From: Patescibacteria group bacterium | GTDB lineage: Bacteria > Patescibacteriota > Patescibacteriia > Magasanikbacterales > GWA2-37-8 | Length of the DNA stretch: 64,000 nt | Assembly (NCBI GenBank): GCA_022710645.1 | Contig: JAKLGL010000001.1 | Location: forward strand, 407,296 to 471,295 | Reading direction: 5' to 3' | Shown here: one piece after another, positions 1 to 64,000 of the stretch | How positions within the stretch are numbered: position 1 is the stretch's first letter | How the letters are laid out: each line of letters starts with the position of its first letter | Position numbers and translations under genes: made by a program | Notes under the pieces: model-generated | What the model saw: the letters and a program-made list of their open reading frames with translations, nothing else | Told to the model about the DNA's origin: nothing | The model's database searches: none

Positions 1-770
1 CCATAATTGGTTGCAATAATATCACCCTGCCAAGTACCAGCGGAAATAGTGCCAAAAGATGACGCGCCGGTTAAAATCAAATTGGCGATTGTTGCTGTTG
101 CCATTGTTGCATTACCAACAACAGAGAGGTTTCCTGTAATACTGGATGTGGCAGTGCTTGAACCCATTGAAAAATTCGCCCCGGAAAAACCACCTGATAA
201 AATATCTAAATTTAAATTGTCATCCAACGCCAAAAGCGTATTAGCCACAGCAGTTGATGAAGCGTGAAAACCATCTACTCTATCGGAATTGAAAGCATAA
301 GGATGAGTCGCCAAAATCACTCGCGGAGATGCTTCGTCATCTGTATCAATCTTTACCGCCAAATAATACGTGCCCGTGCTAAAATCCAAATAACTCGGAA
401 AAGAAACACATGATCCTAAATTAACAGTAAAATATCCTTGAGCATCAGGTTGAACTTTGGGACAACTCCCTGAACTACCATCGCGAGTTTCAGTCCAAAG
501 AAGAGGTCCGGCTGAACTTGGTGTGTCTGTCGGTGCACCGCTAATCAAATGATTATAAATAGAAAATTGGATAGTGGTGGAGTTGGTAATTGGTGTGCCG
601 GTATTATCACGCAATCGCCCTTGATAATTTATTACATTTGGAACAGCAAAAACCTCGCTACCAATAAAAGAAAAAATTGTTATGAATGCAACAAAAAACA
701 AAGCCAACTGATGTTTATTTTTCAGAAAGCTAACCTGGAGTTTGGATTTTATTCCCCTCCGAATATGCAT
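1..770 (-). CDS. Secreted surface protein, partial (gene runs off the window edge; not in the ORF track)
   Basis: My own minus-strand translation from the ATG at 770-768 has no stops down to position 1. It begins MHIRRGIKSKLQVSFLKNKHQLALFFVAFITIFSFIGSEVFA/VPNVINYQGRLRDNTGTPITNSTTIQFSIYNHLISGAPTDTPS, which is a signal peptide followed by a Thr/Ser/Gly/Asn-rich beta-rich ectodomain. The plus-strand ORFs 7..267 and 549..824 are its antisense shadows. Confidence 0.55.
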   Translation of the reverse strand, partial: MHIRRGIKSKLQVSFLKNKHQLALFFVAFITIFSFIGSEVFAVPNVINYQGRLRDNTGTPITNSTTIQFSIYNHLISGAPTDTPSSAGPLLWTETRDGSSGSCPKVQPDAQGYFTVNLGSCVSFPSYLDFSTGTYYLAVKIDTDDEASPRVILATHPYAFNSDRVDGFHASSTAVANTLLALDDNLNLDILSGGFSGANFSMGSSTATSSITGNLSVVGNATMATATIANLILTGASSFGTISAGTWQGDIIATNY

Positions 771-955
771 AATATTTTTACTATATTATTATACCATATA
801 TACAATTTTCAAAAAACCTCTTAAACTAACGAAAAATAAATCAACTGTGGATAAGTTGGGGATAAACAAAAAACCCGCTTTTTCGCGAGTTTTCAAATTC
901 ATATTTTAGTATTTTATATAATCTTTAAATTTTGTAATCTTTCAATCTTTAAATT

Positions 956-1675
956 TTATATGTTAGCAAGCGCTGTTATCGTAATCACCCCATCATAACT
1001 TCCCGATTTTTGATCAAGGGGCGCACTGGCGCGATAATCAATAACTGTTACCGTTGTTCCCCAATTACAGGTGAGACATTGCATAAATTGAGAATTTATC
1101 GCAGGAAATCCGCCATATTTAGCGTTTAAAATAGTGTCATCACTCCCCCACCAAGCACTATTAAAATTGGAAGTTGTGCCTGTTTGCTTCACACGAAAAG
1201 ATAGATTATTTCCCGGTGTAGTAGTGGCATTACCACTCCCACTTGGGTTCCAAGAAGTATAATCAGGAAAATCGTTTACTTGGTTGGTTATCATATCCAA
1301 AGTTGAAGTCGGGTCTTCTCTTTTTACTGATAAATTATAACCACTAAATGAACCGGGCATAGTAACATAAACAGACGAACTGACAAAAGTTGGAATATCC
1401 GGTAAAATCTCACCAAAATTTACCGTCGGATCAATAGTTATGGTCATCACAGGAAATTCCATCACTAAACCGTGATCGTAAATATAATTGGAACTTGTAG
1501 ATCTTCCAACAGCCGGATCCCCTACTCCACCCTTTATCTGAAATTGTGTAGAGGTTACATCATGATAAACAGTGCCATAAGTTTGCCTGTCTATTTCGCT
1601 AGCAGCCAAAACAACCTGGGTAAAAAACAGGGTACAAAATATAATTATGGCTAGTTTGAGAGAAAAATAAGGCAT
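956..1675 (-). CDS. Small secreted surface protein, WxL-domain-like; paralog of 2012..2632
   Basis: It has a signal peptide (MPYFSLKLAIIIFCTLFFTQVVLAASE). It aligns by eye to the 2012..2632 product (GYNLSVKREDPTSTLD..DFPDYTSWNPSGSGNATTTPGNNLSFR.. versus GFNLQVKRDDGTSTLD..DFPDATAWNYSSPNSSATPGANLSFR..). It carries W-containing motifs (TSWNP, AWWGSD) and a C-terminal SGSYDGVITITALANI beta-strand, as in the WxL proteins of Csc clusters. Confidence 0.6.
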   Translation of the reverse strand: MPYFSLKLAIIIFCTLFFTQVVLAASEIDRQTYGTVYHDVTSTQFQIKGGVGDPAVGRSTSSNYIYDHGLVMEFPVMTITIDPTVNFGEILPDIPTFVSSSVYVTMPGSFSGYNLSVKREDPTSTLDMITNQVNDFPDYTSWNPSGSGNATTTPGNNLSFRVKQTGTTSNFNSAWWGSDDTILNAKYGGFPAINSQFMQCLTCNWGTTVTVIDYRASAPLDQKSGSYDGVITITALANI

Positions 1676-1676
1676 A

Positions 1677-1835
1677 AAACTAAAGCTCTAATCTCTAATT
1701 TCTAATCTCTAAACAAGTTCAAAAATCAAATTTCAAAATTGGATATTTGATATTTGTCCGTCCGTAGTCCAAAGGACGAAGGCGGATTAAATATTGTTTA
1801 GGATTTAGAGCTTAGGATTTAGGGTTTGATATTTT
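1677..1835. repeat. Palindromic intergenic element, TAAGCTCTAA family (member 1), in the divergent promoter region
   Basis: aaagctctaatctctaatttctaatctctaaacaa...gtttaggatttagagcttaggatttagg, with a nested hairpin gtccgtccgtagtccaaaggacgaaggcggat. The same family occurs at 44088-44200 and 52486-52605. Confidence 0.5.
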
Positions 1836-2011
1836 ATTTATTATACTTGATTTTCACTTTTTTCACAAAAATGCCACTTATCCACACTTATATCACCATT
1901 TCCCCTATTATCAAAAAAATCAAAAAATAGTATAATACACGTTGGAATAACTTTAACAACAAGTTATTTCTAAAATAAAAAATAATTTTATTTATTAATT
2001 TAATTTATTTT

Positions 2012-2632
2012 ATGAGGAGGAAACTTCTTTCTTTCATCGTCCTTATGGCGATGTTTACCGCTTATAGCGGATATCTAAATCTCGGCATAGCTCAAGCTGC
2101 CGAAGACAGTGATCAACAAACTATAGTTTTGTATGTCACTTCAACTATCACTTTAACCTTGGCAACTTCTACGATAAATCTTGGTACCTTGACTCCGGGA
2201 ACTCCTATTACCGGAAACACTTCTTTGACAGTTACTACCAATGATTACAATGGTTTCAATTTACAAGTAAAAAGAGATGACGGCACTTCCACTTTGGATT
2301 TGGACGCTTCTCCGACAGTAGATTTTCCAGATGCTACAGCTTGGAACTATTCTTCACCGAATTCTTCCGCTACTCCGGGAGCCAATCTTTCTTTCCGTTT
2401 GATGGAAACCGGAACTGATGCAGCTTTGGTTTCTACAACTCTTTGGGGTGCTGATGCCGGAACTAAACTTTGGGCCGGCTTTCCAAGTAGTAATCAACGA
2501 GTCACCGGTATTGATAGTTACGTAGGCGCTGCTCAAAATGTAGCTTACGAATTACGCGCTGACGCTCCAGCTACTCAACAATCTGGACAATACACTGGTA
2601 CCGTCACTTTCACCGCAATCACCAACCCATAA
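2012..2632 (+). CDS. Small secreted surface protein, WxL-domain-like; paralog of 956..1675
   Basis: AGGAGG-type start context and a signal peptide MRRKLLSFIVLMAMFTAYSGYLNLGIAQA/AE. It has TLWGADAGTKLWAGFP and a C-terminal QSGQYTGTVTFTAITNP. It is transcribed divergently from its paralog. Confidence 0.6.
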   Translation: MRRKLLSFIVLMAMFTAYSGYLNLGIAQAAEDSDQQTIVLYVTSTITLTLATSTINLGTLTPGTPITGNTSLTVTTNDYNGFNLQVKRDDGTSTLDLDASPTVDFPDATAWNYSSPNSSATPGANLSFRLMETGTDAALVSTTLWGADAGTKLWAGFPSSNQRVTGIDSYVGAAQNVAYELRADAPATQQSGQYTGTVTFTAITNP

Positions 2633-2656
2633 AAATTAAAAATTAAAATTAAGTTT

Positions 2657-3607
2657 ATGAAAAGCACATACGGTAAATTATTTTTGGTTATATTGGTAAC
2701 CGTAACATGTGCGCTTTTCAAAATAGAAGCTGCGTCCGCGCAGCTTTCTATTTCTATCTACCCGCTTTCCTTCAAAGCACAAGTGAATCCGGGAGATACA
2801 TGGAGGGGTAGCGTCACTGTTATCAACCCGAACGATTTTGCCATTTCCGTTCGCCCGGAAAAAGAAAATCTTGTCGGCGGTTCAGAAGGAGAAATTATTT
2901 TAACCGGAGAAACTGATCAAAATTATGGCTTAGCTTCTTGGGTAAAATATGATTCAAACAAAGAAATAATCTTGGCGGCTGGAGAAAGAAGAAAAGTGGA
3001 TTTTTCTTTGATTGTTCCCGCTAACGCTCAACCCGGCGGTCATTATGGAGCTGTTTTATTTCGCGGAACGGAAATAAATAAAAAATCTTCCGGTGAAAGC
3101 GGGCTTGGTGTAGCCGGACGCGTAGGATCAGTAATGCTTTTTGAAGTCAGCGGAGATGTTCAGAAAACCGGTGAAATAAGCTCCCTTGAAACCAAGAAAT
3201 TTATAGCTCACGGACCTATCGATTTGACTTTTAAAGTCAAAAATACCGGTAACACCTTCTTCTTACCAGAAGGTAAAGTGGAATTCAAACATTTTTTCAA
3301 AACTTTTGAAACCACTTGGGAGCCACGCGTAGTATTCCCTGGATACGATAGAACATTCAAGACAAATCTTGATAAAAAATATCTTTTTGGCCCTGTCAAA
3401 GCCACTATTTTGGCAAAAATGAGCGATGGAGCGGAGTTAACTCCGATTTCCGTAACTATTTGGGCTTGGCCTTGGAAAGAAACTTTGGTTCTACTTTGTA
3501 TTATCGTAACACTTTGGTTATTGAAACTTTGGTTGCTTAAAAACTTCAAAATTGTTAAAATAGAGAAAACGGAAAATAAAGACGAAAATAAAAAAGGAGA
3601 TGCCTAA
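2657..3607 (+). CDS. DUF916/DUF3324-like cell-surface protein with a C-terminal transmembrane anchor (CscA-like)
   Basis: It has a signal peptide, an N-terminal LSISIYPLSFKAQVNPGDTWRGSVTVINPNDFAISV beta-domain and a C-terminal TM (LVLLCIIVTLWLLKLWLLKNF) followed by a charged tail. This architecture and its position next to WxL-like genes mirror Csc/WxL loci. Confidence 0.5.
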   Translation: MKSTYGKLFLVILVTVTCALFKIEAASAQLSISIYPLSFKAQVNPGDTWRGSVTVINPNDFAISVRPEKENLVGGSEGEIILTGETDQNYGLASWVKYDSNKEIILAAGERRKVDFSLIVPANAQPGGHYGAVLFRGTEINKKSSGESGLGVAGRVGSVMLFEVSGDVQKTGEISSLETKKFIAHGPIDLTFKVKNTGNTFFLPEGKVEFKHFFKTFETTWEPRVVFPGYDRTFKTNLDKKYLFGPVKATILAKMSDGAELTPISVTIWAWPWKETLVLLCIIVTLWLLKLWLLKNFKIVKIEKTENKDENKKGDA

Positions 3608-4706
3608 ACGATTGTCAAAATCAATCTTTGTGACGCAAGCCTCGAAATATTTCCTTTTGGGGCTTGTGTTTTTATTATTGGCTTTACCAACTTTGGTTTT
3701 AGCCGCCGTAGCCACACAAAATGTCACTATCACCATCAATAACAGTTCTTATCATTGTGCTAATGGTACTCAAGATTATGACGAAACCGGTATTGACTGC
3801 GGAGGGTCTCTTTGCGGAACTTGCGGTTCGCATTGTACAAATGGAATAAAAGATTTTGATGAAGTCGGAGTTGATTGTGGAGGTTCTTTGTGTCCGACTT
3901 GTAGTGGTGGGGGCGGAGGTGGTGGAGGAGGCGGTGGCGGTTCTCTGCCGATTCTCCTTTCTACTATCAATTTTTCCGGAATTGCTTATTCAAACGCCAA
4001 AATATTTATTTTACGCGATGGAATTTTGATTAATACTTTTTTTACCTCATCATCCGGAGCTTTTCAATATTCTTTAAATTCTATTACCGCCGGAAATTAT
4101 CGCTACACTTTTTATGCGCAAGACGCTCGCGGCGGATATTCTACACATTTGGTTTTTCCTCTAACTGTTGTTGCGGGAAACTCTTACCAAGTAAACAATA
4201 TCTTGATTCCGCCAACACTGTATTTCAATTCTCAAGAAATAAAACGCGGAGAAAAAATGGAATTTTACGGTCAAAGTGCGCCGAATTCAATTTTGTTTTT
4301 TGAACTGAAAAATTCAACTTCCGGAAGTACTTCCACCTTTCAAACTATAGCCGATCCTTCAGGAAAATTTTCTTATCTTCTTGAAACTTCCGGAATGATA
4401 GAGGGTAGTTATGAAATAAAAATTAAAATAAAAATTGCAACAACTGAAAGCGCTTACAGTAATTCTTTTCCTTTTTCAATAGGTGCTAAAACCGTAGAAA
4501 AACCGATTTCAACGACAAAATGTCCGGCTAAAGGAGATCTCAACGGCGATTGCCGTGTAAATTTGGTTGATTTCTCTATCGCGGCTTACTGGTATAAACG
4601 CACCGTCGCGTCGAGTTTTATAAATACGGAAAATTCTCAACTTAATGGCGACGATATTATCAATTTGATAGATTTCAGTATTTTGGCTTATTATTGGACG
4701 GGCTGA
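3600..4706 (+). CDS. Secreted dockerin-containing protein with duplicated Cys-rich motif and a poly-Gly linker
   Basis: AAGGAG RBS, overlapping the previous stop by 8 nt. It has a signal peptide, the repeats DYDETGIDCGGSLCGTCG and DFDEVGVDCGGSLCPTCSG, and G12 (nt 3905-3945). The C-terminus has two dockerin-type Ca-binding repeats, DLNGDCRVNLVDFSIAAYWY and LNGDDIINLIDFSILAYYW (the DxNxDxxxNxxD pattern). Confidence 0.7.
   Translation: MPKRLSKSIFVTQASKYFLLGLVFLLLALPTLVLAAVATQNVTITINNSSYHCANGTQDYDETGIDCGGSLCGTCGSHCTNGIKDFDEVGVDCGGSLCPTCSGGGGGGGGGGGGSLPILLSTINFSGIAYSNAKIFILRDGILINTFFTSSSGAFQYSLNSITAGNYRYTFYAQDARGGYSTHLVFPLTVVAGNSYQVNNILIPPTLYFNSQEIKRGEKMEFYGQSAPNSILFFELKNSTSGSTSTFQTIADPSGKFSYLLETSGMIEGSYEIKIKIKIATTESAYSNSFPFSIGAKTVEKPISTTKCPAKGDLNGDCRVNLVDFSIAAYWYKRTVASSFINTENSQLNGDDIINLIDFSILAYYWTG
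3901..3948 (+). repeat. Imperfect (GGN)n simple repeat encoding poly-Gly
   Basis: ggtggtgggggcggaggtggtggaggaggcggtggcggt lies inside the dockerin protein gene. Confidence 0.8.
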
Positions 4707-4749
4707 TGAAGTTAGAAGTTTATAAAGTTTATAAAGTTATAAAGTTGAT
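4707..4749 (+). repeat. Tandem AGTTTATAA / AACTTTATAAAGTT-type palindromic 9-nt repeats abutting the start codon
   Basis: gaagttagaagtttataaagtttataaagttataaagttgatATG. Confidence 0.6.
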
Positions 4750-5670
4750 ATGAAAAAAGTGCTAGGGATAATTTTAATTTTATTCTGCTGTCTGTGTTTT
4801 GCCAGGCCTGCTCGTGCTGCGGAATTTTTTGCGACAGCTTCGAACTATGCTCCTGAAATAAACGATTACGTGCAAATTGACATATTTATCGATACGCAAG
4901 GAGAAGAAATAAACGCTTTGGAAACCGCCGTTGTTTTCCCTGAAAATCTATTGGAGTTGGCGGATTTTTCTTATGGTGATTCGGTTATCAATTATTGGGT
5001 GGAAAAACCTCATCAAACCGACGAACATAATAAAATATTTTTTTCTGGCATTACTCCCGGCGGTTTTAATGAAAATTCAGCTTATTTAATTTCTTTGATT
5101 TTTAAAACAAAAAATACCGGCCGAAGCGAAATAACTTTTTCTCAAAATAAGACTTTGAAAAATAACGGGTTCGGCACGGAGGTGGAAAGTGTCGGCAAAA
5201 AACTGACTTTTAACATTCAAACCGGTCTCAAAGGTGAAGATGTGGAGAATATTTATAAGAATTTGGATAAAATTCCACCTGAAGATTTTGAAATTTTTAT
5301 TTATGAGGATAACAATATAGTTCCGGACAAAAAAGCTTTGATCTTTGACGCCACAGATAAAGGTTCCGGCATATCTCATTATGAAGTGTTGGAAGAAAAA
5401 ATAGGACGATTGTTCGGCTGGGAATTTAAAATCGGCCGTTGGACACCGGCAACAAGTCCTCATGTTTTACAAGATCAAAAAATGCGCAGCAATATTTATG
5501 TCAAAGCCGTAGATAGAGCCGGAAACGAACGCATTGTTTCTTTAATGTCAGTTCAAACCCCAAAATGGTATACGAATTTGAATTTTTGGGTTATAATAAT
5601 AACGATAATAATACTTCTTATTTTATCCAGGAGGGCTTATGCAAAATTTTCGGGGAAAAATAAAAATTAA
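4750..5670 (+). CDS. Cohesin-like domain surface protein with a C-terminal TM anchor
   Basis: Signal peptide (ARPARA/AE). The segment FFATASNYAPEINDYVQIDIFIDTQGEEINALETAVVFPENLLELADFSYGDSVINYW matches the cohesin pattern (aligned block, internal reference, 'FxYDpxxLE'-like). It ends in a C-terminal TM WVIIITIIILLILS plus a basic tail. Confidence 0.55.
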   Translation: MKKVLGIILILFCCLCFARPARAAEFFATASNYAPEINDYVQIDIFIDTQGEEINALETAVVFPENLLELADFSYGDSVINYWVEKPHQTDEHNKIFFSGITPGGFNENSAYLISLIFKTKNTGRSEITFSQNKTLKNNGFGTEVESVGKKLTFNIQTGLKGEDVENIYKNLDKIPPEDFEIFIYEDNNIVPDKKALIFDATDKGSGISHYEVLEEKIGRLFGWEFKIGRWTPATSPHVLQDQKMRSNIYVKAVDRAGNERIVSLMSVQTPKWYTNLNFWVIIITIIILLILSRRAYAKFSGKNKN

Positions 5671-6445
5671 ACTGACGATTTTTATCATCTCAGTTTTTAC
5701 TTCTTTTCTTTTTACTTCTGTTTCCGAAGCGGCTTCTTTGTATTTCTCGCCAAGCTCGGCTACCTATCGTCTCGGTGAAACTTTTCAAGTTTCTATGTAT
5801 GTCAACAGCACCGATCAAGCTATGAATGCCGCGCAAGCAACCATAATTTTTCCAACTGATAAACTTTCAGTTATTTCCGTTTCCACCAAATATTCTATTT
5901 TTTCTCTGATGGTGGAAAATCCGACATTTTCCAATACGGGGGGAAGCGCCGGTTTTTCCGGAATAGTTCTTAATCCAGGTTATACTGGAAAAAATGGACG
6001 ACTGGTGACCGTAAATTTTGCCGCCAAAGCGCTCGGTAAAGCAACCGTCACTATCAGCGGAGCTCAAGTTTTGGCCAATGACGGAGTAGGTACAAATATT
6101 TTAACCGGTAAAGGAAGTGCCACAATCACTATCATTGAAAAAGCGAAGACTGAACCTAAACCGGAAATCAAACCTGAAGTCAAACCTATTGTTTCCGAAA
6201 TCGTTACCACCACACCTACCACTACCGTAATTTATGTTACTACTACGCAATATATTATCACTACCACTGCTTGCGCTTTTGATAAATTACCGGTCATTTA
6301 TTTCAAAATCGGAGGACTTACCACCGGACCGAGTTTCTTATTAATCTTACTTCTCATACTTTCAGCTTTGATTACTATTTATAGTTTTTATAAAGGGTTC
6401 AAGTATCCGGAAAAAAAGAAAAGAATTTTTGGAAAAAGAAGCTAA
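5639..6445 (+). CDS. Cohesin-like domain surface protein with a Thr/Pro-rich stalk and a C-terminal TM anchor
   Basis: AGGAGG RBS. It overlaps the previous gene by 32 nt, suggesting translational coupling. LYFSPSSATYRLGETFQVSMYVNSTDQAMNAAQATIIFPTDKLSVISVS...VTVNFAAKALGKATVTISGAQVLANDG is cohesin-like. It has a PEIKPEVKP linker, a TTTPTTT stalk and a TM LLILLLILSALITIY. Confidence 0.55.
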   Translation: MQNFRGKIKIKLTIFIISVFTSFLFTSVSEAASLYFSPSSATYRLGETFQVSMYVNSTDQAMNAAQATIIFPTDKLSVISVSTKYSIFSLMVENPTFSNTGGSAGFSGIVLNPGYTGKNGRLVTVNFAAKALGKATVTISGAQVLANDGVGTNILTGKGSATITIIEKAKTEPKPEIKPEVKPIVSEIVTTTPTTTVIYVTTTQYIITTTACAFDKLPVIYFKIGGLTTGPSFLLILLLILSALITIYSFYKGFKYPEKKKRIFGKRS

Positions 6446-6461
6446 ATAAAAATACCCCGTC

Positions 6462-6911
6462 CTAAACATAGGACGGGGTTTGTTTTTTAATCTTTGCGCC
6501 GTTCTTCTTTTTTTCTTTCAACGGCGTAATTTTTTTACTCTTTAACCATTGGTTGTAATGTGCCGGACAATAACCACGAGACGTTGCCGGACGATCACAC
6601 CCTTCGGCTTGGCAGATTTTTCCTTTGTTGGTTTGTTTTTCAACAATAGGATGCTTTCTTTTGATCTTACGAAACGGACGATCCATTTCAAAGTCTTCAT
6701 AATGCGCTTTACAATAACCTTCGCTAACTCCGTTCAACTTACAACCGGAAACAAGACATTTTTTAAAATTAGAAAATAATTTCTTGATTTCTTCCGGCGG
6801 TTTCAAATATCCAAAATAAATCAACTGATAACAATTACGGCACACCCCTTTGGTTTTTGCCGGTTTTTTACCGCATGCAGCACAAACACCTTGCTCTTTT
6901 AGATTGTCCAT
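6462..6911 (-). CDS. Cys-rich protein with three tandem zinc-ribbon-like repeats (C-x2-C-x7-9-G[VY]C-x2-[CH]Y)
   Basis: AAAGGAG RBS. The repeats are CAACGKKPAKTKGVCRNCY, CLVSGCKLNGVSEGYCKAHY and CQAEGCDRPATSRGYCPAHY, separated by basic linkers, with a lysine-rich C-terminal tail. I do not recognise a family. Confidence 0.7.
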   Translation of the reverse strand: MDNLKEQGVCAACGKKPAKTKGVCRNCYQLIYFGYLKPPEEIKKLFSNFKKCLVSGCKLNGVSEGYCKAHYEDFEMDRPFRKIKRKHPIVEKQTNKGKICQAEGCDRPATSRGYCPAHYNQWLKSKKITPLKEKKKNGAKIKKQTPSYV

Positions 6912-6996
6912 TTTTTTCTCCTTTAAAAGAACTTTTTATTAAAAAAATACAAACTAATTTTTATTAATCAGTAACTATCAGCAATAAGCTAGTTAG

Positions 6997-7200
6997 TGCC
7001 CCCAGAGACCCGCCCGCCTCGGCTATGCCGAAGGCATGTCGGGCGGGGAATACTCACATCGTCGTCCGCTGGCTGGCAGACTTCCTCTTTGGAAAACCTT
7101 CGGGTTTTCCAACACCTTTCCTCTTCAAGAGAAAACTACCGTTTTCTCCCTTTCCCAGTTCGATTCTCTTCAGAATACAAATCACTAAAAAACTATTTTA
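6997..7200. ncRNA. GC-rich multi-hairpin structured element of unknown class (possible ncRNA, leader or tRNA-derived remnant)
   Basis: GC is far above its surroundings. It has three perfect 8-bp hairpins: gagaaaac-tacc-gttttctc, ggaaaacc-ttcg-ggttttcc (a UUCG loop on the plus strand) and cccgcccg...cgggcggg with an inner atgcc-gaa-ggcat. It starts with tgcccccagagac, a 12/13 direct repeat of the tRNA-Arg 3' end at 7231-7243. It also contains agttcgattctct, an inverted copy of the tRNA T-arm. Confidence 0.35.
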
Positions 7201-7230
7201 AATTATTTTTAAAAATACAATTTATCAAAG

Positions 7231-7302
7231 TGCCCCCAGAGAGAATCGAACTCCCATCCTCAGGTTCGAAGCCTGATATTTTATCCATTAAACTATAGGG
7301 GC
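7231..7302 (-). tRNA. tRNA-Arg (anticodon UCG), 72 nt, no encoded CCA
   Basis: I folded it manually. The acceptor is GCCCCTA/TGGGGGC+A, the anticodon stem is TCAGG/CCTGA with loop CTTCGAA (anticodon TCG), and the T-arm is GGGAG-TTCGATT-CTCTC. Confidence 0.85.
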
Positions 7303-7419
7303 AATATTTCCAAAATTGTAGCATGTTTTGCGAAAAAAATCAACCCTCAAGGCCTTGAAATAAAAAAATAAATGTGTTATGTTAATTTTATCATTAACCG
7401 TTCCTTAAGGAGGACAGTC

Positions 7420-7845
7420 ATGATGTCTTTTGGACAAATCGGTCTTAGTCGCGGCGTATTATTGCTTTTTGCTTCAGAATCTTTAGTTCAAAAGAAGGAT
7501 GCCTATGTGGATGTCTGTCAAAACGGAAAAACCGTTGGCAAGATTCTCGCCAAAGTCACACCATTGTACGATCGCACGAACGAACATTTCATCAAGTTCG
7601 AAGGTGTGTCCGCATTCCGCGATTGCGGTGCTTACTGGGAGCTTCATCTTGAAAACGACATCATCGTCCGTGCTACTGGTGAAAAAGCCAGTACGTCCGG
7701 CGAGCCTGCTATGTTGTTGGTATTTATCGAGAGTGGACAAATGCTCTGCAAAGTCACAGCTAAAGTTACAGCAGAGCGTGGTCCTACCGGTGAATATTTT
7801 CCGATTGCCAATCTCGCAGTCGAACAGGTCCATCAGGAAAAATAA
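7420..7845 (+). CDS. Hypothetical protein with an internal duplication, GC-rich (foreign-looking) gene
   Basis: AAGGAGG RBS 7 nt upstream of ATGATG at 7420; the ORF-track start at 7372 is unlikely. GC is well above that of neighbours. Two KVT-containing half-repeats (GKILAKVTPLYDRTNEHFIKFEGV / GQMLCKVTAKVTAERGPTGEYFPIANLAV). It is followed by a strong terminator. Confidence 0.7.
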   Translation: MMSFGQIGLSRGVLLLFASESLVQKKDAYVDVCQNGKTVGKILAKVTPLYDRTNEHFIKFEGVSAFRDCGAYWELHLENDIIVRATGEKASTSGEPAMLLVFIESGQMLCKVTAKVTAERGPTGEYFPIANLAVEQVHQEK

Positions 7846-7858
7846 TTTCGTTCCTTTC

Positions 7859-7888
7859 AAACAGTCGCATCCGCGACTGTTTTTTTAT
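7859..7888 (+). terminator. Rho-independent terminator
   Basis: acagtcgc-atcc-gcgactgt followed by tttttttat. Confidence 0.75.
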
Positions 7889-8137
7889 TTTGTAAAATAA
7901 TTTTAATCTAAAATCTTAAATCAAAAATCTAAAATCGCTTCGCTTTAACGAAGAGTACCCTGTGCATAACTCTCTTGCAACTATTTCATTATTTTGCAAA
8001 AGCATTTATAATAAAGATAGGTCGAGTTTTTTATAACATGCTTGTCTATAAAAAATTACAAAACATTTTTTCTTGCGATCGCAAGATGAAAAAATATTTC
8101 ATACATAATCTCAAAAAAGAAAGGGGGTGCGCACAAT

Positions 8138-8245
8138 ATGAAAAAGAAAGCTACAAAAAAAATCGTGAAAAAAGCTAAAAAAGTAGTTAAGAAAGTAAAA
8201 AAAGTTGCTAAAAAGAAAGTTGCTAAAAAAGGCAAAAAGAAATAG
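8138..8245 (+). CDS. Lysine-rich 35-aa micro-protein (MKKKATKKIVKKAKKVVKKVKKVAKKKVAKKGKKK), not in the ORF track
   Basis: GGGGGTG RBS 9 nt upstream. It is a clean ORF of near-tandem KKV/KKA units, followed by a terminator hairpin (acacttcgc-tttaat-gcgaggtgt then a T-run) at about 8262-8300. Confidence 0.5.
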   Translation: MKKKATKKIVKKAKKVVKKVKKVAKKKVAKKGKKK

Positions 8246-8366
8246 TCTTTTCCTCACACTAAAAACACTTCGCTTTAATGCGAGGTGTTTTTATTTTTTA
8301 TTCTTTACTAATTTTCAATCCGTGCTACAATAAAAGAGAGGATTTTAATTTATTAAATAAAATTTT

Positions 8367-9554
8367 ATGAATAAAAAAATTTTTATTTGGCTAATTGCCG
8401 CGTTTATCGGTGCCGGACTCTTCGCCGGTTATGTATTAGCGACAGAAGAAGATGGTTTTGAGGACGGAGCTTTGGTAAAAATTAAAAATCAAAAAACTAT
8501 TTATCTCATTGAAGAAGGTTTGAAGAGACCGTTTTTGAACCCTGAGGCTTTCAAGGCTTACGGATATTCTTGGTATGAAGTAGAAACTGTAACCGAAGAA
8601 GAAATCGCCGACTTTGAAACAGGCCCTTATATCAAAACACCGACGATTTTGATAAAAGCCAATAAACTTTTCATTCGCAAATGGCCGACTCGTTTCAGTA
8701 AAATTTTGGCAACCGCTCAAAAAGATGAAACTTATGAACTGATAGACAACAACGGATCTTGGTATAAAATAAAAGGCGGAGAAAAAATAACCGGTTGGAT
8801 TTCCGCTCGCTACGCTATAATCTTGGATGAAGAAATGGATGAATTTGTAGCCACCAAAGAAGAGGCAAAAAAAGAAGAATTAAAAACGGAAACAACCAAA
8901 ACAGAAGAGACAAAAACAGAAATAAAAAATGAAACTCCGACAGCGACAGAAACTGCTCCGACAAAATCTTTGACTTTAACATATCTTGGCAACGGAAAAT
9001 TCTCTTGGAAAAAAGTAGGAACTTTTTCGCAAGGATATAAATTAGTTTGGTCCAAAACCGCCAATCCAACCTACCCCCTTCGCGATAGCGATAAATATGC
9101 TTTTTATTCCGAACCGGAAACATCTGTCGGATACGTTAATGCTTTTGCCGGTGAAGGAAAATATTATGTCAGAGTTTGCGAATACTTGGGAGGTAAATGC
9201 GGAATTTACAGTAATCAAGTAACCATAACCTTGCTTGGAGATACAGAAAAAGCAGTGGAAAAAGAAACAGCTCAAGCTGTAACTTCAATAACTTTGATTT
9301 CTTTGGGTGACGGAAAACTTTCTTGGAAAGTAAACGGTTATTCCAAAAACGGTTTCAAAGTTGTCTGGTCGCAAAATTCTATGCCTACATATCCGACTCG
9401 TGACGGTGATCAGTACCATTATTATTCCGAGCCGACCAAAACTTCAGACATTGTTGACAACTTTAGCGGTGAAGGAAAATATTATGTCAGAGTTTGCGAA
9501 TACTTGGGAGGAAAATGCGGAATTTATAGCAACCAAATAGAAATAAATTTGTAA
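8367..9554 (+). CDS. Membrane-anchored SH3b-domain protein with two ~106-aa tandem repeats
   Basis: It has an N-terminal TM, a bacterial SH3-like segment (KWPTRFSKILATAQKDETYELIDNNGSWYKIKGGEKITGWISARY) and a TETTKTEETKTE linker. It then has two near-identical repeats ending GEGKYYVRVCEYLGGKCGIYSNQ (DNA repeats about 8986-9240 and 9304-9550). Confidence 0.7.
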   Translation: MNKKIFIWLIAAFIGAGLFAGYVLATEEDGFEDGALVKIKNQKTIYLIEEGLKRPFLNPEAFKAYGYSWYEVETVTEEEIADFETGPYIKTPTILIKANKLFIRKWPTRFSKILATAQKDETYELIDNNGSWYKIKGGEKITGWISARYAIILDEEMDEFVATKEEAKKEELKTETTKTEETKTEIKNETPTATETAPTKSLTLTYLGNGKFSWKKVGTFSQGYKLVWSKTANPTYPLRDSDKYAFYSEPETSVGYVNAFAGEGKYYVRVCEYLGGKCGIYSNQVTITLLGDTEKAVEKETAQAVTSITLISLGDGKLSWKVNGYSKNGFKVVWSQNSMPTYPTRDGDQYHYYSEPTKTSDIVDNFSGEGKYYVRVCEYLGGKCGIYSNQIEINL

Positions 9555-9559
9555 AAATC

Positions 9560-9600
9560 TTTTAAAATAAAAACTGCCGAAACCATTCGGCAGTTTTTAT
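9560..9600. terminator. Bidirectional rho-independent terminator
   Basis: aaaaactgccgaa-acca-ttcggcagttttt sits between convergent genes. Confidence 0.75.
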
Positions 9601-9603
9601 TTT

Positions 9604-9954
9604 TTATTTTTCATCAAACAGTCTTTTAATTTCTCTCTTACTTATTAAATTTTCCAAAATATCTCGTGCAATTTTTTCAGTTAATTTTATTTTTTTACCA
9701 TCTACTACTCCTATTTTTTCTAAATCGTTTTTAAAATTATCAACACCACAATCTTCTTCTCCCGTTTTGGCATAATTTTTTAACCAATCCATCGTCATCA
9801 AATAAGTGGCATGATAGTGTTCTTGAGAATATTTTAAGCCGTCTATTATTTGTTTTTTACTCTGTTCTATCCTTTCTTCTTCTTGGGCTTTTTCTTTCAT
9901 CCGAGAAGCTACATAATCGGGGTTATCTATACCGTAAGATTCTAAGGGGTTCAT
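9604..9954 (-). CDS. Hypothetical protein
   Basis: A 116-aa ORF with convergent-terminator context; no recognisable motif. Confidence 0.5.
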   Translation of the reverse strand: MNPLESYGIDNPDYVASRMKEKAQEEERIEQSKKQIIDGLKYSQEHYHATYLMTMDWLKNYAKTGEEDCGVDNFKNDLEKIGVVDGKKIKLTEKIARDILENLISKREIKRLFDEK

Positions 9955-10018
9955 ATTGTATAAATATAATTTGGATTATATTGTTAAATTAACACAAAAT
10001 AAGATTATTTTCAAATTT

Positions 10019-11527
10019 TCATCTTTCTTCCAGCAAACTTTTTCCTTCCATCAAACCAGGCACTTTCAAACCCATCATTTCTAAGATAGTTGGCGCTACA
10101 TCGCTAAGATTTCCGTTTTTCATTTTTTTATTTTTATCCAAAATAATTACCGGAACCGAACTCAACGTATGTGCCGTATGTTTTTCGTTTTTTTCCACAT
10201 CATAAGTAATTTCCGCATTCCCATGATCCGCGGTTATCAAGATTTGATAACCTTTTTTCAAACCTGCTTCTACTACTTTTTTCAATTGTTCATCAACGGT
10301 TTCTACAGCTTTGATTATTGCTTCATGATTGGCAGTATGTCCAACCATATCGGCATTAGCAAAATTGATAAAAATAAAATTCGTTTCGCTGGCAATTTCT
10401 TCAACCGCTTTTTCCGCAATTTCTTCGGCTTTCATCGCCGGAGCCAAATCATGAGTATTGATATCTTTACGGCTAGGCACCAAAATATGCTTTTCTTTTT
10501 CATACGGTTTTTCCACTCCCCCGTTCAAAAAGTAAGTAGCGTGAGCAAACTTTTCAGTTTCCGCAATATGTGCTTGAGTTAAACCGTTTTGACTAATTTC
10601 TTTAGCTAGTGTAGTTTCGATATTTAATGGCGGAAAAACCACCAACGAATTATTTTCTTTTTCATATTCCGTCATGGTAACAAAACAAATGTTTTTTTCT
10701 TTAGCCACTTCACTGATTTTTTTAGAAAACATTCTGGCTCTATCGGCTCGAAAATTAAAAAATATTATTGCGTCATTTTCAGAAACTTGATAATTTTTTC
10801 CATTATCATCCAAAAATACCACAGGTTCTAGATGTTCATCCACTATTCCTTGTTCATATAAATTTTTTATTATTTCTGAAGGTTGGCGTGTCTGAACTCT
10901 GGTGCCAATACCGCAAAAAATAGCATCTTCAGCTCGTGCCAGACGATCCCAATTATTATCTCTGTCCATAGCATAAAATCTTCCGGTAGCTGTAGCGATA
11001 AAACCGACCCCCACATCATCAATGGTATTTTCCAATTCTTTGAGATAAAACCAGCCCGAAGTAGGCGGAGTGTCTCGTCCATCCATAAACGCGTGAATAG
11101 CGATTTTTTCCACACCTTTTTCTTTGGCAATTTTCAAAATAGCTTTCAAGTGATTGCTATGACTATGAATTCCTCCGGGTGAGAGTAAGCCTTTCAAATG
11201 TAAAACAGAATTATTTTTTTTCACATGATCTAAAGCTTTGAGCAGTGCTTCATTTTGATTCAAATTACCGTTTTCAATCGCTTTATTTATTCGCACCAAA
11301 TCGGTATCAATCACTTTTCCCGCTCCGATAGTCATGTGCCCTACTTCACTATTCCCCATTTGTCCTTCAGGCAATCCCACGGCCAAACCGCTGGCTTGAA
11401 GCAAAGAATGCGGATAATTTTCCCACAAATAATCAAAAAACTGGGTTTTGGCTTCCGCAATAGCGTTATGTTCTTTTTCTTTTCTATAACCCCAGCCGTC
11501 AAGAATTATCAAAATAGCTTTTTTCAT
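10019..11527 (-). CDS. gpmI: 2,3-bisphosphoglycerate-independent phosphoglycerate mutase
   Basis: N-terminal ILIILDGWGYR, the SEVGHMTIGAG motif and the length fit the iPGM family. Confidence 0.9.
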   Translation of the reverse strand: MKKAILIILDGWGYRKEKEHNAIAEAKTQFFDYLWENYPHSLLQASGLAVGLPEGQMGNSEVGHMTIGAGKVIDTDLVRINKAIENGNLNQNEALLKALDHVKKNNSVLHLKGLLSPGGIHSHSNHLKAILKIAKEKGVEKIAIHAFMDGRDTPPTSGWFYLKELENTIDDVGVGFIATATGRFYAMDRDNNWDRLARAEDAIFCGIGTRVQTRQPSEIIKNLYEQGIVDEHLEPVVFLDDNGKNYQVSENDAIIFFNFRADRARMFSKKISEVAKEKNICFVTMTEYEKENNSLVVFPPLNIETTLAKEISQNGLTQAHIAETEKFAHATYFLNGGVEKPYEKEKHILVPSRKDINTHDLAPAMKAEEIAEKAVEEIASETNFIFINFANADMVGHTANHEAIIKAVETVDEQLKKVVEAGLKKGYQILITADHGNAEITYDVEKNEKHTAHTLSSVPVIILDKNKKMKNGNLSDVAPTILEMMGLKVPGLMEGKSLLEER

Positions 11528-11535
11528 AATCGTTT

Positions 11536-13575
11536 TTATAGATCATCCAAGTCTCTCAAAAAACTTCCCGGTTTAATCTTTGGTGTTTTTTCATAATAAG
11601 CGCTTTCCTCGGGCTCATAAGTTATACCACTCAAACTATCATTGAAAACTGTGGGGTTGGCAGATACCAAAGATTTATCATTGAGCAAATCATTATCTAT
11701 TTCACTCAAAAACATACTTGGCCCGGAAAGTGAATCTCCCCACCCCCCGCCGACCATCGGATAAGTCAAAAATAATTTTTTCTTGGCACGAGTAATGGCA
11801 ACATAAAATAATCTACGTTCTTCTTCCAAACCCTCGGTCTCGCTAAGCGACCTGTCGCTCGGGAATGCGCCACTGCTCAAATTGATAATAAATACATTTT
11901 CCCACTCCAGACCCTTGGCTTGATGTACGGTGGATAAAACTATTTTATCTTTTATCTCTTCTTTTTGATTATCTATATTTTTTACGGTAAAACCTTCTTG
12001 CAAGGCCGCTTCTGCCAAAAAATCTTCCAGTTTTTCATATTTCTCCGCAAAAGTGACAAGTTGTTTAATATCTGCTTTTCTGTCTTTATAATCCAAATAT
12101 TCGTTTTCCAAATAATCTTTATAAGCCGAATCCAAAATTTTCAGAAGCATTTGACTTGGCGTTCGATCGCTCGTCAGCATCTCATCCCAAATTTTTAAGA
12201 AATTTTCAAAACCATTTTGCGCTTTTCCACCTAAATTATTTTTTATATTTGGTAATTCCTCTATATTTTGCAGACTGTTTATAAGTTCCAAAATTTTTTC
12301 AACCGCCGCCGGACCGATCCCCTCTTCGTGAAGTAAAACTCGATTCCAAGCCGCAACATCGCTCAAATTATTGGCGATACGTAAATAACTCAACACATCT
12401 TTGATGTGCGCGCGTTCAAAAAATCTCATTCCTCCTCGATAATCATATGGTATCCCGGCTTTGGTAAGTTCCATTTCCAACATTTGACTATGCGCGCTGG
12501 CGCGAAAAAGCACCGCTATTTCATTTGGCGTCACACCTTTTTCGAGTGACTCAATTATCTTTTCCAAAACAAAACTCGCTTCCATACTTTGATCCATTTG
12601 TGGTCGCAATTCCGGTTTTACTCCACCGGTTTGAACCGGTTTCAAACTTTTTTTATATTGTTTGGTATTGTACGAAATAATATCATTGGCCACATCCAAA
12701 ATTTCTTTGGTACTGCGATAATTTGTTTCCAATTTAAAAATTTTGGCATTTGGATACTGTTTTTCAAAATTTAAAATATTTTCAATATTGGCAGCGCGGA
12801 AAGAATAAATACTTTGAGCATCATCGCCCACCACCAAAACATTTTTATGAACATTTGCCAGTTTTTTGATTATTTCGGCCTGAATTTTATTGGTATCTTG
12901 ATATTCATCAACCATGATATATTGAAATTGCGTAGCAAATTTATTGCACACTTCTTCATTTTGCAACAACAATAACCAATTGGTTAATAAATCATCAAAA
13001 TCCATGGAATTAGCTTCTTTTTTTCGTTTTTCGTATTCATTCCAAACATTTTTTATTTGTTCCACCACAGAAAACCATTGCGGATATTTCATGTCCAAAA
13101 CCTCTTCAATCGTAGTGTCGGCATTTTTGGCAAACGAAATAATTCCTTGCAAAACGTTGGCGGAAGGATTTTTTTTATCAGCGCCGGAAATGAAAATATC
13201 TTTGGCGCAAAGTTTTATCAAACTGCGACTATCTTCGCTATCTAAAACAGAAAACTTTTCCGTGTAACCGACAAGTGTTGCATAGCGTTTCAACGTTTTA
13301 TAAGCAATACTGTGAAATGTTCCCGCCCAAGGTAGAAACTTTTTTCCATTGGTCAATTGTTGGACTCGCTCCATCATTTCTTTCGCCGCTTTATTGGTAA
13401 AAGTAACCAACAATATATTTTCCGGATTTATCCCCTGCTCCAGTAAATAAGCTACGCGATAAGTCACGGTTCTTGTTTTACCACTCCCCGCGCCGGCCAA
13501 TACTAAACAAGGACCGTCACCCATATAGATCACGGCCAGTTGTTCTTGGTTAAGCTCTTTGGAATAATCAATCAT
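11536..13575 (-). CDS. UvrD/PcrA-family ATP-dependent DNA helicase
   Basis: Walker A AGAGSGKTRTVTYRVAYLL, FTNKAAKEM and the length fit the UvrD/PcrA family. Confidence 0.9.
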   Translation of the reverse strand: MIDYSKELNQEQLAVIYMGDGPCLVLAGAGSGKTRTVTYRVAYLLEQGINPENILLVTFTNKAAKEMMERVQQLTNGKKFLPWAGTFHSIAYKTLKRYATLVGYTEKFSVLDSEDSRSLIKLCAKDIFISGADKKNPSANVLQGIISFAKNADTTIEEVLDMKYPQWFSVVEQIKNVWNEYEKRKKEANSMDFDDLLTNWLLLLQNEEVCNKFATQFQYIMVDEYQDTNKIQAEIIKKLANVHKNVLVVGDDAQSIYSFRAANIENILNFEKQYPNAKIFKLETNYRSTKEILDVANDIISYNTKQYKKSLKPVQTGGVKPELRPQMDQSMEASFVLEKIIESLEKGVTPNEIAVLFRASAHSQMLEMELTKAGIPYDYRGGMRFFERAHIKDVLSYLRIANNLSDVAAWNRVLLHEEGIGPAAVEKILELINSLQNIEELPNIKNNLGGKAQNGFENFLKIWDEMLTSDRTPSQMLLKILDSAYKDYLENEYLDYKDRKADIKQLVTFAEKYEKLEDFLAEAALQEGFTVKNIDNQKEEIKDKIVLSTVHQAKGLEWENVFIINLSSGAFPSDRSLSETEGLEEERRLFYVAITRAKKKLFLTYPMVGGGWGDSLSGPSMFLSEIDNDLLNDKSLVSANPTVFNDSLSGITYEPEESAYYEKTPKIKPGSFLRDLDDL

Positions 13576-13578
13576 AAA

Positions 13579-14124
13579 TTAACTTTGCGCAAATTTTTCC
13601 AAAGAATCTGATTGTTTATTTTTTTTAAAATTTTTCGGAACTTTATCTTCTTCTTCGGTTGTTTTTTCACCATCTTCATGATTGTCTTTTAAATAATATT
13701 CATTTAAAGATGAAGCACTTCGCATTCCAACACTTTGTTTTTTAGCAATAAATTGTTGTTTCCAAAGAGTATATTTTTCCGTAGTTATTAAATGTAATTT
13801 CCCGTTTTCCATTTTCAATTCCACTATTCCTTGCTCCACAGCTTCCAAAGCCGGATCATTGTTTATAATATTTTGTTTTCGCAATTCCTTTGTTCTTGTT
13901 TTTATAAAATCATTAACATCGTCATTTTCGGAAATTTGTCCGGAAGTAATCATCTTATTAAGATAATCTTCAAATTCCTCAAATCCGCCAAAACCCTCTA
14001 CTACATACCTAATACTGTCGTTGGCTCTATTCAGAGACTCTTTTTCCTTTTGTTTTTTTTCGTCCATATTATAGAATGCGTCTGTATGAAATTTTTCATT
14101 ATTTTCTGATGACATATATAACAA
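13579..14124 (-). CDS. Hypothetical acidic protein
   Basis: It lies immediately downstream of the helicase on the same strand; charged, no motif. Confidence 0.5.
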   Translation of the reverse strand: MLYMSSENNEKFHTDAFYNMDEKKQKEKESLNRANDSIRYVVEGFGGFEEFEDYLNKMITSGQISENDDVNDFIKTRTKELRKQNIINNDPALEAVEQGIVELKMENGKLHLITTEKYTLWKQQFIAKKQSVGMRSASSLNEYYLKDNHEDGEKTTEEEDKVPKNFKKNKQSDSLEKFAQS

Positions 14125-14190
14125 TTTTAATTTAAAGCTAAACTATAATACCATATCATTGATTTTTTTCGCAAGATATGATAACTTAGT

Positions 14191-14254
14191 CTATAAAGTC
14201 AAAAGTCTTTAAAGTCCATCAAGTCGCGACTTTACAGACTTTATAGATTATTTT
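14191..14254 (+). repeat. Array of concatenated AGTC...GACT palindromes abutting the tgt start codon
   Basis: agtctataaagtc aaa agtctttaaagtcc atca agtcgcgactt tacag actttatagatta ATG. Confidence 0.6.
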
Positions 14255-15409
14255 ATGTTTTTTGAAACACTAAAAAACGACAACCAAACCAAAGCTCGTA
14301 CCGGCATTATTCATACCGACCACGGGGACATTGAAACCCCAGCTTTTATGCCTGTGGGCACTCAAGCAACTGTTAAAACCCTGGATCAACAGGATCTTCT
14401 TGATATTGGCGCGCAAATAATTCTTGGCAATACTTATCATCTACATTTACGTCCGGGCGAAGATCTTATTGCAGGACAAGGCGGTTTACATAAATTCATG
14501 AACTGGAATAAGCCGATTTTAACCGATTCCGGCGGATTTCAGGTTTTTTCACTTGGTTTACAAAAAAAAGAATCCGGTCAAGGCGGATTAACAAAAATCG
14601 ATGAAGATGGAGTGACTTTTCAAAGTCATATTGACGGAAGTTCTCATCGTTTTAACGCAGAAATTGCCATTGATATACAGCACAAACTTGGAGCTGATAT
14701 TATCATGGCGTTTGATGAATGCACCCCAGATACTGCCCCGCATGAATACATAGAAGAAGCTATGGAGCGCACTCATCGTTGGGCTAAGCGATGTCTTACG
14801 GAACACCAAAAAAATACTTCTTATCATGGTTATCGCCAATTTTTATTTGGTATTATTCAAGGCGCCGGAGATGAGGAATTACGTAAAAAATCCGCACAAT
14901 TTATCTCCTCTCTTCCTTTTGACGGTATAGCCATTGGTGGAGAAAGCATCGGCTACAATATGGAAGCTACCAAAAATATTTTGGATTGGGTTGTACCAAT
15001 AATTCCGGAAAATAAACCTCGCTATACTATGGGACTTGGACTTTCTCCTCTGGATTTATTGGAAGCTGTAGAACACGGCGCCGATATGTTTGACTGCGTC
15101 GCTCCAACGCGTCTCGCGCGACATGGAATGCTTTTTGTTTTTGATAAAGAAAAGGAACATCGTCTCAATATCAAAAATGCCAAATTTGAAAATGATCTCT
15201 CCCCTATAGATCCAAAGTGTTCTTGTCCGACTTGTAAAAATTACACCCGTTCATATTTACATCATTTATTTTCTGCCGATGAGATGACCGGCATGCGTTT
15301 GGCAACAATTCACAATTTATACTTTATGTTGAACTTGATGAAAGAAACGCGAGAAGCTATAAATAAAGATGAATTTACAAAATTACTAAATGATTGGAAA
15401 ACGGCTTAA
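14255..15409 (+). CDS. tgt: Queuine tRNA-ribosyltransferase
   Basis: FMPVGT, LGNTYHL and DSGGFQ motifs, plus the zinc site CSCPTCKNY...H. Confidence 0.9.
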   Translation: MFFETLKNDNQTKARTGIIHTDHGDIETPAFMPVGTQATVKTLDQQDLLDIGAQIILGNTYHLHLRPGEDLIAGQGGLHKFMNWNKPILTDSGGFQVFSLGLQKKESGQGGLTKIDEDGVTFQSHIDGSSHRFNAEIAIDIQHKLGADIIMAFDECTPDTAPHEYIEEAMERTHRWAKRCLTEHQKNTSYHGYRQFLFGIIQGAGDEELRKKSAQFISSLPFDGIAIGGESIGYNMEATKNILDWVVPIIPENKPRYTMGLGLSPLDLLEAVEHGADMFDCVAPTRLARHGMLFVFDKEKEHRLNIKNAKFENDLSPIDPKCSCPTCKNYTRSYLHHLFSADEMTGMRLATIHNLYFMLNLMKETREAINKDEFTKLLNDWKTA

Positions 15410-15595
15410 CCAAGCCGTTTTTTCTTTACCCTGTACCGAACTTGTTCTGGCGCAGGGTTTACCCTGAACCGTCCGCCTTTGGCGGACTAGTTTAGGGTGT
15501 TTAGATATATCAACAAACATTGACAAAATCGCTAAAATATGCTATATTTAAACGTTGATCTTTGACAATTAACAACCTCATGAAGGAGAAATATC

Positions 15596-16393
15596 ATGCA
15601 AGAAAAAGTTCAATGGATTGCAATCGGGGTGTTTTTTACCCTACTGGTATCAATGATTGCCATATGGTTATGGCAAAAGATCGTCAAAAAACCTGTTCCG
15701 ACAGTAGTGGAAAAAATCAAAAAAGAAAACGACGAGGGAGAGAAAAAAAGAAAACCAGCTGAACGGGTTTTTAACGCCACTGAAGCAAGGTTGCAAAAGC
15801 AGTTGAGAAACACTATCAGTCTATTCACTACCGACCACAATAAAGACACTGGGTTTGCTTATGAAGCTGATGTTATTCAAAAACTCTTTTCAGCCATTCC
15901 TCTGGCTATCGCCTATTATCTGGAGAAGTTCAAAACTATTCCAGAAGACGAGAATGTCATTCCCATACTCCCGATAATTCCGGAAAATCTCTGGTCACCA
16001 AATCAGGTGATCTCTTCGATTTTTACCAATGGAAAATGCAACTTGACTGCAGGCCAACTGCAAAATTCCACTTCTGTCCCCGAAGAACCGTATTTTTCTT
16101 TTTTTGTCACTGTTCATCCGAAAAATCCGGAAGAGATACTTCAACTATTTGATCGCACTCAATTGAGCGCGACAGCTAATGAGCTGATTTTGACTTCTTA
16201 TTTCAAAGACAGCACATGGAGAGATCGTAGCGTCTTTTTCCTCTCAAACGGCTGTCTGGCTGATGATAAACCCGTCACTTTCATGTGGAACTTCCCAACA
16301 GGAAGTCCTCAACTGGTGAAACTGCCGGAGAAACAGGCAAGAGAGTATTACCTGGTAAGTTGCCGGGAGAGAATCTGCTTTGATAAAAAATAA
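15596..16393 (+). CDS. Membrane-anchored hypothetical protein (GC-elevated)
   Basis: GAAGGAG RBS and an N-terminal TM. GC and codon usage are shifted relative to neighbours. Confidence 0.6.
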   Translation: MQEKVQWIAIGVFFTLLVSMIAIWLWQKIVKKPVPTVVEKIKKENDEGEKKRKPAERVFNATEARLQKQLRNTISLFTTDHNKDTGFAYEADVIQKLFSAIPLAIAYYLEKFKTIPEDENVIPILPIIPENLWSPNQVISSIFTNGKCNLTAGQLQNSTSVPEEPYFSFFVTVHPKNPEEILQLFDRTQLSATANELILTSYFKDSTWRDRSVFFLSNGCLADDKPVTFMWNFPTGSPQLVKLPEKQAREYYLVSCRERICFDKK

Positions 16394-16406
16394 GAAGGAG
16401 TTCAAG

Positions 16407-16823
16407 ATGAAAAAAAGAGAAACGGAAAAGCTATTGAACGACATTACCTTTCTCCTGGGCTTTGCTCTGTTGCTTGGTTGGGTCGTCGGCGGAATAGTGG
16501 TAAGCTTGGATCTCAAAAAAGAATATCTTCTGATAAACTTAATCGGCGCCAGCGTCGGTTGCGGTTTTTTCTTCCTGTTTTTTGCGGTGAAGAACAAGAT
16601 ATTTTTTTGGACTATGACCATTCCGGTGATTGCCTTGTCGCTCTTGACAATACTCTTCTTCAATTCTCCATTTGAAAATGTTTGGGGAAAAGCCTGGAAC
16701 TTTTCTCGATGGTTTTGGCTTACTGGCATCGCCATTCTCATTTCCTATTTTTGGAAAAAAGGAGAGAAGTGGTTAATGATAGACAGCCGAACCGGGGAAC
16801 CTATAAAATTCCCGGAAAAATAA
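16407..16823 (+). CDS. Polytopic small membrane protein (GC-elevated)
   Basis: AAGGAG RBS 7 nt upstream of the ATG at 16407; the ORF-track start at 16380 is unlikely. It has four hydrophobic segments. Confidence 0.6.
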   Translation: MKKRETEKLLNDITFLLGFALLLGWVVGGIVVSLDLKKEYLLINLIGASVGCGFFFLFFAVKNKIFFWTMTIPVIALSLLTILFFNSPFENVWGKAWNFSRWFWLTGIAILISYFWKKGEKWLMIDSRTGEPIKFPEK

Positions 16824-16825
16824 GT

Positions 16826-16868
16826 TCTTTCAATCACCCGCCCTGTAACAGGGGCGGGTTTTTTATTT
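16826..16868 (+). terminator. Strong rho-independent terminator
   Basis: cacccgccctg-taaca-ggggcgggtttttt. Confidence 0.85.
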
Positions 16869-16911
16869 TGTATTTGCCTTTATCACCTTTTTCCACTAAA
16901 ATACTTTTATT

Positions 16912-17379
16912 ATGAAAATCAATATTATCGTGGTTGGAAAATATAAAGAAAAATATTGGCTCTTGGCGGAAAATGAATACCTCAAACGTTTATCCGCTTG
17001 GTTTAAGATAAACATTATCGAACTCAAAGAAGAAAGTTTTTCTGAAAAAGAAGATCGCGAAAAAATTAAAATCAAAGAAGCGCAAAATATCCTAGCTAAA
17101 ATCCCGGACAATTCTTTTGTCGTGGCGCTGGATGAAAACGGCACTGAATTTACCAGTGAAAAATTTGCCGACAAGCTAAAATCTTGGACCGAATCCGGTG
17201 ATGATATCACTTTTATCCTCGGCGGACCGCTCGGACTTCACGAAACTGTTTTACAAAAAGCCAAATTCAAATTGGCATTGTCGCAATTTACTTTCACTCA
17301 TCAAATGGCTCGGGTATTTTTGTTGGAGCAACTCTATCGAGGAAAAATGATAAACCAAAATAGAAAATATCATTATTAA
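16912..17379 (+). CDS. rlmH: 23S rRNA (pseudouridine1915-N3)-methyltransferase RlmH (SPOUT)
   Basis: 155 aa, INIIVVGK...ILGGPLGL...FTHQMARVFLLEQLYR matches the YbeA/RlmH family. Confidence 0.8.
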   Translation: MKINIIVVGKYKEKYWLLAENEYLKRLSAWFKINIIELKEESFSEKEDREKIKIKEAQNILAKIPDNSFVVALDENGTEFTSEKFADKLKSWTESGDDITFILGGPLGLHETVLQKAKFKLALSQFTFTHQMARVFLLEQLYRGKMINQNRKYHY

Positions 17380-17383
17380 TTTT

Positions 17384-18826
17384 ATGGTTTTCAGTTCTAT
17401 TTCATTTTTGGTTTTTTTCTTACCCCTGACTTTATTAGTCTATTATTTATTGCCTTCGCTAAAAGCCAAAAATATTTTTTTATTTTTGTTCAGTTTGCTG
17501 TTTTACGCTTGGGGCGAAATGAGATATGTTTTCGTAATGCTTTGTTCGATTGTCATCACATACGGAACCGGGTATTTGTTGGGATCATTTCAAAAAGAAA
17601 ATTTTAGAAAATTCGTTTTGATAACCGGAATTTTTATCAATCTTCTTTTCTTGTATTATTTCAAATATTACGATTTTTCTTTGGAAATTTTGAACAAACT
17701 TTTTGGGCTTTCGGGAGAAGAAGTTTTTACTTTAAAAAATATCGTCTTGCCGGTGGGTATTTCTTTTTATACTTTTCAATCGATTTCTTATTTGATAGAT
17801 GTTTATCGTACAAAAGAACTGGCGCAAAAAAACTTTATTAAACTTGGACTTTATATTTCCTGTTTTCCTCAATTGATAGCCGGACCGATAGTTCGTTACC
17901 ATGAAATCAACGAGCAACTTTCCGTCAGAAAACACGAATTAAACGAATTTGCCATTGGAGTGGAAAGATTCATTATTGGTTTGGCCAAAAAAGTGATAAT
18001 CGCCAATACCGTGGGAGAAATAGTTGATTTAGTTTTTGCCACTCCTTTTTCCAACGTGAATGTCTTTCATACTTGGGTGGCTGTTTTGGCCTATTCCTTA
18101 CAAATTTATTATGACTTTTCCGGATATTCGGATATGGCTATAGGTTTGGGGAAAATGTTCGGTTTTTCTTTTCCGGAAAACTTCAATTACCCTTACATTT
18201 CCAAATCTATCACGGAATTTTGGCGACGTTGGCATATGTCATTGTCTCGTTGGTTCAAAGACTATCTCTATATACCTCTTGGAGGTAATCGAAAAGGAAC
18301 AACGCGAACCGCCATTAACTTGTTGATTGTTTTTATTTGCACCGGTATTTGGCACGGAGCGGCTTTTAATTTTTTGGTTTGGGGATTGATACATGGTTTT
18401 TTCCTTTTCTTGGAAAAAATATTGAAAAAAATAGATTTAAAAAAGAATTTACTTGTCGAAATTTTTTCCCGATTTTATACTCTCTTAATAATTGTTTTAT
18501 CTTTTGTGATTTTTAGAACCGATCTGAATTACGGATTTAAAACAATTTTGAAGCTTTTTGGCATTGGCGCGACCGGAGATATTCCCGTCAAAACCGACGA
18601 ACCTTTTTTGATATTGATGATAGATGCCAAATTTTGGCTTTGTTTTTTACTGGGAATTTTATTTGCCGTTCCTTGGTGGAAAAATGAAAAAATAAAAAAT
18701 TCCATGCTTTTTATTTTTTCGGAAAAATACTTTATCAAATACGCCCTGCTGCTTTTTCTGTATTTTTTATCATTTGTTTTTCTGACCAATAGCGCTTATA
18801 ATCCTTTTATTTATTTCCGTTTCTGA
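17384..18826 (+). CDS. MBOAT-family membrane O-acyltransferase (DltB/AlgI-like)
   Basis: Multi-TM protein with FYTFQSISYLIDVYR and EFWRRWHMSLSRWFKDYLYIPLGGNRKG (the MBOAT His motif region). Confidence 0.85.
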   Translation: MVFSSISFLVFFLPLTLLVYYLLPSLKAKNIFLFLFSLLFYAWGEMRYVFVMLCSIVITYGTGYLLGSFQKENFRKFVLITGIFINLLFLYYFKYYDFSLEILNKLFGLSGEEVFTLKNIVLPVGISFYTFQSISYLIDVYRTKELAQKNFIKLGLYISCFPQLIAGPIVRYHEINEQLSVRKHELNEFAIGVERFIIGLAKKVIIANTVGEIVDLVFATPFSNVNVFHTWVAVLAYSLQIYYDFSGYSDMAIGLGKMFGFSFPENFNYPYISKSITEFWRRWHMSLSRWFKDYLYIPLGGNRKGTTRTAINLLIVFICTGIWHGAAFNFLVWGLIHGFFLFLEKILKKIDLKKNLLVEIFSRFYTLLIIVLSFVIFRTDLNYGFKTILKLFGIGATGDIPVKTDEPFLILMIDAKFWLCFLLGILFAVPWWKNEKIKNSMLFIFSEKYFIKYALLLFLYFLSFVFLTNSAYNPFIYFRF

Positions 18827-18834
18827 TTGTTTTT

Positions 18835-19959
18835 ATGAAAATACAAAAAACAATTTTTCTTTTGTTGTTTGGGGTGATGTTATTATTGCCAATATTAAAA
18901 TTTGATTTTCAAAGTAAAATTTCCCTCAATGAAAATAGAGACTTGTCCGCCTTGCCAAAATTGTTTCAAACTTCAACCGTAAACTGGCAATTTTTTTCTC
19001 AACTCGATTCTTATATCAAAGATCGCTTCGGATTTAGAAACGAACTAGTGGACTTGGATGCCAAAATACAATACGAATTTTTGAAAAGCGCCGGTAATTC
19101 CCGGGTTCTTTTGGGGAAAGAAGATTGGTATTTTTATATAGACAAAAAAGATAACAGCAATTATGACGATTATTTGAAAAGAAATTTAGTGGACCAAACT
19201 ACGGTTAAGAAATTTATCCGCAAATTAAAAGATAGGGCAAAGTGGTGCGAACAAAACAACATTCAATTTATTTTTGTGGTAATTCCAAATAAACACGGCA
19301 TTTATTCGGAATTTTATCCCTATCCCCGGCCGGAAGGCATAACTCGCGCCGAACAATTTTTAAACCCCTTGCGAAATACCAATATTAATTATCTTTTTCC
19401 TAAAAAATTATTTATTTCCCAAAAAAACAAATTTTCTCTCTATTACAAAAACGACACTCATTGGAATAATTACGGAGCTTTTTTATTTTTTAAAGAATTA
19501 AAAAATAAATTAGCAACCATTTTACCGGACTCACGATTACCAAATTATAATTTCAAAATGGAAACCAGAGAAGAAGATGTCGGTCAATTACCCGCAATAT
19601 TGGGTTTTAAAGACAAAAAAACCGTGCTTTATCCTTTTTACGAACCGGAGAATGCTTCTTGGGATGATATTTTTGTCTATAAAGGAAAAAACAGGGTGGC
19701 TATGCTTTCCAAAAAAGAACGTTTGGTTACGACAGAGGCTAAAGATAAAAATTTACCTACTGCTATAATTTTTCGAGATTCTTTTTTTAACAGTCTGTAT
19801 CCTTTTACTTCTTCGATTTTTTCAAGAGCTGATTATTTTTGGAAAAATTTTGAAGAATCGGACAAAAACTACATTCTCCAAAACAAACCTGATGTGATAA
19901 TTTGGGAAATAGTAGAAAGAGGGTTGGGAGAAGTAGTGAGAATTCCTTGGAGCAATTAA
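18835..19959 (+). CDS. DHHW-motif AlgX/AlgJ/DltD-like partner protein of the MBOAT acyltransferase
   Basis: Signal or anchor peptide, a YKNDTHWNNYGA (DHHW-like) motif, and a position immediately downstream of the MBOAT gene. Confidence 0.6.
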   Translation: MKIQKTIFLLLFGVMLLLPILKFDFQSKISLNENRDLSALPKLFQTSTVNWQFFSQLDSYIKDRFGFRNELVDLDAKIQYEFLKSAGNSRVLLGKEDWYFYIDKKDNSNYDDYLKRNLVDQTTVKKFIRKLKDRAKWCEQNNIQFIFVVIPNKHGIYSEFYPYPRPEGITRAEQFLNPLRNTNINYLFPKKLFISQKNKFSLYYKNDTHWNNYGAFLFFKELKNKLATILPDSRLPNYNFKMETREEDVGQLPAILGFKDKKTVLYPFYEPENASWDDIFVYKGKNRVAMLSKKERLVTTEAKDKNLPTAIIFRDSFFNSLYPFTSSIFSRADYFWKNFEESDKNYILQNKPDVIIWEIVERGLGEVVRIPWSN

Positions 19960-19989
19960 AAAGACGACCTTTCGGTCGTCTTTTTAATT

Positions 19990-20595
19990 TTATTTTTCCA
20001 ATAGTGTTTTAATTCCTGTCGGTTTATTCTTTCTTTTGGGTTGTTGTCCTCTGTCTGTCTTTGGTTTACCTCCATCAAACCACCATTTTTCTTCTATTTT
20101 TTTAATTTTCGTTTCCTTTTTTATCTGGGTGGGTGTTTTTATTTCATTTTCTCCTTTTGTACCCGGTTTTGAAACAACATCTTCTTTTCTGTTATTTCCT
20201 TTTTCACCAATTTCTTCAATTTTTCTAAAATACTCTTCATCTTCTTTATAATCATCCCAAGTCACATCTCTTTGTGGAGGTCTAGTGTCCCCCAACGCAT
20301 TGTATTTTGCATAAGGATCTATACTGTCAGCTTCTTCTTTTGCTATCATTTCGTCTTCCGGATTACCAGTACCGACATAATGGCTTTCAATATTTTCAAC
20401 ATTCTTAAAGTTCTCGTCTTTTCTAACTGGTTTGTCCGTGTTTTCATAAGGATGTAACTCCGCTTTTTCATCAGCAAAAGGATGCTCTTCCAAATTTACT
20501 CCATCGCCTTTACGGGAGAATTTTCCTGTTTTTTCAACCTCTTTGGTTTCTCTGGCTTTGGGTTTAACCCAACCCCAAATTCCTTCTCTAAGCAT
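19990..20595 (-). CDS. Hypothetical highly charged/low-complexity protein
   Basis: A 201-aa ORF (KE-rich) with no motif; whether it is a real gene is uncertain. Confidence 0.35.
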   Translation of the reverse strand: MLREGIWGWVKPKARETKEVEKTGKFSRKGDGVNLEEHPFADEKAELHPYENTDKPVRKDENFKNVENIESHYVGTGNPEDEMIAKEEADSIDPYAKYNALGDTRPPQRDVTWDDYKEDEEYFRKIEEIGEKGNNRKEDVVSKPGTKGENEIKTPTQIKKETKIKKIEEKWWFDGGKPKTDRGQQPKRKNKPTGIKTLLEK

Positions 20596-20712
20596 ATGTT
20601 TAAAAATTATTAATAACTTATTTTCTCTAATATATCATTTAACCACCTTTTTTTCAAGCTTTACAAAAACCGCAAGATAAACTAAAATACCCATATAATA
20701 ATCACTATTTTT

Positions 20713-21696
20713 ATGTCCAAAAAACGCATTTTTTCAGGGGTTCAACCGACTAACAATATTCATATCGGCAATTATTTTGGCGCTATTAAAAACTGGGTGG
20801 ATGTGCAAGATCAGTTTGATTGTATTTTTTCCGTAGTGGATTTGCACGCTATCACTGTTTATCAAAAACCGGAAGATTTGAGACAAAATATCCTCAAAAT
20901 CGCCAAAACCTATTTGGCTTTGGGTATCAATCCGAAAAAATGTCTCATTTTCCAACAATCGGATGTCAAAGAACATGCTGAACTTTGTTGGATTTTGAAC
21001 TCTATCGCCAAAATGGGCGAATTGGAACGCATGACACAATATAAAGACAAATCCGCTTCTCATCCGGAAAATATCAATGTCGGACTTTTTGACTATCCCG
21101 TGCTCATGGCTGCTGATATTTTACTTTACAACACACAGGCTGTGCCGGTCGGCGAAGATCAAAAACAACATTTGGAACTTGCTCGTGATTTAGCAATACG
21201 TTTCAATAGTTTATACGGAGAGACATTTATTGTCCCTGAACCCATGATCAAAAAAGAAGGGTGCCGAATAATGGGATTGGATAATCCTTACAAAAAAATG
21301 AGTAAATCCGCACCTTCTTCTTACAATTATATTTCTCTACTTGATTCACCGGAGGAAGCCAAGAAAAAAATTATGAAAGCCGTGACCGACTCCGGCAGTG
21401 AAATCAAATTTGATACGGAAAAACCGGCACTTTGTAATTTGCTGACTATCTATTCCCAACTTAGCGGTGAAATTATCAGTAACATCGTAGAAAAATATAC
21501 CGGTCGCGGATATGGTGATTTCAAAAAAGATTTGTCCGAACTGGTTGCTAATTTCTTGGTTGATTTTCAGAAAAAATTCAATGCGATTTCCGATGAAGAA
21601 GTACAGGAACTACTCGTCAAAGGTGCAAAAAAAGCTCGCAAAATCGCGGAAAAGAAAATGGAAGAGGTAAAAGAAAAAATTGGGATAAAAATCTAA
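20713..21696 (+). CDS. trpS: Tryptophan--tRNA ligase
   Basis: HIGH-type NNIHIGNY, KMSKS, and the length fit trpS. Confidence 0.9.
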   Translation: MSKKRIFSGVQPTNNIHIGNYFGAIKNWVDVQDQFDCIFSVVDLHAITVYQKPEDLRQNILKIAKTYLALGINPKKCLIFQQSDVKEHAELCWILNSIAKMGELERMTQYKDKSASHPENINVGLFDYPVLMAADILLYNTQAVPVGEDQKQHLELARDLAIRFNSLYGETFIVPEPMIKKEGCRIMGLDNPYKKMSKSAPSSYNYISLLDSPEEAKKKIMKAVTDSGSEIKFDTEKPALCNLLTIYSQLSGEIISNIVEKYTGRGYGDFKKDLSELVANFLVDFQKKFNAISDEEVQELLVKGAKKARKIAEKKMEEVKEKIGIKI

Positions 21697-22263
21697 ATGA
21701 ACAAAAAAATTATTGTCATTTTAATTCTCTTTTTATCAGCGGTGTTTTTATCCGTCTTTATTGTCATTTCTATCAACAAAAAACCACCGACTGCTCCCAA
21801 ACCTCTAATCACTAATTTACTTACTATGCAAATCGCTTCTCCTGAATTCAAAAATAACGAAACTATTCCGGGTAAATTCACTTGCGACGGACTCAATATC
21901 AATCCGGAATTAAAAATTTACGGCATTCCTGATAATACTGTGAGTTTAGCAGTGATTTTGGACGACCCGGATTCTGTCGGTGGCGATTGGCTACATTGGG
22001 CTGTGTGGAATATAGATCCCAAAACCGAAACTATTTCCGAAAATTCCGTGCCTGTTGGTACAAATGTCGGCAAAAATGATTTTGGCGAAAATAAATACGG
22101 CGGTCCCTGCCCCGGTTCCGGAACGCATCGTTATTTCTTTCACCTTTACGCCTTGGATACTGTTTTGAATATTCCGGAAAACTCCACTAAAGCGGATTTA
22201 TTGAAAGCTATGGAGGGACATTTGATTGCAGAGACGGAATTGATGGGGGTTTACAGTAGATAA
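21697..22263 (+). CDS. YbhB/YbcL-family PEBP (Raf kinase inhibitor-like) protein
   Basis: Signal/TM peptide, DDPDSVGGDWLHWAVWNI and GPCPGSGTHRYFFHLYALD. Confidence 0.8.
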   Translation: MNKKIIVILILFLSAVFLSVFIVISINKKPPTAPKPLITNLLTMQIASPEFKNNETIPGKFTCDGLNINPELKIYGIPDNTVSLAVILDDPDSVGGDWLHWAVWNIDPKTETISENSVPVGTNVGKNDFGENKYGGPCPGSGTHRYFFHLYALDTVLNIPENSTKADLLKAMEGHLIAETELMGVYSR

Positions 22264-22340
22264 AAGTTCGTAAAATATACTAGTTTAGATGTTAAATACA
22301 AAATATTTCATAAACGTTTCAATTATTAACTTAATAGGCT

Positions 22341-22733
22341 ATGAAAATCGATATAGAAAATATTGCCAAAGAAAAAGGTGGTGTTATTGCAGACAAAATT
22401 TTTGAAAAATATGGAGAAAATCCTGTAATAGAACATGATTCATTCTGGGGTGGTTTTCTAGAGGGTCTTTTAGGCGGCAATGGATACTCACGTTTCAAAG
22501 TTGAAAAAGAAGTTTATCAAAGATGTTTACAGGAAACCAATGCCTTTTTTATAAATAATAGTGATGCAAAATTTGATTTTGATGAAGAAATAATTGAAAT
22601 TTTAAAAGACCATCTTCAAACAAAATTACAAGATCCAAAAGTTGTAAAAAAAATGACAACCGAAGATATGTTTGCGCACCTCATCAAGATTTATGTAAAA
22701 GATTTTTTACTTGAAAAAGGTCTTGTCCTCTAA
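22341..22733 (+). CDS. Hypothetical protein (first gene of the AT-rich accessory islet)
   Basis: 130 aa, no recognisable motif; it sits in an AT-rich block with the HEPN-like genes. Confidence 0.5.
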   Translation: MKIDIENIAKEKGGVIADKIFEKYGENPVIEHDSFWGGFLEGLLGGNGYSRFKVEKEVYQRCLQETNAFFINNSDAKFDFDEEIIEILKDHLQTKLQDPKVVKKMTTEDMFAHLIKIYVKDFLLEKGLVL

Positions 22734-22786
22734 TAATTGAGAAAAACATACATATCAAATGACACGGGATAAACAATTCACTAAAT

Positions 22787-23323
22787 ATGAACCCAAAGAA
22801 AACAATATATGATTTAGTGGCTGAATTATCAGATTACCAAAATATAGAAGATAAAACGCTTCCATTGTTAAAATCCTTTTTATATTCAGAACACTTCGCC
22901 GTGCAGTTATGTAAAGAAAATGGTATTAAAACAACCACCCTGAATAAATGTAAAAATTGTGGACATATTACTGATACCAGGCTACTCTCATTAAGTGAAA
23001 TAATAACTAAATTGATAGAAGAAAAAGTTATCAGTCAAGATTCTTTTGAAATATTTAATCTATTGAATAAACTTCGCAATAGATTAATTCATGATATTTC
23101 ACCTGATACACAAAAAATCATTGAGTGGATTGGAAACTTTGATCCACCAACTAATTCGGCAGTAAAAGATTTACTAAAAAAAGCAAACTCATGGCTTCGT
23201 TTTTATCTCTGTCTTATACCCGCGATTGCTACTTTATACGGAAAAACCAAGGATGCTCAGATTCAATTAGATTCGGTAGAATATAACACTCTGACTAGGA
23301 ATTGGATTTTTCACTTTAAATAG
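22787..23323 (+). CDS. HEPN-like (Rx4H) protein, Abi/DUF4145-like putative RNase
   Basis: LNKLRNRLIHDIS carries the R-x4-H HEPN signature inside a predicted helical protein; it also has a CKNCGH pair. Confidence 0.45.
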   Translation: MNPKKTIYDLVAELSDYQNIEDKTLPLLKSFLYSEHFAVQLCKENGIKTTTLNKCKNCGHITDTRLLSLSEIITKLIEEKVISQDSFEIFNLLNKLRNRLIHDISPDTQKIIEWIGNFDPPTNSAVKDLLKKANSWLRFYLCLIPAIATLYGKTKDAQIQLDSVEYNTLTRNWIFHFK

Positions 23324-23506
23324 ATACTTATACTCTACTCATCCAAATTATTCCTTTATTCCAGTAACGTGCTTCGCACAATTCTATTGCCTTCATTTTG
23401 TCACAACTTTTGATTGCCAAAACGGATTGATGGAAAATTATACTAAATAAAGTCGTAAAATAGGAAATTGGATAAATAATTAGTTTTAATTTTTAGGTTT
23501 AATATT

Positions 23507-24064
23507 ATGGATATCAAGGATATAGTTGATCAATATAACACAGGTTCTTTTTTGAAATTCCATTGTGCAATGGAAGATGCGGCATTTAAGGAAATTTTGA
23601 ATAATTATGACAAAAAAAATTATATTTGTTCAGCATGTGGAGCATGTATGTTATTTGAAAAAATATTTAGTACTTTTCTCGCCCGTCATTGTGCCTTTCC
23701 TCCTAATTTCAAACCTGCAAAAAATAATCTCGTCTCTCAACTAAAATATTTAAAAACAACACAAAATGAAATAGATAGTGGTAAGGAAAATCACGGTTTG
23801 TCATTCAAAGAAATCACTCAAAAACTAACTGATCATAAATTTATTTCTAATAAAGAAAAAATTGACTATAATAATTTTTATGACAGATATAGAAATCCTA
23901 TCGCACATGGCTTACAGTCACGTTTATACAAAGATATCTTCGGAGAACCAAATAATACATTTCAAATGGATGTGAGGTACGAGGAAATTTATAAAAAACT
24001 TTCAGAAATTGTCATTGAAAAAATATATAATATAATGTTTTATAAAAAATTATTGAAAACGTAG
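23507..24064 (+). CDS. HEPN-like (Rx4H) protein, second copy
   Basis: YDRYRNPIAHGLQS carries R-x4-H; it also has CSACGACM. It is followed by a terminator (gacgc-ctaacca-gcgtc then T7). Confidence 0.45.
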   Translation: MDIKDIVDQYNTGSFLKFHCAMEDAAFKEILNNYDKKNYICSACGACMLFEKIFSTFLARHCAFPPNFKPAKNNLVSQLKYLKTTQNEIDSGKENHGLSFKEITQKLTDHKFISNKEKIDYNNFYDRYRNPIAHGLQSRLYKDIFGEPNNTFQMDVRYEEIYKKLSEIVIEKIYNIMFYKKLLKT

Positions 24065-24209
24065 GAAAACATCTTTGAAATTATGTGGACCGGTGCAGTT
24101 ATCCAAATTTAAAAATCAAATAAAACAAAAAGACGCCTAACCAGCGTCTTTTTTTGAAATAAAAAAGCAGACTTTGTTCGGTCTGCCGGCGAAAAAATAA
24201 CTGATTTAA

Positions 24210-24740
24210 TTAAATCGGAGGTGCGGCACTATCAGAAACATACAATACCGTTTCTTTTGATGCCATTTCTATTTCGACTTTAACCTGGAATTTCTTTTCC
24301 AGATCGACTGCGATTTTTTTCGCTTTCGGAAGAAACTTTTCTCCGAAAACCTCCAATCTCCAATTGGAGTCTCGCGATATTCCTTGGTAAAAATAGAGGT
24401 TAGCGATACGAACTTCCACTTTTTTACTTTCTCTTATTATCCAGAGAAATACCAGCGACACACTCACAAAGAAAAACAAACCAACAACAATACCATTTTT
24501 GATCCCGATAAGACAGTAAAAAAAGAACAAAAATAATGTTCCTCCACAGAGCGGCCATTTGATAAACGGCTTTACGTCGTCAAATTTCAGTTTGCCCTGC
24601 TCTGAATAAATGATTCCGATCTCGTTTTTTGCATGTAAAAATTTTTCGTCTTTTTTGGCCTCAGCCAGGAAATATCCTTCACGAGACAAAAAAGACGACA
24701 CCCTTCTGATTAACCCTGTTGTTTTTTCTAAATCTTTCAT
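24210..24740 (-). CDS. Membrane protein of unknown function
   Basis: AAGGAGAGG RBS upstream of MKDLEK, so the ORF-track N-terminus is probably an extension. Two TM helices. It has its own terminator (gcagac-cgaacaaa-gtctgc then T6) on the minus strand. Confidence 0.6.
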   Translation of the reverse strand: MKDLEKTTGLIRRVSSFLSREGYFLAEAKKDEKFLHAKNEIGIIYSEQGKLKFDDVKPFIKWPLCGGTLFLFFFYCLIGIKNGIVVGLFFFVSVSLVFLWIIRESKKVEVRIANLYFYQGISRDSNWRLEVFGEKFLPKAKKIAVDLEKKFQVKVEIEMASKETVLYVSDSAAPPI

Positions 24741-24892
24741 TTTCCTCTCCTTATTGAAAAAATGTAAAAGTGCGATAGTAGTATAAAATAATATATTCAC
24801 ACCGTCTTGTCAATTTTTGTATTAATATGATGATAAATGAAAATAAAAAAACCACCATATAGCGGGTGGCGCGCTGAACTTTGAGGTTTATT

Positions 24893-25078
24893 TTATCCGA
24901 AGCGAATATATCTAGAGAGAAGTACCACGATAGAGCCGTACAACATGAACACAGCATCATGGATAAAAGAAGCCGTGTGATTGCATCTTTCATAGCCGGT
25001 TATAGCGTCCACTGCGGGCATTGCAACGATCAAAAAAATAACGGTAAAAAACACAATAAAAAACTTTTTCATGTTCAT
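24893..25078 (-). CDS. Small (61 aa) membrane/secreted protein
   Basis: AAGGAGGAAG RBS upstream of MNMKKFFIVFFTVIFLIVAMPAVDA, which is a signal/TM peptide. Confidence 0.5.
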   Translation of the reverse strand: MNMKKFFIVFFTVIFLIVAMPAVDAITGYERCNHTASFIHDAVFMLYGSIVVLLSRYIRFG

Positions 25079-25254
25079 GACTTCCTCCTTGTTTTTTAAT
25101 AAAAGGTACGATAACGGCATATTATAGCACATTTTAGCCTTTTTGTCAATACCTTAATTTAGCTAATATAAGCCAAAATATTTCTTTGTTGCTCTGCCTG
25201 CCGGCAGGCAGATTTACTGCTTTTTAGCTTCCCTATCTTGACTTTTTCTCTAAA

Positions 25255-25335
25255 CCCTGCTAAAATCAACTCACTAATAACTCGGTGGGATCTGCGGGCC
25301 ACTCCCGTGGAGCTAGTACCACTAAACATTTTATA
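25255..25335 (+). promoter_or_regulatory. GC-rich structured leader upstream of rplA (possible L1 autoregulatory leader)
   Basis: ctcggtgggatctgcgggccactcccgtggagctagtaccac is much more GC-rich than its surroundings and has ccac...gtgg / ggag...ctcc pairing potential. It is preceded by the TCTGCCTGCCGGCAGGCAGA palindrome (25193-25212). Confidence 0.3.
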
Positions 25336-25348
25336 TATGGGAAAAAGA

Positions 25349-26011
25349 ATGAATGCAGTTTCTTCTAAAGTAGATAAAAATAAAATCTACACTACGGAAG
25401 AAGCTATCAAATTGGTCAAAGAAACCGCTACCGTTAAATTTGACGCCAGTGTGGAAGTTCACGCTCAACTCGGAATTGATCCGAAAAAAGGCGAACAACA
25501 AATTCGCTCTACCGTCGTATTGCCTCATGGCACTGGCAAGAGTAAAAAAGTTGCCGCTTTTGTATCTGCTGAAAAGGAAAAAGAAGCTAAAGAAGCCGGC
25601 GCTGATTTCATCTACGGTGAAGAAGATATCAAAAAAATCAAAGATACCGGTAAAATCGAATTTGATGTAGCTGTCACCACTCCGGATATGATGCCGAAAA
25701 TGGCCGTAGCCGCAAAAGTATTGGGCCCGAAAGGCTTGATGCCAAACCCAAAAACCGAAACCGTCGGTCCGAACATCAAAAAGATGGTTGAAGAATTGAA
25801 AAAAGGTAAAATTACTTTCAAAAACGATGATGGCGCCAATGTCCATCAAATCATCGGCAAAGTCAGTTTTGATGAAGCTAAATTGAAAGAAAATTTCGAG
25901 GTTTTCATGGAAGCTCTCAAAAAAGCTAAGCCAAACACCGCCAAAGGCGTATATATCAAAAATCTCGTTATCCACTCTACAATGGGTCCGGCTATAAAAG
26001 TTCAAGCTTAA
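25349..26011 (+). CDS. rplA: 50S ribosomal protein L1
   Basis: VDKNKIYTTEEAIKLVKE...VEVHAQLGIDPKKGEQQIRSTVVLPHGTGK matches L1. The start is chosen at MNAV (25349) or MGKRMNAV (25337); the ORF-track start 25238 is too far upstream. Confidence 0.85.
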   Translation: MNAVSSKVDKNKIYTTEEAIKLVKETATVKFDASVEVHAQLGIDPKKGEQQIRSTVVLPHGTGKSKKVAAFVSAEKEKEAKEAGADFIYGEEDIKKIKDTGKIEFDVAVTTPDMMPKMAVAAKVLGPKGLMPNPKTETVGPNIKKMVEELKKGKITFKNDDGANVHQIIGKVSFDEAKLKENFEVFMEALKKAKPNTAKGVYIKNLVIHSTMGPAIKVQA

Positions 26012-26056
26012 ACTAATTTTAAAAAAGTCCGTTCGAAAGAGCGGGCTTTTTTGTTT

Positions 26057-26125
26057 GTCATTCCCGCCTCCGAGCGGGAATCCAGTGTCCAAATTATCCT
26101 GGATCCCCGCCTTCGCGGGGATGAC
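26057..26125. repeat. GTCAT...ATGAC mini-element (member 1), MITE/REP-like
   Basis: gtcattcccgcctccgagcgggaatcc...ggatccccgccttcgcggggatgac has two internal hairpins and terminal GTCAT/ATGAC. It is followed by gatgacac-tttg-gtgtcatttttt, a terminator-like hairpin. Confidence 0.55.
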
Positions 26126-26237
26126 ACTTTGTGTCATTTTTTAGGCCATTTTATTGGTGTTTTTTATGCTTGCCAATACCCCCAAAATTTGGTAAATTTG
26201 ATATGCTAAAAATACCTAAATTTTTACCAAAAAACAT

Positions 26238-26699
26238 ATGCAAAAACCTCGTGAAAACGCCATTTCTTGGGATGAATGCTTTATGCGCATGGCAAATATC
26301 ATTGCACAGCGCAGCAAAGACCCTTCTACTCAAGCTGGAGCAATTATTACTACCGAACAAAATGTAGTTGTCGGTGTTGGTTACAATGGTTTTCCTCGCG
26401 GAATTGAAAGTACTGATTTACCTTGGGATCGTGAAGGAGATTTGGCGGACACTAAATACGCTTATGTTTGCCACGCCGAAGAAAATGCTGTTTATAACGC
26501 CAATAGCACTACTCGTGATTGTAAAATTTATTGCACCCTATTCCCCTGCAACGAATGTGCCAAAACTATTATTCAAAACGGAATAAAAGAAATTATTTTT
26601 GAAAGTGACAAATACCACGATGATCCGGTTTGGGTCGCTTCCCGCAGAATGTTGGACTTGGCAGGGATAAAATGCAGAGAATATAAATTAAAAACATAA
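26238..26699 (+). CDS. dCMP deaminase (deoxycytidylate deaminase)
   Basis: The zinc motifs CHAEENA and PCNECAK, and the size. Confidence 0.85.
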   Translation: MQKPRENAISWDECFMRMANIIAQRSKDPSTQAGAIITTEQNVVVGVGYNGFPRGIESTDLPWDREGDLADTKYAYVCHAEENAVYNANSTTRDCKIYCTLFPCNECAKTIIQNGIKEIIFESDKYHDDPVWVASRRMLDLAGIKCREYKLKT

Positions 26700-26702
26700 T
26701 TT

Positions 26703-27254
26703 ATGTCCAAAATTATCCTCGGTTTTGTCGGAGAAATATCTTGTGGAAAATCCACGGCTACGGAATATCTCAAAAACAAATATGGAGCCGTGACTTTTAA
26801 ATTTTCAGATTGTTTACGCGATGTTGCCACTCGCATGCATATAGAAAAAAACCGCGAAAATATTCAACTTATTTCTACTGTTTTACGCCAGCATTTTGGC
26901 GATGATTTATTATCAAAAGTTTTAGCCGAGGATGTCCGCGGTGCCGATGCGCCAATTATTATTACCGAGGGTGTCCGTAGACTAAGCGATATTACTTATC
27001 TCAAAGATGTTCCGGGATTCAAACTTGTAGCCATCAACACCGATGAACGTATTCGCTATGAACGGTTGAGAGAACGCAGTGAAAACGTAGACGACAAAAA
27101 TAAAACCTGGGAAGAATTTCAAAAAGACGGACAAAGAGAAACAGAATTGAGAATCAAAGAAACAATGGAACAAGCTGATTTTACCTTGGAAAATAACGGA
27201 TCCTCCGAGGATCTTTACGCTCAGATAGATAATTTGATGGCTAAATTGCAATAA
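26703..27254 (+). CDS. P-loop deoxynucleoside monophosphate kinase-like protein (T4 gp1-like)
   Basis: N-terminal ILGFVGEISCGKSTATEYL resembles T4 dNMP kinase (MKLIFLSGVKRSGKDTTADF). It sits among dNTP-synthesis genes. Confidence 0.45.
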   Translation: MSKIILGFVGEISCGKSTATEYLKNKYGAVTFKFSDCLRDVATRMHIEKNRENIQLISTVLRQHFGDDLLSKVLAEDVRGADAPIIITEGVRRLSDITYLKDVPGFKLVAINTDERIRYERLRERSENVDDKNKTWEEFQKDGQRETELRIKETMEQADFTLENNGSSEDLYAQIDNLMAKLQ

Positions 27255-27256
27255 TT

Positions 27257-27790
27257 ATGCAAAATATTGAAGTGGAAATCCGTAGTTTTTTGACCGAAGA
27301 ACAATACAAACATTTTTTGGAATATTTTAAACAAAATTCCGAATTTGTAAACGAAGATTATCAAGAAACTTATTATTTTGATGGGCCACAAGATTTACGC
27401 ATTCAAAAAAATAATTTTTACGCCAAAATCTGGTTGAAAAGCGGAAAAATTCATGATGAACAGCGCGAAGAAACAGAAATAAAATTTGAAAAAGAACAAT
27501 TTTCTCAAGCTGAAAAATTATTTTTAAATTTAGGCTACAAAACTCAAATCAAATGGTTTCGTACACGCCATATTTTTAAATGGCAAGATATTACCGTGAC
27601 CATAGATTATTCCAAAGGTTATGGTTATATAATTGAATTGGAAAAAATGTCAGACGAAGAAAATAAAAACAAAGATTTGGAATATTTAAAAAACAAAATG
27701 ACGGAATTAAATATTGTTCAAACTCCAAAAGAAGAATTTGACGCTAAATATAATTATTACAAAGAACATTGGGAGGAACTAACTAAATAA
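27257..27790 (+). CDS. CYTH-domain (triphosphate tunnel metalloenzyme / class IV adenylate cyclase-like) protein
   Basis: N-terminal IEVEIRSFLTEEQY resembles the CYTH 'EIERKFLV' start; alternating charged beta-strands; ~177 aa. Confidence 0.45.
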   Translation: MQNIEVEIRSFLTEEQYKHFLEYFKQNSEFVNEDYQETYYFDGPQDLRIQKNNFYAKIWLKSGKIHDEQREETEIKFEKEQFSQAEKLFLNLGYKTQIKWFRTRHIFKWQDITVTIDYSKGYGYIIELEKMSDEENKNKDLEYLKNKMTELNIVQTPKEEFDAKYNYYKEHWEELTK

Positions 27791-27792
27791 TT

Positions 27793-28215
27793 ATGCAGAT
27801 AAAAATAAAAAAACTAAAACCAGAAGCTATTTTACCAACTTACGCTCATCCCGGTGATGTTGGTATGGATGTTTATTCTTTGGAAGATTATATTCTCCAA
27901 CCAGGAGAACGTCACATTTTCAATTTAGGATTTGCTATGGAATTTGAAAACGGTTATGCCGCAATCATCAAAGATAAAAGTAGTTTGCCAAAAAATGGCG
28001 GTATTCATACTATGGGCGGAGTATATGACGCTGGCTATCGCGGGGAATATAATGCTCAATTGATAAATCTCGGACAAGAACCTTACGAAATAAAAACCGG
28101 AAATAAAATTGCTCAAATAATTATCTATCCTGTTATTATTGCTGATTTAATAGAAACCGCCGAGCTCTCAGATAGTGTTAGAGGAACAGATAGGTTTGGT
28201 TCAACGGGAAAATAA
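27793..28215 (+). CDS. dut: dUTP diphosphatase
   Basis: AHPGDVGMDV, the IKDKSSL/GG region, RGTDRFGSTG motif 5. Confidence 0.9.
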   Translation: MQIKIKKLKPEAILPTYAHPGDVGMDVYSLEDYILQPGERHIFNLGFAMEFENGYAAIIKDKSSLPKNGGIHTMGGVYDAGYRGEYNAQLINLGQEPYEIKTGNKIAQIIIYPVIIADLIETAELSDSVRGTDRFGSTGK

Positions 28216-28258
28216 ATGAAAAAGCTTATAAGCTAATAAGCAGATAAGTAAAAATATT

Positions 28259-29131
28259 ATGAAAAATTATCTAGATATTGTCCAGAAAATAATTGATAGT
28301 GGCGAACGAAAAGAAAATCGCACTGGCGTGGATACTATTGCCATTGCCGGAGCGATGTTTGAACATGATATGAGTAAAGGGTTTCCTCTTTTGACCACAA
28401 AAAAGACACCATTCAAGGTTATGGCCACGGAATTGGAATTTTTTATCAAAGGAATAACGGATAAAAATTGGCTCAAAGAAAGAAACTGTCACATTTGGGA
28501 TGAATGGGCACACCCTTTAAAAGTTCCTTACGGTCATGACGAGGAAACAAAGAAAAAAATGATGGAAGAAAGAGATCTTGGCCCTATTTACGGATTTCAA
28601 TGGCGACATTTCAATGGTGATTATGAACACCATGAATTTGATCATGAAGGCCGAGGTATAGATCAATTAAAAAAATTAGTTGAAACTCTAAAGAAAAACC
28701 CTAACGATCGTCGAATGATTGTCTCCGCCTGGAATCCAAGCAAATTACATGAAATGGCTCTTCCCCCTTGTCACTATAGCTTTCAAGTCACAGTAATAAA
28801 CGGCAAGTTAAATTTACTTTGGAATCAAAGATCGGTGGATACTATGCTCGGATTACCCTTCAATATTGCTTCTTATGCATTATTGTTGCACTTACTGGCC
28901 AAAGAAGCCGGTTTGCAAGAAGGAAAATTAGTCGGCTTTTTGGCTGATACTCATATTTATGTAAACCACTTAGAAGGTGTCAAAGAACAATTATCTCGCG
29001 ATCCAAATATTTATCCTCTACCGCAAATCGTGACAGAAAATTTTACTTCCATTTTTGATTGGAAAGCCGAAGATACTAAACTCCAAAATTATCAAAGTTT
29101 TCCGAAAATTGAATTCCCTATCGCCGTCTAA
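28259..29131 (+). CDS. thyA: Thymidylate synthase (ThyA)
   Basis: RTGVDT, LPPCHYSFQV (catalytic Cys) and DTHIY. Confidence 0.9.
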   Translation: MKNYLDIVQKIIDSGERKENRTGVDTIAIAGAMFEHDMSKGFPLLTTKKTPFKVMATELEFFIKGITDKNWLKERNCHIWDEWAHPLKVPYGHDEETKKKMMEERDLGPIYGFQWRHFNGDYEHHEFDHEGRGIDQLKKLVETLKKNPNDRRMIVSAWNPSKLHEMALPPCHYSFQVTVINGKLNLLWNQRSVDTMLGLPFNIASYALLLHLLAKEAGLQEGKLVGFLADTHIYVNHLEGVKEQLSRDPNIYPLPQIVTENFTSIFDWKAEDTKLQNYQSFPKIEFPIAV

Positions 29132-29132
29132 T

Positions 29133-29642
29133 ATGAAAACGACTTTACTTATGGCCATAACGGCCGATGGAAAAATCGCCAAAACTGCCGATCACTTTGC
29201 AAACTGGACATCGGGCGCTGATAAAAAAATGTTTGTGGAAAAAACTAAATCCGCAGGCGTGATTATTATGGGTCTCACTACTTATCAAACTATTGGCCGT
29301 CCCCTTCCGGGTCGTCTAAATATTATCTTAACCCCGGAACCGGAAAAAGAACAAAATATTCCCGATTCTTTGGAATTTACTTCTCTTTCTCCTCAAAATA
29401 TTTTGATTGATTTAGAAAAAAGAAATTTTTCCGAAGCAATTATCGGCGGAGGTGCTACAATTAACGGTTTATTTTTAAAAGAAAATTTAATTGATGAAAT
29501 TTGGTTAACTGTTGAACCAAAAATCTTTGGCGAAGGCATATCCCTTTTTCGCAATGCGGATGTAAATTTAAATTTAGAACTTATTGAAACTGTGCAACTG
29601 GATAAAAATGTGGTACAACTGAAATATCGGGTTTTAAAATAA
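29133..29642 (+). CDS. folA: Dihydrofolate reductase-family protein
   Basis: The ATG at 29133 immediately follows the thyA stop. MKTTLLMAITADGKIA...GGGATINGLF is DHFR/RibD-C-like. The ORF-track start at 29055 overlaps thyA and is rejected. Confidence 0.7.
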   Translation: MKTTLLMAITADGKIAKTADHFANWTSGADKKMFVEKTKSAGVIIMGLTTYQTIGRPLPGRLNIILTPEPEKEQNIPDSLEFTSLSPQNILIDLEKRNFSEAIIGGGATINGLFLKENLIDEIWLTVEPKIFGEGISLFRNADVNLNLELIETVQLDKNVVQLKYRVLK

Positions 29643-29648
29643 TCACTT

Positions 29649-29745
29649 GTCATTCTGAGTGGATACGAAGAACCTGCCTGCCGGCAGGCAGGTCTGCAAT
29701 AAGCAATTATCCTATTTACAGATCCTTCACTGCGTTCAGGATGAC
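29649..29745. repeat. GTCAT...ATGAC mini-element (member 2) containing the CCTGCCTGCCGGCAGGCAGG palindrome
   Basis: gtcattctgagtggatacgaagaacctgcctgccggcaggcaggtctgcaataagcaattatcctatttacagatccttcactgcgttcaggatgac is alignable with the 43346-43423 member. Confidence 0.6.
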
Positions 29746-29750
29746 AAATC

Positions 29751-29797
29751 GCGAACTTTATAAACTTTCAACTTTATAACTTTAAAAACTTTATCCT
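29751..29797 (+). repeat. Tandem AACTTTATAA-type repeats abutting the start codon
   Basis: cgcgaactttataaactttcaactttataactttaaaaactttatcctATG. Confidence 0.6.
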
Positions 29798-30511
29798 ATG
29801 TTCATAATGCTTGACGCTATTGACGGAGGCGGAAAAGGAACCGTCGTCAGTGCTTGGAAAGAATATATAGAAGAACTCGGTAACCCTCTTTTTGATCTGA
29901 AAAATTATTGGGAACAGAACAATAAATATCCGGATATTCACGAACTTCGTTCCTATGATTTTATATTTACCGCCGAACCGACTTCTATAGGTATAGGAAA
30001 AACTATTCGTGAAGAACTCATTCGCGAAGGCACTTATTATCCTCCGGAAGCTATCGCCCAAGCCTATTCACTTGATAGATTAATTCTTTATGAAAAAATT
30101 ATTCTACCCTGCCTGGCACAAGATAAATTTATCATTCAAGACAGGGGGTTTTCCACCTCTCTCGCATATCAAAACGCCCAAAATAAAGAACTGACTTTCG
30201 AAAAACTTTTAGCTCTACCGGGAAATGCTTTGGCTTTGAAATATCGACCTGATTATCTCATTCTTTTGACTACCGAACCGGAAGAAGCTATGCGCCGACT
30301 CAGCGCTCGCGAGGGAAAACAAGACAACGCCATCTTTGAAAACCTGGATTTTCAAAGAAAAACCGCCGCTACTTTCAAATCACCGGGATATCAAGAAATT
30401 TTTACCCAGGCCGGTACCAAAATATTTTACTTGTCTACAATGGGCGAAATTGATATAATAAAACAAAAGGCCAAGGATTTATTGGCCAATATTATTAACA
30501 AAAAAGCATAA
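29798..30511 (+). CDS. Thymidylate kinase-like P-loop kinase (atypical P-loop DGGGKGT)
   Basis: IMLDAIDGGGKGTVVSAW and QDRGFSTSLAYQ (the Tmk DRY/AYQ region), ~237 aa. Confidence 0.5.
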   Translation: MFIMLDAIDGGGKGTVVSAWKEYIEELGNPLFDLKNYWEQNNKYPDIHELRSYDFIFTAEPTSIGIGKTIREELIREGTYYPPEAIAQAYSLDRLILYEKIILPCLAQDKFIIQDRGFSTSLAYQNAQNKELTFEKLLALPGNALALKYRPDYLILLTTEPEEAMRRLSAREGKQDNAIFENLDFQRKTAATFKSPGYQEIFTQAGTKIFYLSTMGEIDIIKQKAKDLLANIINKKA

Positions 30512-30554
30512 AATCATCTCAGCCGCTCAAGGTGGCTCGCTATGACTTTATGAA

Positions 30555-30570
30555 CCTGCCTGCCGGCAGG
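30555..30570. repeat. Third copy of the CCTGCCTGCCGGCAGG palindrome
   Basis: tgaacctgcctgccggcaggtaggc; the other copies are at 25193-25212 and 29673-29692. Confidence 0.7.
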
Positions 30571-30599
30571 TAGGCTTTATAAACTTTTAACTAACAAAT

Positions 30600-31367
30600 A
30601 TGTTAATCACCGCTTCGGAAATCATAAAAAACAGCTGGGAAACGTATTCCAAAAACTGGAAACGTATTCTTCCTTATATGATTCTGCTTTTTGTCACATC
30701 GGCAACTTTGGGAATTATAGGGATAGCCGGTTTACAAATTGAAAGTATATTAGGAAAAGGAAATTTGGTACTTTTAAACAATCTAGTAGTGGCCGCTTTA
30801 GATGTCGCTTTACTTCTTTTTACCCTTTGGACAACTATCGCTTTGATCAAGAATCTTCGCAATATCGTGGAAAACAAAGACATGGTCGAATTGAAAGAAA
30901 CGTTTCGTCAAACCAGCAAATATCTATGGCCTGTGGTTTGGACATCTTTTTTAATGGGCCTGGCTATTGTTGGAGGTTTTGTTTTATTACTTATTCCGGC
31001 AATTATTTTTGCTATTTGGTTTACTTATTCTTTTTATACGGTTATTTTCGAAGATAAAAAAGGTATAGAAGCTTTGAAAAGCAGTCGCTCTTTGGTGGTT
31101 GGCAGATGGTGGAAAACTTTTTGGTTAATTTTAGCTCCCAGTATTTTTTACGGAATCATAATCGCCGCTTTACAAGGAGCAATTACCCTACCCTTGGAAG
31201 CAATATTTGGAAAAGAAACTCTAACCTTTATTTTTACCAATTCAATTTTAACCACTATTGTTTCAGCTTTATTTGCTCCGCTGTCAGCTTTGACCACTCT
31301 TTATCTTTATCTCAATGTCAAAGCTAATCCGATAACAAAAATACCGGAAATTCCAAATAAAATATAA
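30600..31367 (+). CDS. Polytopic membrane protein of unknown function
   Basis: Six hydrophobic segments, no motif. Confidence 0.6.
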   Translation: MLITASEIIKNSWETYSKNWKRILPYMILLFVTSATLGIIGIAGLQIESILGKGNLVLLNNLVVAALDVALLLFTLWTTIALIKNLRNIVENKDMVELKETFRQTSKYLWPVVWTSFLMGLAIVGGFVLLLIPAIIFAIWFTYSFYTVIFEDKKGIEALKSSRSLVVGRWWKTFWLILAPSIFYGIIIAALQGAITLPLEAIFGKETLTFIFTNSILTTIVSALFAPLSALTTLYLYLNVKANPITKIPEIPNKI

Positions 31368-31380
31368 CGTATTTTCATAA

Positions 31381-31408
31381 AAAACACTCTGTAAAACAGG
31401 GTGTTTTT
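31381..31408 (+). terminator. Rho-independent terminator
   Basis: acactctg-taaaa-cagggtgttttttaa; a near-identical module recurs at 46640. Confidence 0.8.
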
Positions 31409-31411
31409 TAA

Positions 31412-31440
31412 TTGACTTAAAATCTTAAAAAAGGTAAAAT
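31412..31440 (+). promoter_or_regulatory. Sigma70-like promoter for gatB
   Basis: TTGACT, a 17-nt spacer, then TAAAAT. Confidence 0.5.
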
Positions 31441-31518
31441 CGTATATAGTATATCATAGTTAAACATTGTTATTTTAACAAAAAATACTCACGATATACC
31501 TATACCTAATATACACTT

Positions 31519-33060
31519 ATGACGAAATTAATACCCGTAATCGGCCTTGAAGTACATGTCGAGCTCAATACAAAAAGCAAGATGTTTTGTTCTTGCGCCA
31601 ACGGTTCGGAAAAAGATCCTTCCAATACCAATATTTGCGAAGTTTGTTTGGCTCATCCCGGAACTTTGCCTGTGCCCAATTTGGAAGCTTTACACTCCAC
31701 TATCAAAATAGCCAAGGCGTTAAATTGTCAGATAGCGGAAATCTCTAAATTTGATAGAAAACACTATTTTTATCCTGATTTACCAAAAGGTTATCAGATA
31801 TCTCAATACGACCAACCGATAGGAAGTCATGGATATTTGGATTTACAATTTATCAATGTAAAAAACGATAGGCCGTCCGCCAAAATAGGTATCACTCGCG
31901 TTCATCTGGAAGAAGACACTGCCAAACTATTACATGACAAAAACGGCAACACGCTGATAGATTTTAATCGCGCCGGAGTTCCACTCGTAGAAATAGTTTC
32001 TGATCCAAATATCAACAATCCCGTCGAAGCCAAAGCTTATTGTCAAGAATTGCAAGCTATTTTTCGTTATTTGGACGTTTCCAACGCCGACATGGAAAAA
32101 GGTCAGATGCGTTGTGAAGCCAATATTTCCATGCAAGAGGAAGGAAAATTTATCATTGAAGGTTCTATTATAAAAACCGTTGGTGATTATAAATTGAACA
32201 ATAAAGTGGAATTGAAAAATATCAATTCTTTTCGTGCCGTAGAAAAAGCTCTGGAATACGAGATAGCTCGTCAAACAAAATTGTTGCAAGACGGTGGGAT
32301 TCAAGGTCCGGAAACCAGGGGTTGGAATGATGAAAAAGGAGAAAGTTATGTTCAACGTGTCAAAGAAACTTCAGCTGATTATCGTTATTTTCCCGAACCA
32401 GATATCCCGGTTTTTGAACCGCTCAAACTCTGTCCGGAGGTCATTCTGCCCGAATTACCGGGAGCGAAACGCCAAAGATTTTTTGAAGAATACGGCTTTT
32501 CTTATGCTGATGCGGATTTATTAACACAAAACAAATATTGGAGTGGCTATACGGAAAATGTAATGACTGAACTAAATGAGTGGACAGACTCAATGCCAGA
32601 AACTAAAAGTGAAGACAGTATTTACAAGAAAAAAGAATTGGCCAAATTGGCCGGCGGTTGGCTAACCACCAAATTAATGGGCGCAATGTCTGAAAGAAAA
32701 ATAGACATTCGTATTCTAAAAATCAGCGCGGAAAATTTCGCCGAACTGATAACCCTGATTTACGCTAAACGAGTCAATTCCACCAACGCGCAAAAAATAT
32801 TGACGGAAATGCTTGATGCCGACACAGATAAAGACCCTACTCATATCATGGAAGAAAAAGGTTACGGACAAGTGAGCGATGAAAATAAATTGGAAGAAAT
32901 TGTTTTGGAAGTTATCAAAAACTACCCCGCTCAAGTGGAACAATTCAAATCCGGCAAAGAACCAATAATCAAATTTTTGCTTGGTATGGTGATGAAAGCT
33001 ACCGAAGGTAGCGCTGATCCGATAGTGGCGGAAAAAATATTACGAGATAAGATAAAATAA
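31519..33060 (+). CDS. gatB: Asp/Glu-tRNA amidotransferase subunit B
   Basis: IGLEVHVELNTKSKMFCSC, HPGTLPV and FDRKHYFYPDLPKGYQISQYD. Confidence 0.9.
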   Translation: MTKLIPVIGLEVHVELNTKSKMFCSCANGSEKDPSNTNICEVCLAHPGTLPVPNLEALHSTIKIAKALNCQIAEISKFDRKHYFYPDLPKGYQISQYDQPIGSHGYLDLQFINVKNDRPSAKIGITRVHLEEDTAKLLHDKNGNTLIDFNRAGVPLVEIVSDPNINNPVEAKAYCQELQAIFRYLDVSNADMEKGQMRCEANISMQEEGKFIIEGSIIKTVGDYKLNNKVELKNINSFRAVEKALEYEIARQTKLLQDGGIQGPETRGWNDEKGESYVQRVKETSADYRYFPEPDIPVFEPLKLCPEVILPELPGAKRQRFFEEYGFSYADADLLTQNKYWSGYTENVMTELNEWTDSMPETKSEDSIYKKKELAKLAGGWLTTKLMGAMSERKIDIRILKISAENFAELITLIYAKRVNSTNAQKILTEMLDADTDKDPTHIMEEKGYGQVSDENKLEEIVLEVIKNYPAQVEQFKSGKEPIIKFLLGMVMKATEGSADPIVAEKILRDKIK

Positions 33061-33061
33061 T

Positions 33062-34531
33062 ATGACTGAGCATAGTCCTTTGTTTGAACAATTTAAAAAG
33101 GACCTTGAAAAAGAAAAATCTGGCCATAAAACGCTTGAATTTTCCGATTTAAAAAGAAAAGATAACGAATCTTGGAAAGACCTCATCAAACACACTCTTT
33201 CCAAAGAAAAATCCGATATTCATCTAGGGTACGGTTTGCATTTGATGTATGAAGATAATTTGGCTTCAGGCAGTGATCATTTTGATAAATACGACGGCCC
33301 TTTTATCCCTTTTCCACCATCAATTCTGGAAAATTTAGCCATCGCTAAAGAATGGGACATCTCACTTACTGATATTATAGATCGAGCCGCTAAAATGAGA
33401 CGTTTGGTAGATATTAAACAACTCGGTTATTTAACTTTCCCAGAAAAAGACCAGACCGAAAGATATGGAAAAGATTGGGGTATTGAAAAATTTCCCCATG
33501 ATCGTTTTGATCATTCTTTTCTCACCTCAGTGATGAATCTGTCTGTTTTACGCATTAGTCAAGCGGAAGGCTTGATAAATTGTTCGGATAAAGATATCTT
33601 AAAAAGTTTTATCGCGTCCACCATACATGACAGCGCAACTGTCGCCGGAGGAGATGCGACCAAAAAAATATCTCCGGAAAAACTGGATGAAGAAAAGTTG
33701 GTTTCAACCATAATGCAAAATCAAGAGATGCAGGCTGTCTTCAGAAAAAACAATCTCACAAAAGAAGACGAAAACGATATTCAAGACATTATTTTCAATC
33801 AAGGACCTTTTGGAAAACTTCTAGACATGGTTGATAAAATGTCTTATACCGCTCGCGACACACAACAGGTCGCGACCTCTTTAAAAAGAGGGCTTTACCT
33901 GACTCCGGAAGGAAAAGAAATATTATCTATCATCGACGAAGATCCGAATATTTATGACATTTTATTTGATTTAAGACTGGATGACAAAAAAGGTTTATAT
34001 TGCACCAATCCCGATAAATTAAACAACGTTTTGAAAATACGCGCATTGATGCATAATTTTATCTATTTAAATCCCTATTCTCAAATGGCTGAAGCGGCTG
34101 TTATACATCCGGTTCTAAAAAAACTGATGGATTCGGGAGATTCTAAATTATCCGTTGAAAATCTGCTTTCTCAATCTGATAATTATTTTGAAAAAACTCT
34201 CTGCGAAGCTCTTGGCGACAAAGAAATGTATCCTGACGCCATCAAATCTATTCGCAAAACAATAAAAGAAAAAGATGTTCAGGTTGATATCTTTCCAGAT
34301 TATTCGTCCGCCGAAACAGCAATAGCCGAACTTGAAAATCAAGGACGTTTTATTTGTAATGTTGTGAACAAAACAAAAGGTTTCAAAACATCTACCGATA
34401 CTTTGGTTGAAGTAAACAACAAGTTAATTCCGTTTAAGGAAATGTACCCCGACAAAGATAAGGAAATTCAAGAAATAGCTAACCGAGTAAAGACTGTTAG
34501 AGTCTATCATTCTAAAAAACCAATTGTTTAA
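33062..34531 (+). CDS. Hypothetical protein, possible HD-domain phosphohydrolase
   Basis: Its start overlaps the gatB stop. FPHDRFDHSF...STIHDSATVAGGD gives an H...HD...D pattern; weak. Confidence 0.35.
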   Translation: MTEHSPLFEQFKKDLEKEKSGHKTLEFSDLKRKDNESWKDLIKHTLSKEKSDIHLGYGLHLMYEDNLASGSDHFDKYDGPFIPFPPSILENLAIAKEWDISLTDIIDRAAKMRRLVDIKQLGYLTFPEKDQTERYGKDWGIEKFPHDRFDHSFLTSVMNLSVLRISQAEGLINCSDKDILKSFIASTIHDSATVAGGDATKKISPEKLDEEKLVSTIMQNQEMQAVFRKNNLTKEDENDIQDIIFNQGPFGKLLDMVDKMSYTARDTQQVATSLKRGLYLTPEGKEILSIIDEDPNIYDILFDLRLDDKKGLYCTNPDKLNNVLKIRALMHNFIYLNPYSQMAEAAVIHPVLKKLMDSGDSKLSVENLLSQSDNYFEKTLCEALGDKEMYPDAIKSIRKTIKEKDVQVDIFPDYSSAETAIAELENQGRFICNVVNKTKGFKTSTDTLVEVNNKLIPFKEMYPDKDKEIQEIANRVKTVRVYHSKKPIV

Positions 34532-34601
34532 AAAATCTGCCATTCCTGGCAGATTTTTATTTTTCGTAATTTCGCATTACTTTCGTAAATTCGTACGTAA
34601 A

Positions 34602-35183
34602 TTATCGCTTTCCTAACAATTTTAACGCTTCTTTCATCAATTGTTCGCTAGTTTTACCTTCTGCTTTGATTTTTTGCACTGTATCACGTGCTTGTGTGCT
34701 GTTATAGCCTAAAGCTATCAACCCTTCTATTACATCCCCCGCTTCATTGCTAAAACCTTCAATCTGACCGATATTTGAATTTGTACCGAGTTTATTTTTC
34801 AATTCTACCACCAATCTTTCAGCGGTTTTCTTACCCATTCCCGAAACCTTGGTCAAATAAGCAATATCACTGCGTACGATAGCCGAACTTATCTCCCCTA
34901 CGCTTCCCAAAGACAAAATTCGCAAAGCGGTTTTCGGACCAATTCCGGAAACCAATAAAAATTTTTCAAATAAATTTTTTTCTTCCTTATTTTTAAAACC
35001 AAACAAATCCATAGCGTTTTCTCGCACAGACAAATATGTCAAAACTTCGGTTTCCGTATCAATTTTGAAAAACTCAGCACCGTTGGTATTAACAAAAATT
35101 TCATAACCAACTCCGCCGACAGTCAAAACGGTGATTTTTTCTCCGTCATTATTTATTATTTTACCTTTAATCAAGGAAATCAT
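34602..35183 (-). CDS. ruvA: Holliday junction branch-migration protein RuvA
   Basis: MISLIKGKII, GVGYEIFV and the HhH region LLVSGIGPKTALRIL. Confidence 0.9.
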   Translation of the reverse strand: MISLIKGKIINNDGEKITVLTVGGVGYEIFVNTNGAEFFKIDTETEVLTYLSVRENAMDLFGFKNKEEKNLFEKFLLVSGIGPKTALRILSLGSVGEISSAIVRSDIAYLTKVSGMGKKTAERLVVELKNKLGTNSNIGQIEGFSNEAGDVIEGLIALGYNSTQARDTVQKIKAEGKTSEQLMKEALKLLGKR

Positions 35184-35187
35184 ATTT

Positions 35188-36213
35188 TTATTTATTTTTT
35201 TTATTGCGATTTATTCGAATCAATCCCCCGCAAGTCAATACTTCCATACCTTTCTTTTCTAACTCATCCAAAAATAAATTCATTCCCAGAGAATCAGAAG
35301 AAATATGTCCGGCTACAACCACATTCATATGATTTTCATTGGCTTTGGTGGTAGCATCGTCCTTCATATGCATTCCGACAATCGTACTAATACCGGCTTT
35401 GCTCAAAATTTCATAAACCTTATTGGAAGGATTTGTGCCTCCGGTCATTTCCATCAAAAATTTCCCTACTCTATTTTTCGGACTACCGGCAAAAATTTTC
35501 GGACCAAATCCTCTTTTTTTGGCTTCGGAATATTCCGGAATTTCCAAAAGCGCTTTCATCATTTCGCCGATAGTTTCCGGATTTTTCTTTTTTAAAAATT
35601 CCATCAAATATTCATTGACCAAATTATCGGTTACGGTGTGAGTATTCATCAAATTCACATTTAGGAGTTTGGCCATATCCACTTCTTTGTAATGATTGGC
35701 CGGATGAACACTGCGAGAAACTTCTTTGATTCTTTCTTCCATAATTTTTTCCGCCAAATGCACCGGAATACCAAGTTGTTCATAAACTTCTACCGCCATA
35801 TCCATCACTCCATGTAAATCCGCAAAACCTTTTCCCAAGGGGTGATGAGCGATAACCAAATCAATCTTTTTTCCGCGTTCGTTAAGTTGTGAAGCCAATA
35901 ATATTTCAGCAGAACCGATATCAATACCGGCTAACACTCTTTTTACCGGTGCGCTTTTATCACCATTGTGAATACGACAGTCATCATAAGGGTTTACCAA
36001 AGATTCATCGTCAAAATATTTCTTTTCTTCCGGTTTCATATCTGCAAAATCTTTTTTGACATGGGCAAGGTAATTTTTTACCCCTTTTTCTCCGCGAGGA
36101 TCAGCGGAAATCCCCATTTTAACGGCTAAATCAAAAATTTGTTGTACGGTCATCATATAATATTGATTAGTATCAAGTATATGAATTTTAGCTTTTTCAA
36201 GCCAAAAAGTCAA
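35188..36213 (-). CDS. NIF3-family (DUF34/YqfO-like) metal-binding protein
   Basis: VIAHHP and VVVAGHISSDSLGMN are dimetal-site motifs. The true start may be the internal MMTVQQ (about 36156). Confidence 0.6.
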   Translation of the reverse strand: MTFWLEKAKIHILDTNQYYMMTVQQIFDLAVKMGISADPRGEKGVKNYLAHVKKDFADMKPEEKKYFDDESLVNPYDDCRIHNGDKSAPVKRVLAGIDIGSAEILLASQLNERGKKIDLVIAHHPLGKGFADLHGVMDMAVEVYEQLGIPVHLAEKIMEERIKEVSRSVHPANHYKEVDMAKLLNVNLMNTHTVTDNLVNEYLMEFLKKKNPETIGEMMKALLEIPEYSEAKKRGFGPKIFAGSPKNRVGKFLMEMTGGTNPSNKVYEILSKAGISTIVGMHMKDDATTKANENHMNVVVAGHISSDSLGMNLFLDELEKKGMEVLTCGGLIRINRNKKNK

Positions 36214-36290
36214 TCAAAGTTCTTGACAAAACTGTAAATTTGTATTATCTTAATTTATCGTTCATTTTTATAAAATCACAGGAGGGTGCA

Positions 36291-36461
36291 ATGGAAAATG
36301 ATAACAAAAAAACAAGACAGTATGGAATTCCGTTAAAAAAAGCTCCTAGAAAAAGTAAGGCTACCAGAAGAATTTCCGGACCGGTCTCGCCAATAAGGCC
36401 GGCAAGTGAAAAAAAACCTCCTGAAAACGAGCAGAAGGAAAAAAATAAGGAAGAAAAATGA
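36291..36461 (+). CDS. Small basic 56-aa protein
   Basis: GGAGGG RBS upstream of MENDNKK. It is followed by a terminator agcgtcc-aacc-ggacgct then T8 (36469-36498). Confidence 0.5.
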   Translation: MENDNKKTRQYGIPLKKAPRKSKATRRISGPVSPIRPASEKKPPENEQKEKNKEEK

Positions 36462-36493
36462 CAACTTTCCAAGCGTCCAACCGGACGCTTTTT

Positions 36494-37552
36494 TTATTTA
36501 TATCTTTCTGTTTGGTCTTTAGCTGATTCAAAAATTACCTCATTTATATCTTTCGCCCCAGTCATGAGCATTACCATCCTATCAATACCGATAGCAATTC
36601 CTCCGGCTTTTGGCATACTCTCGCCAACCGCCTGGTTAAAATCTTCGTCAACCGGATAAAGCATTTTCCCAATTTTTTTTCTAAATTCGTAATTTTCATG
36701 CAAATGCTCGGCTTGCAATTTACCATCGTTCAATTCACCATATGCATTACCAAGTTCCAAGCCGTTTACATAGAATTCAAAACGCTCTACATAGCGATTA
36801 TCATTTGGATCGCTTTGGCAAAGAGAAGCAAGTAAACTCGGAAAACTATAAACAAAAACCGGTTTTTCAATTCCCAACTTTCCTTCTATTTCATTCAAAA
36901 ATATTTTATAAAAATTACTTTCATAAGTATCGTCATCACTCACTTGGTATCCTCGTTCTTTGGTTAAAGCATTCATCGTTTCCGTAGTTAAATAATCATC
37001 CAAATTAACCCCGACATATTTTTGCCAAAGTTCTTTCATGCTTATCCTCTCCCATTGTATAAAAATTTCCGTTTCTATACCCTTGTAACGTAGCTTATCA
37101 ACTCCGAGTTTTTTTGCCACATATTTATAAAGGTTTTCCACATCATCCATTATTTCCCAATATGTTCCGGGACCGCGATACCACTCAATCATGGTAAATT
37201 CCGGATTATGTGTATTACCAAACTCTTCATAATCGCGAAAAACCTGCAACATTTGGAAAACTTTTGGCCAACCGGCGGCTAATAATTTTTTCAAACCTAT
37301 TTCCGGCGAAGTCGCCAAAAATAAACGATATTCGGTTCCGTTTGGTTCGTGAAAATAAACCGGCATCGGGTCAAAATATTTTTCCTGATCAGTACTGATA
37401 AGAGCGGTCGGAGTAATCGCTTCTTTAAAACCGTTTTCCCAAAAAAAATCACGCACAGCTTTTATCGCGTCCATTTTTTTATCAAAAGTTTGTTTTAGCC
37501 TCGGATTATCCCGAAGTTCTCGCCAAGTAACCATAAATAAAATTAGATTCAA
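36494..37552 (-). CDS. EpmA/PoxA-like class II lysyl-tRNA synthetase paralog (EF-P beta-lysine ligase-like)
   Basis: A class II aaRS catalytic core without an anticodon-binding domain. FRDYEEFGNTHNPEFTMIEWY matches motif 2 and GIAIGIDRMVMLM matches motif 3. ~345 aa. Confidence 0.55.
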   Translation of the reverse strand: MNLILFMVTWRELRDNPRLKQTFDKKMDAIKAVRDFFWENGFKEAITPTALISTDQEKYFDPMPVYFHEPNGTEYRLFLATSPEIGLKKLLAAGWPKVFQMLQVFRDYEEFGNTHNPEFTMIEWYRGPGTYWEIMDDVENLYKYVAKKLGVDKLRYKGIETEIFIQWERISMKELWQKYVGVNLDDYLTTETMNALTKERGYQVSDDDTYESNFYKIFLNEIEGKLGIEKPVFVYSFPSLLASLCQSDPNDNRYVERFEFYVNGLELGNAYGELNDGKLQAEHLHENYEFRKKIGKMLYPVDEDFNQAVGESMPKAGGIAIGIDRMVMLMTGAKDINEVIFESAKDQTERYK

Positions 37553-37638
37553 TTAAAGCTTATATTAGCCAAAAAAATCATTTTTGTCAATATTTTGGTT
37601 GACGAATAGCCCTAAACAACCCTATAATTAGCCATATT

Positions 37639-38556
37639 ATGCCAAACTTACAAAAAGACATTCAAACCGCTTTGGAGAATATTTATATCTCTCCGCTGGA
37701 ACTGTGCAATCTCAATTGCCGTTATTGTTATACCAAAAAAACAAAAAATATTTTATCCGATAAAAAAATATTGTCTTTTGTAAATCGTTACAAAAAAGAA
37801 ATAACTCTAAAATCGATTTTATTTTGCGGCGGAGAAGTTTTTGCTCAAAAAAATTTTCCTAACTTAATCAATAAACTAAATAAACAAAATATTTTTATTT
37901 CTATTATTACCAACGGTACAATCAATCGTCTCAAAGAAATTCAAAATCCCAATCAAGTACAATTATTGATTTCTTTTGACGGCCCGGAGAAAATTCATGA
38001 CTATAATCGGGGACCCGGCAATTTTCAAAAAAGCGTTTCTTTCGTAAAACAAGCTGTGGCATTGGGATTTTTTGTAGAAATAATGTTTTTAATAAATAAA
38101 CAATCTTATCCTTATCGCAAAACTTTCAAAACACAACTTTCCAAGTTGATTGGCAAAGAAATAGTTTTGAATTACATGACCCAAAAAACTAAATTCTACA
38201 CAAACAATCATCCATTATCCAATGAAAAAAATGTTGATAACGCTTTAACGCCAAAACAAATTCTGGATATCAAAAAAAACTATAAATCAGTGCCAGATAA
38301 AAATTTCGGTTGTTTCCAACTTTCTTTGCAATCAGATGGAAAAATTTACGGTTGCTGCGAGTCACCGAACGCTTTGGTTGATAGTAATAAACCCATCAAA
38401 CAAATTATTGAAAAATTTAAAAATACGCTTTTGCCTTGCCAAAATTGTAAAACAAAAAAATGTCACGGCTGTTGTGCTCAAAATTTTCTCTGTGGTTATA
38501 ATCAAGAATTAAACACTGGCAATTGCCAAAATACATTTAAACTTCTCAATAAATAA
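37639..38556 (+). CDS. Radical SAM protein with a C-terminal SPASM-like Cys cluster
   Basis: CNLNCRYCY (CxxxCxxC) and C-terminal CCESPN...CQNCKTKKCHGCCAQNFLCG. Confidence 0.65.
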   Translation: MPNLQKDIQTALENIYISPLELCNLNCRYCYTKKTKNILSDKKILSFVNRYKKEITLKSILFCGGEVFAQKNFPNLINKLNKQNIFISIITNGTINRLKEIQNPNQVQLLISFDGPEKIHDYNRGPGNFQKSVSFVKQAVALGFFVEIMFLINKQSYPYRKTFKTQLSKLIGKEIVLNYMTQKTKFYTNNHPLSNEKNVDNALTPKQILDIKKNYKSVPDKNFGCFQLSLQSDGKIYGCCESPNALVDSNKPIKQIIEKFKNTLLPCQNCKTKKCHGCCAQNFLCGYNQELNTGNCQNTFKLLNK

Positions 38557-38598
38557 AAAACCCGCCAAATTAAAGCGGGTTTTTTAATAAACAAATTT

Positions 38599-39582
38599 TT
38601 AAGGAGTTATTTTGACCGGAACAAGAGTTTTAATCGTAGTCGTATTGAATAAGCTTGGTTTAAACTCGATTTTTGTCTGTTCTTGGGCGCGGATTTTACT
38701 CACTTCTCCGACCACTTTCATTCCTTTTTCATAAGCTTCTTTTTCAAGAGGCATATTATCATCATATTTAGCCAAATTTTCCGGAGTTAACACAGTAATA
38801 ACCGGATCAAAATCCATTGTCCAAATAGCTTTTTTGATAGCTTTCCAAAAATCGGAAACAAACCCGGCGGAAGCATAATCAAAAAGTTCATTAAACCAGC
38901 GGACCGCATATTTATCTCTATTACCGGCATATTGTTCACAATGAGTTAATTCGTGAGCCATCCAGTAAACTTCTCCATCGGATAAATCAGTAATTTTATT
39001 GACCGCAGAAAAAGTTTTAACATAATCTTCGTCCCCATACATTATTTTATAACCATCGGTAATTCCAAGATGGGGAGAATTTAATTTTTTTGCCAAACGA
39101 GGCGCATACCCGTAAACCACCTTGCTTAAATCACACTTTTTTATATCGTAATACGGAGAAAAATCCTTTATTGTCTGCGCGGAAAATTTTTGCATTTTGG
39201 ATCCTTTACCTAACCAATCCATATATAAACCGAAAACTTTGGACAACAGGCCGTTCCAACCGTTCCAACTTGACCATCCGGCTAAAACCGGATTACCTTT
39301 GTTGGTGTTTACTTCGGCCAAATAAATTTTTTCCAACAATATGGAGGGTTTAAAAATTTTATCATTTATCAACTTTACAATATCTTCTTCACTGAGAACG
39401 GCAAAATTGGTAATTGGAAGTTTCAAAGAAGACGTTCTGCTAAGCGCCGTATTGTTTATACTAAATACAATATTACTTTGAACAATATCCTGTTCGTTCA
39501 TGAAAATCTGATATGTAAGATAGCCGGTGAAACCGACAACCAAAAAAAATACAAACAACAAAATTTGGGTGGAATATTTCAT
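38599..39582 (-). CDS. Membrane-anchored putative zinc metallopeptidase (HExxH)
   Basis: An N-terminal TM and WMAHELTHCEQY. Confidence 0.45.
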   Translation of the reverse strand: MKYSTQILLFVFFLVVGFTGYLTYQIFMNEQDIVQSNIVFSINNTALSRTSSLKLPITNFAVLSEEDIVKLINDKIFKPSILLEKIYLAEVNTNKGNPVLAGWSSWNGWNGLLSKVFGLYMDWLGKGSKMQKFSAQTIKDFSPYYDIKKCDLSKVVYGYAPRLAKKLNSPHLGITDGYKIMYGDEDYVKTFSAVNKITDLSDGEVYWMAHELTHCEQYAGNRDKYAVRWFNELFDYASAGFVSDFWKAIKKAIWTMDFDPVITVLTPENLAKYDDNMPLEKEAYEKGMKVVGEVSKIRAQEQTKIEFKPSLFNTTTIKTLVPVKITP

Positions 39583-39664
39583 AATTAATTTTAATAAATA
39601 AAAAATTCGCTCCGGTTATATTTTACACCAAAGCGAATTTTTACTCAACTGTAAAAAATTATTA

Positions 39665-42562
39665 CTATATTTTCTCCACCGCCAATTGCATTTTCTCTCC
39701 GTCAATTTCTATTTCTTTGGCCAATGTGGCGCGTTGTTCTATCTTTTCCGCCAATACGCTTTGTTTAAACTTTTCCTCATTTTCCAAAACAAATTTTTTT
39801 AGCTCTTCGCTCTGTGTATCAAAAATCAAAGTTATTTTATCATTTACGGTCAATTTTTGATCTTTGCGCATTTGATTAACAGTACGCACAATTTCACGAA
39901 CCATACCTTCTTTTTTGAGTTCTTCGGTTATGTTAACGTCTAACCAAATTTTCAAACCATTATTTTCCTTGATATTTTCTTCGTAAGAAAAGCCTTTATC
40001 AAAAATCGCTTCTTTAACATTCAATTCTTCGGCTATGACCGCCAGTAAATCTTTGTTTATATCTTGATTAACAACTACAGCAAAGAGGGGTTGACGAACT
40101 TTCAAACCTTTTTCCGCCCGCAAAGACAAGCCGATTTCTACGACTTTTCTGGCTTTTTCCATTTCTGTCAAAATATCTTCGTCTATTTTTTCCGCTTCCG
40201 GCCAATCTTCCAGGTGTACGCTTTCTTTTTCCCCGCCAAGAGCCAAATATATTTTTTCCGCGATAAAAGGAGTAGCCGGAGCCATCACTTTTGATAAAGT
40301 TAGTAAAACTTTATAAGTGGTGGATAAGGCGGCTTTCTTATCTTCTTCATCATTACCTTTGAAACGATCACGAGATCGACGTACATACCATTGTGATAAC
40401 TCGGTCACAAATTCCAAAATCGGACGATTGGCTTTTACCAATCTGTAGTTTTCCATATTTTCGGTAATTTCTTTTACCAATAAATTTAATTTGGCCAAAA
40501 TCCATTTATCCAAAATATTTTTTGATTCTATTTTTCCCGGTTTTTTACCTTCGCTAAACATTTCATAAAATTCATACACATTCCAAAGTGTATTTATGAG
40601 TTTTCCATAAACTTCTCTGACACTTTCCTCGCTAAAATTTAGGTCTTCGGCTTCCATAACCGGAGATGTTGCCAAATAATATCTGACTGCATCTGCGCCA
40701 TATTTTTGTAATAACATTTCCGGATCAGGATAATTACGTAAGCTTTTACTCATTTTTTTACCGTCAGCGGCCAAAACCATTCCGTTTACAATCACGTTTT
40801 TGAAAGCCGGAACATTTTTTATTTTTGGAATTACTGATTTTCCTTCTTGTGACAGAGCGGTGGCCAAAATATGCAACGTATAAAACCAACCTCGAGTTTG
40901 ATCTTGTCCTTCAGCAATAAATTCTGCCGGAAAAGTTTTTTCAAACTTTTCTTTATTTTCAAACGGATAATGCATTTGCGCATAGGGCATACTTCCGCTT
41001 TCAAACCAACAATCCAAAACTTCCGGAATTTTATAATATTCTTTACCATCCTTTTTGATAATTATCTGATCAACAAAATGTTTATGCAAGTCGGTAATTT
41101 TTTGTCCGCTTAATTCTTCCAATTCTTTAACCGAGCCGATACAGATACGATCACCTTCTTTACTCTCCCAAATCGGCAACGGTGTTCCCCAAAAACGATT
41201 GCGTGATATTGCCCAGTCGCGCGCGGTTTCCAACCAGTCACCAAAACGACCCTCTTTGATATGCGCAGGAACCCAATTTATTTTTTGGTTATTTTTCAAC
41301 ATCTGGTCTTTAATATCAGTCACTTTTACAAACCAACTGTCAGTCGCGTAATTAAGTAACGGGGTATCACAACGCCAACAATGCGGATAACTATGCTCTA
41401 TTTTTTCTTTACTAAATAATTTATCTTGTCCGGCTAACCATTTGATAATTTCTACATCGGTTTTTTGCGGATCTTCTTTCGGCTTTACTTCTTGACCGAC
41501 AAAATCCTTCACCGCTTCTATAAATCTACCGGTCATATCTACGTGCTGCACCAAAGGAATTTTTTCTCTTTGCCCAACGTTGAAATCGTCCTCGCCAAAG
41601 GCCGGCGCAATATGTACAACTCCGGTACCATCAACCGTAGTTACAAAAACAGCGTTAACGACGCGAAAAGCGTTTTCTGTATTGGCAAAATACGGAAATA
41701 AAGGCTCATATTTCAAACCTGTCAAACGATCTCCTTCGATTTGTTTTACTATTTCAAAAGGAATATCTTTAAAAACCGTTTCCGCCCTATCTTTTGCCAC
41801 TAAATAATAGGTATTTTCCGCTTTTACTACCACATATTGAATATCTCCTCCCATTGCCAACAATACATTTCCCGGCAATGTCCAAGGCGTTGTGGTCCAA
41901 GCTAAAATATATAGTTCTTTTAAATCCAGTAATTCAGGATTGGCAACTTTAAATTTAACAGTTACAGAAATATCTTTTATATCTTTATAGCCTTGAGATG
42001 CTTCAAAATTGGAAAGTGGTGTGCTGCATCGTGGACAAATATGCATTGGTTTGTGTCCTTTATAAATAAGATTTTGATCCCAAAGCTGACGAAAAACCCA
42101 CCAGACACTTTCCATAAATTCCACATTCATAGTTTTGTAATCATTTTCCATATCAACCCAACGACCGATACGACGAACTGTTTTTTTCCACTCTTGGGCA
42201 TAAGTCATCACACTACTACGACAAGCTTCATTAAATTTGGCAATACCGTAATCCTCAATATCTTTACGTCCACCCAGGCTTAAATCTTTTTCAATAATAT
42301 TTTCTACCGGCAATCCATGGCAGTCCCAACCCCATTTACGCTCTACGCGAAATCCGCGCATAGTAAAATAACGCGGCACCACATCTTTCATCAAAGACGC
42401 CACAATATGTCCGTAGTGAGGCAAACCGGTAGCAAAAGGCGGACCATCATAAAAAGCATAGAGTTTATCTTCGGGATTTTTTTCTATGGATTTTTCAAAA
42501 CATTTTTTCTCATCCCAATAATCCAATATTTTTTGTTCTTCTTCGTTGGCGTTATACAACAT
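39665..42562 (-). CDS. ileS: Isoleucine--tRNA ligase
   Basis: PFATGLPHYGH, KMSKS (KKMSKSLRNY), CP1 editing region, 965 aa. Confidence 0.92.
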   Translation of the reverse strand: MLYNANEEEQKILDYWDEKKCFEKSIEKNPEDKLYAFYDGPPFATGLPHYGHIVASLMKDVVPRYFTMRGFRVERKWGWDCHGLPVENIIEKDLSLGGRKDIEDYGIAKFNEACRSSVMTYAQEWKKTVRRIGRWVDMENDYKTMNVEFMESVWWVFRQLWDQNLIYKGHKPMHICPRCSTPLSNFEASQGYKDIKDISVTVKFKVANPELLDLKELYILAWTTTPWTLPGNVLLAMGGDIQYVVVKAENTYYLVAKDRAETVFKDIPFEIVKQIEGDRLTGLKYEPLFPYFANTENAFRVVNAVFVTTVDGTGVVHIAPAFGEDDFNVGQREKIPLVQHVDMTGRFIEAVKDFVGQEVKPKEDPQKTDVEIIKWLAGQDKLFSKEKIEHSYPHCWRCDTPLLNYATDSWFVKVTDIKDQMLKNNQKINWVPAHIKEGRFGDWLETARDWAISRNRFWGTPLPIWESKEGDRICIGSVKELEELSGQKITDLHKHFVDQIIIKKDGKEYYKIPEVLDCWFESGSMPYAQMHYPFENKEKFEKTFPAEFIAEGQDQTRGWFYTLHILATALSQEGKSVIPKIKNVPAFKNVIVNGMVLAADGKKMSKSLRNYPDPEMLLQKYGADAVRYYLATSPVMEAEDLNFSEESVREVYGKLINTLWNVYEFYEMFSEGKKPGKIESKNILDKWILAKLNLLVKEITENMENYRLVKANRPILEFVTELSQWYVRRSRDRFKGNDEEDKKAALSTTYKVLLTLSKVMAPATPFIAEKIYLALGGEKESVHLEDWPEAEKIDEDILTEMEKARKVVEIGLSLRAEKGLKVRQPLFAVVVNQDINKDLLAVIAEELNVKEAIFDKGFSYEENIKENNGLKIWLDVNITEELKKEGMVREIVRTVNQMRKDQKLTVNDKITLIFDTQSEELKKFVLENEEKFKQSVLAEKIEQRATLAKEIEIDGEKMQLAVEKI

Positions 42563-42780
42563 ATTTTACAAAATTATTAAAAAATAAATAAAAAAACACA
42601 CTTTTGGTGTGTTAAGAGCCATTTTATAGGCGGTACCATCTTAACTTTAACTTAATTTATTAGCTGTTACGGGCTATCCCGAAAGAGTCTATTTTTCGCT
42701 AAAATAAGCGAATTTCTTTCTCCAACGCCCCAAAAAGGATCCTTGTTGATGACAAGTAATAGCGTTTTTAAGTTATTTTA
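42563..42780 (-). promoter_or_regulatory. Probable T-box riboswitch leader of ileS
   Basis: On the minus strand: AAGATGGTACCGCC (compare the T-box AGGGUGGUACCGCG; the UGGU bulge matches discriminator A). It is followed by the terminator acacac-caaaag-gtgtgt then T7, 35 nt before the ATG. An AUCA candidate specifier and a GGAGAAAGA sequence lie upstream. Confidence 0.5.
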
Positions 42781-42808
42781 ATCATACCTGTTTTCATTTT
42801 CTTTGTCA
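42781..42808 (-). promoter_or_regulatory. Sigma70-like promoter for the ileS leader
   Basis: Minus strand TTGACA, 17 nt, then TATGAT. Confidence 0.5.
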
Positions 42809-42860
42809 AACTGGCAAATGTATAAATAAAATTGCCAAAACCACTCAAATTCTATATAAT

Positions 42861-42892
42861 AACAATACTTTATAACTTTATAACTTTCAATT
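42861..42892 (+). repeat. Tandem ACTTTATAA repeats upstream of rpiB
   Basis: taacaatactttataactttataactttcaattgtgcttATG. Confidence 0.55.
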
Positions 42893-42898
42893 GTGCTT

Positions 42899-43336
42899 AT
42901 GTTTTACATTGCCGCCGACCACGCCGGTCACCATTTAAAAAAAGACTTGGAGCAACTTTTCAAAAACCAAAATATTGAATATGAAGACCTGGGAGCCAAA
43001 TCATATGACGAAAAAGACGATTTCGTGGATTTTGCCGTCCCTTTGGCCAAAAAAGTTGTGGAAACCGGTTCAAAAGGGGTTCTGATTTGCGGTAGCGGAC
43101 ATGGAATGTGTATGGCTGCCAATAAAATTCAGGGTGTCCGGGCAATTGTAGGATATAGCATTTCTGGAACCGAACTGGGGCGCAAACACAATGACGCCAA
43201 TATTTTATGTTTAGCCGGACGTGTTGTTACCAAAGATCATGCTTTAGCTATCATCAAAACATTTTTGAACACTGAATTTTCCGGCGAAGAAAGATTCGTT
43301 CGAAGAAATAAAAAAATCGCAGATTTAGAAAAATAA
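42899..43336 (+). CDS. rpiB: Ribose-5-phosphate isomerase B
   Basis: MFYIAADHAGHH and LICGSGHGMCMAANK. Confidence 0.85.
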   Translation: MFYIAADHAGHHLKKDLEQLFKNQNIEYEDLGAKSYDEKDDFVDFAVPLAKKVVETGSKGVLICGSGHGMCMAANKIQGVRAIVGYSISGTELGRKHNDANILCLAGRVVTKDHALAIIKTFLNTEFSGEERFVRRNKKIADLEK

Positions 43337-43345
43337 AATTTTACT

Positions 43346-43423
43346 GTCATCCTGAGCCATAGGCGAAGGATCTGCAAGTAAGATAATTGCTTATTACAGA
43401 TTCTTCACTTCGTTGAGAATGAC
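43346..43423. repeat. GTCAT...ATGAC mini-element (member 3)
   Basis: gtcatcctgagccataggcgaaggatctgcaagtaagataattgcttattacagattcttcacttcgttgagaatgac. Confidence 0.6.
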
Positions 43424-43433
43424 AAAAACAAAT

Positions 43434-44087
43434 ATGAAAAATTACTTAGTTCCGGCCATATTGGTAAAAAATTTTTCCGATTTAAAATTGCAGATAAAAA
43501 AAGTGCAAAAAGTTTTTCCACTTGTGCAAATAGATATCTGCGACAATCTTTTTGTCAAAAATAGAACTTTCAAAGAACGGTTGGAAATAAACAAACTTCA
43601 TCTCCCCTGTCGATTGGAATTGCATTTGATGGTAAAAAATCCTGAAAAAGAATTAAAAAAATGGGAAAAAGTAAAAAAGGTGTTTCGTGTATATATTCAT
43701 GCTGAAACCTTAAAAAATAATTTTGAAAAAATATTAAACATCATACAGAAAAACGGCTGGCAATTGGGCTTGGCACTAAATCCGGAAACCAAAACGCAAA
43801 AAATACAAAAATATTTAGACAAAATCGATGCTGTACTGTTTATGACCGTACATCCGGGGATCCAAGGACAAAAATTGATTCCGCAAATATTGAAAAAAAT
43901 AAAATCTTTTAAAAAACCACAAAAACTTTTGGTTGCAGCCGACGGCGGAATAACTTTGGACAATATCAAACAATTAAAAAAATCCGGAGTAAAGGAATTT
44001 TGTATAGGGAAAAGATTGGTGATGGCAGAAGATATTAAAAAAACTTTAAGAGAATTTAACAAACTAATTAAAAACCCTAATTCCTAA
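43434..44087 (+). CDS. rpe: Ribulose-phosphate 3-epimerase
   Basis: PAIL..., DICDN, HLMV and MTVHPGIQGQK...AADGGI. The start at 43434 falls after the repeat element. Confidence 0.75.
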   Translation: MKNYLVPAILVKNFSDLKLQIKKVQKVFPLVQIDICDNLFVKNRTFKERLEINKLHLPCRLELHLMVKNPEKELKKWEKVKKVFRVYIHAETLKNNFEKILNIIQKNGWQLGLALNPETKTQKIQKYLDKIDAVLFMTVHPGIQGQKLIPQILKKIKSFKKPQKLLVAADGGITLDNIKQLKKSGVKEFCIGKRLVMAEDIKKTLREFNKLIKNPNS

Positions 44088-44200
44088 GCTCTAAATTCTA
44101 AACAATATTTAATACTTAATATCCAATATCTAAAAACTTTTTATAATTTAAATATTTGAATTTTGACATTGTTTAGAGATTAGAAATTAGTGCTTAGAAT
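44088..44200. repeat. Palindromic intergenic element, TAAGCTCTAA family (member 2)
   Basis: ctaagctctaaattctaaacaatat...attgtttagagattagaaattagtgcttagaat. Confidence 0.55.
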
Positions 44201-44216
44201 ATTATATAAAAAATTT

Positions 44217-45170
44217 ATGTTAGACTTAATCATCATCGGAGGTTCCGCTGCCGGTTGTAGCGCAGCTATTTATGCGGCTCGCAGAAAATTAAATTTTAAA
44301 ATTATCACTCACGATATCGGAGGAGAAGTTGTTTATGCTGGCGAAGTAAAAAATTGGTTGGGAAACAAAAGTATTTACGGTTATGATTTAGCGCAAAACT
44401 TTGCCGATCATGTCCGCGATTACGGCGTAGAAATCGAGGAGGGCTGGAAAGTTTATTCTATTGAAAAAGAAAAGTCAGGTTTTACTGTTAAAACCAGAAA
44501 CAATAAAGGCGAGGAAAGAAAAGAATTGGCCAAAACCGTACTTATTGCGACAGGTATTCATCCACGACATCTTGGTGCTAACAATGAAGAAGAACTATTT
44601 CACAAAGGTATCACCTATTGCACGGTTTGCGATGGACCACTATTCAAAAATAAAACTGTGGCCGTGCTTGGCGGTGGAAATGCCGCATTGGAAGCCGCGG
44701 TAATGATGAGTAGTATTGCACAAAAAGTTTACTTGATGACCATAGAACCGGACACGGCTGAAAAAAAATTCGGCTTTCCGACCGGAGATGATGTTTTGAT
44801 TGAAAAAGTAAAATCTTTGCCAAATGTGGAAATCATTCATTATGCCAACACTTATGAATTTGTCGGAGAAAATAAATTGACTGGTTTGAAATATCGCGAT
44901 TTACGCGATGGAAAAAATGAAGAAAAAGAATTAGCAATAGAAGGCGCGATGATTCATGTTGGTATGGTGCCAAATTCCGATTTTATCGATATTGTAGAAA
45001 AAGATAGAGCTAAACAAATTATAGTTGACCGCCATCAACAAACATCTGTCCCGGGAATTTTTGCCGCCGGTGACGTTACAGATTTGCCTTATAAACAAAT
45101 TATTGTCGCCGCGGGACAAGGCACAGCAGCCGCTCTTTCCGCCATTGAATACCTTAATAAACTTAAATAA
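44217..45170 (+). CDS. trxB: Thioredoxin-disulfide reductase-like FAD/NAD(P) oxidoreductase
   Basis: DLIIIGGSAAG, the redox CTVCDG, GGGNAALEAA and GIFAAGDV. Confidence 0.75.
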   Translation: MLDLIIIGGSAAGCSAAIYAARRKLNFKIITHDIGGEVVYAGEVKNWLGNKSIYGYDLAQNFADHVRDYGVEIEEGWKVYSIEKEKSGFTVKTRNNKGEERKELAKTVLIATGIHPRHLGANNEEELFHKGITYCTVCDGPLFKNKTVAVLGGGNAALEAAVMMSSIAQKVYLMTIEPDTAEKKFGFPTGDDVLIEKVKSLPNVEIIHYANTYEFVGENKLTGLKYRDLRDGKNEEKELAIEGAMIHVGMVPNSDFIDIVEKDRAKQIIVDRHQQTSVPGIFAAGDVTDLPYKQIIVAAGQGTAAALSAIEYLNKLK

Positions 45171-45270
45171 TTTACAATTTTCAATTTAAAATTTTCATTG
45201 AATTTTCAATCACCGTTTTATCATTGATCATTCATTAAAAATTGAAAACTGAAAATTAAAAATTCTTATT

Positions 45271-45558
45271 ATGTCTCTTCCTCTCTTCGATATAATACTC
45301 AACGTACTCGCAGGATTAGGAGCCATCTTAATCACCTACGCCGTTTTTTTGGAACACGAAACTCGACAAGACATTGTCTTGGCTATTGGCGCTTTTTGTT
45401 TACTCGTTTACGCTCTCTGGATAGGTAATGCTATTTTTGCTTTAGCTATGGGCGGAGTATTCTTGGCTAGCATGGTTGAGTTTGTAGAAATACTTGTCGG
45501 TATTCACGATCCAATCGGGGCCAGTAAAACAAGTACTAATAACAAACCAAAGGAATAA
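45271..45558 (+). CDS. Small membrane protein
   Basis: Three hydrophobic helices, 95 aa. Confidence 0.5.
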   Translation: MSLPLFDIILNVLAGLGAILITYAVFLEHETRQDIVLAIGAFCLLVYALWIGNAIFALAMGGVFLASMVEFVEILVGIHDPIGASKTSTNNKPKE

Positions 45559-45590
45559 AAACAATCTTTTTAACTTCTTAGACAATATTT

Positions 45591-46577
45591 ATGTATAATT
45601 TACTTACTATTGGCGATGCGGTTGTAGACAATCATATAATCTTGGATGAAGCGGAAGTGGAATGTAATGTTGATAAAAAAACCTGCCGTTTATGCCTTGA
45701 TTATGCTGCCAAAGTGCCAGTTAGCGAAAGCTTTCAAAACATTGGCGGTAATGCTGTAAACACAGCTATTGGGGCCAGCAAACTCGGTCTAAATACTGCT
45801 ATTTTAACCGACTTGGGAAAAGACGCTAACGGTAAAACGGTTATTTCTGAACTCAAAAAATACGGCGTGGACACAAAACTGATTAAACTAAATCCAAAAA
45901 ACGAAACTCGTTTCGCTATTGTTCTCAATTACAAAGGCGAACGCACTATTTTATCATCTCATAAAAAGAAAGTATATTCCTGGCCGACAATATTACCAAA
46001 AACCGATTGGATTTATTATACTTCCCTATCCGATGGTTTTGAAACATTACAAAAAAATCTTTTCGCCCATCTCAAAAAACATCCGACCGTTCGTTTAGTT
46101 TATAATCCCGGATCTTTTCAATTAAAAAATTCTCTGAGCAGTGTTTTGGAAACAATCAAAAAATCTGACATTTTAATCGTTAATTTGCAAGAAGCGGAAA
46201 CTATCTTGAATACGACTTTGCAAAAAGAAAAAAGCATGGCCACTATTATTCATAAACTTCTTGCTCTAGGTGCCAAAGAGGTGGTGATAACCGATGCGGA
46301 AAAAGGCGCTTATGCGGGAAGCGTGGAAGAAGTTTGGTATATGCCTTCCTTCCCTGTTCAAGTCATAGCCAAAACCGGCGCCGGCGATGCATTTTCTTCC
46401 GGATATATTTCCGCCAGACAATATGATCACGATATCGCCGATGCTTTACTCTGGGGCATTGCCAACAGTTGTAGTGTTATCAGCAGTTTCGGTTCACATG
46501 CGAAGTTGTTGGAAAAAGGAAACATTACAAACTATATTAAAAAGCACAGCGAAATTCAACCTAAAAAGATAGCATAA
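45591..46577 (+). CDS. PfkB-family carbohydrate (ribokinase-like) kinase
   Basis: GGNAVNTAIGASKLGL and AKTGAGDAFSSGY. Confidence 0.8.
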   Translation: MYNLLTIGDAVVDNHIILDEAEVECNVDKKTCRLCLDYAAKVPVSESFQNIGGNAVNTAIGASKLGLNTAILTDLGKDANGKTVISELKKYGVDTKLIKLNPKNETRFAIVLNYKGERTILSSHKKKVYSWPTILPKTDWIYYTSLSDGFETLQKNLFAHLKKHPTVRLVYNPGSFQLKNSLSSVLETIKKSDILIVNLQEAETILNTTLQKEKSMATIIHKLLALGAKEVVITDAEKGAYAGSVEEVWYMPSFPVQVIAKTGAGDAFSSGYISARQYDHDIADALLWGIANSCSVISSFGSHAKLLEKGNITNYIKKHSEIQPKKIA

Positions 46578-46636
46578 AAAAACAAGCCGCAAGGCGCAGT
46601 CCCTCATCATTCGTTGCTAAACGAATAGGTGAGGGA

Positions 46637-46668
46637 TCAAAAAACACTCTGCCAAAAGCAGGGTGTTT
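46637..46668 (+). terminator. Rho-independent terminator (the same module as at 31381)
   Basis: acactctg-ccaaaa-gcagggtgttttt, preceded by the hairpin tccctcatcattcgttgctaaacgaataggtgaggga. Confidence 0.8.
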
Positions 46669-46709
46669 TTAAATAAAAATAAATAATTTCTTTTTAACTA
46701 CAATGTTTA

Positions 46710-47459
46710 TTATTCCTCTCCATAAAAATCTATCTCTTTCACCGTTTCCACCCCTCTCATTCTGTTCAAATCCATTTTTCTCCCCGCAAAAAAATCTACT
46801 GACTGCGAAACTGCGTGAAAATTCAATTCCGGGCCGAGCAAACACATTCCAAATTCAAACATTCTGATTCTTTCTCTAATTTCATCCGCTAAAATAGGAT
46901 GATCTTGTTCGTTTTGAGCAATTTCCCTTAAACCTCTCAGTTTTTCTTCGATATTTTCCAAAATTTTCGCATATTCCTCTACTTTTTTTATAAATCGTTC
47001 TTTTTCCGTGCTCGCTATTTGTTGATTAACAAACTTTTTCAAATCTTCCTGCATTTTGAGCAATGCGCGATAAAGCTCTACACGTTCTTCACTTTCAAAA
47101 AATACAGCCGGGCGACCTGAATGCAAATCTCGCAAAGAAAGTCCGTAGTCTTTATAGTTTAAATACTTTTTTTGCATTTCCTTTGATAAATATGGTAACA
47201 AAAATTCATCACCATAAGCATTTTCGGCAATAGTCAAAAATTCTTTGTATGCTTGATTCCATGGCCAAAGAACATAACCAAAAGAAATCATCGTGTTTTC
47301 TATCTGAACAGGAGTTAATGACTGATTGGTTTCCATCTCTTTTAACGCATTCTTTATTTTTTCTTTTTCTTCTAAAGGAAAAAGAGGTGGAATATTTTGA
47401 TAAAAATATTGGAATAATTGAATTGTATAATTTGTCATAAATTTAAATTTGATTGGCAA
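46710..47459 (-). CDS. Hypothetical protein
   Basis: 249 aa, helical/charged, no motif. Confidence 0.5.
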   Translation of the reverse strand: MPIKFKFMTNYTIQLFQYFYQNIPPLFPLEEKEKIKNALKEMETNQSLTPVQIENTMISFGYVLWPWNQAYKEFLTIAENAYGDEFLLPYLSKEMQKKYLNYKDYGLSLRDLHSGRPAVFFESEERVELYRALLKMQEDLKKFVNQQIASTEKERFIKKVEEYAKILENIEEKLRGLREIAQNEQDHPILADEIRERIRMFEFGMCLLGPELNFHAVSQSVDFFAGRKMDLNRMRGVETVKEIDFYGEE

Positions 47460-47919
47460 TATAATAAAGTGCGATTCCGGCTGCTACCGACACATTCAAA
47501 CTATTTTTCTTCCCTCTCATCGGAATTTCAACCGCTTCATCGCAATATTTCAATTGATCTTTGGTAACACCGGTTTTTTCATTTCCCAGTACCAAGGCAC
47601 AAGGAAATTTCGGTTTCCAAGAAAACATATCAACACTGGTTTTTGTTTGTTCCAGCGCTACTATATTATACCCTTTTTCTTTCAATTGTTTAAGCACTCG
47701 CCCGGTTTGTTTTATATACTCCCATTTTACAAAATTTTCCGCCCCTAAAGATACTTTCAGTAAACTTGGATGAGGTGGATATGGAGAATATCCGGTAATA
47801 TATACTTTATCTATTCCAGCACCATCGGCAGTGCGCAAAATCGCCCCGACATTATGCGCGCTACGGATATTTGGTACAATTACCACAAATTTTTCTATAT
47901 TTTTGGATATTTTCTTCAT
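47443..47919 (-). CDS. SpoU/TrmL-family RNA 2'-O-methyltransferase
   Basis: VIVPNIRSAHNVGAILRTADGAG, ALEQT and LVLGNEKTGV...VSVAAGIALY. Confidence 0.8.
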   Translation of the reverse strand: MKKISKNIEKFVVIVPNIRSAHNVGAILRTADGAGIDKVYITGYSPYPPHPSLLKVSLGAENFVKWEYIKQTGRVLKQLKEKGYNIVALEQTKTSVDMFSWKPKFPCALVLGNEKTGVTKDQLKYCDEAVEIPMRGKKNSLNVSVAAGIALYYIANQI

Positions 47920-47975
47920 GTTTTCTAGACTTTATGGACTTTATAAACTTTACGAACTTTATGAACTTCAGGTTT
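47920..47975 (-). repeat. Tandem AGTYYATAA repeats abutting the start of the SpoU-family gene
   Basis: Minus strand: agttcataaagttcgtaaagtttataaagtccataaagtctagaaaaATG. Confidence 0.6.
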
Positions 47976-48046
47976 GCTTTTTTTCATAAACTACGTTAAA
48001 ATTCATACTGTAAATATTATCAGTTTTTAATAAATTAAGCAAAATT

Positions 48047-49993
48047 TTGTTATTTTTAACATACTTATATAATATGGACGAACAACATTTGCAAAAAAAA
48101 GAAGAGGTTGTTGAGAGTAACCCAGAAAAAATTATTGAAGAAAAAACAAAAAAATGTTTTTTGCATTCTGCTTGGTTGCCGTTTATTTTTTGGCTTGTTT
48201 TTGCCGGAGTTTTTTATTTTTTTGCCTATGATCTGGCAACTATCAAATTTTCCGATATCGCTGATAAACGCGTTATAAACATTTTTAGTAAATATAGTAT
48301 TTATGCCGGATTGGTTTTGGGCCTTTTGTCCATGCTTGGCGGATATATAATTTATGCGATTTTACGCAAAACAAAGCTAAAAAACAATGTTTTTATCTAC
48401 CCTATTTTGGTTGCTTTGATGAATTTACCTTGGTATTTATTTGGCCGACAATTGGTTTATTTTGAAAATAGATACACTGATATTGCTCGCGGTCTTATCA
48501 ATTATATTGGTTATCCTCTGCTTTCCGCAACCAAATTTATATTTGCTTTAGTTTTAATTTGGATACTCGTTTTAATAATCAAAATTTTGGTTAAAAAAGG
48601 TTTAAATAAAAAAGTTACCACTGCGATGCTTATTTTGCTTTCTCCTCTTTTTCTCAATGGTTGTGTTGGAGATATCAATGAATGGGCGTGCAGTTTTTTT
48701 GATGATCCTGATCATTGTTATCAAAATGCCGGGGTTCAAGATGGTGATACTGACACTTGCGCCAAAATCAAAGGCGAGGGTTTTAACGGTTCCAACCCAC
48801 CGCGAGACAAATGTTATCTGCGTATTGCAGAAAATACCGGTGATTTGAGTGCTTGCGATAAAATTGAGGGCGGGCCTTATTCTTACACCAAAGAAGAATG
48901 TATTCTAGGAGCATCGGTCAAATTTAAAAATCCCGAAGGGTGTTTGAAACTGTCCGGAGCTGATAAAAAAAGTTGTGTTTCTCAAGTCGGTCCTTATTTA
49001 TTGCCCGGCAGTGTTTTGGAAATAGATGATCAAATAAACATACTCAAAGAAGAGTTAAAAAATAATCCTGATGCGGAATTACAAAAACAATTGGATGGTC
49101 TGGAAAAAAAGAGAAGTGATTATTTGGGGGTTATGGATGAAAAAAATAAAAAAGATTATGAATCCCTTTCTGATCCGATGAATAAAAAAGTGGCAATGGA
49201 TTATTATAGCGGTAGAATAGATCAAAAAACCAAAGATGCTTTGACCGCTCTTAACGATAGCTTGCGAGGTAAAGGAGAAAAACTCAGTGATCAAGAATAT
49301 AAATCACTAAGTGAAATGATGGCTTATAAAAACGATCCGAAAAACAACATTGAAAATATGGATGATGCGGAAATCGTGAAATTGCGCTGGAACGAAAAAT
49401 TTGGCAATGCGGTGGAGAATTTAAAATTTTGGAACAGCAACCCGACTGAGGCGGAAAAAAAATATGACGAACAGTTACTTTTTTATCAAAGAATGTTGGA
49501 AAGACAAGCGGCTATAGAAAAAGGACTTAGCCAAAAACAACAAGATTTTGAACGTGAAGCTGACAGAGTTACTGGATATATCAAAGATCAAATTTACGAA
49601 AAAATAACCGACGAAGCCAAAAAACAAGCTTTTGGTGAATTGGTTGATTTGGTGGATTCTCCGGCCTCTGCTCCAGTAACTGCTATTTTAGGTGAAGCGA
49701 TAGACACGGTAAAAAAAGAGGCTCAATCTGCTGAATTTCGTGGTTTAGTCCGTGCTTATAACAAAGGTATGGAAGAAGAACTTGCCAAAGCCGGTGGAAA
49801 TGTAGATAAAGCCCATGCCGCTGTAACGGCCAATCTACAAAAAGATCCTTATATGTATGAGGATAAAAACACCTTTGCTAAATACGGAAATATCTTGGAA
49901 AATAAAGATTGTGACGGCAGTAATCCGCATTGTATTCAAAGAGATGTTTTTTGGAAAGCCATGAAAAAATCTTATAAATATCAAAATAAATAA
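48047..49993 (+). CDS. Large membrane-anchored Cys-rich/coiled-coil hypothetical protein
   Basis: Four N-terminal TMs, a Cys-rich extracellular segment, then a long charged helical region. Confidence 0.55.
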   Translation: MLFLTYLYNMDEQHLQKKEEVVESNPEKIIEEKTKKCFLHSAWLPFIFWLVFAGVFYFFAYDLATIKFSDIADKRVINIFSKYSIYAGLVLGLLSMLGGYIIYAILRKTKLKNNVFIYPILVALMNLPWYLFGRQLVYFENRYTDIARGLINYIGYPLLSATKFIFALVLIWILVLIIKILVKKGLNKKVTTAMLILLSPLFLNGCVGDINEWACSFFDDPDHCYQNAGVQDGDTDTCAKIKGEGFNGSNPPRDKCYLRIAENTGDLSACDKIEGGPYSYTKEECILGASVKFKNPEGCLKLSGADKKSCVSQVGPYLLPGSVLEIDDQINILKEELKNNPDAELQKQLDGLEKKRSDYLGVMDEKNKKDYESLSDPMNKKVAMDYYSGRIDQKTKDALTALNDSLRGKGEKLSDQEYKSLSEMMAYKNDPKNNIENMDDAEIVKLRWNEKFGNAVENLKFWNSNPTEAEKKYDEQLLFYQRMLERQAAIEKGLSQKQQDFEREADRVTGYIKDQIYEKITDEAKKQAFGELVDLVDSPASAPVTAILGEAIDTVKKEAQSAEFRGLVRAYNKGMEEELAKAGGNVDKAHAAVTANLQKDPYMYEDKNTFAKYGNILENKDCDGSNPHCIQRDVFWKAMKKSYKYQNK

Positions 49994-50003
49994 AAAATTT
50001 AAT

Positions 50004-50240
50004 ATGAAAAAACTAATTCTCATCCAATTTTATCTTCTTTTAGGCGGCACGATATTTGCTTGGACTAACTTTGGCATTGAACTCAATGATTGGCTCAATG
50101 AACGCGCCTGTACTCTCGGTTGTTCGGCTGGCAATCTTACAAATCCTTTTCTTACTCCATGTTTTTACGGCGCGGTTTTCTTTTTGATAGCTTTTATTTT
50201 GAATGCCATTATACTTAAAAAAAGTAAAGAATTAAAATAA
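50004..50240 (+). CDS. Small membrane protein
   Basis: Two TMs; CTLGCS...PC. Confidence 0.45.
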   Translation: MKKLILIQFYLLLGGTIFAWTNFGIELNDWLNERACTLGCSAGNLTNPFLTPCFYGAVFFLIAFILNAIILKKSKELK

Positions 50241-50244
50241 AAAT

Positions 50245-50985
50245 ATGAACACTTTGTTAGCTATTATTCTCGCTTGTTTAGGTATCAGCTTGTGCGTCTG
50301 GGCCGCCGTACTTTTGTTATATTTCAAAAAAGAAACTTTAAACAAAATAACTTTACTTTTGGTTTCTTTATCCGCCGGCGCTTTGATGGGTGGAGCTTTT
50401 TTTCATCTCTTGCCGGAAGCTGCTGAAGAATTGGATATAAACGTACTTTTGTTGACTGTAGTGATTTCTTTTGTTTTCTTTTTTTTCTTGGAAAAATTAT
50501 TATTTTGGCGTCATTGTCATAAAGGAGAATGTTCAGTGCACACTTTCGGATATATGAATTTAATTGGTGATTCTCTTCATAATTTTATTGATGGAGTCGT
50601 TATTGCTAGCGCTTTTTTGATAGACATTCGCTTAGGTGTTGTAACTACTCTTGCTATAGCCTTACACGAAATACCTCAAGAAATCGGTGATTTCGGCGTT
50701 CTGATTCATGCCGGATTTGAAAAGAAAAAAGCTTTGATAGTTAATTATTTGGTGGCTCTCACGGTGTTATTGGGTGGTATAGCCGGATATTTTGCTTCCT
50801 TTGCAATAAAAGGAGTAGTGCCTTATTTATTACCCTTTGCCGCCGGCGGCTTTATTTATATCGCTGCTTCGGATTTAATGCCTGAAATTCGTAAAGAAAC
50901 AAATCTTAAAAAATCATTGCTTTCTTTTATTATTTTTATTTTTGGCATTATCATGATGTATGCCGCCACTTTATTTGAACATTAA
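50245..50985 (+). CDS. ZIP-family metal transporter (ZupT-like)
   Basis: Multi-TM with HNFIDG and HEIPQEIGDF. Confidence 0.75.
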   Translation: MNTLLAIILACLGISLCVWAAVLLLYFKKETLNKITLLLVSLSAGALMGGAFFHLLPEAAEELDINVLLLTVVISFVFFFFLEKLLFWRHCHKGECSVHTFGYMNLIGDSLHNFIDGVVIASAFLIDIRLGVVTTLAIALHEIPQEIGDFGVLIHAGFEKKKALIVNYLVALTVLLGGIAGYFASFAIKGVVPYLLPFAAGGFIYIAASDLMPEIRKETNLKKSLLSFIIFIFGIIMMYAATLFEH

Positions 50986-50989
50986 TTAT

Positions 50990-51217
50990 ATGGAAGATTT
51001 AAAACACGGTATTTATCAACATTTCAAAGGTAATTTATTCGAAGTTATTGATGTCGGTCGAGATAGTGAAACTCTGGAAGAATTGGTTGTTTATCGAGCG
51101 CTTTATGATTCGACGGAATTTGGTAAAAACGCTCTCTGGGTCAGGCCGAAAGAAAAATTCTGCGAAGAAATAATAGTGGATGGTAAAAAAATTCCCAGAT
51201 TTAAATTTATTGAATAA
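50990..51217 (+). CDS. DUF1653-family protein
   Basis: GIYQHFKGNLFEV...VVYRALYDS...LWVRPKEKF. The start is set at the internal MEDLKHG, which begins just after the ZIP transporter stop. Confidence 0.65.
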   Translation: MEDLKHGIYQHFKGNLFEVIDVGRDSETLEELVVYRALYDSTEFGKNALWVRPKEKFCEEIIVDGKKIPRFKFIE

Positions 51218-51244
51218 TAAAAAACACCCTTACTTGGGTGTTTT

Positions 51245-51733
51245 TTATTTTAATTTTTCCATCCATATACTCTGCGCCGTACAGAGAGCCACAGCCAGAG
51301 CATCGGCGGCATCATCTGATTTTATTTTTTGTTTAAGTCCGAGTATCATTCCTACCATTTTTTGCATCTGCTTTTTCTCCGCCTTACCATAACCGGTTAT
51401 CGCTTGTTTGATTTGTAAAGGAGTATATTCGTGAACTTTCATTTTTTGCTCAATACCGGAGAGTAATATTACACCTCTCGCCTGCCCGACATCCATAGCG
51501 GTTTTGGCATTTTTGAAAAAAAATAATTTTTCCACCCCCATTACTTCGGGTTTATATTTTTTTGCCAATGTATCAACTTTATTTTTTATCTCAGAGAGCC
51601 GTTCAATAAAAGGTTTTTTCGCTTCAGTATTTAAACAACCATAGACAAGCACTCTCCATTGGTTGCCTTTTGTTTTTTCTATTATTCCATAGCCCATCCG
51701 GCCATAACCGGGATCGATGCCGAGTATTCGCAT
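51245..51733 (-). CDS. ruvC: Holliday junction resolvase RuvC
   Basis: MRILGIDPGYGRMGYG and DAADALAVALC. Confidence 0.9.
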   Translation of the reverse strand: MRILGIDPGYGRMGYGIIEKTKGNQWRVLVYGCLNTEAKKPFIERLSEIKNKVDTLAKKYKPEVMGVEKLFFFKNAKTAMDVGQARGVILLSGIEQKMKVHEYTPLQIKQAITGYGKAEKKQMQKMVGMILGLKQKIKSDDAADALAVALCTAQSIWMEKLK

Positions 51734-51734
51734 A

Positions 51735-52466
51735 TTATTTAGCATTTGTAAAATAATCTTCCACGTCTTCTCTTTCTTCTAACTCACCAAAAAGTTCCTG
51801 TAATTTACCAACATTTTCTTCGGCTATTTCCACTTTGTCTTTAGCCACCCATTCAATTCCGGATTTAGCAGGCTCTAAATTCATTTCTTTTACTTTACCC
51901 AACACCTTTTGCAAATTTTCAATCTTAGTCAAAACCTCTATTTCACCTTCTTCATTTTTAATATCTTCGACTCCGATTTCTATCAAGTTCATTTCAAAAT
52001 CATCCTGTTGAATATTTTTATTTTTCAATTCTTCTTCCGTTAAGCGAACAACTCCAAATTGATTAAACATCCAAGCTACGCTTCCAGGCCCGGCCATTGA
52101 GCCGCCATATTGACTCAGAGTATGTTTAATTTCCGATACGGTCCTATTTTTATTATCAGTTACCGCTTTGATAAGTATAGCTACTCCGCCGGGACCAAAA
52201 GCTTCGTACAAATTTTCTTCAAATATCACACCGTCATTAAGTTCTCCCGTCCCTTTTTTGATAGCTTTATCAATATTGTCTTTGGGCATACTGACACTTT
52301 TGGCTTTATCTATCGCAATACGCAGAGAAAAGTTTTTTTCCGGATCTCCGCCACCTTTAGCGGCAATTGTGATTAATTTTGAATATTTAGAAAACATAGC
52401 GCTTCGAATAGCGTCCTGTTTACCTTTACGGCCTTGAATATTGTGCCATTTACTATGACCAGACAT
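51735..52466 (-). CDS. YebC/PmpR-family transcriptional regulator
   Basis: MSGHSKWHNIQ...KGGGDPEKN. Confidence 0.9.
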   Translation of the reverse strand: MSGHSKWHNIQGRKGKQDAIRSAMFSKYSKLITIAAKGGGDPEKNFSLRIAIDKAKSVSMPKDNIDKAIKKGTGELNDGVIFEENLYEAFGPGGVAILIKAVTDNKNRTVSEIKHTLSQYGGSMAGPGSVAWMFNQFGVVRLTEEELKNKNIQQDDFEMNLIEIGVEDIKNEEGEIEVLTKIENLQKVLGKVKEMNLEPAKSGIEWVAKDKVEIAEENVGKLQELFGELEEREDVEDYFTNAK

Positions 52467-52485
52467 ATTGAAAAAATTTAAGCTC

Positions 52486-52605
52486 TAATTTCTAACCCCT
52501 AAACAATATATAAGTCCAAATATTTAATCGCAAAATTTAGATATTGGATATTAAATATTGAATATTGTTTATGATTTAGAACTTAGGATTTAAGATTTAA
52601 TTACA
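52486..52605. repeat. Palindromic intergenic element, TAAGCTCTAA family (member 3)
   Basis: taagctctaatttctaacccctaaacaatat...gatattggatat...attgtttatgatttagaacttaggatttaag. Confidence 0.55.
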
Positions 52606-52687
52606 CTTATCTTACCAATAAACTTCAAAAAAATCAACTAAAAAAGCCCGCTTATAGCGGACTTTTTTAGGCTTATTTAAGCAAAAT

Positions 52688-55600
52688 TTATTTTTTAAAA
52701 CCTGTACCGGCCGGAATGAGACGACCGATGATAACGTTTTCTTTGAGACCTTCCAAATAATCAATTTTACCGGTAATCGCGGTATTGATAAGAACGCGAG
52801 CGGTTTCTTGAAAAGAAGCTGAGGAAAGAAAACTTTGTGTAGATAAAGAAACACGAGAAATACCCAATAACAATTCTCTAGCTGTTGCTTCTTTACCGCC
52901 TTCTTTTTTGGCTTGGTTATTGCAAAATTCCAAATGAGCTTTTTCTACAACTTCACCCGGTAAAAGCTCGGTGTCACCGGCATCTTCCACATATACACGA
53001 CTAAACATTTGACGAATAATAACTTCCATATGTTTATCGTTAACTTTCTGACCTTGAGAAGAATAGATATTTTGCACTTCTTCCAAAATATACTTTTGCA
53101 CCGCAGGACGTCCTTTAAGTTCGAACAATTCTTGTAAATGAATAGAACCATCGGTTAGTTGGTCGCCTTTTAGCACTTCATCTCCGGTTTTTACATACAA
53201 TTTATAACCTAGCGGCACGATATATTCGCGAACACGCGGTCCGTTGTACGATAAACGAATTTTGTTTTTTTCTATTTTTACTTGTCCGGCATATTTGGCT
53301 TTAATTTCTTCACCGGAAGAACCGCGAACCACTAATACCGTATCCTGTTCCACTATTTCGTCATTTTTTACCATAACTTCATCTTCACTTCCTGTGCTGA
53401 TTTTCATTTCATCCATACCTTCAAAATGGACTTTGATGATTTTTTGTCCGCGACGACCTTCAAAAATCTTTTTTCCCGTAGGAGAAGTGATGATTTTTCC
53501 ATCCGCATCTTCAATTTCCACTTTGCCTTCTACATCGGTAAGCAAAGCTTGATGTTTCGGAGTGCGTACTTCAAAAATTTCTTCGATACGAGGCAAACCT
53601 TGAGTAATATCAGACCCTGCCACACCACCGGTATGGAAAGTACGAAGTGTCAACTGGGTACCAGGTTCACCGATACTTTGAGCGGCAATAATACCGACCG
53701 AAGCGCCAAGCTCTGCGGGTTTATTATAAGATAAATCATATCCGTAACATTTTTGACAAACACCTTTTGGACATTTGCACTTGAAAACCGAACGAACATG
53801 GATAGATTCTACTTTATTTTTATCTATTTCACGAGCGGATTTTTCATCAATAACCTCTCCGGCTTTTACAATCACTTTATTGCCGATTTTTACATCTTCC
53901 ACTACATAACGACCGACAACTCTATCTGCTAATTTTTCACCCATTTCCGCTGATTGAGCCAAAGTAAATACTTCGCCCTCTTTAGCCCCGCAATCTTCTT
54001 CCAACACTACTACGTCTTGAGCCACATCCACCAAACGACGAGTCAAATAGCCGGCGCCAGATGTACGCAAAGCAGTATCGGACAAACCTTTACGAGTACC
54101 GTGAGAAGAAATAAAGTATTCCAAAGAGTCAAAACCTTCCTTAAAGTTTCCTTTTACCGGAAGTTCAATAATGTCGCCAGACGGAGAAGCAACCAAACCT
54201 TTCATACCGATAACCTGACCCAACTGTCCCCAAGAACCGCGAGCGCCTGATTCAATCATAGCATAAACCGGGCCTTCTTTATCCAAAGCCTCTCTGACAT
54301 TGGTAGAAATGATTTTATCTTTTACTTCAGTCCAAATTTCCAATATCTTGGCATGTTTTTCACCTTGAGTGAGCAAACCTTCGTTGCGTAAATTTTCAAC
54401 TTCGCGAACTTTGGCATCACTTTCTTTGAGCAAAGCCGTTTTCTCTTCTATTTTCGGAAAGTTATTCATACTCAAAGAATATCCGGATTTGGTTGCGTAT
54501 TTGAAACCAAGATTTTTCAAATCATCCAAAAAAGCGGCAGTTTTTTCTTGACCGTAAATTTCCAAATAAGAAGAGATAATTCCTCCGAGTTTTTTAACAG
54601 TTATAACATCGTTTACAAAATTAATTTCATCCGGCAACACTTCGTTGAAAATAATACGTCCAATGGTTGTTTCCATCAACGGAGTGGTTCCTTCCAGAAA
54701 TTTCTTCATATCTGTAAAACGCACTTTTATTTTTTCATGCAAAGTTATGATACGTGACTTGTAAGCAAACAAAGCTTCTTTTTCAGATGAAAAATAACGC
54801 ATGTTTTTATTTTCTCTGTTTTCACGAAGATGTGTCAAATAAAAACAGCCAAGCACAATATCTTGTTTCGGAGTTACAACCGGTTGTCCGGTAGCGGGTT
54901 TCAAAATATTTTTCTCTGCAGCCATCAAATTGTCCGCTTCCCAACGAGCTTCCACGGTAAGCGGTAAATGCACAGCCATTTGATCGCCATCAAAGTCGGC
55001 ATTAAAAGCGGTACAAACCAAAGGATGTAATTGAATAGCACTACCTTCGATAAGACGAGGGTGGAAAGCTTGAATACCCAAACGGTGCAAGGTCGGAGCG
55101 CGATTAAGCAATACACGGGTTTTTTTGGTTAATTCTTCCAATATATCCCAAACTTCATCACGTTCACTTTCTATAAAACGATTGGCGGAACGAACATTGT
55201 GAGCCAATTCCATTTTAATAATTTCCGCCATTATAAACGGTTTAAATAATTCCAAAGCCATTCTTTTTGGTAAACCGCATTCATCCAAATTCAAATTCGG
55301 ACCGACAACGATAACCGAACGACCGGAATAATCCACACGTTTACCGAGTAAATTTTGACGGAAACGTCCTTGTTTACCTTTCAAGATATCAGCCAAGGAG
55401 CGCAATTGTCTTTTTTGACCGGTAGAAGCAGTCACGGTTTTGGCATGACGAGCATTATTATCAATAAGCGCATCAACAGCTTCTTGTAACATACGTTTTT
55501 CATTTCTGCAGATAACTTCCGGAGCATTTAATTCTAACAACCTTTCCAAACGATTATTACGATTAATAACGCGACGATACAAATCGTTCAAATCCGAAGT

Positions 55601-56563
55601 TGCAAAACGACCTCCATCAAGAGCGACCATCGGACGTAAATCAGGAGGAACGACAGGTAAACATTTCATAATCATCCATTCCGGACGAATATTGTTGACG
55701 ATTAAATTTTTCAACAATTTTTTGCGACGAATAATTTTTTCCAATTTTGCGCCTTTGGCTGTTTGTTGTTCTTGACTTAAAGTTTTATAAGTTTCTTCCA
55801 AGTTTACACGAGAAAGTAAATTATAAACTCCTTCAGCGCCGATTTGCGCTTCAAACAAATGACCGTAACGCAAAGAAAGTTCTTGATATTTTTGTTCAGA
55901 GATAATACGCAACAAAGTCAATTCTTTGAGTTCTTTGTCAGCTTGTTGAAAATCTGATTCCAGGGCTGACATTTTGCGAGTACCTTCTTCTTGAATTTTT
56001 TCCAGAATTTCGGCTTTTTGTTTTTCGTCATTGGCCTTTTTGATAGCGACTTCTGTTTCTTTTTCGATTTGTTTTTTCTTTGATTTATATTCTTGACGCA
56101 ACAAATCAAAAGTTTGTTTTTTACCTTCATCATCCACGTGCGTAATGACAAAAGAAGCAAAATAAACCACTTTTTCCAAAGCTTGAGGACTCAAATCTAA
56201 CACCAAACCAACTTTACTCGGAACCGATCTCAAAAACCAAATATGAGTAACCGGAGTGGCTAATTCTATATGTCCCATGCGTTCGCGACGAACCAAAGAA
56301 GTTGTAACTTCGACTCCGCATTTATCACAAACAATTCCTTTATAACGAATCTTTTTATATTTTCCACAGTAACATTCCCAATCTTTGGTAGGTCCAAAAA
56401 TTTCTTCGGCAAACAAACCGCCTTTTTCCGGTTTTTGAGTACGATAATTAATGGTTTCCGGTTTGCGCACTTCGCCGTGCGACCAGCTGCGAATAGCTTC
56501 CGGAGAAGCGATTTTCAGACGAATCGCGTCAAAGTCGATGACATTGGTGGTATTGCGATACAT
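52688..56563 (-). CDS. rpoC: DNA-directed RNA polymerase subunit beta'
   Basis: Zn-binding CGVEV..., NADFDGDQM, 1291 aa. Confidence 0.97.
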   Translation of the reverse strand: MYRNTTNVIDFDAIRLKIASPEAIRSWSHGEVRKPETINYRTQKPEKGGLFAEEIFGPTKDWECYCGKYKKIRYKGIVCDKCGVEVTTSLVRRERMGHIELATPVTHIWFLRSVPSKVGLVLDLSPQALEKVVYFASFVITHVDDEGKKQTFDLLRQEYKSKKKQIEKETEVAIKKANDEKQKAEILEKIQEEGTRKMSALESDFQQADKELKELTLLRIISEQKYQELSLRYGHLFEAQIGAEGVYNLLSRVNLEETYKTLSQEQQTAKGAKLEKIIRRKKLLKNLIVNNIRPEWMIMKCLPVVPPDLRPMVALDGGRFATSDLNDLYRRVINRNNRLERLLELNAPEVICRNEKRMLQEAVDALIDNNARHAKTVTASTGQKRQLRSLADILKGKQGRFRQNLLGKRVDYSGRSVIVVGPNLNLDECGLPKRMALELFKPFIMAEIIKMELAHNVRSANRFIESERDEVWDILEELTKKTRVLLNRAPTLHRLGIQAFHPRLIEGSAIQLHPLVCTAFNADFDGDQMAVHLPLTVEARWEADNLMAAEKNILKPATGQPVVTPKQDIVLGCFYLTHLRENRENKNMRYFSSEKEALFAYKSRIITLHEKIKVRFTDMKKFLEGTTPLMETTIGRIIFNEVLPDEINFVNDVITVKKLGGIISSYLEIYGQEKTAAFLDDLKNLGFKYATKSGYSLSMNNFPKIEEKTALLKESDAKVREVENLRNEGLLTQGEKHAKILEIWTEVKDKIISTNVREALDKEGPVYAMIESGARGSWGQLGQVIGMKGLVASPSGDIIELPVKGNFKEGFDSLEYFISSHGTRKGLSDTALRTSGAGYLTRRLVDVAQDVVVLEEDCGAKEGEVFTLAQSAEMGEKLADRVVGRYVVEDVKIGNKVIVKAGEVIDEKSAREIDKNKVESIHVRSVFKCKCPKGVCQKCYGYDLSYNKPAELGASVGIIAAQSIGEPGTQLTLRTFHTGGVAGSDITQGLPRIEEIFEVRTPKHQALLTDVEGKVEIEDADGKIITSPTGKKIFEGRRGQKIIKVHFEGMDEMKISTGSEDEVMVKNDEIVEQDTVLVVRGSSGEEIKAKYAGQVKIEKNKIRLSYNGPRVREYIVPLGYKLYVKTGDEVLKGDQLTDGSIHLQELFELKGRPAVQKYILEEVQNIYSSQGQKVNDKHMEVIIRQMFSRVYVEDAGDTELLPGEVVEKAHLEFCNNQAKKEGGKEATARELLLGISRVSLSTQSFLSSASFQETARVLINTAITGKIDYLEGLKENVIIGRLIPAGTGFKK

Positions 56564-56592
56564 ATTTTTGAAAAAATTATTTGATTTAAGAA

Positions 56593-59500
56593 TTAGGCTT
56601 CCTTAGCAGTAGTATCAATCATTCCTTCCGGATTTTCTTCTTTATTGGAATTTGCCGGAGGATTAAACAAAGAAGTTTCTTCGACTTTTTCGTAAACGCC
56701 ATTTTTATTTTTGAGAAGTTCCACATCCAAACCTAACCCTTTCAATTCGCGAACCAACACATTAAAAGATTCCGGGGTATTCACAGCTTTGATTTCTTCG
56801 CCTTTGATGATAGCTTCGTAAGCTTTACTGCGTCCCGGCACATCATCGGATTTGATAGTTAACATTTCTTGCAACATATGTGCGGCACCATAAGCTTCCA
56901 ATGCCCAAACTTCCATTTCACCAAATCTTTGACCACCGGATTGAGCGCGACCGCCGAGAGGTTGTTGAGTAATCAAGCTGTACGGGCCGATAGAACGTTG
57001 ATGAATTTTATCTTGTACCATATGGTTAAGTTTCAACATATAGTTGTAACCTACCGTAACTTTATTATCAAAAGCTTCACCTGTACGACCGTCGTATAAC
57101 ACCGATTGACCGTCAACTGCAAATCCATTTTTAACCAATGCATCATGAATTTGATCTTCGGTAATACCGTTAAAAGAAGGAGTCGCTACTTTAATACCCA
57201 TAGAATTTGCGGCTAAACCCATATGATTTTCCAAAATTTGTCCGAGGTTCATACGAGAAATAACACCGAGCGGAGACAAAATAATATCTACCGGAGTTCC
57301 GTCTTCCAAAAACGGCATATCTTCGGCCGGAACTACGCGAGAAATAACACCTTTGTTACCATGGCGACCGGACATTTTATCTCCGATTTGAACTTTGCGC
57401 ATATCGGCCACACGCACACGAACTCTCTTTATAACACCCGGTTCAAGTTTATCGCCATTTTCCGCGGAAAATACTTTGATATCGATAACTTTACCATGTT
57501 CACCATGTTCCAAATATAAAGATGAATCACGAACATCGCGAGCTTTTTCACCGAAAATAGCGCGAAGAAGTCTTTCTTCAGCTGATAATTCAGTTTCGCC
57601 TTTCGGGGTTATTTTTCCAACCAAAATATCTCCGGATTTAACTTTAGCTCCGATACGAACAATTCCTTCACTATCCAAATTTTTTAATTTTTCTTCGGAA
57701 ACATTCGGAATATCGGCAGTAACAACTTCAGGTCCGAGTTTTGTTTCACGAACATCTACAAAATAATCTTCAATATGTATGGAAGTATAACGATCTTTTT
57801 TAACCAAACGATCGGAAATTATAACAGCATCTTCATAATTGAAACCGTCCCAAATCATATAAGCCACCAAAACATTTTGACCGAGTGATAACTCGTTTTC
57901 ACTTATGGAAGGACCGTCTGTCAAAGCTTGTCCTTTTTTTACTTTATCACCGACAGTTACCACCGGATGTTGGTTGATACAAGTAGAATGATTTGATCTT
58001 TGAAATTTCCTCAAAACATAATTTATTTTGTCGCCTTTTTTGGTGGTTAATTCTATTTTATCTCCGGAAACTGCGGTAATTTCGCCGTCGTTTTCAGCAT
58101 AAAAAACATAACCTGAATTACGTGCCGCATCTTTTTCTACACCCGAACCAACTAACGGCGGTTCCGGTTTGATACAAGGAACGGCTTGACGTTGCATGTT
58201 TGTTCCCATGAGCGCGCGAGTGGCGTCATCGTGTTCCAAAAACGGAACGCAGGCGGTCGCAACGGAAATAATTTGAGCGGACGATACGTCTATATAATCT
58301 ATATTTTCAGCTTCGGTAACTTGAGGTTTGCCATAAACACGAGCGGAAACCAATATGTCTGTAAAGTAGCCGTTTTCATCAACTTTGGTAGTAGCCGGAG
58401 CGGTTACGGCTTTTTCTTCTTTGAAAGAATTTAATAAAACTATTTCATTGGTAACTCTAGGTTTAACCGGAACGATTTTTTCTTTACTTTTTGCCAACTT
58501 AGCGGCAATTTCTTTGGTAATTTTTGTTCCGTCTTTATATCCTTCCATTTCACCTCGTAAAATTTCACCTTCAGTCAAAGTCGGATCATTGGTCACTTCT
58601 TTGAGAACTTTACGATAAGGAGTTTCTATAAAACCAAACTCATTAACTCGTGCAAAACAAGAAAGATGGTTAACCAAACCAATGTTCGGACCTTCCGGAG
58701 TGGCAATCGGACAAATACGACCGTAATGGGTGTTGTGAACGTCGCGAACCTCAAAACCTGCCCTATCACGAGATAAGCCACCCGGACCGAGAGCAGACAA
58801 ACGACGTTTATGCTCCAATTCAGCCAAAGCGTTTGTTTGATCCATGAACTGAGAAAGTTGAGAGCTCATGAAAAATTCTTTTACCGCAGAAATAACCGGA
58901 CGAGCATTAACCAGTTTATTCGGAGTCAATTGTTCCGCTTCATAAGTACTCATACGATCGCGAATAATACGTTCCATACGAGCCAAACCGACACGTAATC
59001 TGTTTTGAACCAATTCACCTACAGCGCGAATACGTCGATTACCAAGATGGTCGATATCATCAGCTTCATCTTGAGTTACATTGAGACGAATAACTTCTTT
59101 GACCACCAAAGCCAATTTTTCCGGAGAAAAAACTCTGTTTTCTTTTTTACCATAATCTTCATAATTCAAACTCAAATCGAATTTAGTATCGAATTTATAA
59201 ACACCGACCGGAGATAAATCATAACGATCAAAATTAAAAAACATGGCATGAATCAAGCTTTTGGCATTATCGGCAGTAGCCAAATCTCCCGGACGAATTT
59301 TTTTATAAACTTCAATAAGACCTTCATCGGCATTATGCGCCAAATCTTTTTTCAAAGTATTTTCAACAAAATTAATATTCGGATGAATATTTACATCTTT
59401 GAAAAGTTCGATAATCTGTTCGTCGGTTTCATAACCGAAAGCACGAAGCAAAGAAGTAACGGCAACTTTTCTTTTGCGATCTATTTTCACCCACAAAACA

Positions 59501-60033
59501 TTATTTTGATCTGTTTCAATTTCAAGCCAAGCTCCGCGATTCGGAATAATTTTGGCTCCGTAATAACGACGACCGCGAACATTTTCCGCAGAAAAATAAA
59601 CACCCGCACTTCTGATAAGTTGAGAAACAACAACTCTTTCTATGCCGTTAACTACAAAAGTTCCACGATTGGTCATTACCGGGAAATCTCCGAGATAAAT
59701 TTCTTGTGTCTTACTAACGTTAGTAGTTTTATTGGTTAATCTTACTTGCACACGAAGAGGGGCTTCATATGTCATATCTCTATCGCGACAAGTCATCTCA
59801 TCAAATTTCGGTTCATCCAAATAATAATCTTCAAAATACAATTCTAAATTACGATCGGAAAAATCGGTAATCGGAGAAACTTCTTCAAAAAGTTCTTTAA
59901 TGCCAAATTTTAAAAACCAATCGTAAGAATTTTTTTGCACTTCTATCAAATCCGGAAACGGAACCGCATCGCGACTGGAAGTTAGATACTTGCGTTCCGG
60001 ATCAATCTTATAATTTCTTTTATAAATAGGCAT
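56593..60033 (-). CDS. rpoB: DNA-directed RNA polymerase subunit beta
   Basis: Conserved beta-subunit blocks throughout, 1146 aa, directly upstream of rpoC. Confidence 0.97.
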   Translation of the reverse strand: MPIYKRNYKIDPERKYLTSSRDAVPFPDLIEVQKNSYDWFLKFGIKELFEEVSPITDFSDRNLELYFEDYYLDEPKFDEMTCRDRDMTYEAPLRVQVRLTNKTTNVSKTQEIYLGDFPVMTNRGTFVVNGIERVVVSQLIRSAGVYFSAENVRGRRYYGAKIIPNRGAWLEIETDQNNVLWVKIDRKRKVAVTSLLRAFGYETDEQIIELFKDVNIHPNINFVENTLKKDLAHNADEGLIEVYKKIRPGDLATADNAKSLIHAMFFNFDRYDLSPVGVYKFDTKFDLSLNYEDYGKKENRVFSPEKLALVVKEVIRLNVTQDEADDIDHLGNRRIRAVGELVQNRLRVGLARMERIIRDRMSTYEAEQLTPNKLVNARPVISAVKEFFMSSQLSQFMDQTNALAELEHKRRLSALGPGGLSRDRAGFEVRDVHNTHYGRICPIATPEGPNIGLVNHLSCFARVNEFGFIETPYRKVLKEVTNDPTLTEGEILRGEMEGYKDGTKITKEIAAKLAKSKEKIVPVKPRVTNEIVLLNSFKEEKAVTAPATTKVDENGYFTDILVSARVYGKPQVTEAENIDYIDVSSAQIISVATACVPFLEHDDATRALMGTNMQRQAVPCIKPEPPLVGSGVEKDAARNSGYVFYAENDGEITAVSGDKIELTTKKGDKINYVLRKFQRSNHSTCINQHPVVTVGDKVKKGQALTDGPSISENELSLGQNVLVAYMIWDGFNYEDAVIISDRLVKKDRYTSIHIEDYFVDVRETKLGPEVVTADIPNVSEEKLKNLDSEGIVRIGAKVKSGDILVGKITPKGETELSAEERLLRAIFGEKARDVRDSSLYLEHGEHGKVIDIKVFSAENGDKLEPGVIKRVRVRVADMRKVQIGDKMSGRHGNKGVISRVVPAEDMPFLEDGTPVDIILSPLGVISRMNLGQILENHMGLAANSMGIKVATPSFNGITEDQIHDALVKNGFAVDGQSVLYDGRTGEAFDNKVTVGYNYMLKLNHMVQDKIHQRSIGPYSLITQQPLGGRAQSGGQRFGEMEVWALEAYGAAHMLQEMLTIKSDDVPGRSKAYEAIIKGEEIKAVNTPESFNVLVRELKGLGLDVELLKNKNGVYEKVEETSLFNPPANSNKEENPEGMIDTTAKEA

Positions 60034-60216
60034 AAAATTTTTATAAAAATTTTAATTATTTTTTTAAATTGATTATTTTTTTAAAAATTAACTTTTAGAC
60101 AACAAAAAATAGCCCTTTTTGTGGGAATTAAATTTTTTTTCTTATTTTTTAGCGAAAAGCAAGGTTAACATGCAATATTTTTTTACCTTGCGCGCAGCTT
60201 AAATTTTTATTGAAAA

Positions 60217-60575
60217 TTTAGCCACGCTCTTTTGGCTAATATTAGCCAAAAATAAAAAGATGATAACTTGATGGAGTCATTATAAAGCAAAAAAGTGTTT
60301 TTGTCAAGAGAAAACTGAATTTTATATATTTGTCAAGAATAAAGGAAATTGCTGTTAATTTATACAAAAAAACGACATTTATACACAGTTTATCCACAGG
60401 TCCATGTCTCAACATAAAGTCTGGAAGTAACCATGCAAAGCAAGATTACTAAATTAAAACAATTTTTGGCTAAATTAAGAGAAAAAAAGATATTTTTTAT
60501 TTTTTATGCTATTTTAGCCAAAAATCATACTTTTTTAGTATATTTAAAAATTTAGCTAATTTAAGCTAAAAATTC
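60217..60575. promoter_or_regulatory. Array of TTAGCCAAAAA / TTTTTGGCTAA inverted repeats in the rpoB upstream region
   Basis: ttagcca-N9-tggctaa (60219-60240) and attagccaaaaat (60241-60253). tttttggctaaa (60463-60474) faces tttagccaaaaa (60513-60524) as a perfect 12-bp inverted repeat. tttagct-N6-agctaaa (60550-60570). Confidence 0.45.
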
Positions 60576-60885
60576 ATTTTATCCCCAGACACAATTGACA
60601 CTGTGCACAAGTACTCGTAAAATATCCAATAATATTTTTGATTTTGTCTTTGATAAGCTGCGGAAAAGCTGATGTCTCAACCGGATCGAATACTTTGAAA
60701 CAAAACTCTCTCCTCCCCTCAACAATTATTTTTATATTTTGTTTTGGGGATGTTTTAAAGCACTGATCCGTAAGTTAATACATGCATCTTTTCCCGCAGC
60801 TTAGCGAAGATAAAATAATTTTTAAAAAACATATTTATCCCCTTTCAGGGGAGTTTTTTTTATGCTATAATAACCAAAGAATTTT

Positions 60886-63531
60886 ATGGTCAAAAAAAGA
60901 CTAAGACCTCAAGAAGAATTTGATTTTAATCCGGAAATCAGCCGCGGTTTGTTGGCTTTGTTTTTGTTTGCTTTGGCGGCTATTTCAATTTTAAGCTTCT
61001 TTGGTTTAGCCGGAGTAGCCGGTAACTTTTTAGATTCTTTATTAGCTATCGGTTTCGGATATATCAAATATTTATTCCCTCTCGTACTTCTTTTTATCGG
61101 AATTTTACTTACCAAAAATTTTGACGATGAATTTAAGTGGCCTAAAATTTTAGGAGCTCTTTTATTCTTTTTATCCATAAACTCTTTTGTTCATTTGCAA
61201 TTATCTCCACAAGAAATGTTTGATTCGGCTATGCAAGGTTACGGCGGAGGTCTTTATGGATTTTGGTTAGCTTGGATATTAGGTTCTTATGTGGGATATT
61301 GGGGAGGTTTCGTTATTCTTTTGGCGATTTTTATTGTTGCTTTGATTTTTATTTTAAATACCACTTTATCGGATTTGGTTTTATTCGGACATAAATTGTT
61401 TGGTTGGTTTTTATCTCCCATCACTCAGCTTTTTTCCAACAAACCAAAACAAGAACAGATAAAATTCAGTATCAAAGGCGCGCATGCCAAATTTAATAAC
61501 GAAGAAGAGGAAGTCGATGAAGAAGATGAAGAGGAAGATAAAAGTTTCGAAGAAGCGGTGGAAGAAATGAAAAGCAAAGAAAAAAGAGTTTTTGAAAGAA
61601 AAACTGTATCTATCGAAGAAACTGACGAAGAAAAAAATAAAAAGCCGGAAAATTCAGAACCTAAACCGGAAATCATTTTGAGCAAGCCCTCCGCCAATTA
61701 CAGACTACCAAGTGTTGATTTGCTCTATAACAACAAAAGCAAACCTACTTCCGGAGATATAAAAAGTAACGCTGAAATTATCAAAGATACTTTTTTCAAT
61801 TTCGGAATAGAAGTTGAGATGGGGGAAGTTCGCGTAGGACCTACTGTTACTCAATATTCTCTCAAACCGGCCAAAGGCATAAAACTTTCTCGCATTACAA
61901 CTCTAAGTAATGATCTTTCTCTTTCTTTAGCCGCTCATCCGATAAGAATAGAAGCTCCTATTCCGGGAAAAGCTTTGGTTGGCATTGAAGTTCCCAATCA
62001 AAAAGTCGCCATGGTTTCTTTGCGAGAAATTTTGGAATCTCCGGAATATAAAGCTCGCAAACATAATATGATGTTTGCTTTAGGTAAAGATGTTGGTGGT
62101 AAAGTTTGGTTTGCCGATTTGCCAAAAATGCCTCATTTATTAATCGCTGGTACTACTGGTTCTGGTAAAACCGTTTGTGTTAATACTTTAATTTTAAGTC
62201 TTTTATATCAAAATTCCCCGGAAACTTTACGTTTTATTATGGTTGATCCAAAGCGCGTCGAGTTGACTCTTTATAACGGAATTCCTCATCTTTTAACTCC
62301 GGTCATAACCGATCCGGCCAAAACCGTAGCCGCCCTCAAATGGACTATTGGTGAAATGGAAAGACGTTTTGATGCTTTGGCCGCAGCCGGTAATCGAGAT
62401 ATTACTTCTTATAATAGTACTCATAAAGAAAAAATGCCTTATATAGTTTTTGTTGTTGATGAATTGGCAGATCTGATGGCTATGGCCGCTTCCGAAGTGG
62501 AAGCGGGAATTATTCGTATAGCCCAAATGGCTCGCGCGGTCGGAATTCATTTGGTAGTCGCCACTCAAAGACCGTCTGTGGATGTCATTACCGGTTTGAT
62601 GAAAGCCAATATTCCGGCTCGTATAGCTTTTTCCGTAGCTTCTTCCATAGATTCTCGTACTATTTTGGATTCTCCTGGCGCGGAAAAATTACTTGGACGC
62701 GGCGATATGTTATTTTTAACCGCCGAACTTTCAAAACCTTTACGTATTCAAGGGGCTTTTGTTTCTGAAGAAGAAATGAAAAGAGTTGTTGAACATATAA
62801 AAACAGACACTATTCCTCAATATGATGAAAGTATCGTTTCTAAAGCCGGAAATGTAGGAGGAACTTCTTCTATGTTTGGAGGAGGAACTGATGATCGCGA
62901 TGATTTATTTAATGAAGCGAGAGCTATTGTAGTTGAATCTGGTAAAGCCAGCGCTTCTCTTTTGCAAAGAAGATTAAAAGTCGGTTATGCTCGCGCCGCT
63001 CGTTTGCTTGACGAGATGGAAGAAGCTGGTATAGTAGGTCCTGCCGATGGAGCAAAACCCAGAGAAGTATTTACCGATCATCTGATGCCTGAACCTGAAG
63101 CTGAAATCCCTCTTTCCGAACAAAGAATGGGTGCTGGTGGAACTGTTTTTACTCCTCCCAAACCTTATACCTCTATTGATGAAGAAAGCGAAGAAGAAGC
63201 GGAATCACTCACCGAACAAAGTGAAGGTGACGGAGATAAAACTTTGGAAGAAATAGTTGAAGAAGAAGAATTCAGTACCGAACAAAGTTCTAATACCGAG
63301 GAATCGAAAGAAGAAAACGAAGAAGAGGTTGAAAATGAAATTCAAGAAAAACAATCAACAGAAGATAATCAAGAAGACGAAAAAATAGAACTTGAAATAG
63401 TAGAAATGGAAACGGAAGTTGAACCCGAAAAGGAAGAAGAACACCTTCCAGAAGAAAATTCCGATACTGAAGAAAAATCTAAAAAATCGAAAAAGACAAA
63501 AAAAGACGATGAATATATAAGTATTTTCTAA
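60886..63531 (+). CDS. ftsK: DNA translocase FtsK/SpoIIIE with an unusual ~170-aa acidic C-terminal tail
   Basis: N-terminal TMs, Walker A GTTGSGKTV, and a gamma domain (ASASLLQRRLKVGYARAARLLDEMEEAGIVGP). These are followed by an E/D/K-rich low-complexity extension. Confidence 0.93.
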   Translation: MVKKRLRPQEEFDFNPEISRGLLALFLFALAAISILSFFGLAGVAGNFLDSLLAIGFGYIKYLFPLVLLFIGILLTKNFDDEFKWPKILGALLFFLSINSFVHLQLSPQEMFDSAMQGYGGGLYGFWLAWILGSYVGYWGGFVILLAIFIVALIFILNTTLSDLVLFGHKLFGWFLSPITQLFSNKPKQEQIKFSIKGAHAKFNNEEEEVDEEDEEEDKSFEEAVEEMKSKEKRVFERKTVSIEETDEEKNKKPENSEPKPEIILSKPSANYRLPSVDLLYNNKSKPTSGDIKSNAEIIKDTFFNFGIEVEMGEVRVGPTVTQYSLKPAKGIKLSRITTLSNDLSLSLAAHPIRIEAPIPGKALVGIEVPNQKVAMVSLREILESPEYKARKHNMMFALGKDVGGKVWFADLPKMPHLLIAGTTGSGKTVCVNTLILSLLYQNSPETLRFIMVDPKRVELTLYNGIPHLLTPVITDPAKTVAALKWTIGEMERRFDALAAAGNRDITSYNSTHKEKMPYIVFVVDELADLMAMAASEVEAGIIRIAQMARAVGIHLVVATQRPSVDVITGLMKANIPARIAFSVASSIDSRTILDSPGAEKLLGRGDMLFLTAELSKPLRIQGAFVSEEEMKRVVEHIKTDTIPQYDESIVSKAGNVGGTSSMFGGGTDDRDDLFNEARAIVVESGKASASLLQRRLKVGYARAARLLDEMEEAGIVGPADGAKPREVFTDHLMPEPEAEIPLSEQRMGAGGTVFTPPKPYTSIDEESEEEAESLTEQSEGDGDKTLEEIVEEEEFSTEQSSNTEESKEENEEEVENEIQEKQSTEDNQEDEKIELEIVEMETEVEPEKEEEHLPEENSDTEEKSKKSKKTKKDDEYISIF

Positions 63532-63539
63532 AAAAGGTT

Positions 63540-64000
63540 ATGGCTGTTTTTTGCCACAAAAAATTGAATACGCCGGAATATTTGGGAGCTAAATTTAAAA
63601 AAACACGCGAAGAAAAAAATTTGACTCTTGAAGACATGGTCGGTATTACTCATATCGACGAAAAGTATTTAATCGCTATTGAAAACGGCAAATACAATCT
63701 TTTACCAAAAACAAAAGCCCATCGATTCGCTTATATACGAGAATACTGTCAGGCGTTGGAGTTGGATTGTAAAGAATTTTTAAATCAATTCAAAGAAGAA
63801 ACCCGTCATGAAAAAATTTCTTCTGACCCTTCCGATAGTTATCAAAAATACTATTTAACGAGTGTTTCTATATTTTTACGAAATCTTTTTATTATTTTAG
63901 CGGTTTTGGCTTTTTTTACTTATATAGGTTTTCAAATAAACGGAGTATTAACCCCGCCGAAACTTTTAGTACTTTCTCCGGTAGAAGGACAATCAACGGA
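63540..64000 (+). CDS. HTH-XRE plus TM protein, RodZ-like (3' partial; not in the ORF track)
   Basis: It is open from the ATG at 63540 to the window end. An HTH (LGAKFKKTREEKNLTLEDMVGITHIDEKYLIAIENGKY) is followed by a TM helix (IFLRNLFIILAVLAFFTYIGF). Confidence 0.55.
   Translation, partial: MAVFCHKKLNTPEYLGAKFKKTREEKNLTLEDMVGITHIDEKYLIAIENGKYNLLPKTKAHRFAYIREYCQALELDCKEFLNQFKEETRHEKISSDPSDSYQKYYLTSVSIFLRNLFIILAVLAFFTYIGFQINGVLTPPKLLVLSPVEGQST

Follow-up and report, generated by a model that had tools for sequence, protein, structure and literature searches.

The window analysed here is a stretch of 64 kb (64,000 nucleotides) from a Patescibacteria genome. Positions 1–6450 are occupied by seven consecutive genes for exported proteins, arranged in two divergent transcription units, with the following features:

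1–770, (−): 5′ part of the fibre gene, i.e., the N-terminal 256 codons of a fibre-like surface protein of 3047 aa, the rest lying beyond the window start (full-length gene at L005:10906–20049)
812–785, (−): promoter-like site in the g1/fibre gap (consensus scan only)
869–894, (−): terminator-like hairpin in the g1/fibre gap (consensus scan only)
956–1675, (−): g1, 239 aa, PamT-like pilin-domain protein
1676–2011: divergent intergenic region between g1 and g2
1868–1840, (−), and 1908–1936, (+): promoter-like hexamers in the g1/g2 intergenic region (consensus scan only)
2012–2632, (+): g2, 206 aa, minimal pilin
2657–3607, (+): g3, 316 aa, membrane-anchored chaperone-like protein of the DUF916/WxLIP/PamC-D type
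3600–4706, (+): g4, 368 aa, dockerin protein in the PamR position
4750–5670, (+): g5, 306 aa, divergent cohesin, Ig-like domain and membrane helix
5639–6445, (+): g6, 268 aa, cohesin, Pro/Thr-rich linker and membrane helix
6454–6479: bidirectional intrinsic-terminator-like hairpin, closing the g2–g6 unit

All the proteins begin with a signal-like hydrophobic segment, and g3, g5 and g6 have at the C-terminus a hydrophobic helix and, behind it, a basic tail, which bears out the run of secreted or membrane-anchored proteins described in the initial annotation of this DNA. The reading frames of g3 and g4 overlap by 8 nt and those of g5 and g6 by 32 nt, the latter overlap being found also in related loci. 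The stem of the hairpin behind g6 is 11 bp long, 7 of its pairs being G-C, with runs of T after it on both strands. In the other unit, the hairpin and the promoter-like site that separate g1 from the fibre gene suggest that the two may be partially uncoupled. The fibre protein itself contains repeated GIGTSTP-type motifs and gave no match in Pfam; its gene is retained behind g1 in every locus of the Magasanikbacteria type. In the whole window, a dockerin and a DUF916 gene occur just once each, and cohesins and pilin-like genes just twice each. Since this cassette is the single such set in 64 kb and its gene order is repeated in many CPR genomes, the arrangement is not due to chance.

The proteins encoded by g1 and g2 are paralogues (37% identity over 176 aa, E 5e-30) and share the C-terminal strand Y-x-G-x-(V/I)-T-x-T-A, conserved throughout their family; both the paralogy and the strand (given as YxGxVTxTA) had been recognized previously. 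The proposal that these two proteins constitute a WxL-type wall-binding module had to be abandoned, as neither contains a Trp-x-Leu motif and the Pfam WxL model matches 0/34 members of the family. Instead, the signal peptide of g2 is followed by a conserved N-terminal strand (QQTIVLYVT, nt 2114–2146) and a pilin domain, while g1, which aligns with the g2 family, has an N-terminal extension of ~45 aa between its signal peptide and the pilin domain. The best structural matches of the g2 model are CfaB, CsuA/B, the pilin domains of FimF/G/H, CupE, TasA and cannulae, and g2 is thus predicted to have the fold of the chaperone-usher (donor-strand) pilins.

A pilus system of CPR bacteria, named Pam, has been reported in Candidatus Mycosynbacter amalyticus and other Saccharimonadia (10.64898/2026.03.03.709456; NCBIfam NF058578, NF058579, NF058581). 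The filaments of PamA and PamB were determined by cryo-EM, and the roles of PamC/D, PamT and PamR derive from AlphaFold models (10.64898/2026.03.03.709456). Against the NCBIfam Pam models, g1 and g2 remain far under the curated cut-offs (27 versus 240 bits and 17 versus 55 bits), the first value being that of g1 with CPR_pilus_PamT (E 2.5e-6). Profile comparison of the g2 family with PamT/Pam_pilin_C by hhalign yields a probability of 93%, compared with 3.6% for a β-sandwich control, and the g1/g2 family is a remote homologue of the C-terminal domain of Pam pilins. This family comprises 935 representatives. Its domain also forms the very C-terminal end of proteins that reach 3773 aa in length, a placement like that in two-domain tip adhesins. 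Furthermore, the first ~170 aa of the fibre protein are homologous to the giant proteins whose genes come immediately after PamR in canonical Pam operons.

The g3 protein is a member of the DUF916/WxLIP (CscA-type) family. Its own match to Pfam PF06030 (E 1.1e-4) lies under the gathering score; its homologues are named DUF916 and carry PF06030 in precomputed database matches, and its family profile matches the solved structure of EfmWxLIP1. The AlphaFold2 model (pLDDT 91) displays two β-sandwich domains and a C-terminal helix (membrane helix at nt 3473–3544), and Foldseek retrieves first the E. faecium WxLIP (9i1y/9i25, E 1e-11) and next the PapD-type chaperones CfaA, CsuC, SafB, FimC, Caf1M and PapD. 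The earlier description of g3 as a DUF916/DUF3324-like CscA protein with a C-terminal helix therefore stands for DUF916/CscA, at the family level, and for the helix, while DUF3324 finds no sequence match. In addition, g3 has 30% identity (E 1e-37) with the chaperone-position gene, located between the Pam pilins and PamR, of one canonical Pam operon verified with the NCBIfam models (PamT 297 bits, cut-off 240; Pam_pilin_C twice; PamR 231 bits).

One reading of these similarities, close to the initial annotation and following what has been proposed for the WxL clusters of Firmicutes, is a static surface display: g3 would permanently hold g1 and g2 at the membrane, 1:1 and by strand complementation, with no filament being formed; the cohesins of g5 and g6 would separately present g4 as a ligand or adhesin and, in other genomes, g3 would hold the large adhesins ending in a g1/g2-type domain. 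We regard this reading as possible but doubtful. The closest solved relative of g3 is indeed WxLIP, including its complex with a long WxL protein (9i25), and the published WxLIP model describes a lasting anchor, not a chaperone that acts transiently (PMC10599100); however, neither g1 nor g2 is a WxL protein, and the predicted fold of g2 is that of polymerising pilins. Likewise, the association of a DUF916 protein with two partners, one small and one large, that have a common C-terminal domain mirrors the WxL clusters, yet the nearest characterised homologous system makes filaments. The lack in g2 of the N-terminal domain that stabilises the PamA/B filaments counts for static display and against a pilus.

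The protein encoded by g4 is also relevant to this choice. From the N-terminus, it comprises a signal peptide, a strand (ATQNVTITINN, nt 3711–3743), two Cys-rich repeats, a Gly run (nt 3906–3944), two Ig-like domains and a dockerin (nt 4530–4703). The dockerin pair noted at the outset was located in two EF-hand-like loops, DLNGDCRVNLVDF at residue 313 and QLNGDDIINLIDF at residue 347, the second of which begins with Q instead of D. Pfam Dockerin_1 matches 28 of the 34 family members (best E 7.6e-12), g4 itself being sub-threshold (20.8 bits; gathering cut-off 22.9). The position of g4 in the operon is the same as that of PamR, as seen in one canonical operon that was scanned (L034), and hhalign of g4 with a PamR-like set gives a probability of 93.9% (E 1.6e-7) across both Ig domains, with controls at 6–17%. 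By position and profile, g4 is the equivalent of PamR: the Ig pair is common to both, and the dockerin takes the C-terminal place of the PamR membrane helix. PamR being the proposed terminator and anchor of the filament, this homology argues against static display, as does the fact that dockerin and cohesin substitute for the PamR helix and are not added to it. On the other hand, the N-terminal region of g4 varies between lineages, as expected of an exposed ligand-binding part. A strand of alternating hydrophobic residues, followed by a Gly-rich linker, is conserved after the signal peptide; its similarity to the N-terminal strand of g2 (17.7; controls 14–15) is a slight excess and is not lineage-specific.

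The cohesins lie at nt ~4819–5229 of g5, upstream of the Ig-like domain and the membrane helix (nt 5572–5628), and at nt ~5732–6148 of g6, upstream of the linker and the membrane helix (nt 6332–6388). The N-terminal domains of the two proteins are paralogous (24% over 140 aa, E 8e-16), and their families align by hhalign with a probability of 99.9% (E 3.5e-34). The g5 family profile matches the R. flavefaciens scaffoldin cohesins 5aoz and 5m2o (E 5e-6), and Pfam Cohesin matches 30/35 members of the g6 family (best E 1.3e-9); g6 homologues 50–88% identical carry PF00963, and some are named "cohesin domain-containing protein" by NCBI. These data, together with the overlap and the helices, confirm at the family level the two overlapping, membrane-anchored cohesin-like genes of the initial annotation. 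Both g5 and g6, like g3 and g4, score under the Pfam gathering thresholds, and the identities of g3 to g6 rest on family-level evidence. The scaffoldin matches and the type-I-like dockerin of g4 could evoke a cellulosome-like scaffold, with anchored cohesins assembling dockerin-bearing enzymes for polysaccharide degradation. This reading is effectively refuted and retains next to no probability: the sole dockerin protein contains only Ig-like domains and Cys-rich repeats and is devoid of domains for catalysis or carbohydrate binding; scanning the cassette proteins with Pfam and NCBIfam detected no glycoside hydrolase or other catalytic domain; the examined downstream part of the window contains housekeeping genes; and in CPR genomes the cassette is linked to a pair of pilin and chaperone.

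Among 55 CPR loci with sufficient flank, the full cassette is present in 22, dockerin plus cohesin in 10 and the dockerin only in 4, so that the cassette recurs in 22–32 of 55 informative loci. Its host lineages are Magasanikbacteria, Paceibacterota and other Parcubacteria, together with some Saccharibacteria and Microgenomatia-type variants. The neighbourhood is thus conserved, as one operon type related to the Pam pilus operon and not as the fusion of two modules that had been supposed. Dockerin/cohesin loci and canonical Pam loci are mutually exclusive: neither domain occurs in any of the 16 canonical Pam loci, which fits a substitution of the PamR helix rather than an addition. This substitution, the match of g4 to PamR and its position, the tight gene order with overlapping or abutting frames and a single terminator after g6, and the lack of a second dockerin in the 64-kb window all speak against a pilus whose cohesin-dockerin set is functionally independent of it. 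In such a case, g4 would act as an adhesin or matrix protein of its own, docked on g5/g6, or the cohesins would bind dockerin proteins from genes located elsewhere, the cassette genes being merely co-regulated. We consider this improbable, even if the cassette has two cohesins for one dockerin (a ratio that counts against the pilus reading), the g6-type protein of several loci is much longer, with additional domains, and a Microgenomatia-type cassette keeps g3, dockerin and cohesins with no recognisable pilin adjoining.

[quoted passage not shown] All the proteins would be exported by Sec. The g3 product, a two-domain PapD/WxLIP-like chaperone kept at the membrane by its C-terminal helix, would cap pilin domains just after their export by donating a strand to their open groove. 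Then g2, consisting of an N-terminal strand and an incomplete Ig-like domain, would polymerise into the filament, whose distal end may be capped by the PamT-like g1, probably coupled functionally to the fibre protein as host-contact element. At the cell-proximal end, the mature N-terminal strand of g4 would be donated to the last pilin, thereby ending the filament, and its C-terminal dockerin would plug into the cohesin of g5 and/or g6, in place of the membrane helix carried by canonical PamR. Because the dockerin protein occupies the PamR position and has PamR's Ig pair, the cohesin-dockerin pair more likely anchors the base of the pilus than displays a separate ligand; of the display formerly proposed, the cohesin and dockerin families are retained, and a separate ligand is disfavoured. 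If correct, this would be a chaperone-assembled surface filament of an ultra-small CPR bacterium fastened at its base by a cohesin-dockerin plug and socket. The locus had been deemed uncharacterised: the core Pam system was in fact reported in 2026, while the cohesin-dockerin variant finds no mention in that preprint (10.64898/2026.03.03.709456), and the cassette would represent an undescribed variant.

With the Pam system, the cassette shares a membrane-anchored PapD-like chaperone, pilin domains (those of the cassette being remote homologues of Pam_pilin_C and PamT), a PamR-homologous protein with two Ig domains encoded immediately behind the chaperone, an adjoining giant fibre protein with a common N-terminal domain, the lack of an usher gene and the restriction to CPR. 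It differs in lacking two-domain pilins such as PamA, PamB and PamE, with the 206-aa g2 (strand plus C-terminal domain) as the sole candidate for a rod subunit, in the dockerin that ends the PamR-position protein, in its two extra genes for cohesins with membrane helices, in its proteins going unrecognised by the NCBIfam Pam models at their cut-offs, and in its host lineages, as listed above.

The WxL/Csc clusters of Firmicutes comprise a small WxL protein, a large one and WxLIP, i.e., DUF916-DUF3324 plus a membrane helix (PMC9772566, PMC10599100; PDB 9i1y, 9i25). They resemble the cassette in the family, two domains and helix of g3, and in having a DUF916 protein accompanied by a small protein (plus, in genomes other than this one, by a large one sharing its C-terminal domain); for the WxL clusters, strand complementation is predicted between the DUF916 protein and its partner. 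Unlike them, the cassette belongs to CPR organisms, has cohesin and dockerin components, and lacks a DUF3324 sequence match and an LPXTG CscD-type gene.

Chaperone-usher systems match the predicted folds of g3 (chaperone) and g2 (subunit) and the proposed mechanism of donor-strand complementation and exchange; the cassette, however, differs in the lack of an usher and of an outer membrane, in its membrane-tethered chaperone and in the proposed dockerin-cohesin anchoring, which has no counterpart in those systems. Finally, as in the anchoring scaffoldins of cellulosomes, a cell-anchored cohesin would hold a dockerin-bearing structural protein, with Pfam Cohesin and Dockerin_1 matching at the family level. 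Cellulosomes are attached to the cell surface by SLH domains or sortase, whereas the cassette cohesins are anchored by a C-terminal membrane helix, their cargo carries no enzymes or carbohydrate-binding modules, and they belong to a pilus operon of ultra-small bacteria that are not cellulolytic.

The first 6450 nt of the window carry two divergent transcription units, composed as follows.

Features of the surface cassette (window coordinates, strand in brackets)
956-1675 (-): g1, a small pilin-like protein of 239 aa
770-1 (-): start of the gene for the 3047-aa fibre protein, lying 3' of a terminator-like hairpin after g1; the gene runs beyond the window start
2012-2632 (+): g2, the pilin-like paralogue of g1
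2657-3607 (+): g3, a DUF916-type protein
3600-4706 (+): g4, the dockerin protein; its start overlaps g3
4750-5670 (+): g5, a cohesin protein
5639-6445 (+): g6, a second cohesin protein; its start overlaps g5
6454-6479: strong bidirectional terminator-like hairpin that ends the g2-g6 unit

All cassette products begin with a hydrophobic signal-like segment; at the C-terminus of g3, g5 and g6, a basic tail follows a hydrophobic helix. Every element listed in the initial annotation, including the dockerin strings that it quoted, was recovered where it had been placed. Proteins identical to the cassette products are recorded from one Candidatus Magasanikbacteria metagenome-assembled genome. A 37-aa ORF placed between g1 and the fibre gene by one public annotation (789-902, -) overlaps the terminator-like hairpin at 894-869 and is probably not a gene. 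The downstream parts of the window that we examined contain housekeeping genes, the exceptions being a few ORFs that lack annotation and one secreted protein with an SH3 domain. Besides this bacterial SH3_3 domain, the latter protein (8367-9554, +; 395 aa) has a linker rich in Lys, Glu and Thr and a C-terminal domain of ~90 aa that is present twice and ends each time in YYVRVCEYLGGKCGIYSNQ; it may be a further surface or wall-binding protein. Encoded at 6462-6911 (-) is a Cys-rich, zinc-ribbon-type protein of 149 aa that matches DUF5763 and Zf_WRKY19 weakly; its gene converges on the cassette terminator, a position kept in the four contigs bearing the window sequence. The sole RNA gene detected in the window by ARAGORN and Rfam is a tRNA-Arg (anticodon TCG) at 7230-7302 (-).

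Single-sequence PDB searches with g1, g3, g5 and g6 returned nothing meaningful and family profiles were therefore needed. For g5, the profile matches the solved Ruminococcus scaffoldin cohesins 5aoz and 5m2o (E 5e-6), while PDB searches with the g6 and g1/g2 profiles found no relatives. The window's own g5 and g6 give no direct match to Pfam Cohesin (PF00963). This domain is borne by g6 homologues of 50-88% identity, some of which NCBI calls cohesin domain-containing proteins, and the Pfam model matches 30 of the 35 g6-family members (best E 1.3e-9). The two proteins have a common N-terminal domain (BLASTP E 8e-16), and their families align by hhalign with a probability of 99.9% (E 3.5e-34). 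As for g4, it scores 20.8 bits against Pfam Dockerin (PF00404; E 4.6e-4, gathering score 22.9), contains the two EF-hand-like loops DLNGDCRVNLVD and QLNGDDIINLID, and has orthologues that match Dockerin_1 in 28 of 34 cases (best E 7.6e-12). No second dockerin was found in the 64-kb window. The cohesin and dockerin assignments of the initial annotation are thus borne out, as is its DUF916 assignment for g3, discussed below, while its proposal of a WxL module is not. A cellulosome-like enzyme scaffold, built on the same two domains, is essentially excluded since the cassette carries no enzymes: among the cassette proteins scanned with Pfam and NCBIfam, none has a catalytic or carbohydrate-binding domain, and this reading was rejected.

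The small proteins g1 and g2 are paralogues (37% identity, E 5e-30), and both have the C-terminal Y-x-G-x-V/I-T-x-T-A strand which, together with their tryptophans, had led to their description as WxL-like. However, the W-x-L motif is absent from both, their tryptophans being located in FPDxTxWN and WWG contexts, and at least two W-x-L strings occur in only 2 of the 70 g1/g2 family members. Pfam WxL (PF13731) matches neither protein at E <= 1 and none of 34 family members at E <= 0.01; they are not WxL proteins. Searching 1.84 billion representatives yielded 935 relatives of the g1/g2-type domain; in the multidomain ones, of up to 3773 aa, it is located at the extreme C-terminus. In the window, g1 and g2 flank the DUF916-type gene g3; in related loci, a small protein is paired with a large one ending in the same domain. 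Apart from its signal peptide, the g2 protein is no more than a short strand plus the C-terminal domain. Its predicted model (pLDDT 92.6) adopts the incomplete-Ig pilin fold characteristic of chaperone-usher systems; the best structural matches (CfaB, CsuA/B, the FimF/G/H and PapG pilin domains, CupE, TasA and archaeal cannulae) are donor-strand fibre subunits.

These similarities direct the comparison to Pam, an usher-less pilus that was not identified until 2026, in one Saccharimonadia species (10.64898/2026.03.03.709456). Cryo-EM has shown that the filaments of its pilins PamA and PamB are held together by donor-strand exchange. From AlphaFold models, PamC and PamD were proposed to be membrane-anchored PapD-like chaperones aiding assembly, PamT to cap the tip, and PamR to terminate the filament via its N-terminal strand and to anchor it via its C-terminal membrane helix (10.64898/2026.03.03.709456). 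With the NCBIfam models, g1 scores 27 bits against PamT (E 2.5e-6) and g2 17 bits against Pam_pilin_C (E 0.0036), both far below the curated cut-offs of 240 and 55, respectively. Aligned by hhalign, the g2 family matches PamT-type proteins over the whole domain with a probability of 93% (E 3.5e-7), versus 3.6% for a beta-sandwich control; it is this profile alignment alone that suggests a distant homology of g1 and g2 to Pam pilins. No gene for a two-domain pilin of PamA/PamB type, with N-terminal domain, linker strand and C-terminal domain, is present in the window.

The evidence on g3 agrees with its initial placement among DUF916/CscA-type proteins. Its own score against DUF916 (PF06030) is 22.6 bits (E 1.1e-4), just under the gathering score of 27.3; many homologues at 37-46% identity bear PF06030 and the DUF916 name in the database's precomputed matches, and the family profile matches the solved EfmWxLIP1 (E 5e-3). 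The AlphaFold2 model (pLDDT 91) consists of two beta-sandwich domains and a C-terminal helix. In Foldseek, the top match is Enterococcus faecium WxLIP (E 1.4e-11), followed by CfaA, CsuC, SafB, FimC, Caf1M and PapD, together with RbmA, so that the predicted fold is that of the PapD-like chaperones of chaperone-usher systems. Pfam DUF3324 (PF11797) does not match g3; a second beta-sandwich domain is present in the model, which aligns with WxLIP over ~256 columns. Residues 273-296 form the hydrophobic C-terminal helix and are followed by a Lys-rich tail. Moreover, L034, a canonical Pam locus from our genome scan, has a gene separating the Pam pilins from PamR to which g3 shows 30% identity (E 1e-37); combined with the PapD-like fold, this homology places g3 with the membrane-anchored chaperones of PamC/PamD type. 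The genes in the chaperone position of canonical Pam operons (L034, L037, L050 and others) and the Firmicute DUF916/WxLIP proteins are members of one family, which points to a relationship between the WxL/Csc clusters and the Pam pili.

The same relationship can be read in another way, as in the initial annotation: g3 would be the permanent anchor of a static WxL-type display complex, and g4 a ligand shown on the cohesins. Indeed, the closest solved relative of g3 is a WxLIP, and stable binding was proposed by the WxLIP authors (PMC10599100); on the other side stand the non-WxL character of g1 and g2 and the position and architecture of g4, and we consider static display unlikely, although it is the strongest of the competing explanations.

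Regarding g4, this protein occupies the position of PamR in the operon. It aligns by hhalign with PamR-like proteins across both Ig domains (probability 93.9%, E 1.6e-7), versus 6-17% for controls with the other beta-sandwich families of the cassette. The RbmA-like Ig/FnIII pair of PamR is accompanied by a membrane helix at the C-terminus; g4 has the Ig pair and, in place of the hydrophobic helix, ends in the dockerin. Directly after the signal peptide lies a conserved alternating-hydrophobic strand, ATQNVTITINN, with equivalents in most aligned orthologues. The similarity between the N-terminal segments of g4 and g2 (17.7 versus 14-15 and 15.3 for controls) is weak and not lineage-specific, so the co-variation of the two strands per locus gives only a weak hint. 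Between this strand and a Gly run, residues 53-101 (window 3756-3902) contain two copies of a Cys-rich repeat, C-x-N-G-x-x-D-x-D-E-x-G-x-D-C-G-G-x-x-C-x-x-C. This segment is lineage-variable, being an FnIII domain in Paceibacterota orthologues and absent in others.

Relatives of g3 were found in 520 species-representative genomes. The best 80 of these loci are nearly all labelled as CPR, the remainder having doubtful labels; their ORFs were called and searched with iterated g1-g6 profiles, and 55 had enough flanking DNA to be informative. Gene neighbourhood is conserved: 22 of the 55 loci contain the full cassette, i.e., pilin-like gene(s), g3, dockerin protein and cohesin(s). In a further 10, g3, dockerin and cohesin are present but a recognisable pilin is missing, 4 have g3 and dockerin only, 16 are canonical Pam operons in which dockerin and cohesin are both absent, and 2 have other arrangements. 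NCBIfam was used to verify one canonical locus, L034: PamT reaches 297 bits (cut-off 240) and PamR 231 bits, two pilins match Pam_pilin_C, and the g3 homologue occupies the chaperone position. In these loci the two anchor types are mutually exclusive; a cohesin lies within 8 kb in 32 of the 36 dockerin-bearing loci versus none of the 16 canonical Pam loci. From this co-occurrence we infer that the g4 dockerin binds the g5/g6 cohesins. The locus could instead combine a real pilus with an unrelated cohesin-dockerin module, which we regard as distinctly improbable.

A second type of cassette, Microgenomatia/Beckwithbacteria-like, was observed at L030, L032, L035, L036, L040, L042-L044, L064, L068 and L082. 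Its genes encode, in order, a g3-like protein, a dockerin protein, a conserved 520-590-aa protein, two cohesins (first a small one of 175-186 aa, then one of ~400 aa) and a ~370-aa protein. No recognisable pilin was found in it, the ORFs upstream of g3 being unrelated enzymes, and for its conserved 'mid' and 'post2' proteins the profiles revealed no resemblance to pilins, chaperones or cohesins. CPR-type cassettes also occur in many TPA_asm genome records titled 'uncultured Gammaproteobacteria' or 'Pseudomonadales' (L008, L029-L033, L035, L036, L040, L054, L062, L064, L067-L069, L078, L082), one of which is 85% identical to the window's g3; these titles are probably taxonomic mislabels.

In most full-cassette loci, a protein of 440-2962 aa ending in the same pilin domain is encoded upstream of the small pilin. 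In the Magasanikbacteria lineage, this large protein is replaced by the short g1 on the opposite strand, followed by the giant fibre. The ~170 N-terminal amino acids of the fibre match giant proteins encoded just 3' of PamR in canonical Pam loci, and the locus thus possesses the tail-fibre-like giant protein associated with Pam. Since its N-terminus is homologous to these post-PamR giants of canonical Saccharibacteria operons, such fibres may be coupled to the pilus system through a conserved N-terminal module. The full gene (L005:10906-20049) encodes repeated GIGTSTP motifs without a Pfam domain and gives a weak match to the N-terminal model of the Bdellovibrio mosaic-adhesive-trimer protein. 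We also considered whether the fibre might be an N-terminal portion split off from the large adhesins that other loci encode; this was rejected, as the fibre lacks a g1/g2-like domain and BLAST finds no similarity between it and these adhesins.

Taken together, we are highly confident that this is one conserved surface-organelle cassette related to the Pam and WxL systems. Most likely, the locus encodes a widespread and hitherto undescribed form of the Pam pilus whose base is anchored by cohesin and dockerin. Transferred to the cassette by homology and position, the Pam scheme would apply with three changes. The rod would be polymerised from the minimal pilin g2, with its conserved N-terminal strand QQTIVLYVT as the putative donated strand next to the pilin domain. 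The tip protein would be g1, probably coupled to the fibre. Finally, g4 would be a terminator that retains the N-terminal strand and the Ig pair, having lost the membrane helix and gained the dockerin, while the membrane helices would have moved to the two cohesin proteins g5 and g6; the dockerin-tipped terminator subunit would then plug the filament into membrane-anchored cohesins. For this complete mechanism, a Pam-type donor-strand pilus with a cohesin-dockerin basal anchor, we rate the chances as slightly better than even. The wider proposal that such an anchor is the common Pam-type form across Parcubacteria-type CPR and, jointly, that Pam chaperones, Firmicute WxLIP and PapD-like proteins form one superfamily is tentative, and we place it somewhat below even.

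CPR bacteria rely on attachment to host cells by organelles of which little is known. The locus would represent a widespread, sequence-divergent Pam variant of other CPR lineages that current NCBIfam models miss, and the cassette provides a concrete hypothesis for how a cell with a single membrane could hold an usher-less pilus in place. The Pam preprint (10.64898/2026.03.03.709456) makes no mention of WxL, DUF916, cohesin or dockerin, and no account of a CPR cassette combining cohesin-dockerin with DUF916 turned up in our literature searches. The results also connect the DUF916/WxL (Csc) clusters of lactobacilli, enterococci and Listeria, long a puzzle, with the Pam chaperones; these clusters may share the principle of strand complementation. 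If the superfamily reading is true, WxL/Csc clusters and Pam pili would be the single-membrane counterparts of chaperone-usher pili.

With chaperone-usher pili, the locus has in common the predicted folds and the presumed mechanism, but not the usher: no usher family match was obtained among the cassette proteins with Pfam or NCBIfam. CPR bacteria are not known to have an outer membrane. Compared with cellulosomes, cohesin and dockerin domains are here used outside the cellulosomal context, and the anchor would give the pair a non-cellulosomal, structural role. In the WxLIP/DUF916 systems g3 finds its family, yet the small proteins beside it are not WxL proteins. Pam proper differs from the locus in that the pilins of the latter remain under the NCBIfam cut-offs, two-domain pilins are absent and the PamR equivalent has no membrane helix; nevertheless, among known systems it is Pam that the locus, where filaments would likewise assemble by donor-strand exchange, most resembles in its working.

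Follow-up and report, generated by a model that had tools for sequence, protein, structure and literature searches.

Five tandem arrays of a repeat unit of about 9 nt were found directly upstream of start codons in the window, i.e. the whole stretch of 64,000 nt that was analysed, which comes from Candidatus Magasanikbacteria (36% G+C). The arrays are real, they are non-random and they abut starts. Judged from sequence comparison, they are members of a family of small tandem and hairpin repeats that evolves fast and is common to Patescibacteria and Bacteroidota. They belong with the short intergenic tandem repeats that abut starts in bacteria poor in Shine-Dalgarno (SD) sites, and several of their properties are unexplained. 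The explanation that we favour, with slightly less than half of our confidence, is that they are AT-rich minisatellites, arising by slippage and fold-back, that fill tolerated DNA at gene borders. The analysis covered 82.6 kb of sequence of the source genome.

Arrays in front of five start codons

When all units were aligned on their AAGT core, the consensus TAAAGTYYR was obtained. TAAAGT forms a conserved six-base core, followed by three variable positions (Y, Y, R) at which most changes are transitions. The period is 9 nt in 10 of the 15 spacings of the window and in 72-88% of those in two wider unit sets; the remaining spacings are of 8 or 7 nt. The unit AGTYYATAA of the preliminary description is the same one read in another phase.

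Table. Arrays, related members and predicted promoters of the window, in window coordinates. The promoters and the interrupted member were read from the sequence.
Feature	Position	Strand	Units or layout	Relation to gene
Solo array, 5 units	4709-4746	+	AAGTTAG AAGTTTATA AAGTTTATA AAGTTATA AAGTTGAT	Signal-peptide protein, ATG 4750
Predicted tgt promoter	14159-14187	+	TTGATT, 17 nt, TG-n-TAACTT	Directly adjoins the tgt array
Inverted array (hairpin)	14188-14249	+	(AAGTC)n then (GACTT)n	tgt leader, ends 5 nt before ATG 14255
tgt hairpin, left arm			AGTCTATAA AGTCAAA AGTCTTTAA AGTCCATCA AGTCG	
tgt hairpin, centre palindrome	14221-14232		AAGTCGCGACTT	
tgt hairpin, right arm			GACTTTACA GACTTTATA GATT	
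Variant array	28222-28253	+	AAGCTTAT AAGCTAAT AAGCAGAT AAGTAAAA	Thymidylate synthase, 5 nt before ATG 28259
Solo array, 5 units, ACTTT on sense strand	29754-29794	+	AACTTTATA AACTTTC AACTTTATA ACTTTAAA AACTTTAT	Thymidylate-kinase-family gene (tmk), 3 nt before ATG 29798
Weak interrupted member, under the array-detection threshold	30544-30591	+	GACTTTATGAAC and CTTTATAAACTTTTAAC around GC palindrome CCTGCCTGCCGGCAGGTAGG	8 nt before ATG 30600
Predicted rpiB promoter	42832-42860	+	TTGCCA, 17 nt, TATAAT	
Short solo array, period 8	42867-42889	+	ACTTTATA ACTTTATA ACTTTCA	rpiB, ATG 42899
Solo array, 5 units, AAGT on SpoU sense strand	47928-47968	-	GAAGTTCATA AAGTTCGTA AAGTTTATA AAGTCCATA AAGTC	SpoU methyltransferase, 8 nt before ATG 47919
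Sole extra chain, 3 copies	55780-55805		AAGTT/AGTTT	Within ORF 52688-56563

Four loci had chains of at least four AAGTY cores at 7-10 nt spacing; 300 dinucleotide-preserving shuffles gave no such chain. The rpiB array is a fifth, shorter one (2.6 units of 8 nt). With a two-unit pattern in which one mismatch was allowed, 10 matches were obtained where 0.34 were expected. An unbiased scan of all 5-mers ranked AAAGT/ACTTT as the top array-forming 5-mer after AAAAT/ATTTT, and arrays of the AAAGT family were confined to the five loci, apart from the extra chain listed in the table. The gap between array end and ATG was 3-14 nt at all five loci. For five arrays placed at random in the 6.9 kb of intergenic DNA of the window, the probability that all five fall next to a start is about 3e-5. 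The start-adjacent arrays at five loci, as put forward in the preliminary description, are thus borne out, and the gene identities that it gave (tgt, thymidylate kinase, rpiB and SpoU) are correct.

An assembly or sequencing artefact was ruled out, since ENA, JGI and Logan assemblies agree exactly at three of the loci (4707, tgt and rpiB). Two assemblies are identical over the 21-kb stretches that contain the 4707 and tgt arrays; the tgt array is additionally covered by two shorter assemblies, which are identical there, and the rpiB array has the same sequence in five independent assemblies. No copy-number polymorphism was detected among 4 and 5 same-strain assemblies, nor between the members of two pairs of near-identical relatives, an outcome that lends no support to high slippage rates. 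A phase-variable contingency repeat was likewise rejected, given the heterogeneous units and the identity of the arrays in 4 and 5 assemblies.

The functions of the five downstream genes are unrelated, and most genes of the window start without an array, including rpoB and rpoC; the same holds for the gene called as recA in L144. The 4709 array occupies a spacer of 43 nt between the upstream stop codon TGA (4704-4706) and the ATG. The tmk array is probably intercistronic, within a dTMP-synthesis operon. On the sense strand, the AAGT orientation is found at 4709 and 47928 and the ACTT orientation at 29754 and 42867, while tgt carries both. Four of the five arrays are therefore solo direct repeats and tgt alone is a true inverted repeat, with arms that are unequal by whole units. 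The RNA of the tgt element is predicted to fold stably into a hairpin (-22.2 kcal/mol, z -5.8). RNA from the solo arrays is unstructured (z near 0), as seen at 4709 (-5.6 kcal/mol, z -1.1, essentially unstructured) and at 29754 (-1.3 kcal/mol).

It had been stated that overlapping units form several perfect palindromes. Of these, only the centre of the tgt array is perfect: AACTTTATAAAGTT does not occur in the window, which holds only the one-mismatch direct-repeat forms AAGTTTATAAAGTT and AACTTTATAAACTT, and AGTCTTTAAAGTCC differs from its own reverse complement. At gathering thresholds, Rfam returned one tRNA for the whole window and nothing else; the same single tRNA was found by ARAGORN. 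The window also contains a CTCTAAT hairpin family which has the conserved full-length sequence and the many copies expected of a MITE/REPIN-type palindrome.

Promoters, leaders and orthologous positions

Transcription starts are predictions throughout. At tgt, the predicted start lies inside the first unit of the array, and the promoter block 'cattgattttttt(c)cgcaagatatga' is conserved in 8 relatives; in L139 the tgt -10 reads TGGTATAAA. The rpiB promoter is conserved in L127 and L129. Its predicted start falls at or close to 42867, where the array begins, and the predicted rpiB leader consists of the array and the next 9 nt. Since both promoters are conserved across related species, we infer that the rpiB and tgt arrays form 5' leaders, in line with the 5'-UTR module of the preliminary description; lying between promoter and ATG, they would be carried by the mRNA. 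For the tmk and SpoU arrays, a consensus promoter scan found nothing convincing upstream. Promoters within the arrays themselves, with TAAAGT or TATAAA as -10, were checked by eye and rejected, because the 9-nt period offers no usable -35 to -10 spacing.

SD-like sites were found at 5 of the 51 genes of the window, which agrees with the earlier idea of an organism with few SD sequences. In the start contexts, position -1 is T in 80% of genes and position -12 is A in 68%. It had also been noted that the arrays leave no room for an SD site. None of the five array genes has one, but this absence is the rule in this genome and not a peculiarity of these genes. An SD-type site was rejected for the arrays as well, the unit having no complementarity to the canonical 16S 3' end GGATCACCTCCTTTCT of a related member of Magasanikiibacteriota. 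Being unstructured and AU-rich as RNA, the solo arrays may have a permissive or mildly helpful role as leaders. Patescibacteria and Bacteroidota are two phyla largely without SD pairing.

The same positions were compared in relatives with 78-90% amino-acid identity in tgt and 82-89% in a pfkB-family kinase (45591-46577) that was used to probe the rpiB-SpoU region. At rpiB, the motif TTGCCA-17-TATAAT is conserved in three species and an array in the ACTTT orientation stands between the -10 and the ATG in all of them. Its form is ACTTTATA x2.6 in one case, AACTTTYA x4 (8-nt units) in another and a small extra hairpin plus ACTTTTG x2 in the third. At tgt, the promoter and a 'TTATTTT-ATG' context are conserved in most of 8 species. 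Their leaders hold a TAAAGTC/GACTTTA hairpin in three species, a TAAAGTT/AACTTTA hairpin in two, a hairpin of the unrelated unit ATACKAAT/ATTMGTAT in one (-36 kcal/mol, z -6.3) and no array in two, so that a hairpin occupies the same place in 6 of the 8. One of the array-less sites has two tandem 'seed' copies of ATACCAAT. The SpoU array is absent at the orthologous position in L129, and in L138 another repeat, ATTTTAGATTT, stands in front of the gene orthologous to that at 4750. The arrays at orthologous sites turn over fast, and the leader positions appear from these comparisons to be hotspots of small tandem and palindromic repeats in which the unit is interchangeable.

The repeat family across species

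An exact scan for three consecutive TAAAGTYNN units, with one genome per species, returned at least 120 stretches. Among the matches listed, about 60% are from Bacteroidota, Ignavibacteria or other members of the FCB group and about 30% from Patescibacteria of many classes, and very few are from Firmicutes or Proteobacteria. The unit logo is alike in Patescibacteria and Bacteroidota. When the ascertained matches were masked, AAAGT arrays were still the commonest array type in the Patescibacteria loci. The module had been considered genome-specific, but the nonamer is present in at least dozens of species of the two phyla. Many of the Bacteroidota and Ignavibacteria contigs among the matches listed end inside arrays, which implies many copies per genome. 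In viral contigs, 87 matches were obtained, mostly perfect generic 9-mer repeats and often K-V coding repeats of giant viruses; as only about ten are of the heterogeneous YYR type, they carry little information on spread.

Inverted pairs among the matches listed were always of the form (TAAAGTY)n-loop-(RACTTTA)n, 18 of 18 under strict and 28 of 28 under relaxed criteria, and never the reverse. Gene boundaries at the fetched loci were set with a simple longest-ORF caller. Of 112 solo arrays among the matches listed, 50 had a gene within 20 nt on the 5' side of the AAGT strand, compared with 11 of 112 on the other side; the features abutted on that 5' side were gene ends in 36 cases and starts in 14. 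Where an array adjoins a gene end, its first AGT often shares bases with the stop codon or comes directly after it. Arrays also adjoin tRNA and tmRNA genes, hairpins are found between divergent starts as well, and in L120 arrays flank a canonical GC-rich terminator stem. One 16S rRNA gene has two arrays (3524-3600 and 3137-3208), the first of which is interpreted as an insertion at the helix 44 tip, and another array lies inside a 23S rRNA gene. In uvrA, an in-frame array codes for K-V-x (HKVSKVNKVHKV; frame read by eye).

The hairpins have stabilities of -12 to -70 kcal/mol and are nearly all Watson-Crick paired. The small number of G-U pairs and the similar folding of either strand (summed folds of -627 kcal/mol for sense and -587 kcal/mol for antisense) fit a DNA-level origin. 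Along the arrays, a fraction of 0.26 of the units was identical at the outermost junction and 0.13 at the innermost (n=53), a weak trend. Outside arrays TAAAGT is under-represented, with 28 occurrences observed and 45 expected. Stop-codon context as a seed was rejected on this ground and because TAA-AGT occurs after only 2 of 158 stop codons. When 488 neighbouring ORFs were compared all against all by BLASTP, no family recurred at more than 4 loci. No conserved loop or terminal sequence beyond the unit was found in the family, and no clean filled-versus-empty site with target duplication was found at the tgt leaders compared.

Origin, possible roles and known counterparts

According to the minisatellite explanation, replication slippage would make and remodel TAAAGTYYR arrays by gain and loss of units, and fold-back (inverted) duplication would yield the hairpin form. 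Arrays would persist only where a compact genome may vary, that is in the DNA which follows the -10 or transcription start and stops 3-14 nt short of the ATG and, for the family as a whole, also in the stretch that begins at a stop codon. If the free DNA of this genome has these limits, the start-adjacency in the window is explained. A solo array would give an unstructured, A/U-rich leader lacking either G or C, compatible with the SD-independent initiation of about 90% of this organism's genes, and the paired array of tgt would provide its mRNA with a stem-loop at the 5' end or close to it. A sequence-specific regulator would be unnecessary, and the genes concerned would not constitute a regulon. 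Such local minisatellites are favoured by the turnover at orthologous sites, by hairpin arms that differ by whole units, by the tgt leaders that range from seeds to hairpins and by the presence of arrays wherever DNA tolerates them. On the other hand, the TAAAGT core and a transition-type YYR are kept in the window, in Patescibacteria and in Bacteroidota, whereas neutral slippage from random seeds predicts no common unit in roughly a hundred species, and TAAAGT is not over-represented outside arrays. Simple slippage explains neither the single polarity of the pairs nor the one-sided abutment of genes. The persistence at the rpiB and tgt leaders across species could reflect selection and not tolerance, and the independent assemblies show no copy-number polymorphism.

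Selection is central to another reading, which is unlikely: the arrays would work in the leader or in translation and be selected as AU-rich landing pads without structure that raise or tune initiation at the adjacent ATG, with ribosomal protein S1, a cold-shock-type protein or ribosome standby as candidates. In the ACUUU orientation, which the rpiB array keeps in three species, the arrays resemble the T7 gene 10 'epsilon' UUAACUUUA, an AU-rich enhancer that acts together with an SD site; such arrays are AU-rich, unstructured and upstream of the start codon. The distance of 3-14 nt from the ATG at all five loci, the SD-poor organism and the lack of structure in solo arrays fit this role. A similar role has been proposed for the TAACTGA repeats (PMC4679880). 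The orientation in the window is, however, mixed (2 AAGU, 2 ACUU, 1 both), family-wide more gene ends than starts are abutted, and the stable tgt hairpin would be expected to hinder 30S binding and not to help it. Two tgt orthologues and one SpoU orthologue have no array at all, most genes of the window begin without one, and the 16S rRNA of a relative (L030) holds TAAAGT/ACTTTA, and thereby complements the unit, only inside its own insertion hairpins, its anti-SD being canonical. An enhancer of the epsilon type was rejected on the evidence of orientation and 16S rRNA. The sequence-specific translation enhancer of the preliminary description, against which the two orientations and the excess of gene ends also count, is possible and unsupported. 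A sequence-specific element made or spread by a trans-acting activity, and shared or exchanged between Patescibacteria and Bacteroidota, is in our view also unlikely, whether by REP/RAYT- or MITE-like transposition or by a polymerase or recombinase working outward, unit by unit, from a seed palindrome. It would account for a conserved core with a variable triplet in two distant phyla, for the absolute pair polarity (28 of 28 among the matches listed), for the polar anchoring at coding boundaries with the first AGT often over the stop codon, for insertions in rRNA genes and coding sequence like those of Rickettsia palindromic elements, for a hexamer that is not enriched outside arrays and for the many copies per genome implied by contig breaks. 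It is weakened by the lack of a recurrent neighbouring protein family, of conserved loops or ends beyond the unit, of a clean filled-versus-empty site with target duplication and of a clear unit-age gradient along arrays. Moreover, a different unit builds the same architecture at the same tgt site, and the taxonomic picture rests on the at least 120 matches listed. A mobile palindrome of the MITE/REPIN type was rejected, as only the 6-nt core is kept and loops and arm lengths differ.

The hairpins could instead act as RNA, by stabilising mRNA at the 5' or 3' end, by serving as RNase III sites or as terminators or insulators that are weak and work in both directions, and solo arrays would then be decayed halves. 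This is improbable. The hairpins are stable, that of tgt is kept in 6 of 8 species with a concerted change from AAGTC/GACTT to AAGTT/AACTT in both arms, the fixed polarity sets the ACUUUA arm 3' on either strand as in intrinsic terminators, many family members start right behind stop codons, and the arrays of L120 flank a terminator stem. Four of the five arrays of the window, however, have no partner arm and are unfolded, hairpins occur between divergent starts and in rRNA genes, where termination would be harmful, no strand-specific G-U signature is seen, and the genome carries ordinary terminators with a GC stem and U-tract. An intrinsic terminator was rejected for the window, where the sole hairpin is AU-rich and lies between promoter and ATG and the solo arrays are unfolded. 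The operator proposed in the preliminary description, at which a dimeric or multimeric protein would bind the repeats and co-regulate the downstream genes, is largely refuted and must be considered highly improbable. Promoter-proximal arrays of short repeated units with a conserved 6-bp core would suit it, but the arrays are downstream of the -10 and not over the -35/-10, the 9-bp period is out of helical phase and the downstream genes are functionally unrelated. The other units, copy numbers, unrelated hairpin or empty sites found at orthologous leaders are strong evidence against a sequence-specific operator, and the same arrays are found across phyla at stop codons and gene 3' ends, at tRNA and tmRNA genes, in rRNA genes and in coding sequence. 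Membership of a regulon was rejected in the same way, as the motif is not kept at orthologous promoters and the sites are not restricted to promoters of linked genes. A bolder proposal, which we regard as distinctly unlikely, is that the arrays are the footprint of a hitherto undescribed sequence-specific process of Patescibacteria and Bacteroidota. It would build polar palindromic minisatellites that grow outward and halt precisely at the borders of coding DNA (stop codons, start regions, tRNA ends) or at the tips of rRNA helices, and the agent would be either a nucleic-acid enzyme dedicated to the task or a repeat-binding translation or RNA-decay factor.

By comparison of their properties, the closest precedent for the TAAAGTYYR arrays appears to be the direct repeats of the heptamer TAACTGA, described from marine Beggiatoaceae, Cyanobacteria and some Bacteroidetes (MacGregor 2015, PMC4679880). 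These occur in 2 to more than 40 copies and are nearly all intergenic; the majority of those in the BOGUAY genome stop a few nt short of a start codon that has no ribosome-binding site (RBS), and some overlap the upstream stop codon (PMC4679880). They show no common downstream function and a patchy cross-phylum distribution, contigs break inside them, and S1, Csp and CsrA have been proposed as putative binders; the work of Mrazek on long simple sequence repeats (LSSRs) is cited in the same paper (PMC4679880). The arrays described here share with TAACTGA and LSSR-type repeats a tandem unit of no more than about 11 nt, an intergenic location and an occurrence far above chance, and with TAACTGA repeats the end a few nt before RBS-less starts and the lack of a common downstream function. 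The consistent 'forward' orientation that prevails in BOGUAY was not found among the arrays of the window (2 AAGT, 2 ACTT, 1 both), where orientation to starts is mixed. The unit is of 9 nt with a variable YYR triplet and not of 7 nt, which gives a stop codon in one frame, compared with all three for TAACTGA. Inverted pairs of one fixed polarity are frequent here, whereas a single inverted case has been reported for TAACTGA. Unlike TAACTGA, TAAAGTYYR occurs in Patescibacteria and within genes for rRNA. When the literature was searched for the literal sequences, no paper with these repeats was found.

LSSRs, the STRR heptamers of cyanobacteria and the MIRUs of mycobacteria are short-unit tandem repeats of intergenic or intercistronic DNA that are thought to be born by slippage. 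MIRUs stand between the stop and start codons of operon genes and have translatable units of 40-100 bp, and the LSSRs of pathogens are perfect, phase-variable repeats. The arrays are likewise short, tandem and intergenic, but their units are imperfect and assemblies are identical at tgt, 4707 and rpiB. REP, BIME and REPIN elements are hairpin-forming doublets of fixed internal polarity, extragenic and adjoining stop codons, and Rickettsia palindromic elements are also inserted in frame in coding sequence and in RNA genes. All of these elements are conserved over their full length, and REPs have a RAYT transposase of their own; here, in contrast, only a 6-nt core is conserved, the arms vary by whole units and no associated gene was found among the neighbouring ORFs. 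The 'cryptically simple' expansion segments of eukaryotic rRNA reportedly evolve by compensatory slippage, as described by Hancock and Dover. The likeness lies in arms made of short tandem motifs and their complements, seen here in 16S/23S insertions and mRNA leaders, but compensatory slippage concerns eukaryotic rRNA and has no preferred unit, while bacterial intergenic DNA and one preferred unit are involved here. The TAAAGTYYR arrays thus lack defining features of LSSR/STRR/MIRU repeats, of REP/REPIN and Rickettsia elements and of rRNA expansion segments.

The conserved core, the single pair polarity and the exact abutment of stop codons are without an ordinary explanation, and if a specific enzyme or binding factor stands behind the arrays, it would represent new bacterial genome biology common to two large phyla. 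The arrays show the turnover of 5' leaders and intercistronic spacers in ultra-small genomes that do without SD pairing and offer a testable natural set of leaders, solo and hairpin, for SD-independent initiation. Recognising the family would also improve the annotation of Patescibacteria and Bacteroidota, in which it bears on assembly breaks and over-long tgt calls: several tgt homologues were called 25-37 residues too long, gene callers having read through the arrays.

Start codons and leaders

Initiation across the window was largely independent of Shine-Dalgarno sequences. Sites resembling them were found at five of the 51 genes, and the start-codon contexts, taken over the whole window, carried T at position -1 in 80% and A at position -12 in 68%. 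Several -10 boxes were placed just 0-14 nt from the ATG (e.g. at 48074 and 37639), which suggests that the corresponding genes have very short leaders or are leaderless. A small open reading frame encoding a very lysine-rich peptide (MKKKATKKIVKKAKKVVKKVKKVAKKKVAKKGKKK) was preceded by a purine-rich, Shine-Dalgarno-like stretch, among the few of this kind in the window.

When tgt homologues were compared, the public gene calls of four proteins (P0005, P0006, P0008 and P0010) exceeded the window protein by 25-37 residues. The additional length could be due to in-frame read-through of the upstream array or leader by the gene caller.

Hairpin and repeat families

A dispersed family of hairpin elements, 110-150 nt each, was observed in the window and in the rpiB-SpoU region of a relative (L129). 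Their arms are heptamer arrays (CTCTAAT... / ...TTAGAG) flanking a conserved core (CTAAACAAT...ATATTGTTTAG), with fold energies of -14 to -45 kcal/mol. Since the copies can be aligned between loci and between species, they appear to be genuine REP- or MITE-like elements, in contrast to the nonamer arrays (tandem TAAAGTYYR units). Hairpins of the nonamer type (TAAAGTY/RACTTTA) were also found inserted in rRNA genes of two other genomes, and the 16S insertion at 3524-3600 was read as sitting at a helix tip.

A second recurrent array unit, AATCT(A/T)A(A) with its complement AGATT, was also present in Ignavibacteria and Bacteroidales loci. In a relative (L138), it takes the place of the nonamer array ahead of the orthologue of the 4750 gene, which encodes a signal-peptide protein.

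Features of the table below: hairpins, repeat units and neighbouring genes
Feature	Locus	Positions	Remarks
CTCTAAT element	window	1684-1832	
CTCTAAT element	window	44086-44192	
CTCTAAT element	window	52478-52606	
CTCTAAT element	L129	1513-1631	
CTCTAAT element	L129	12324-12483	
TAAAGTY/RACTTTA insertions	L030	3137-3208, 3524-3600	16S rRNA gene, Magasanikiibacteriota
TAAAGTY/RACTTTA insertion	L080	1043-1094	23S rRNA gene, Campbellbacteria
AATCT(A/T)A(A) unit	window	920-958, 7905-7936	
AATCT(A/T)A(A) unit	L138	1-25	
GTCATYCTGAG-type hairpins / GC palindrome	window	29650-29745, 43345-43412; also 25195-25215, 30555-30574	
AT-only hairpin	window	45168-45272	spacer between trxB and next gene
Lysine-rich ORF	window	8133-8245	
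GIY-YIG endonuclease gene	L139	2635-2907	
T-box candidate	window	42611-42779	minus strand; 18.9 bits, E 0.034, model positions 1-219

Spacers

Intercistronic spacers repeatedly contained a GC palindrome (CCTGCCTGCCGGCAGGCAGG) as well as long hairpins with the pattern GTCATYCTGAG...GAAGRATC...CTCAGGATGAC; one copy immediately adjoins the tmk array. The AT-only hairpin was built from AATTTTCA / TGAAAATT repeats (-15 kcal/mol, z -2.4).

In a relative carrying the tgt region (L139), the spacer corresponding to the 4707-4749 array was occupied by a GIY-YIG endonuclease gene, another sign that this site tolerates insertions.

A weak full-length match to the T-box leader was detected ahead of a gene for an isoleucyl-type tRNA synthetase; it contains GGTACCGCC and, after it, a terminator stem. 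The promoter of rpiB and the rpiB array lie in the same 330-nt spacer as this candidate.

Follow-up and report, generated by a model that had tools for sequence, protein, structure and literature searches.

The anticodon loop and the T-loop of tRNA genes are the two classical crossover regions for integration. In the sublocation scheme of Williams from 2002, the tRNA att sites of tyrosine integrases are reportedly divided into class I, in the anticodon loop, and class II, in the T-loop. Small RNAs can also arise from tRNA 3' external transcribed spacers, e.g. 3'ETS-leuZ of E. coli. RNA-guided elements of the IS110 and IS1111 groups encode a bridge or seek RNA adjacent to a DEDD recombinase, and the guides of this RNA are displayed on the internal loops of two stem-loops. 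As described for tycheposons, for example, elements that have integrated and degenerated characteristically leave partial tRNAs behind (bioRxiv 10.1101/2020.12.28.424599).

The locus described here lies in a window of 64,000 nucleotides, the whole stretch of DNA that was analysed, from a very small CPR genome; mobile DNA has seldom been documented in such genomes. A 234-bp segment directly 3' of a tRNA-Arg(UCG) gene is probably, at a probability of roughly 0.6, an att-flanked remnant or miniature of an element that integrated into this gene. The odd-looking island would then be explained mostly by a familiar process, tRNA-gene integration and subsequent decay, and it adds a new, very small case to a class of feature already known, the integration scar at a tRNA gene.

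Setting of the Locus and Sample of Relatives

The GC content of the window is 36%, and its genes place the DNA in Patescibacteria/CPR. For the iPGM protein of the window, identity to Buchananbacteria and Paceibacterota MAG proteins does not exceed 64%; one source attributes the zinc-ribbon protein to a Candidatus Magasanikbacteria MAG, and the longest contig bearing the locus measures about 0.53-0.56 Mb. A scan of genome contigs with the neighbouring iPGM found no synteny with tRNA-Arg(TCG). Three contigs with an identical zinc-ribbon protein are 100% identical across the region and uninformative. More distant relatives were reached by three routes, i.e. the zinc-ribbon protein together with its 268-aa cohesin-like neighbour, a single metagenome scan using the 31-mer at the tRNA 3' end, and the endonuclease Q-like gene adjoining the locus designated L099. 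The locus is described on the minus strand, because the segment sits directly 3' of a minus-strand tRNA-Arg gene.

The tRNA-Arg Gene and Its Neighbours

The tRNA-Arg gene (anticodon UCG, 7231-7302, minus strand) is intact, has no encoded CCA and scores 68 bits as tRNA-Arg(TCG). It is the sole RNA gene that ARAGORN and Rfam found in the window, in which ARAGORN detected neither a tmRNA nor a second tRNA. Its sequence is 100% identical in seven related loci (L084, L085, L098, L100, L101, L102 and L114), and the L097 tRNA differs from it by one base. A promoter of the sigma-70 type is predicted at 7315-7343 on the minus strand (TTGATT, 17 nt, TACAAT, with a TG extension), and a matching layout is found upstream of the tRNA in relatives. 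No terminator-like site (GC-rich hairpin and U-tract) was found on either strand of 6912-7228, which also argues against the segment being an intrinsic terminator itself, and no promoter-like site was found between the tRNA and the zinc-ribbon gene, after which a bidirectional terminator-like site follows. Because neither a promoter nor a terminator lies between the two genes, the tRNA promoter probably also drives transcription through the segment, which would be transcribed passively together with the tRNA and the zinc-ribbon gene.

The zinc-ribbon gene (6462-6911, minus strand) encodes 149 aa with a DUF5763 assignment and a sub-threshold Zf_WRKY19-like match. An earlier reading made from the sequence alone (the sequence-only reading) had proposed that the island could be a structured noncoding RNA or a leader of this gene. 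The leader half of that proposal does not hold, since each is found without the other: L084 has the gene and no element, L105 the element and no gene. The zinc-ribbon gene of L098 lies on the opposite side of the tRNA. The gene is present in the window, L084, L098 and L122, is absent from L105, L114, L100 and L102, and is a neighbour of the element and not a part of it. The 141-aa gene that also flanks the tRNA (7420-7842) is variable too, occurring in the window and in L114 but not in L084. A small hypervariable islet surrounds the tRNA. In L084 (5902-6003), which lacks the element, only 26 nt separate the tRNA 3' end from the zinc-ribbon start codon. There is no room for a promoter in 26 nt, and the zinc-ribbon mRNA of L084 is probably a tRNA-mRNA co-transcript that would be freed by tRNA 3' processing.

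A conserved leader of about 200 nt (window 7940-8137) was observed upstream of a 35-aa Lys-rich ORF (8138-8245, plus strand). It contains the hairpin CCTGTGCATAAC, promoter-like TTGCAA/TATAAT hexamers, GATAGGTCGAG and the palindrome TTCTTGCGATCGCAAGA, and the same sequence blocks precede the Lys-rich gene in L084, L098, L099, L100, L102 and L121. The leader has no Rfam match and could be an undescribed cis-regulatory element.

Composition, Repeats and Hairpins of the Segment

The inserted segment spans 6995-7228 and occurs once in the window. As the sequence-only reading had stated, it contains a GC island; positions 7000-7099 reach 63% GC against 36% for the window, and this region is the strongest non-coding GC island of the 64 kb. 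Few other GC islands are present. The only comparably strong one (3877-3968) is a run of 13 glycine codons in the gene of a 368-aa secreted-looking protein, and another (26061-26123) consists of two adjacent GC-rich hairpins, GTCATTCCCGCCTCCGAGCGGGAATCC and ATCCCCGCCTTCGCGGGGAT. Read along the minus strand from 7302 downwards, the tRNA-Arg gene is followed by an AT-rich stretch of 59 nt, an inverted T-arm 13-mer, three hairpins, a decayed T-arm, a GC palindrome, UCUCUGGGGGCA plus CU, and the native flank. Features of the segment are given on the minus strand unless stated otherwise.

The segment is bounded by an exact 14-nt direct repeat, AGTGCCCCCAGAGA. The proximal, attL-like core (7229-7242) consists of the last 12 nt of the tRNA and two trailer nucleotides, and the distal, attR-like core (6995-7008) is a displaced tRNA 3' end that reads UCUCUGGGGGCA plus CU, identical to the end of the tRNA. 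The sequence-only reading had given this repeat as 13 nt with a different boundary; an exact repeat exists and is one nucleotide longer, and the 13th base of the earlier version (c at 7009) is a mismatch. Also exact is the inverted copy of the T-arm noted in that reading, AGTTCGATTCTCT, 13 nt at 7157-7169 on the plus strand, which corresponds to tRNA positions 51-63 and is the exact complement of 7240-7252. Among 100 dinucleotide shuffles of the window made for each repeat, none contained two matches to the 14-nt direct repeat and none two matches to the inverted 13-mer. The AT-rich left part between the tRNA and the inverted copy (7170-7228, 59 nt) has no terminator, and only its first bases (GATAAA) are common to the short version found in L098.

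Next along the minus strand lies the hairpin body, which the sequence pattern TTGGAAAACCYGAAGGTTTTCCAA represents. Hairpin 3 (7127-7150) pairs GAGAAAAC with GTTTTCTC over 8 perfect bp (7129-7136/7141-7148) and can be extended by G-U pairs. Hairpin 2 (7089-7112) pairs TTGGAAAACC with GGTTTTCCAA over 10 perfect bp (7089-7098/7103-7112), and its loop reads CGAA on the minus strand and TTCG on the plus strand, i.e. the UUCG cap noted earlier. A 6-bp hairpin follows at 7064-7081 (GUCUGC-CAGCCA-GCGGAC on the minus strand, GTCCGC-TGGCTG-GCAGAC on the plus strand). The linkers between these three hairpins are GA-rich. Three perfect stems had been recognised earlier, each given as 8 bp; two of them have this length, the middle one has 10 bp, and two further hairpins, at 7025-7037 and 7064-7081, had been missed.

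The distal end of the segment is derived from the tRNA. In direct sequence comparison, positions 7048-7060 read GAUGUGAGU---AUUC against GAUGGGAGUUCGAUUC of the tRNA, a degenerate T-arm remnant that appears to be the decayed inner part of the distal att copy. The distal end is thus a partly decayed 3' third of a tRNA, which gives it its attR-like appearance. It is interrupted exactly between tRNA-like C60 and U61 by a GC palindrome of 39 nt (7009-7047, with no strand assigned), which has an outer 8-bp stem, CCCGCCCG/CGGGCGGG (7009-7016/7040-7047), and an inner 5-bp hairpin, ATGCC-GAA-GGCAT (7025-7037). The original downstream flank of the tRNA (6925-6994) lies beyond the distal core and is homologous to the flank after the L114 tRNA and the L105 distal core.

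No credible ORF was found in the insert; a 32-codon frame starting with GUG was considered and set aside, as it is not conserved in L105. Rfam 15, run on the window and the region at gathering and permissive thresholds (E <= 10), returned only tRNA matches, and the best matches to other families were far below threshold.

Empty Sites and Other Versions in Relatives

Comparison with relatives shows that the segment 6995-7228 is an indel. L084 and L104, in which the neighbour protein is 89% identical to that of the window, have no element. In L114 (neighbour protein 85% identical) the tRNA is continued immediately by a flank that aligns with the DNA beyond the distal repeat of the window and of L105, which makes L114 a precise empty site for both. 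In L105 (76%) a 15-nt fragment of the tRNA 3' end is followed by a homologue of window 7048-7146, which places the hairpin body at the same junction as in the window; the contig ends after the body. L098 has a version of 72 bp between 13-nt repeats, in which 9 nt separate the tRNA from the final ~12 nt of the body, and the GC palindrome and a second TCTCTGGGGGCAC come next, with only the palindrome and the repeat retained. L100 carries the downstream flank of L098 directly after the tRNA and is the empty site for L098. The search for the element elsewhere that had been suggested gave no second copy in the window and homologues in L105 and L098.

In the more distant L099 and L121, unrelated GC-rich DNA abuts a 3' half of tRNA-Arg, positions 36-72 starting at G36, which lies at the conserved flank. 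No intact tRNA was found within 9.5 kb in L121, and the 5' part of the element body was not found at that locus, only the lone tRNA-Arg 3' half, nor was it found in L122, whose sequence stops short of the locus. At L121 7650-9100, this decayed half stands beside GC-rich DNA whose product, a 338-aa protein, matches nothing in Pfam; a larger integrated element of a related lineage probably ends here. Rfam gave only tRNA matches on L121. A group I or archaeal-type intron, or a split tRNA, was considered for L099 and rejected, with no intron-model match and no 5' exon near the half in L121.

The orientation of the tRNA relative to the same neighbours also flips between close relatives, with one breakpoint at the tRNA 3' end. 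Opposite orientations are found in L100 versus L102 and L109, and in the window and L084 versus L098. The near-identical genomes at L100 2620-2740, L102 2660-2790 and L109 3030-3180 carry the tRNA-Arg and its promoter in opposite orientations, and their flanks form a mosaic and not a simple inversion. In L113 (2735-2764) and L115 (1657-1690) the tRNA is followed by 5 nt and then by a long palindrome, CCCGCCCCTCTTTTTTAAAAAAGAGGGGCGG, inside which both contigs end. Contig ends as such were not retained as a sign of mobility, as they are explained by the identical tRNA common to co-occurring strains.

Empty sites, different versions, foreign DNA and tRNA flips among these relatives mark the tRNA 3' end as a recombination hot spot, and, judged from the sequences compared, the end of tRNA-Arg(UCG) appears to be such a hot spot in this Patescibacteria clade. 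Insertions, deletions and inversions accumulate there, and the adjoining small genes come and go.

Probable Origin by Integration and Decay

The arrangement is best explained as an insertion at the 3' end of tRNA-Arg(UCG) by site-specific recombination, for which the enzyme would probably have been of the tyrosine-integrase type. The incoming element would have supplied its own copy of the tRNA 3' part, with attL (7229-7242) within the gene, and the tRNA could stay intact because this part was carried in. The original 3' end would have been displaced to the far side, where it would now form attR (6995-7008) beside the old flank. Decay would then have left an AT-rich left arm and a GC-rich right arm without a recombinase, the right arm comprising the three conserved hairpins, the decayed T-arm copy and a 39-nt palindrome that would have been inserted later. 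We infer this order, insertion and then decay, from the present arrangement.

Several observations argue for this origin. Direct repeats of the tRNA 3' end flank the insert, with the intact tRNA at one end, and relatives provide empty sites, L114 for the window and L105 and L100 for L098. A decayed T-arm directly inward of the distal repeat is what attP-derived homology would predict, and the GC content of the segment is foreign to the genome. An att-like scar of a lost integrated element was among the possibilities raised by the sequence-only reading, and it is the one that the empty sites, the tRNA 3' repeats and the other insertions and inversions at this tRNA favour. Integrase, recombinase and transposase domains were found neither in the insert nor among the 36 window ORFs scanned against Pfam, and because no integrase or recombinase was found the segment is classed as a remnant or miniature and not as an element. 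For a full-length parent element, IMG/VR viral contigs, GenBank phages and PLSDB plasmids (blastn for phages and plasmids) showed no similarity. In scans of viral contigs, neither the element junction nor the GC palindrome nor hairpin 2 was matched, the 23-mer of the tRNA 3' end matched only phage tRNA genes having an encoded CCA, and a 17-mer gave chance matches in high-GC phages. The empty junction of this site would read ...TCTCTGGGGGCAC|TAACTAGCTTATTG, and the circle junction of an excised segment would read ...GGCGGGCGGG-TCTCTGGGGGCAC-TTTGATAAATTG.

Some points sit less easily with a simple scar. Repeated loss through recombination between the repeats would give the same pattern among relatives as repeated gain. 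Simple integration does not account for the perfect inverted T-arm 13-mer. A model in which the direct and inverted copies were split halves of one 24-nt att copy, separated by an inversion, was dropped because the distal end already has a decayed T-arm of its own. In addition, the hairpin body and a compensatory pair in the palindrome suggest more conservation than would be expected of a dead scar.

Conservation of the Hairpins and Alternative Explanations

Window and L105 are 90% identical in the hairpin body, with 10 differences over 97 positions; in the adjacent flank 11 of 37 positions differ and identity falls to about 70%, and the neighbour protein stands at 76%. All differences in the body fall in loops or linkers or improve a stem, and no stem is disrupted. 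Hairpin 2 is identical in L105, hairpin 3 has the same stem and a different loop, and the counterpart of the hairpin at 7064-7081 reads GUCCGCC-AGUU-GGCGGAC, in which a U.G pair has become C-G and the stem has gained one pair. The GC palindrome is lacking in L105 and 96% identical in L098, where the only two differences form one compensatory pair (U-A to C-G) in the inner hairpin. With two or three sequences, pair-count controls have no statistical power. The segment folds moderately better than shuffled sequences (z of -3.1 for the plus and -2.7 for the minus strand), the outcome that the sequence-only reading had looked for with this control. That reading had also suggested an Rfam search and had counted both a missing match and missing conservation against its proposal; no family other than tRNA was matched, yet the hairpins are conserved in relatives. 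Of the noncoding-RNA half of its proposal, what may still hold is an RNA carried along in the tRNA trailer.

These observations bear on a first alternative, in which the tRNA-Arg 3' trailer would carry the hairpin body as a functional structured RNA that tRNA 3' processing sets free. The 13-nt complement of the T-arm and the tRNA-identical 3' end might modulate the maturation of tRNA-Arg, or the body might become a processed small RNA. In a read-through transcript the inverted copy is predicted to pair with the tRNA T-arm and the 5' strand of the tRNA with the distal 3' copy; the inverted 13-mer can also close a cloverleaf-like fold of the element. Such an RNA could be expressed from the strong tRNA promoter, with no terminator or promoter in between, and is favoured by three stems that are unchanged or improved in a body better conserved than its flank, by the compensatory pair in the palindrome and by folding that exceeds that of the shuffles. 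It would also be compatible with an origin by insertion. However, the closest relatives lack the element completely, the short L098 version retains just the palindrome and the repeat, no Rfam family matches, and a search of 1.06 Mb of Patescibacteria loci with a covariance model of the body returned nothing beyond the two sequences from which the model was built. Covariation is powerless with so few sequences, and binding of a protein to the DNA would explain perfect palindromes just as well; the conservation of the palindrome could likewise come from recent transfer or template-switch mutation. The conserved hairpins keep a structured trailer RNA under consideration, and we regard it as unlikely.

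Quite improbable, in our estimate, is a broader reading in which the hairpin unit of ~170 nt is a conserved, undescribed module of a tRNA-Arg-targeting mini-element in Patescibacteria. Such a module could take two forms, a non-autonomous att-flanked element of ~220 bp that is possibly still moved in trans, or a trailer RNA that possibly acts, through its 13-nt complement of the T-arm and the 3' end it has in common with the tRNA, on tRNA-Arg maturation or on recombination at the tRNA. If the hairpin body were functional, it would be new, whether as an RNA linked to a tRNA or as a miniature integrative element, and the support for this is at present thin.

The segment could also be a decayed tandem duplicate of tRNA-Arg, a pseudogene with an overwritten 5' part, formed without any mobile element. 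The distal end, GAUGUGAGU-AUUC followed by UCUCUGGGGGCA, is indeed derived from the tRNA, and the 6-bp hairpin occupies the position of an anticodon arm. The body of ~100 nt, however, has no similarity to tRNA positions 1-44, and a duplication leaves the inverted T-arm copy, the foreign GC content, the clean repeat-bounded empty sites and the unrelated foreign DNA at the L099/L121 site unaccounted for, which makes this explanation very unlikely.

The last alternative, drawn by analogy and extremely improbable, links the segment to an RNA-guided mobile element, as what is left of it or as its non-autonomous derivative. The segment would encode a structured RNA with two target-matching segments for opposite tRNA strands that overlap at the core, in the manner of IS110/IS1111 bridge or seek RNAs or of a homing guide of a CRISPR-associated transposon directed against the tRNA. 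The inverted copy (tRNA positions 51-63) and the direct copy (61-72 plus 2 nt) do tile the tRNA with a 3-nt overlap (TCT), a multi-hairpin unit of ~170 nt lies at the insert end, and the first GC-rich part begins ~60 bp from the tRNA end. However, no genes for DEDD recombinase, TnpB, Cas12k or Tn7-like proteins and no Tn7-like ends were found in the window, the segments that match the target would occupy the two ends of the RNA and not an internal loop, none of the RNA families in Rfam, these included, matches, and the direct copy, being contiguous with the native flank, needs no explanation beyond that of a displaced target. A SINE-like remnant, also suggested earlier, fails on copy number and on the part of the tRNA that is copied, as there is one copy in 64 kb, only 3'-end pieces are present and no sign of retroposition was seen.

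Comparison with Known Systems

Set beside the described systems, the preferred reading of the segment as an att-flanked integration remnant can be placed among several kinds of small element. The resemblance to RNA-guided systems is best taken as an analogy; no DEDD gene was found, and the hairpins are perfect and lack the internal loops of IS110/IS1111 bridge or seek RNAs. SINEs and retroposons differ in that the locus holds tRNA 3' fragments only, single in 64 kb and without copies in 1.06 Mb of related loci. A MITE is not indicated either, as the T-arm copy and its decayed counterpart form the sole pair of inverted repeats and no other copies were found. The 39-nt GC palindrome taken by itself is, like MITEs and REP-like sequences, a clean small insertion (in the window and L098; not in L105), but unlike them it is not repeated in the window and has no target duplication. 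Its termini resemble the ordinary GC terminator stems of these genomes, and a REP-like family was set aside, as CCCGCC...GGCGGG stems elsewhere resemble ordinary terminators.

Like 3'ETS-leuZ, the element is structured and lies directly 3' of a tRNA that is predicted to be strongly transcribed, with no terminator between them. Unlike 3'ETS-leuZ, it is absent from the closest relatives and matches no Rfam family. With respect to the integration sites of tyrosine integrases, the tRNA-like block of the window and L105 starts in the variable/T-arm region, as in class II sites, and that of L099 starts at G36 in the anticodon loop, as in class I sites. Both differ from these classes in that no integrase was found and no symmetric core-binding half-site could be recognised near the crossover.

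The closest likeness is to tRNA-scar systems, i.e. tycheposon remnants in Prochlorococcus islands and CIMEs derived from ICEs. The present element differs from them in its tiny size (234 bp here and 72 bp in L098), in an identity block of just 13-16 nt with a decayed T-arm inside it, in its perfect inverted T-arm copy, in a hairpin body that is more conserved than the flank, and in that no parent element was found. It shares with tycheposon partial tRNAs and CIMEs an intact tRNA with a repeat of the tRNA 3' part at the opposite end, precise empty sites and a lost recombinase, as well as the repeated use of one tRNA and rearrangements around it.
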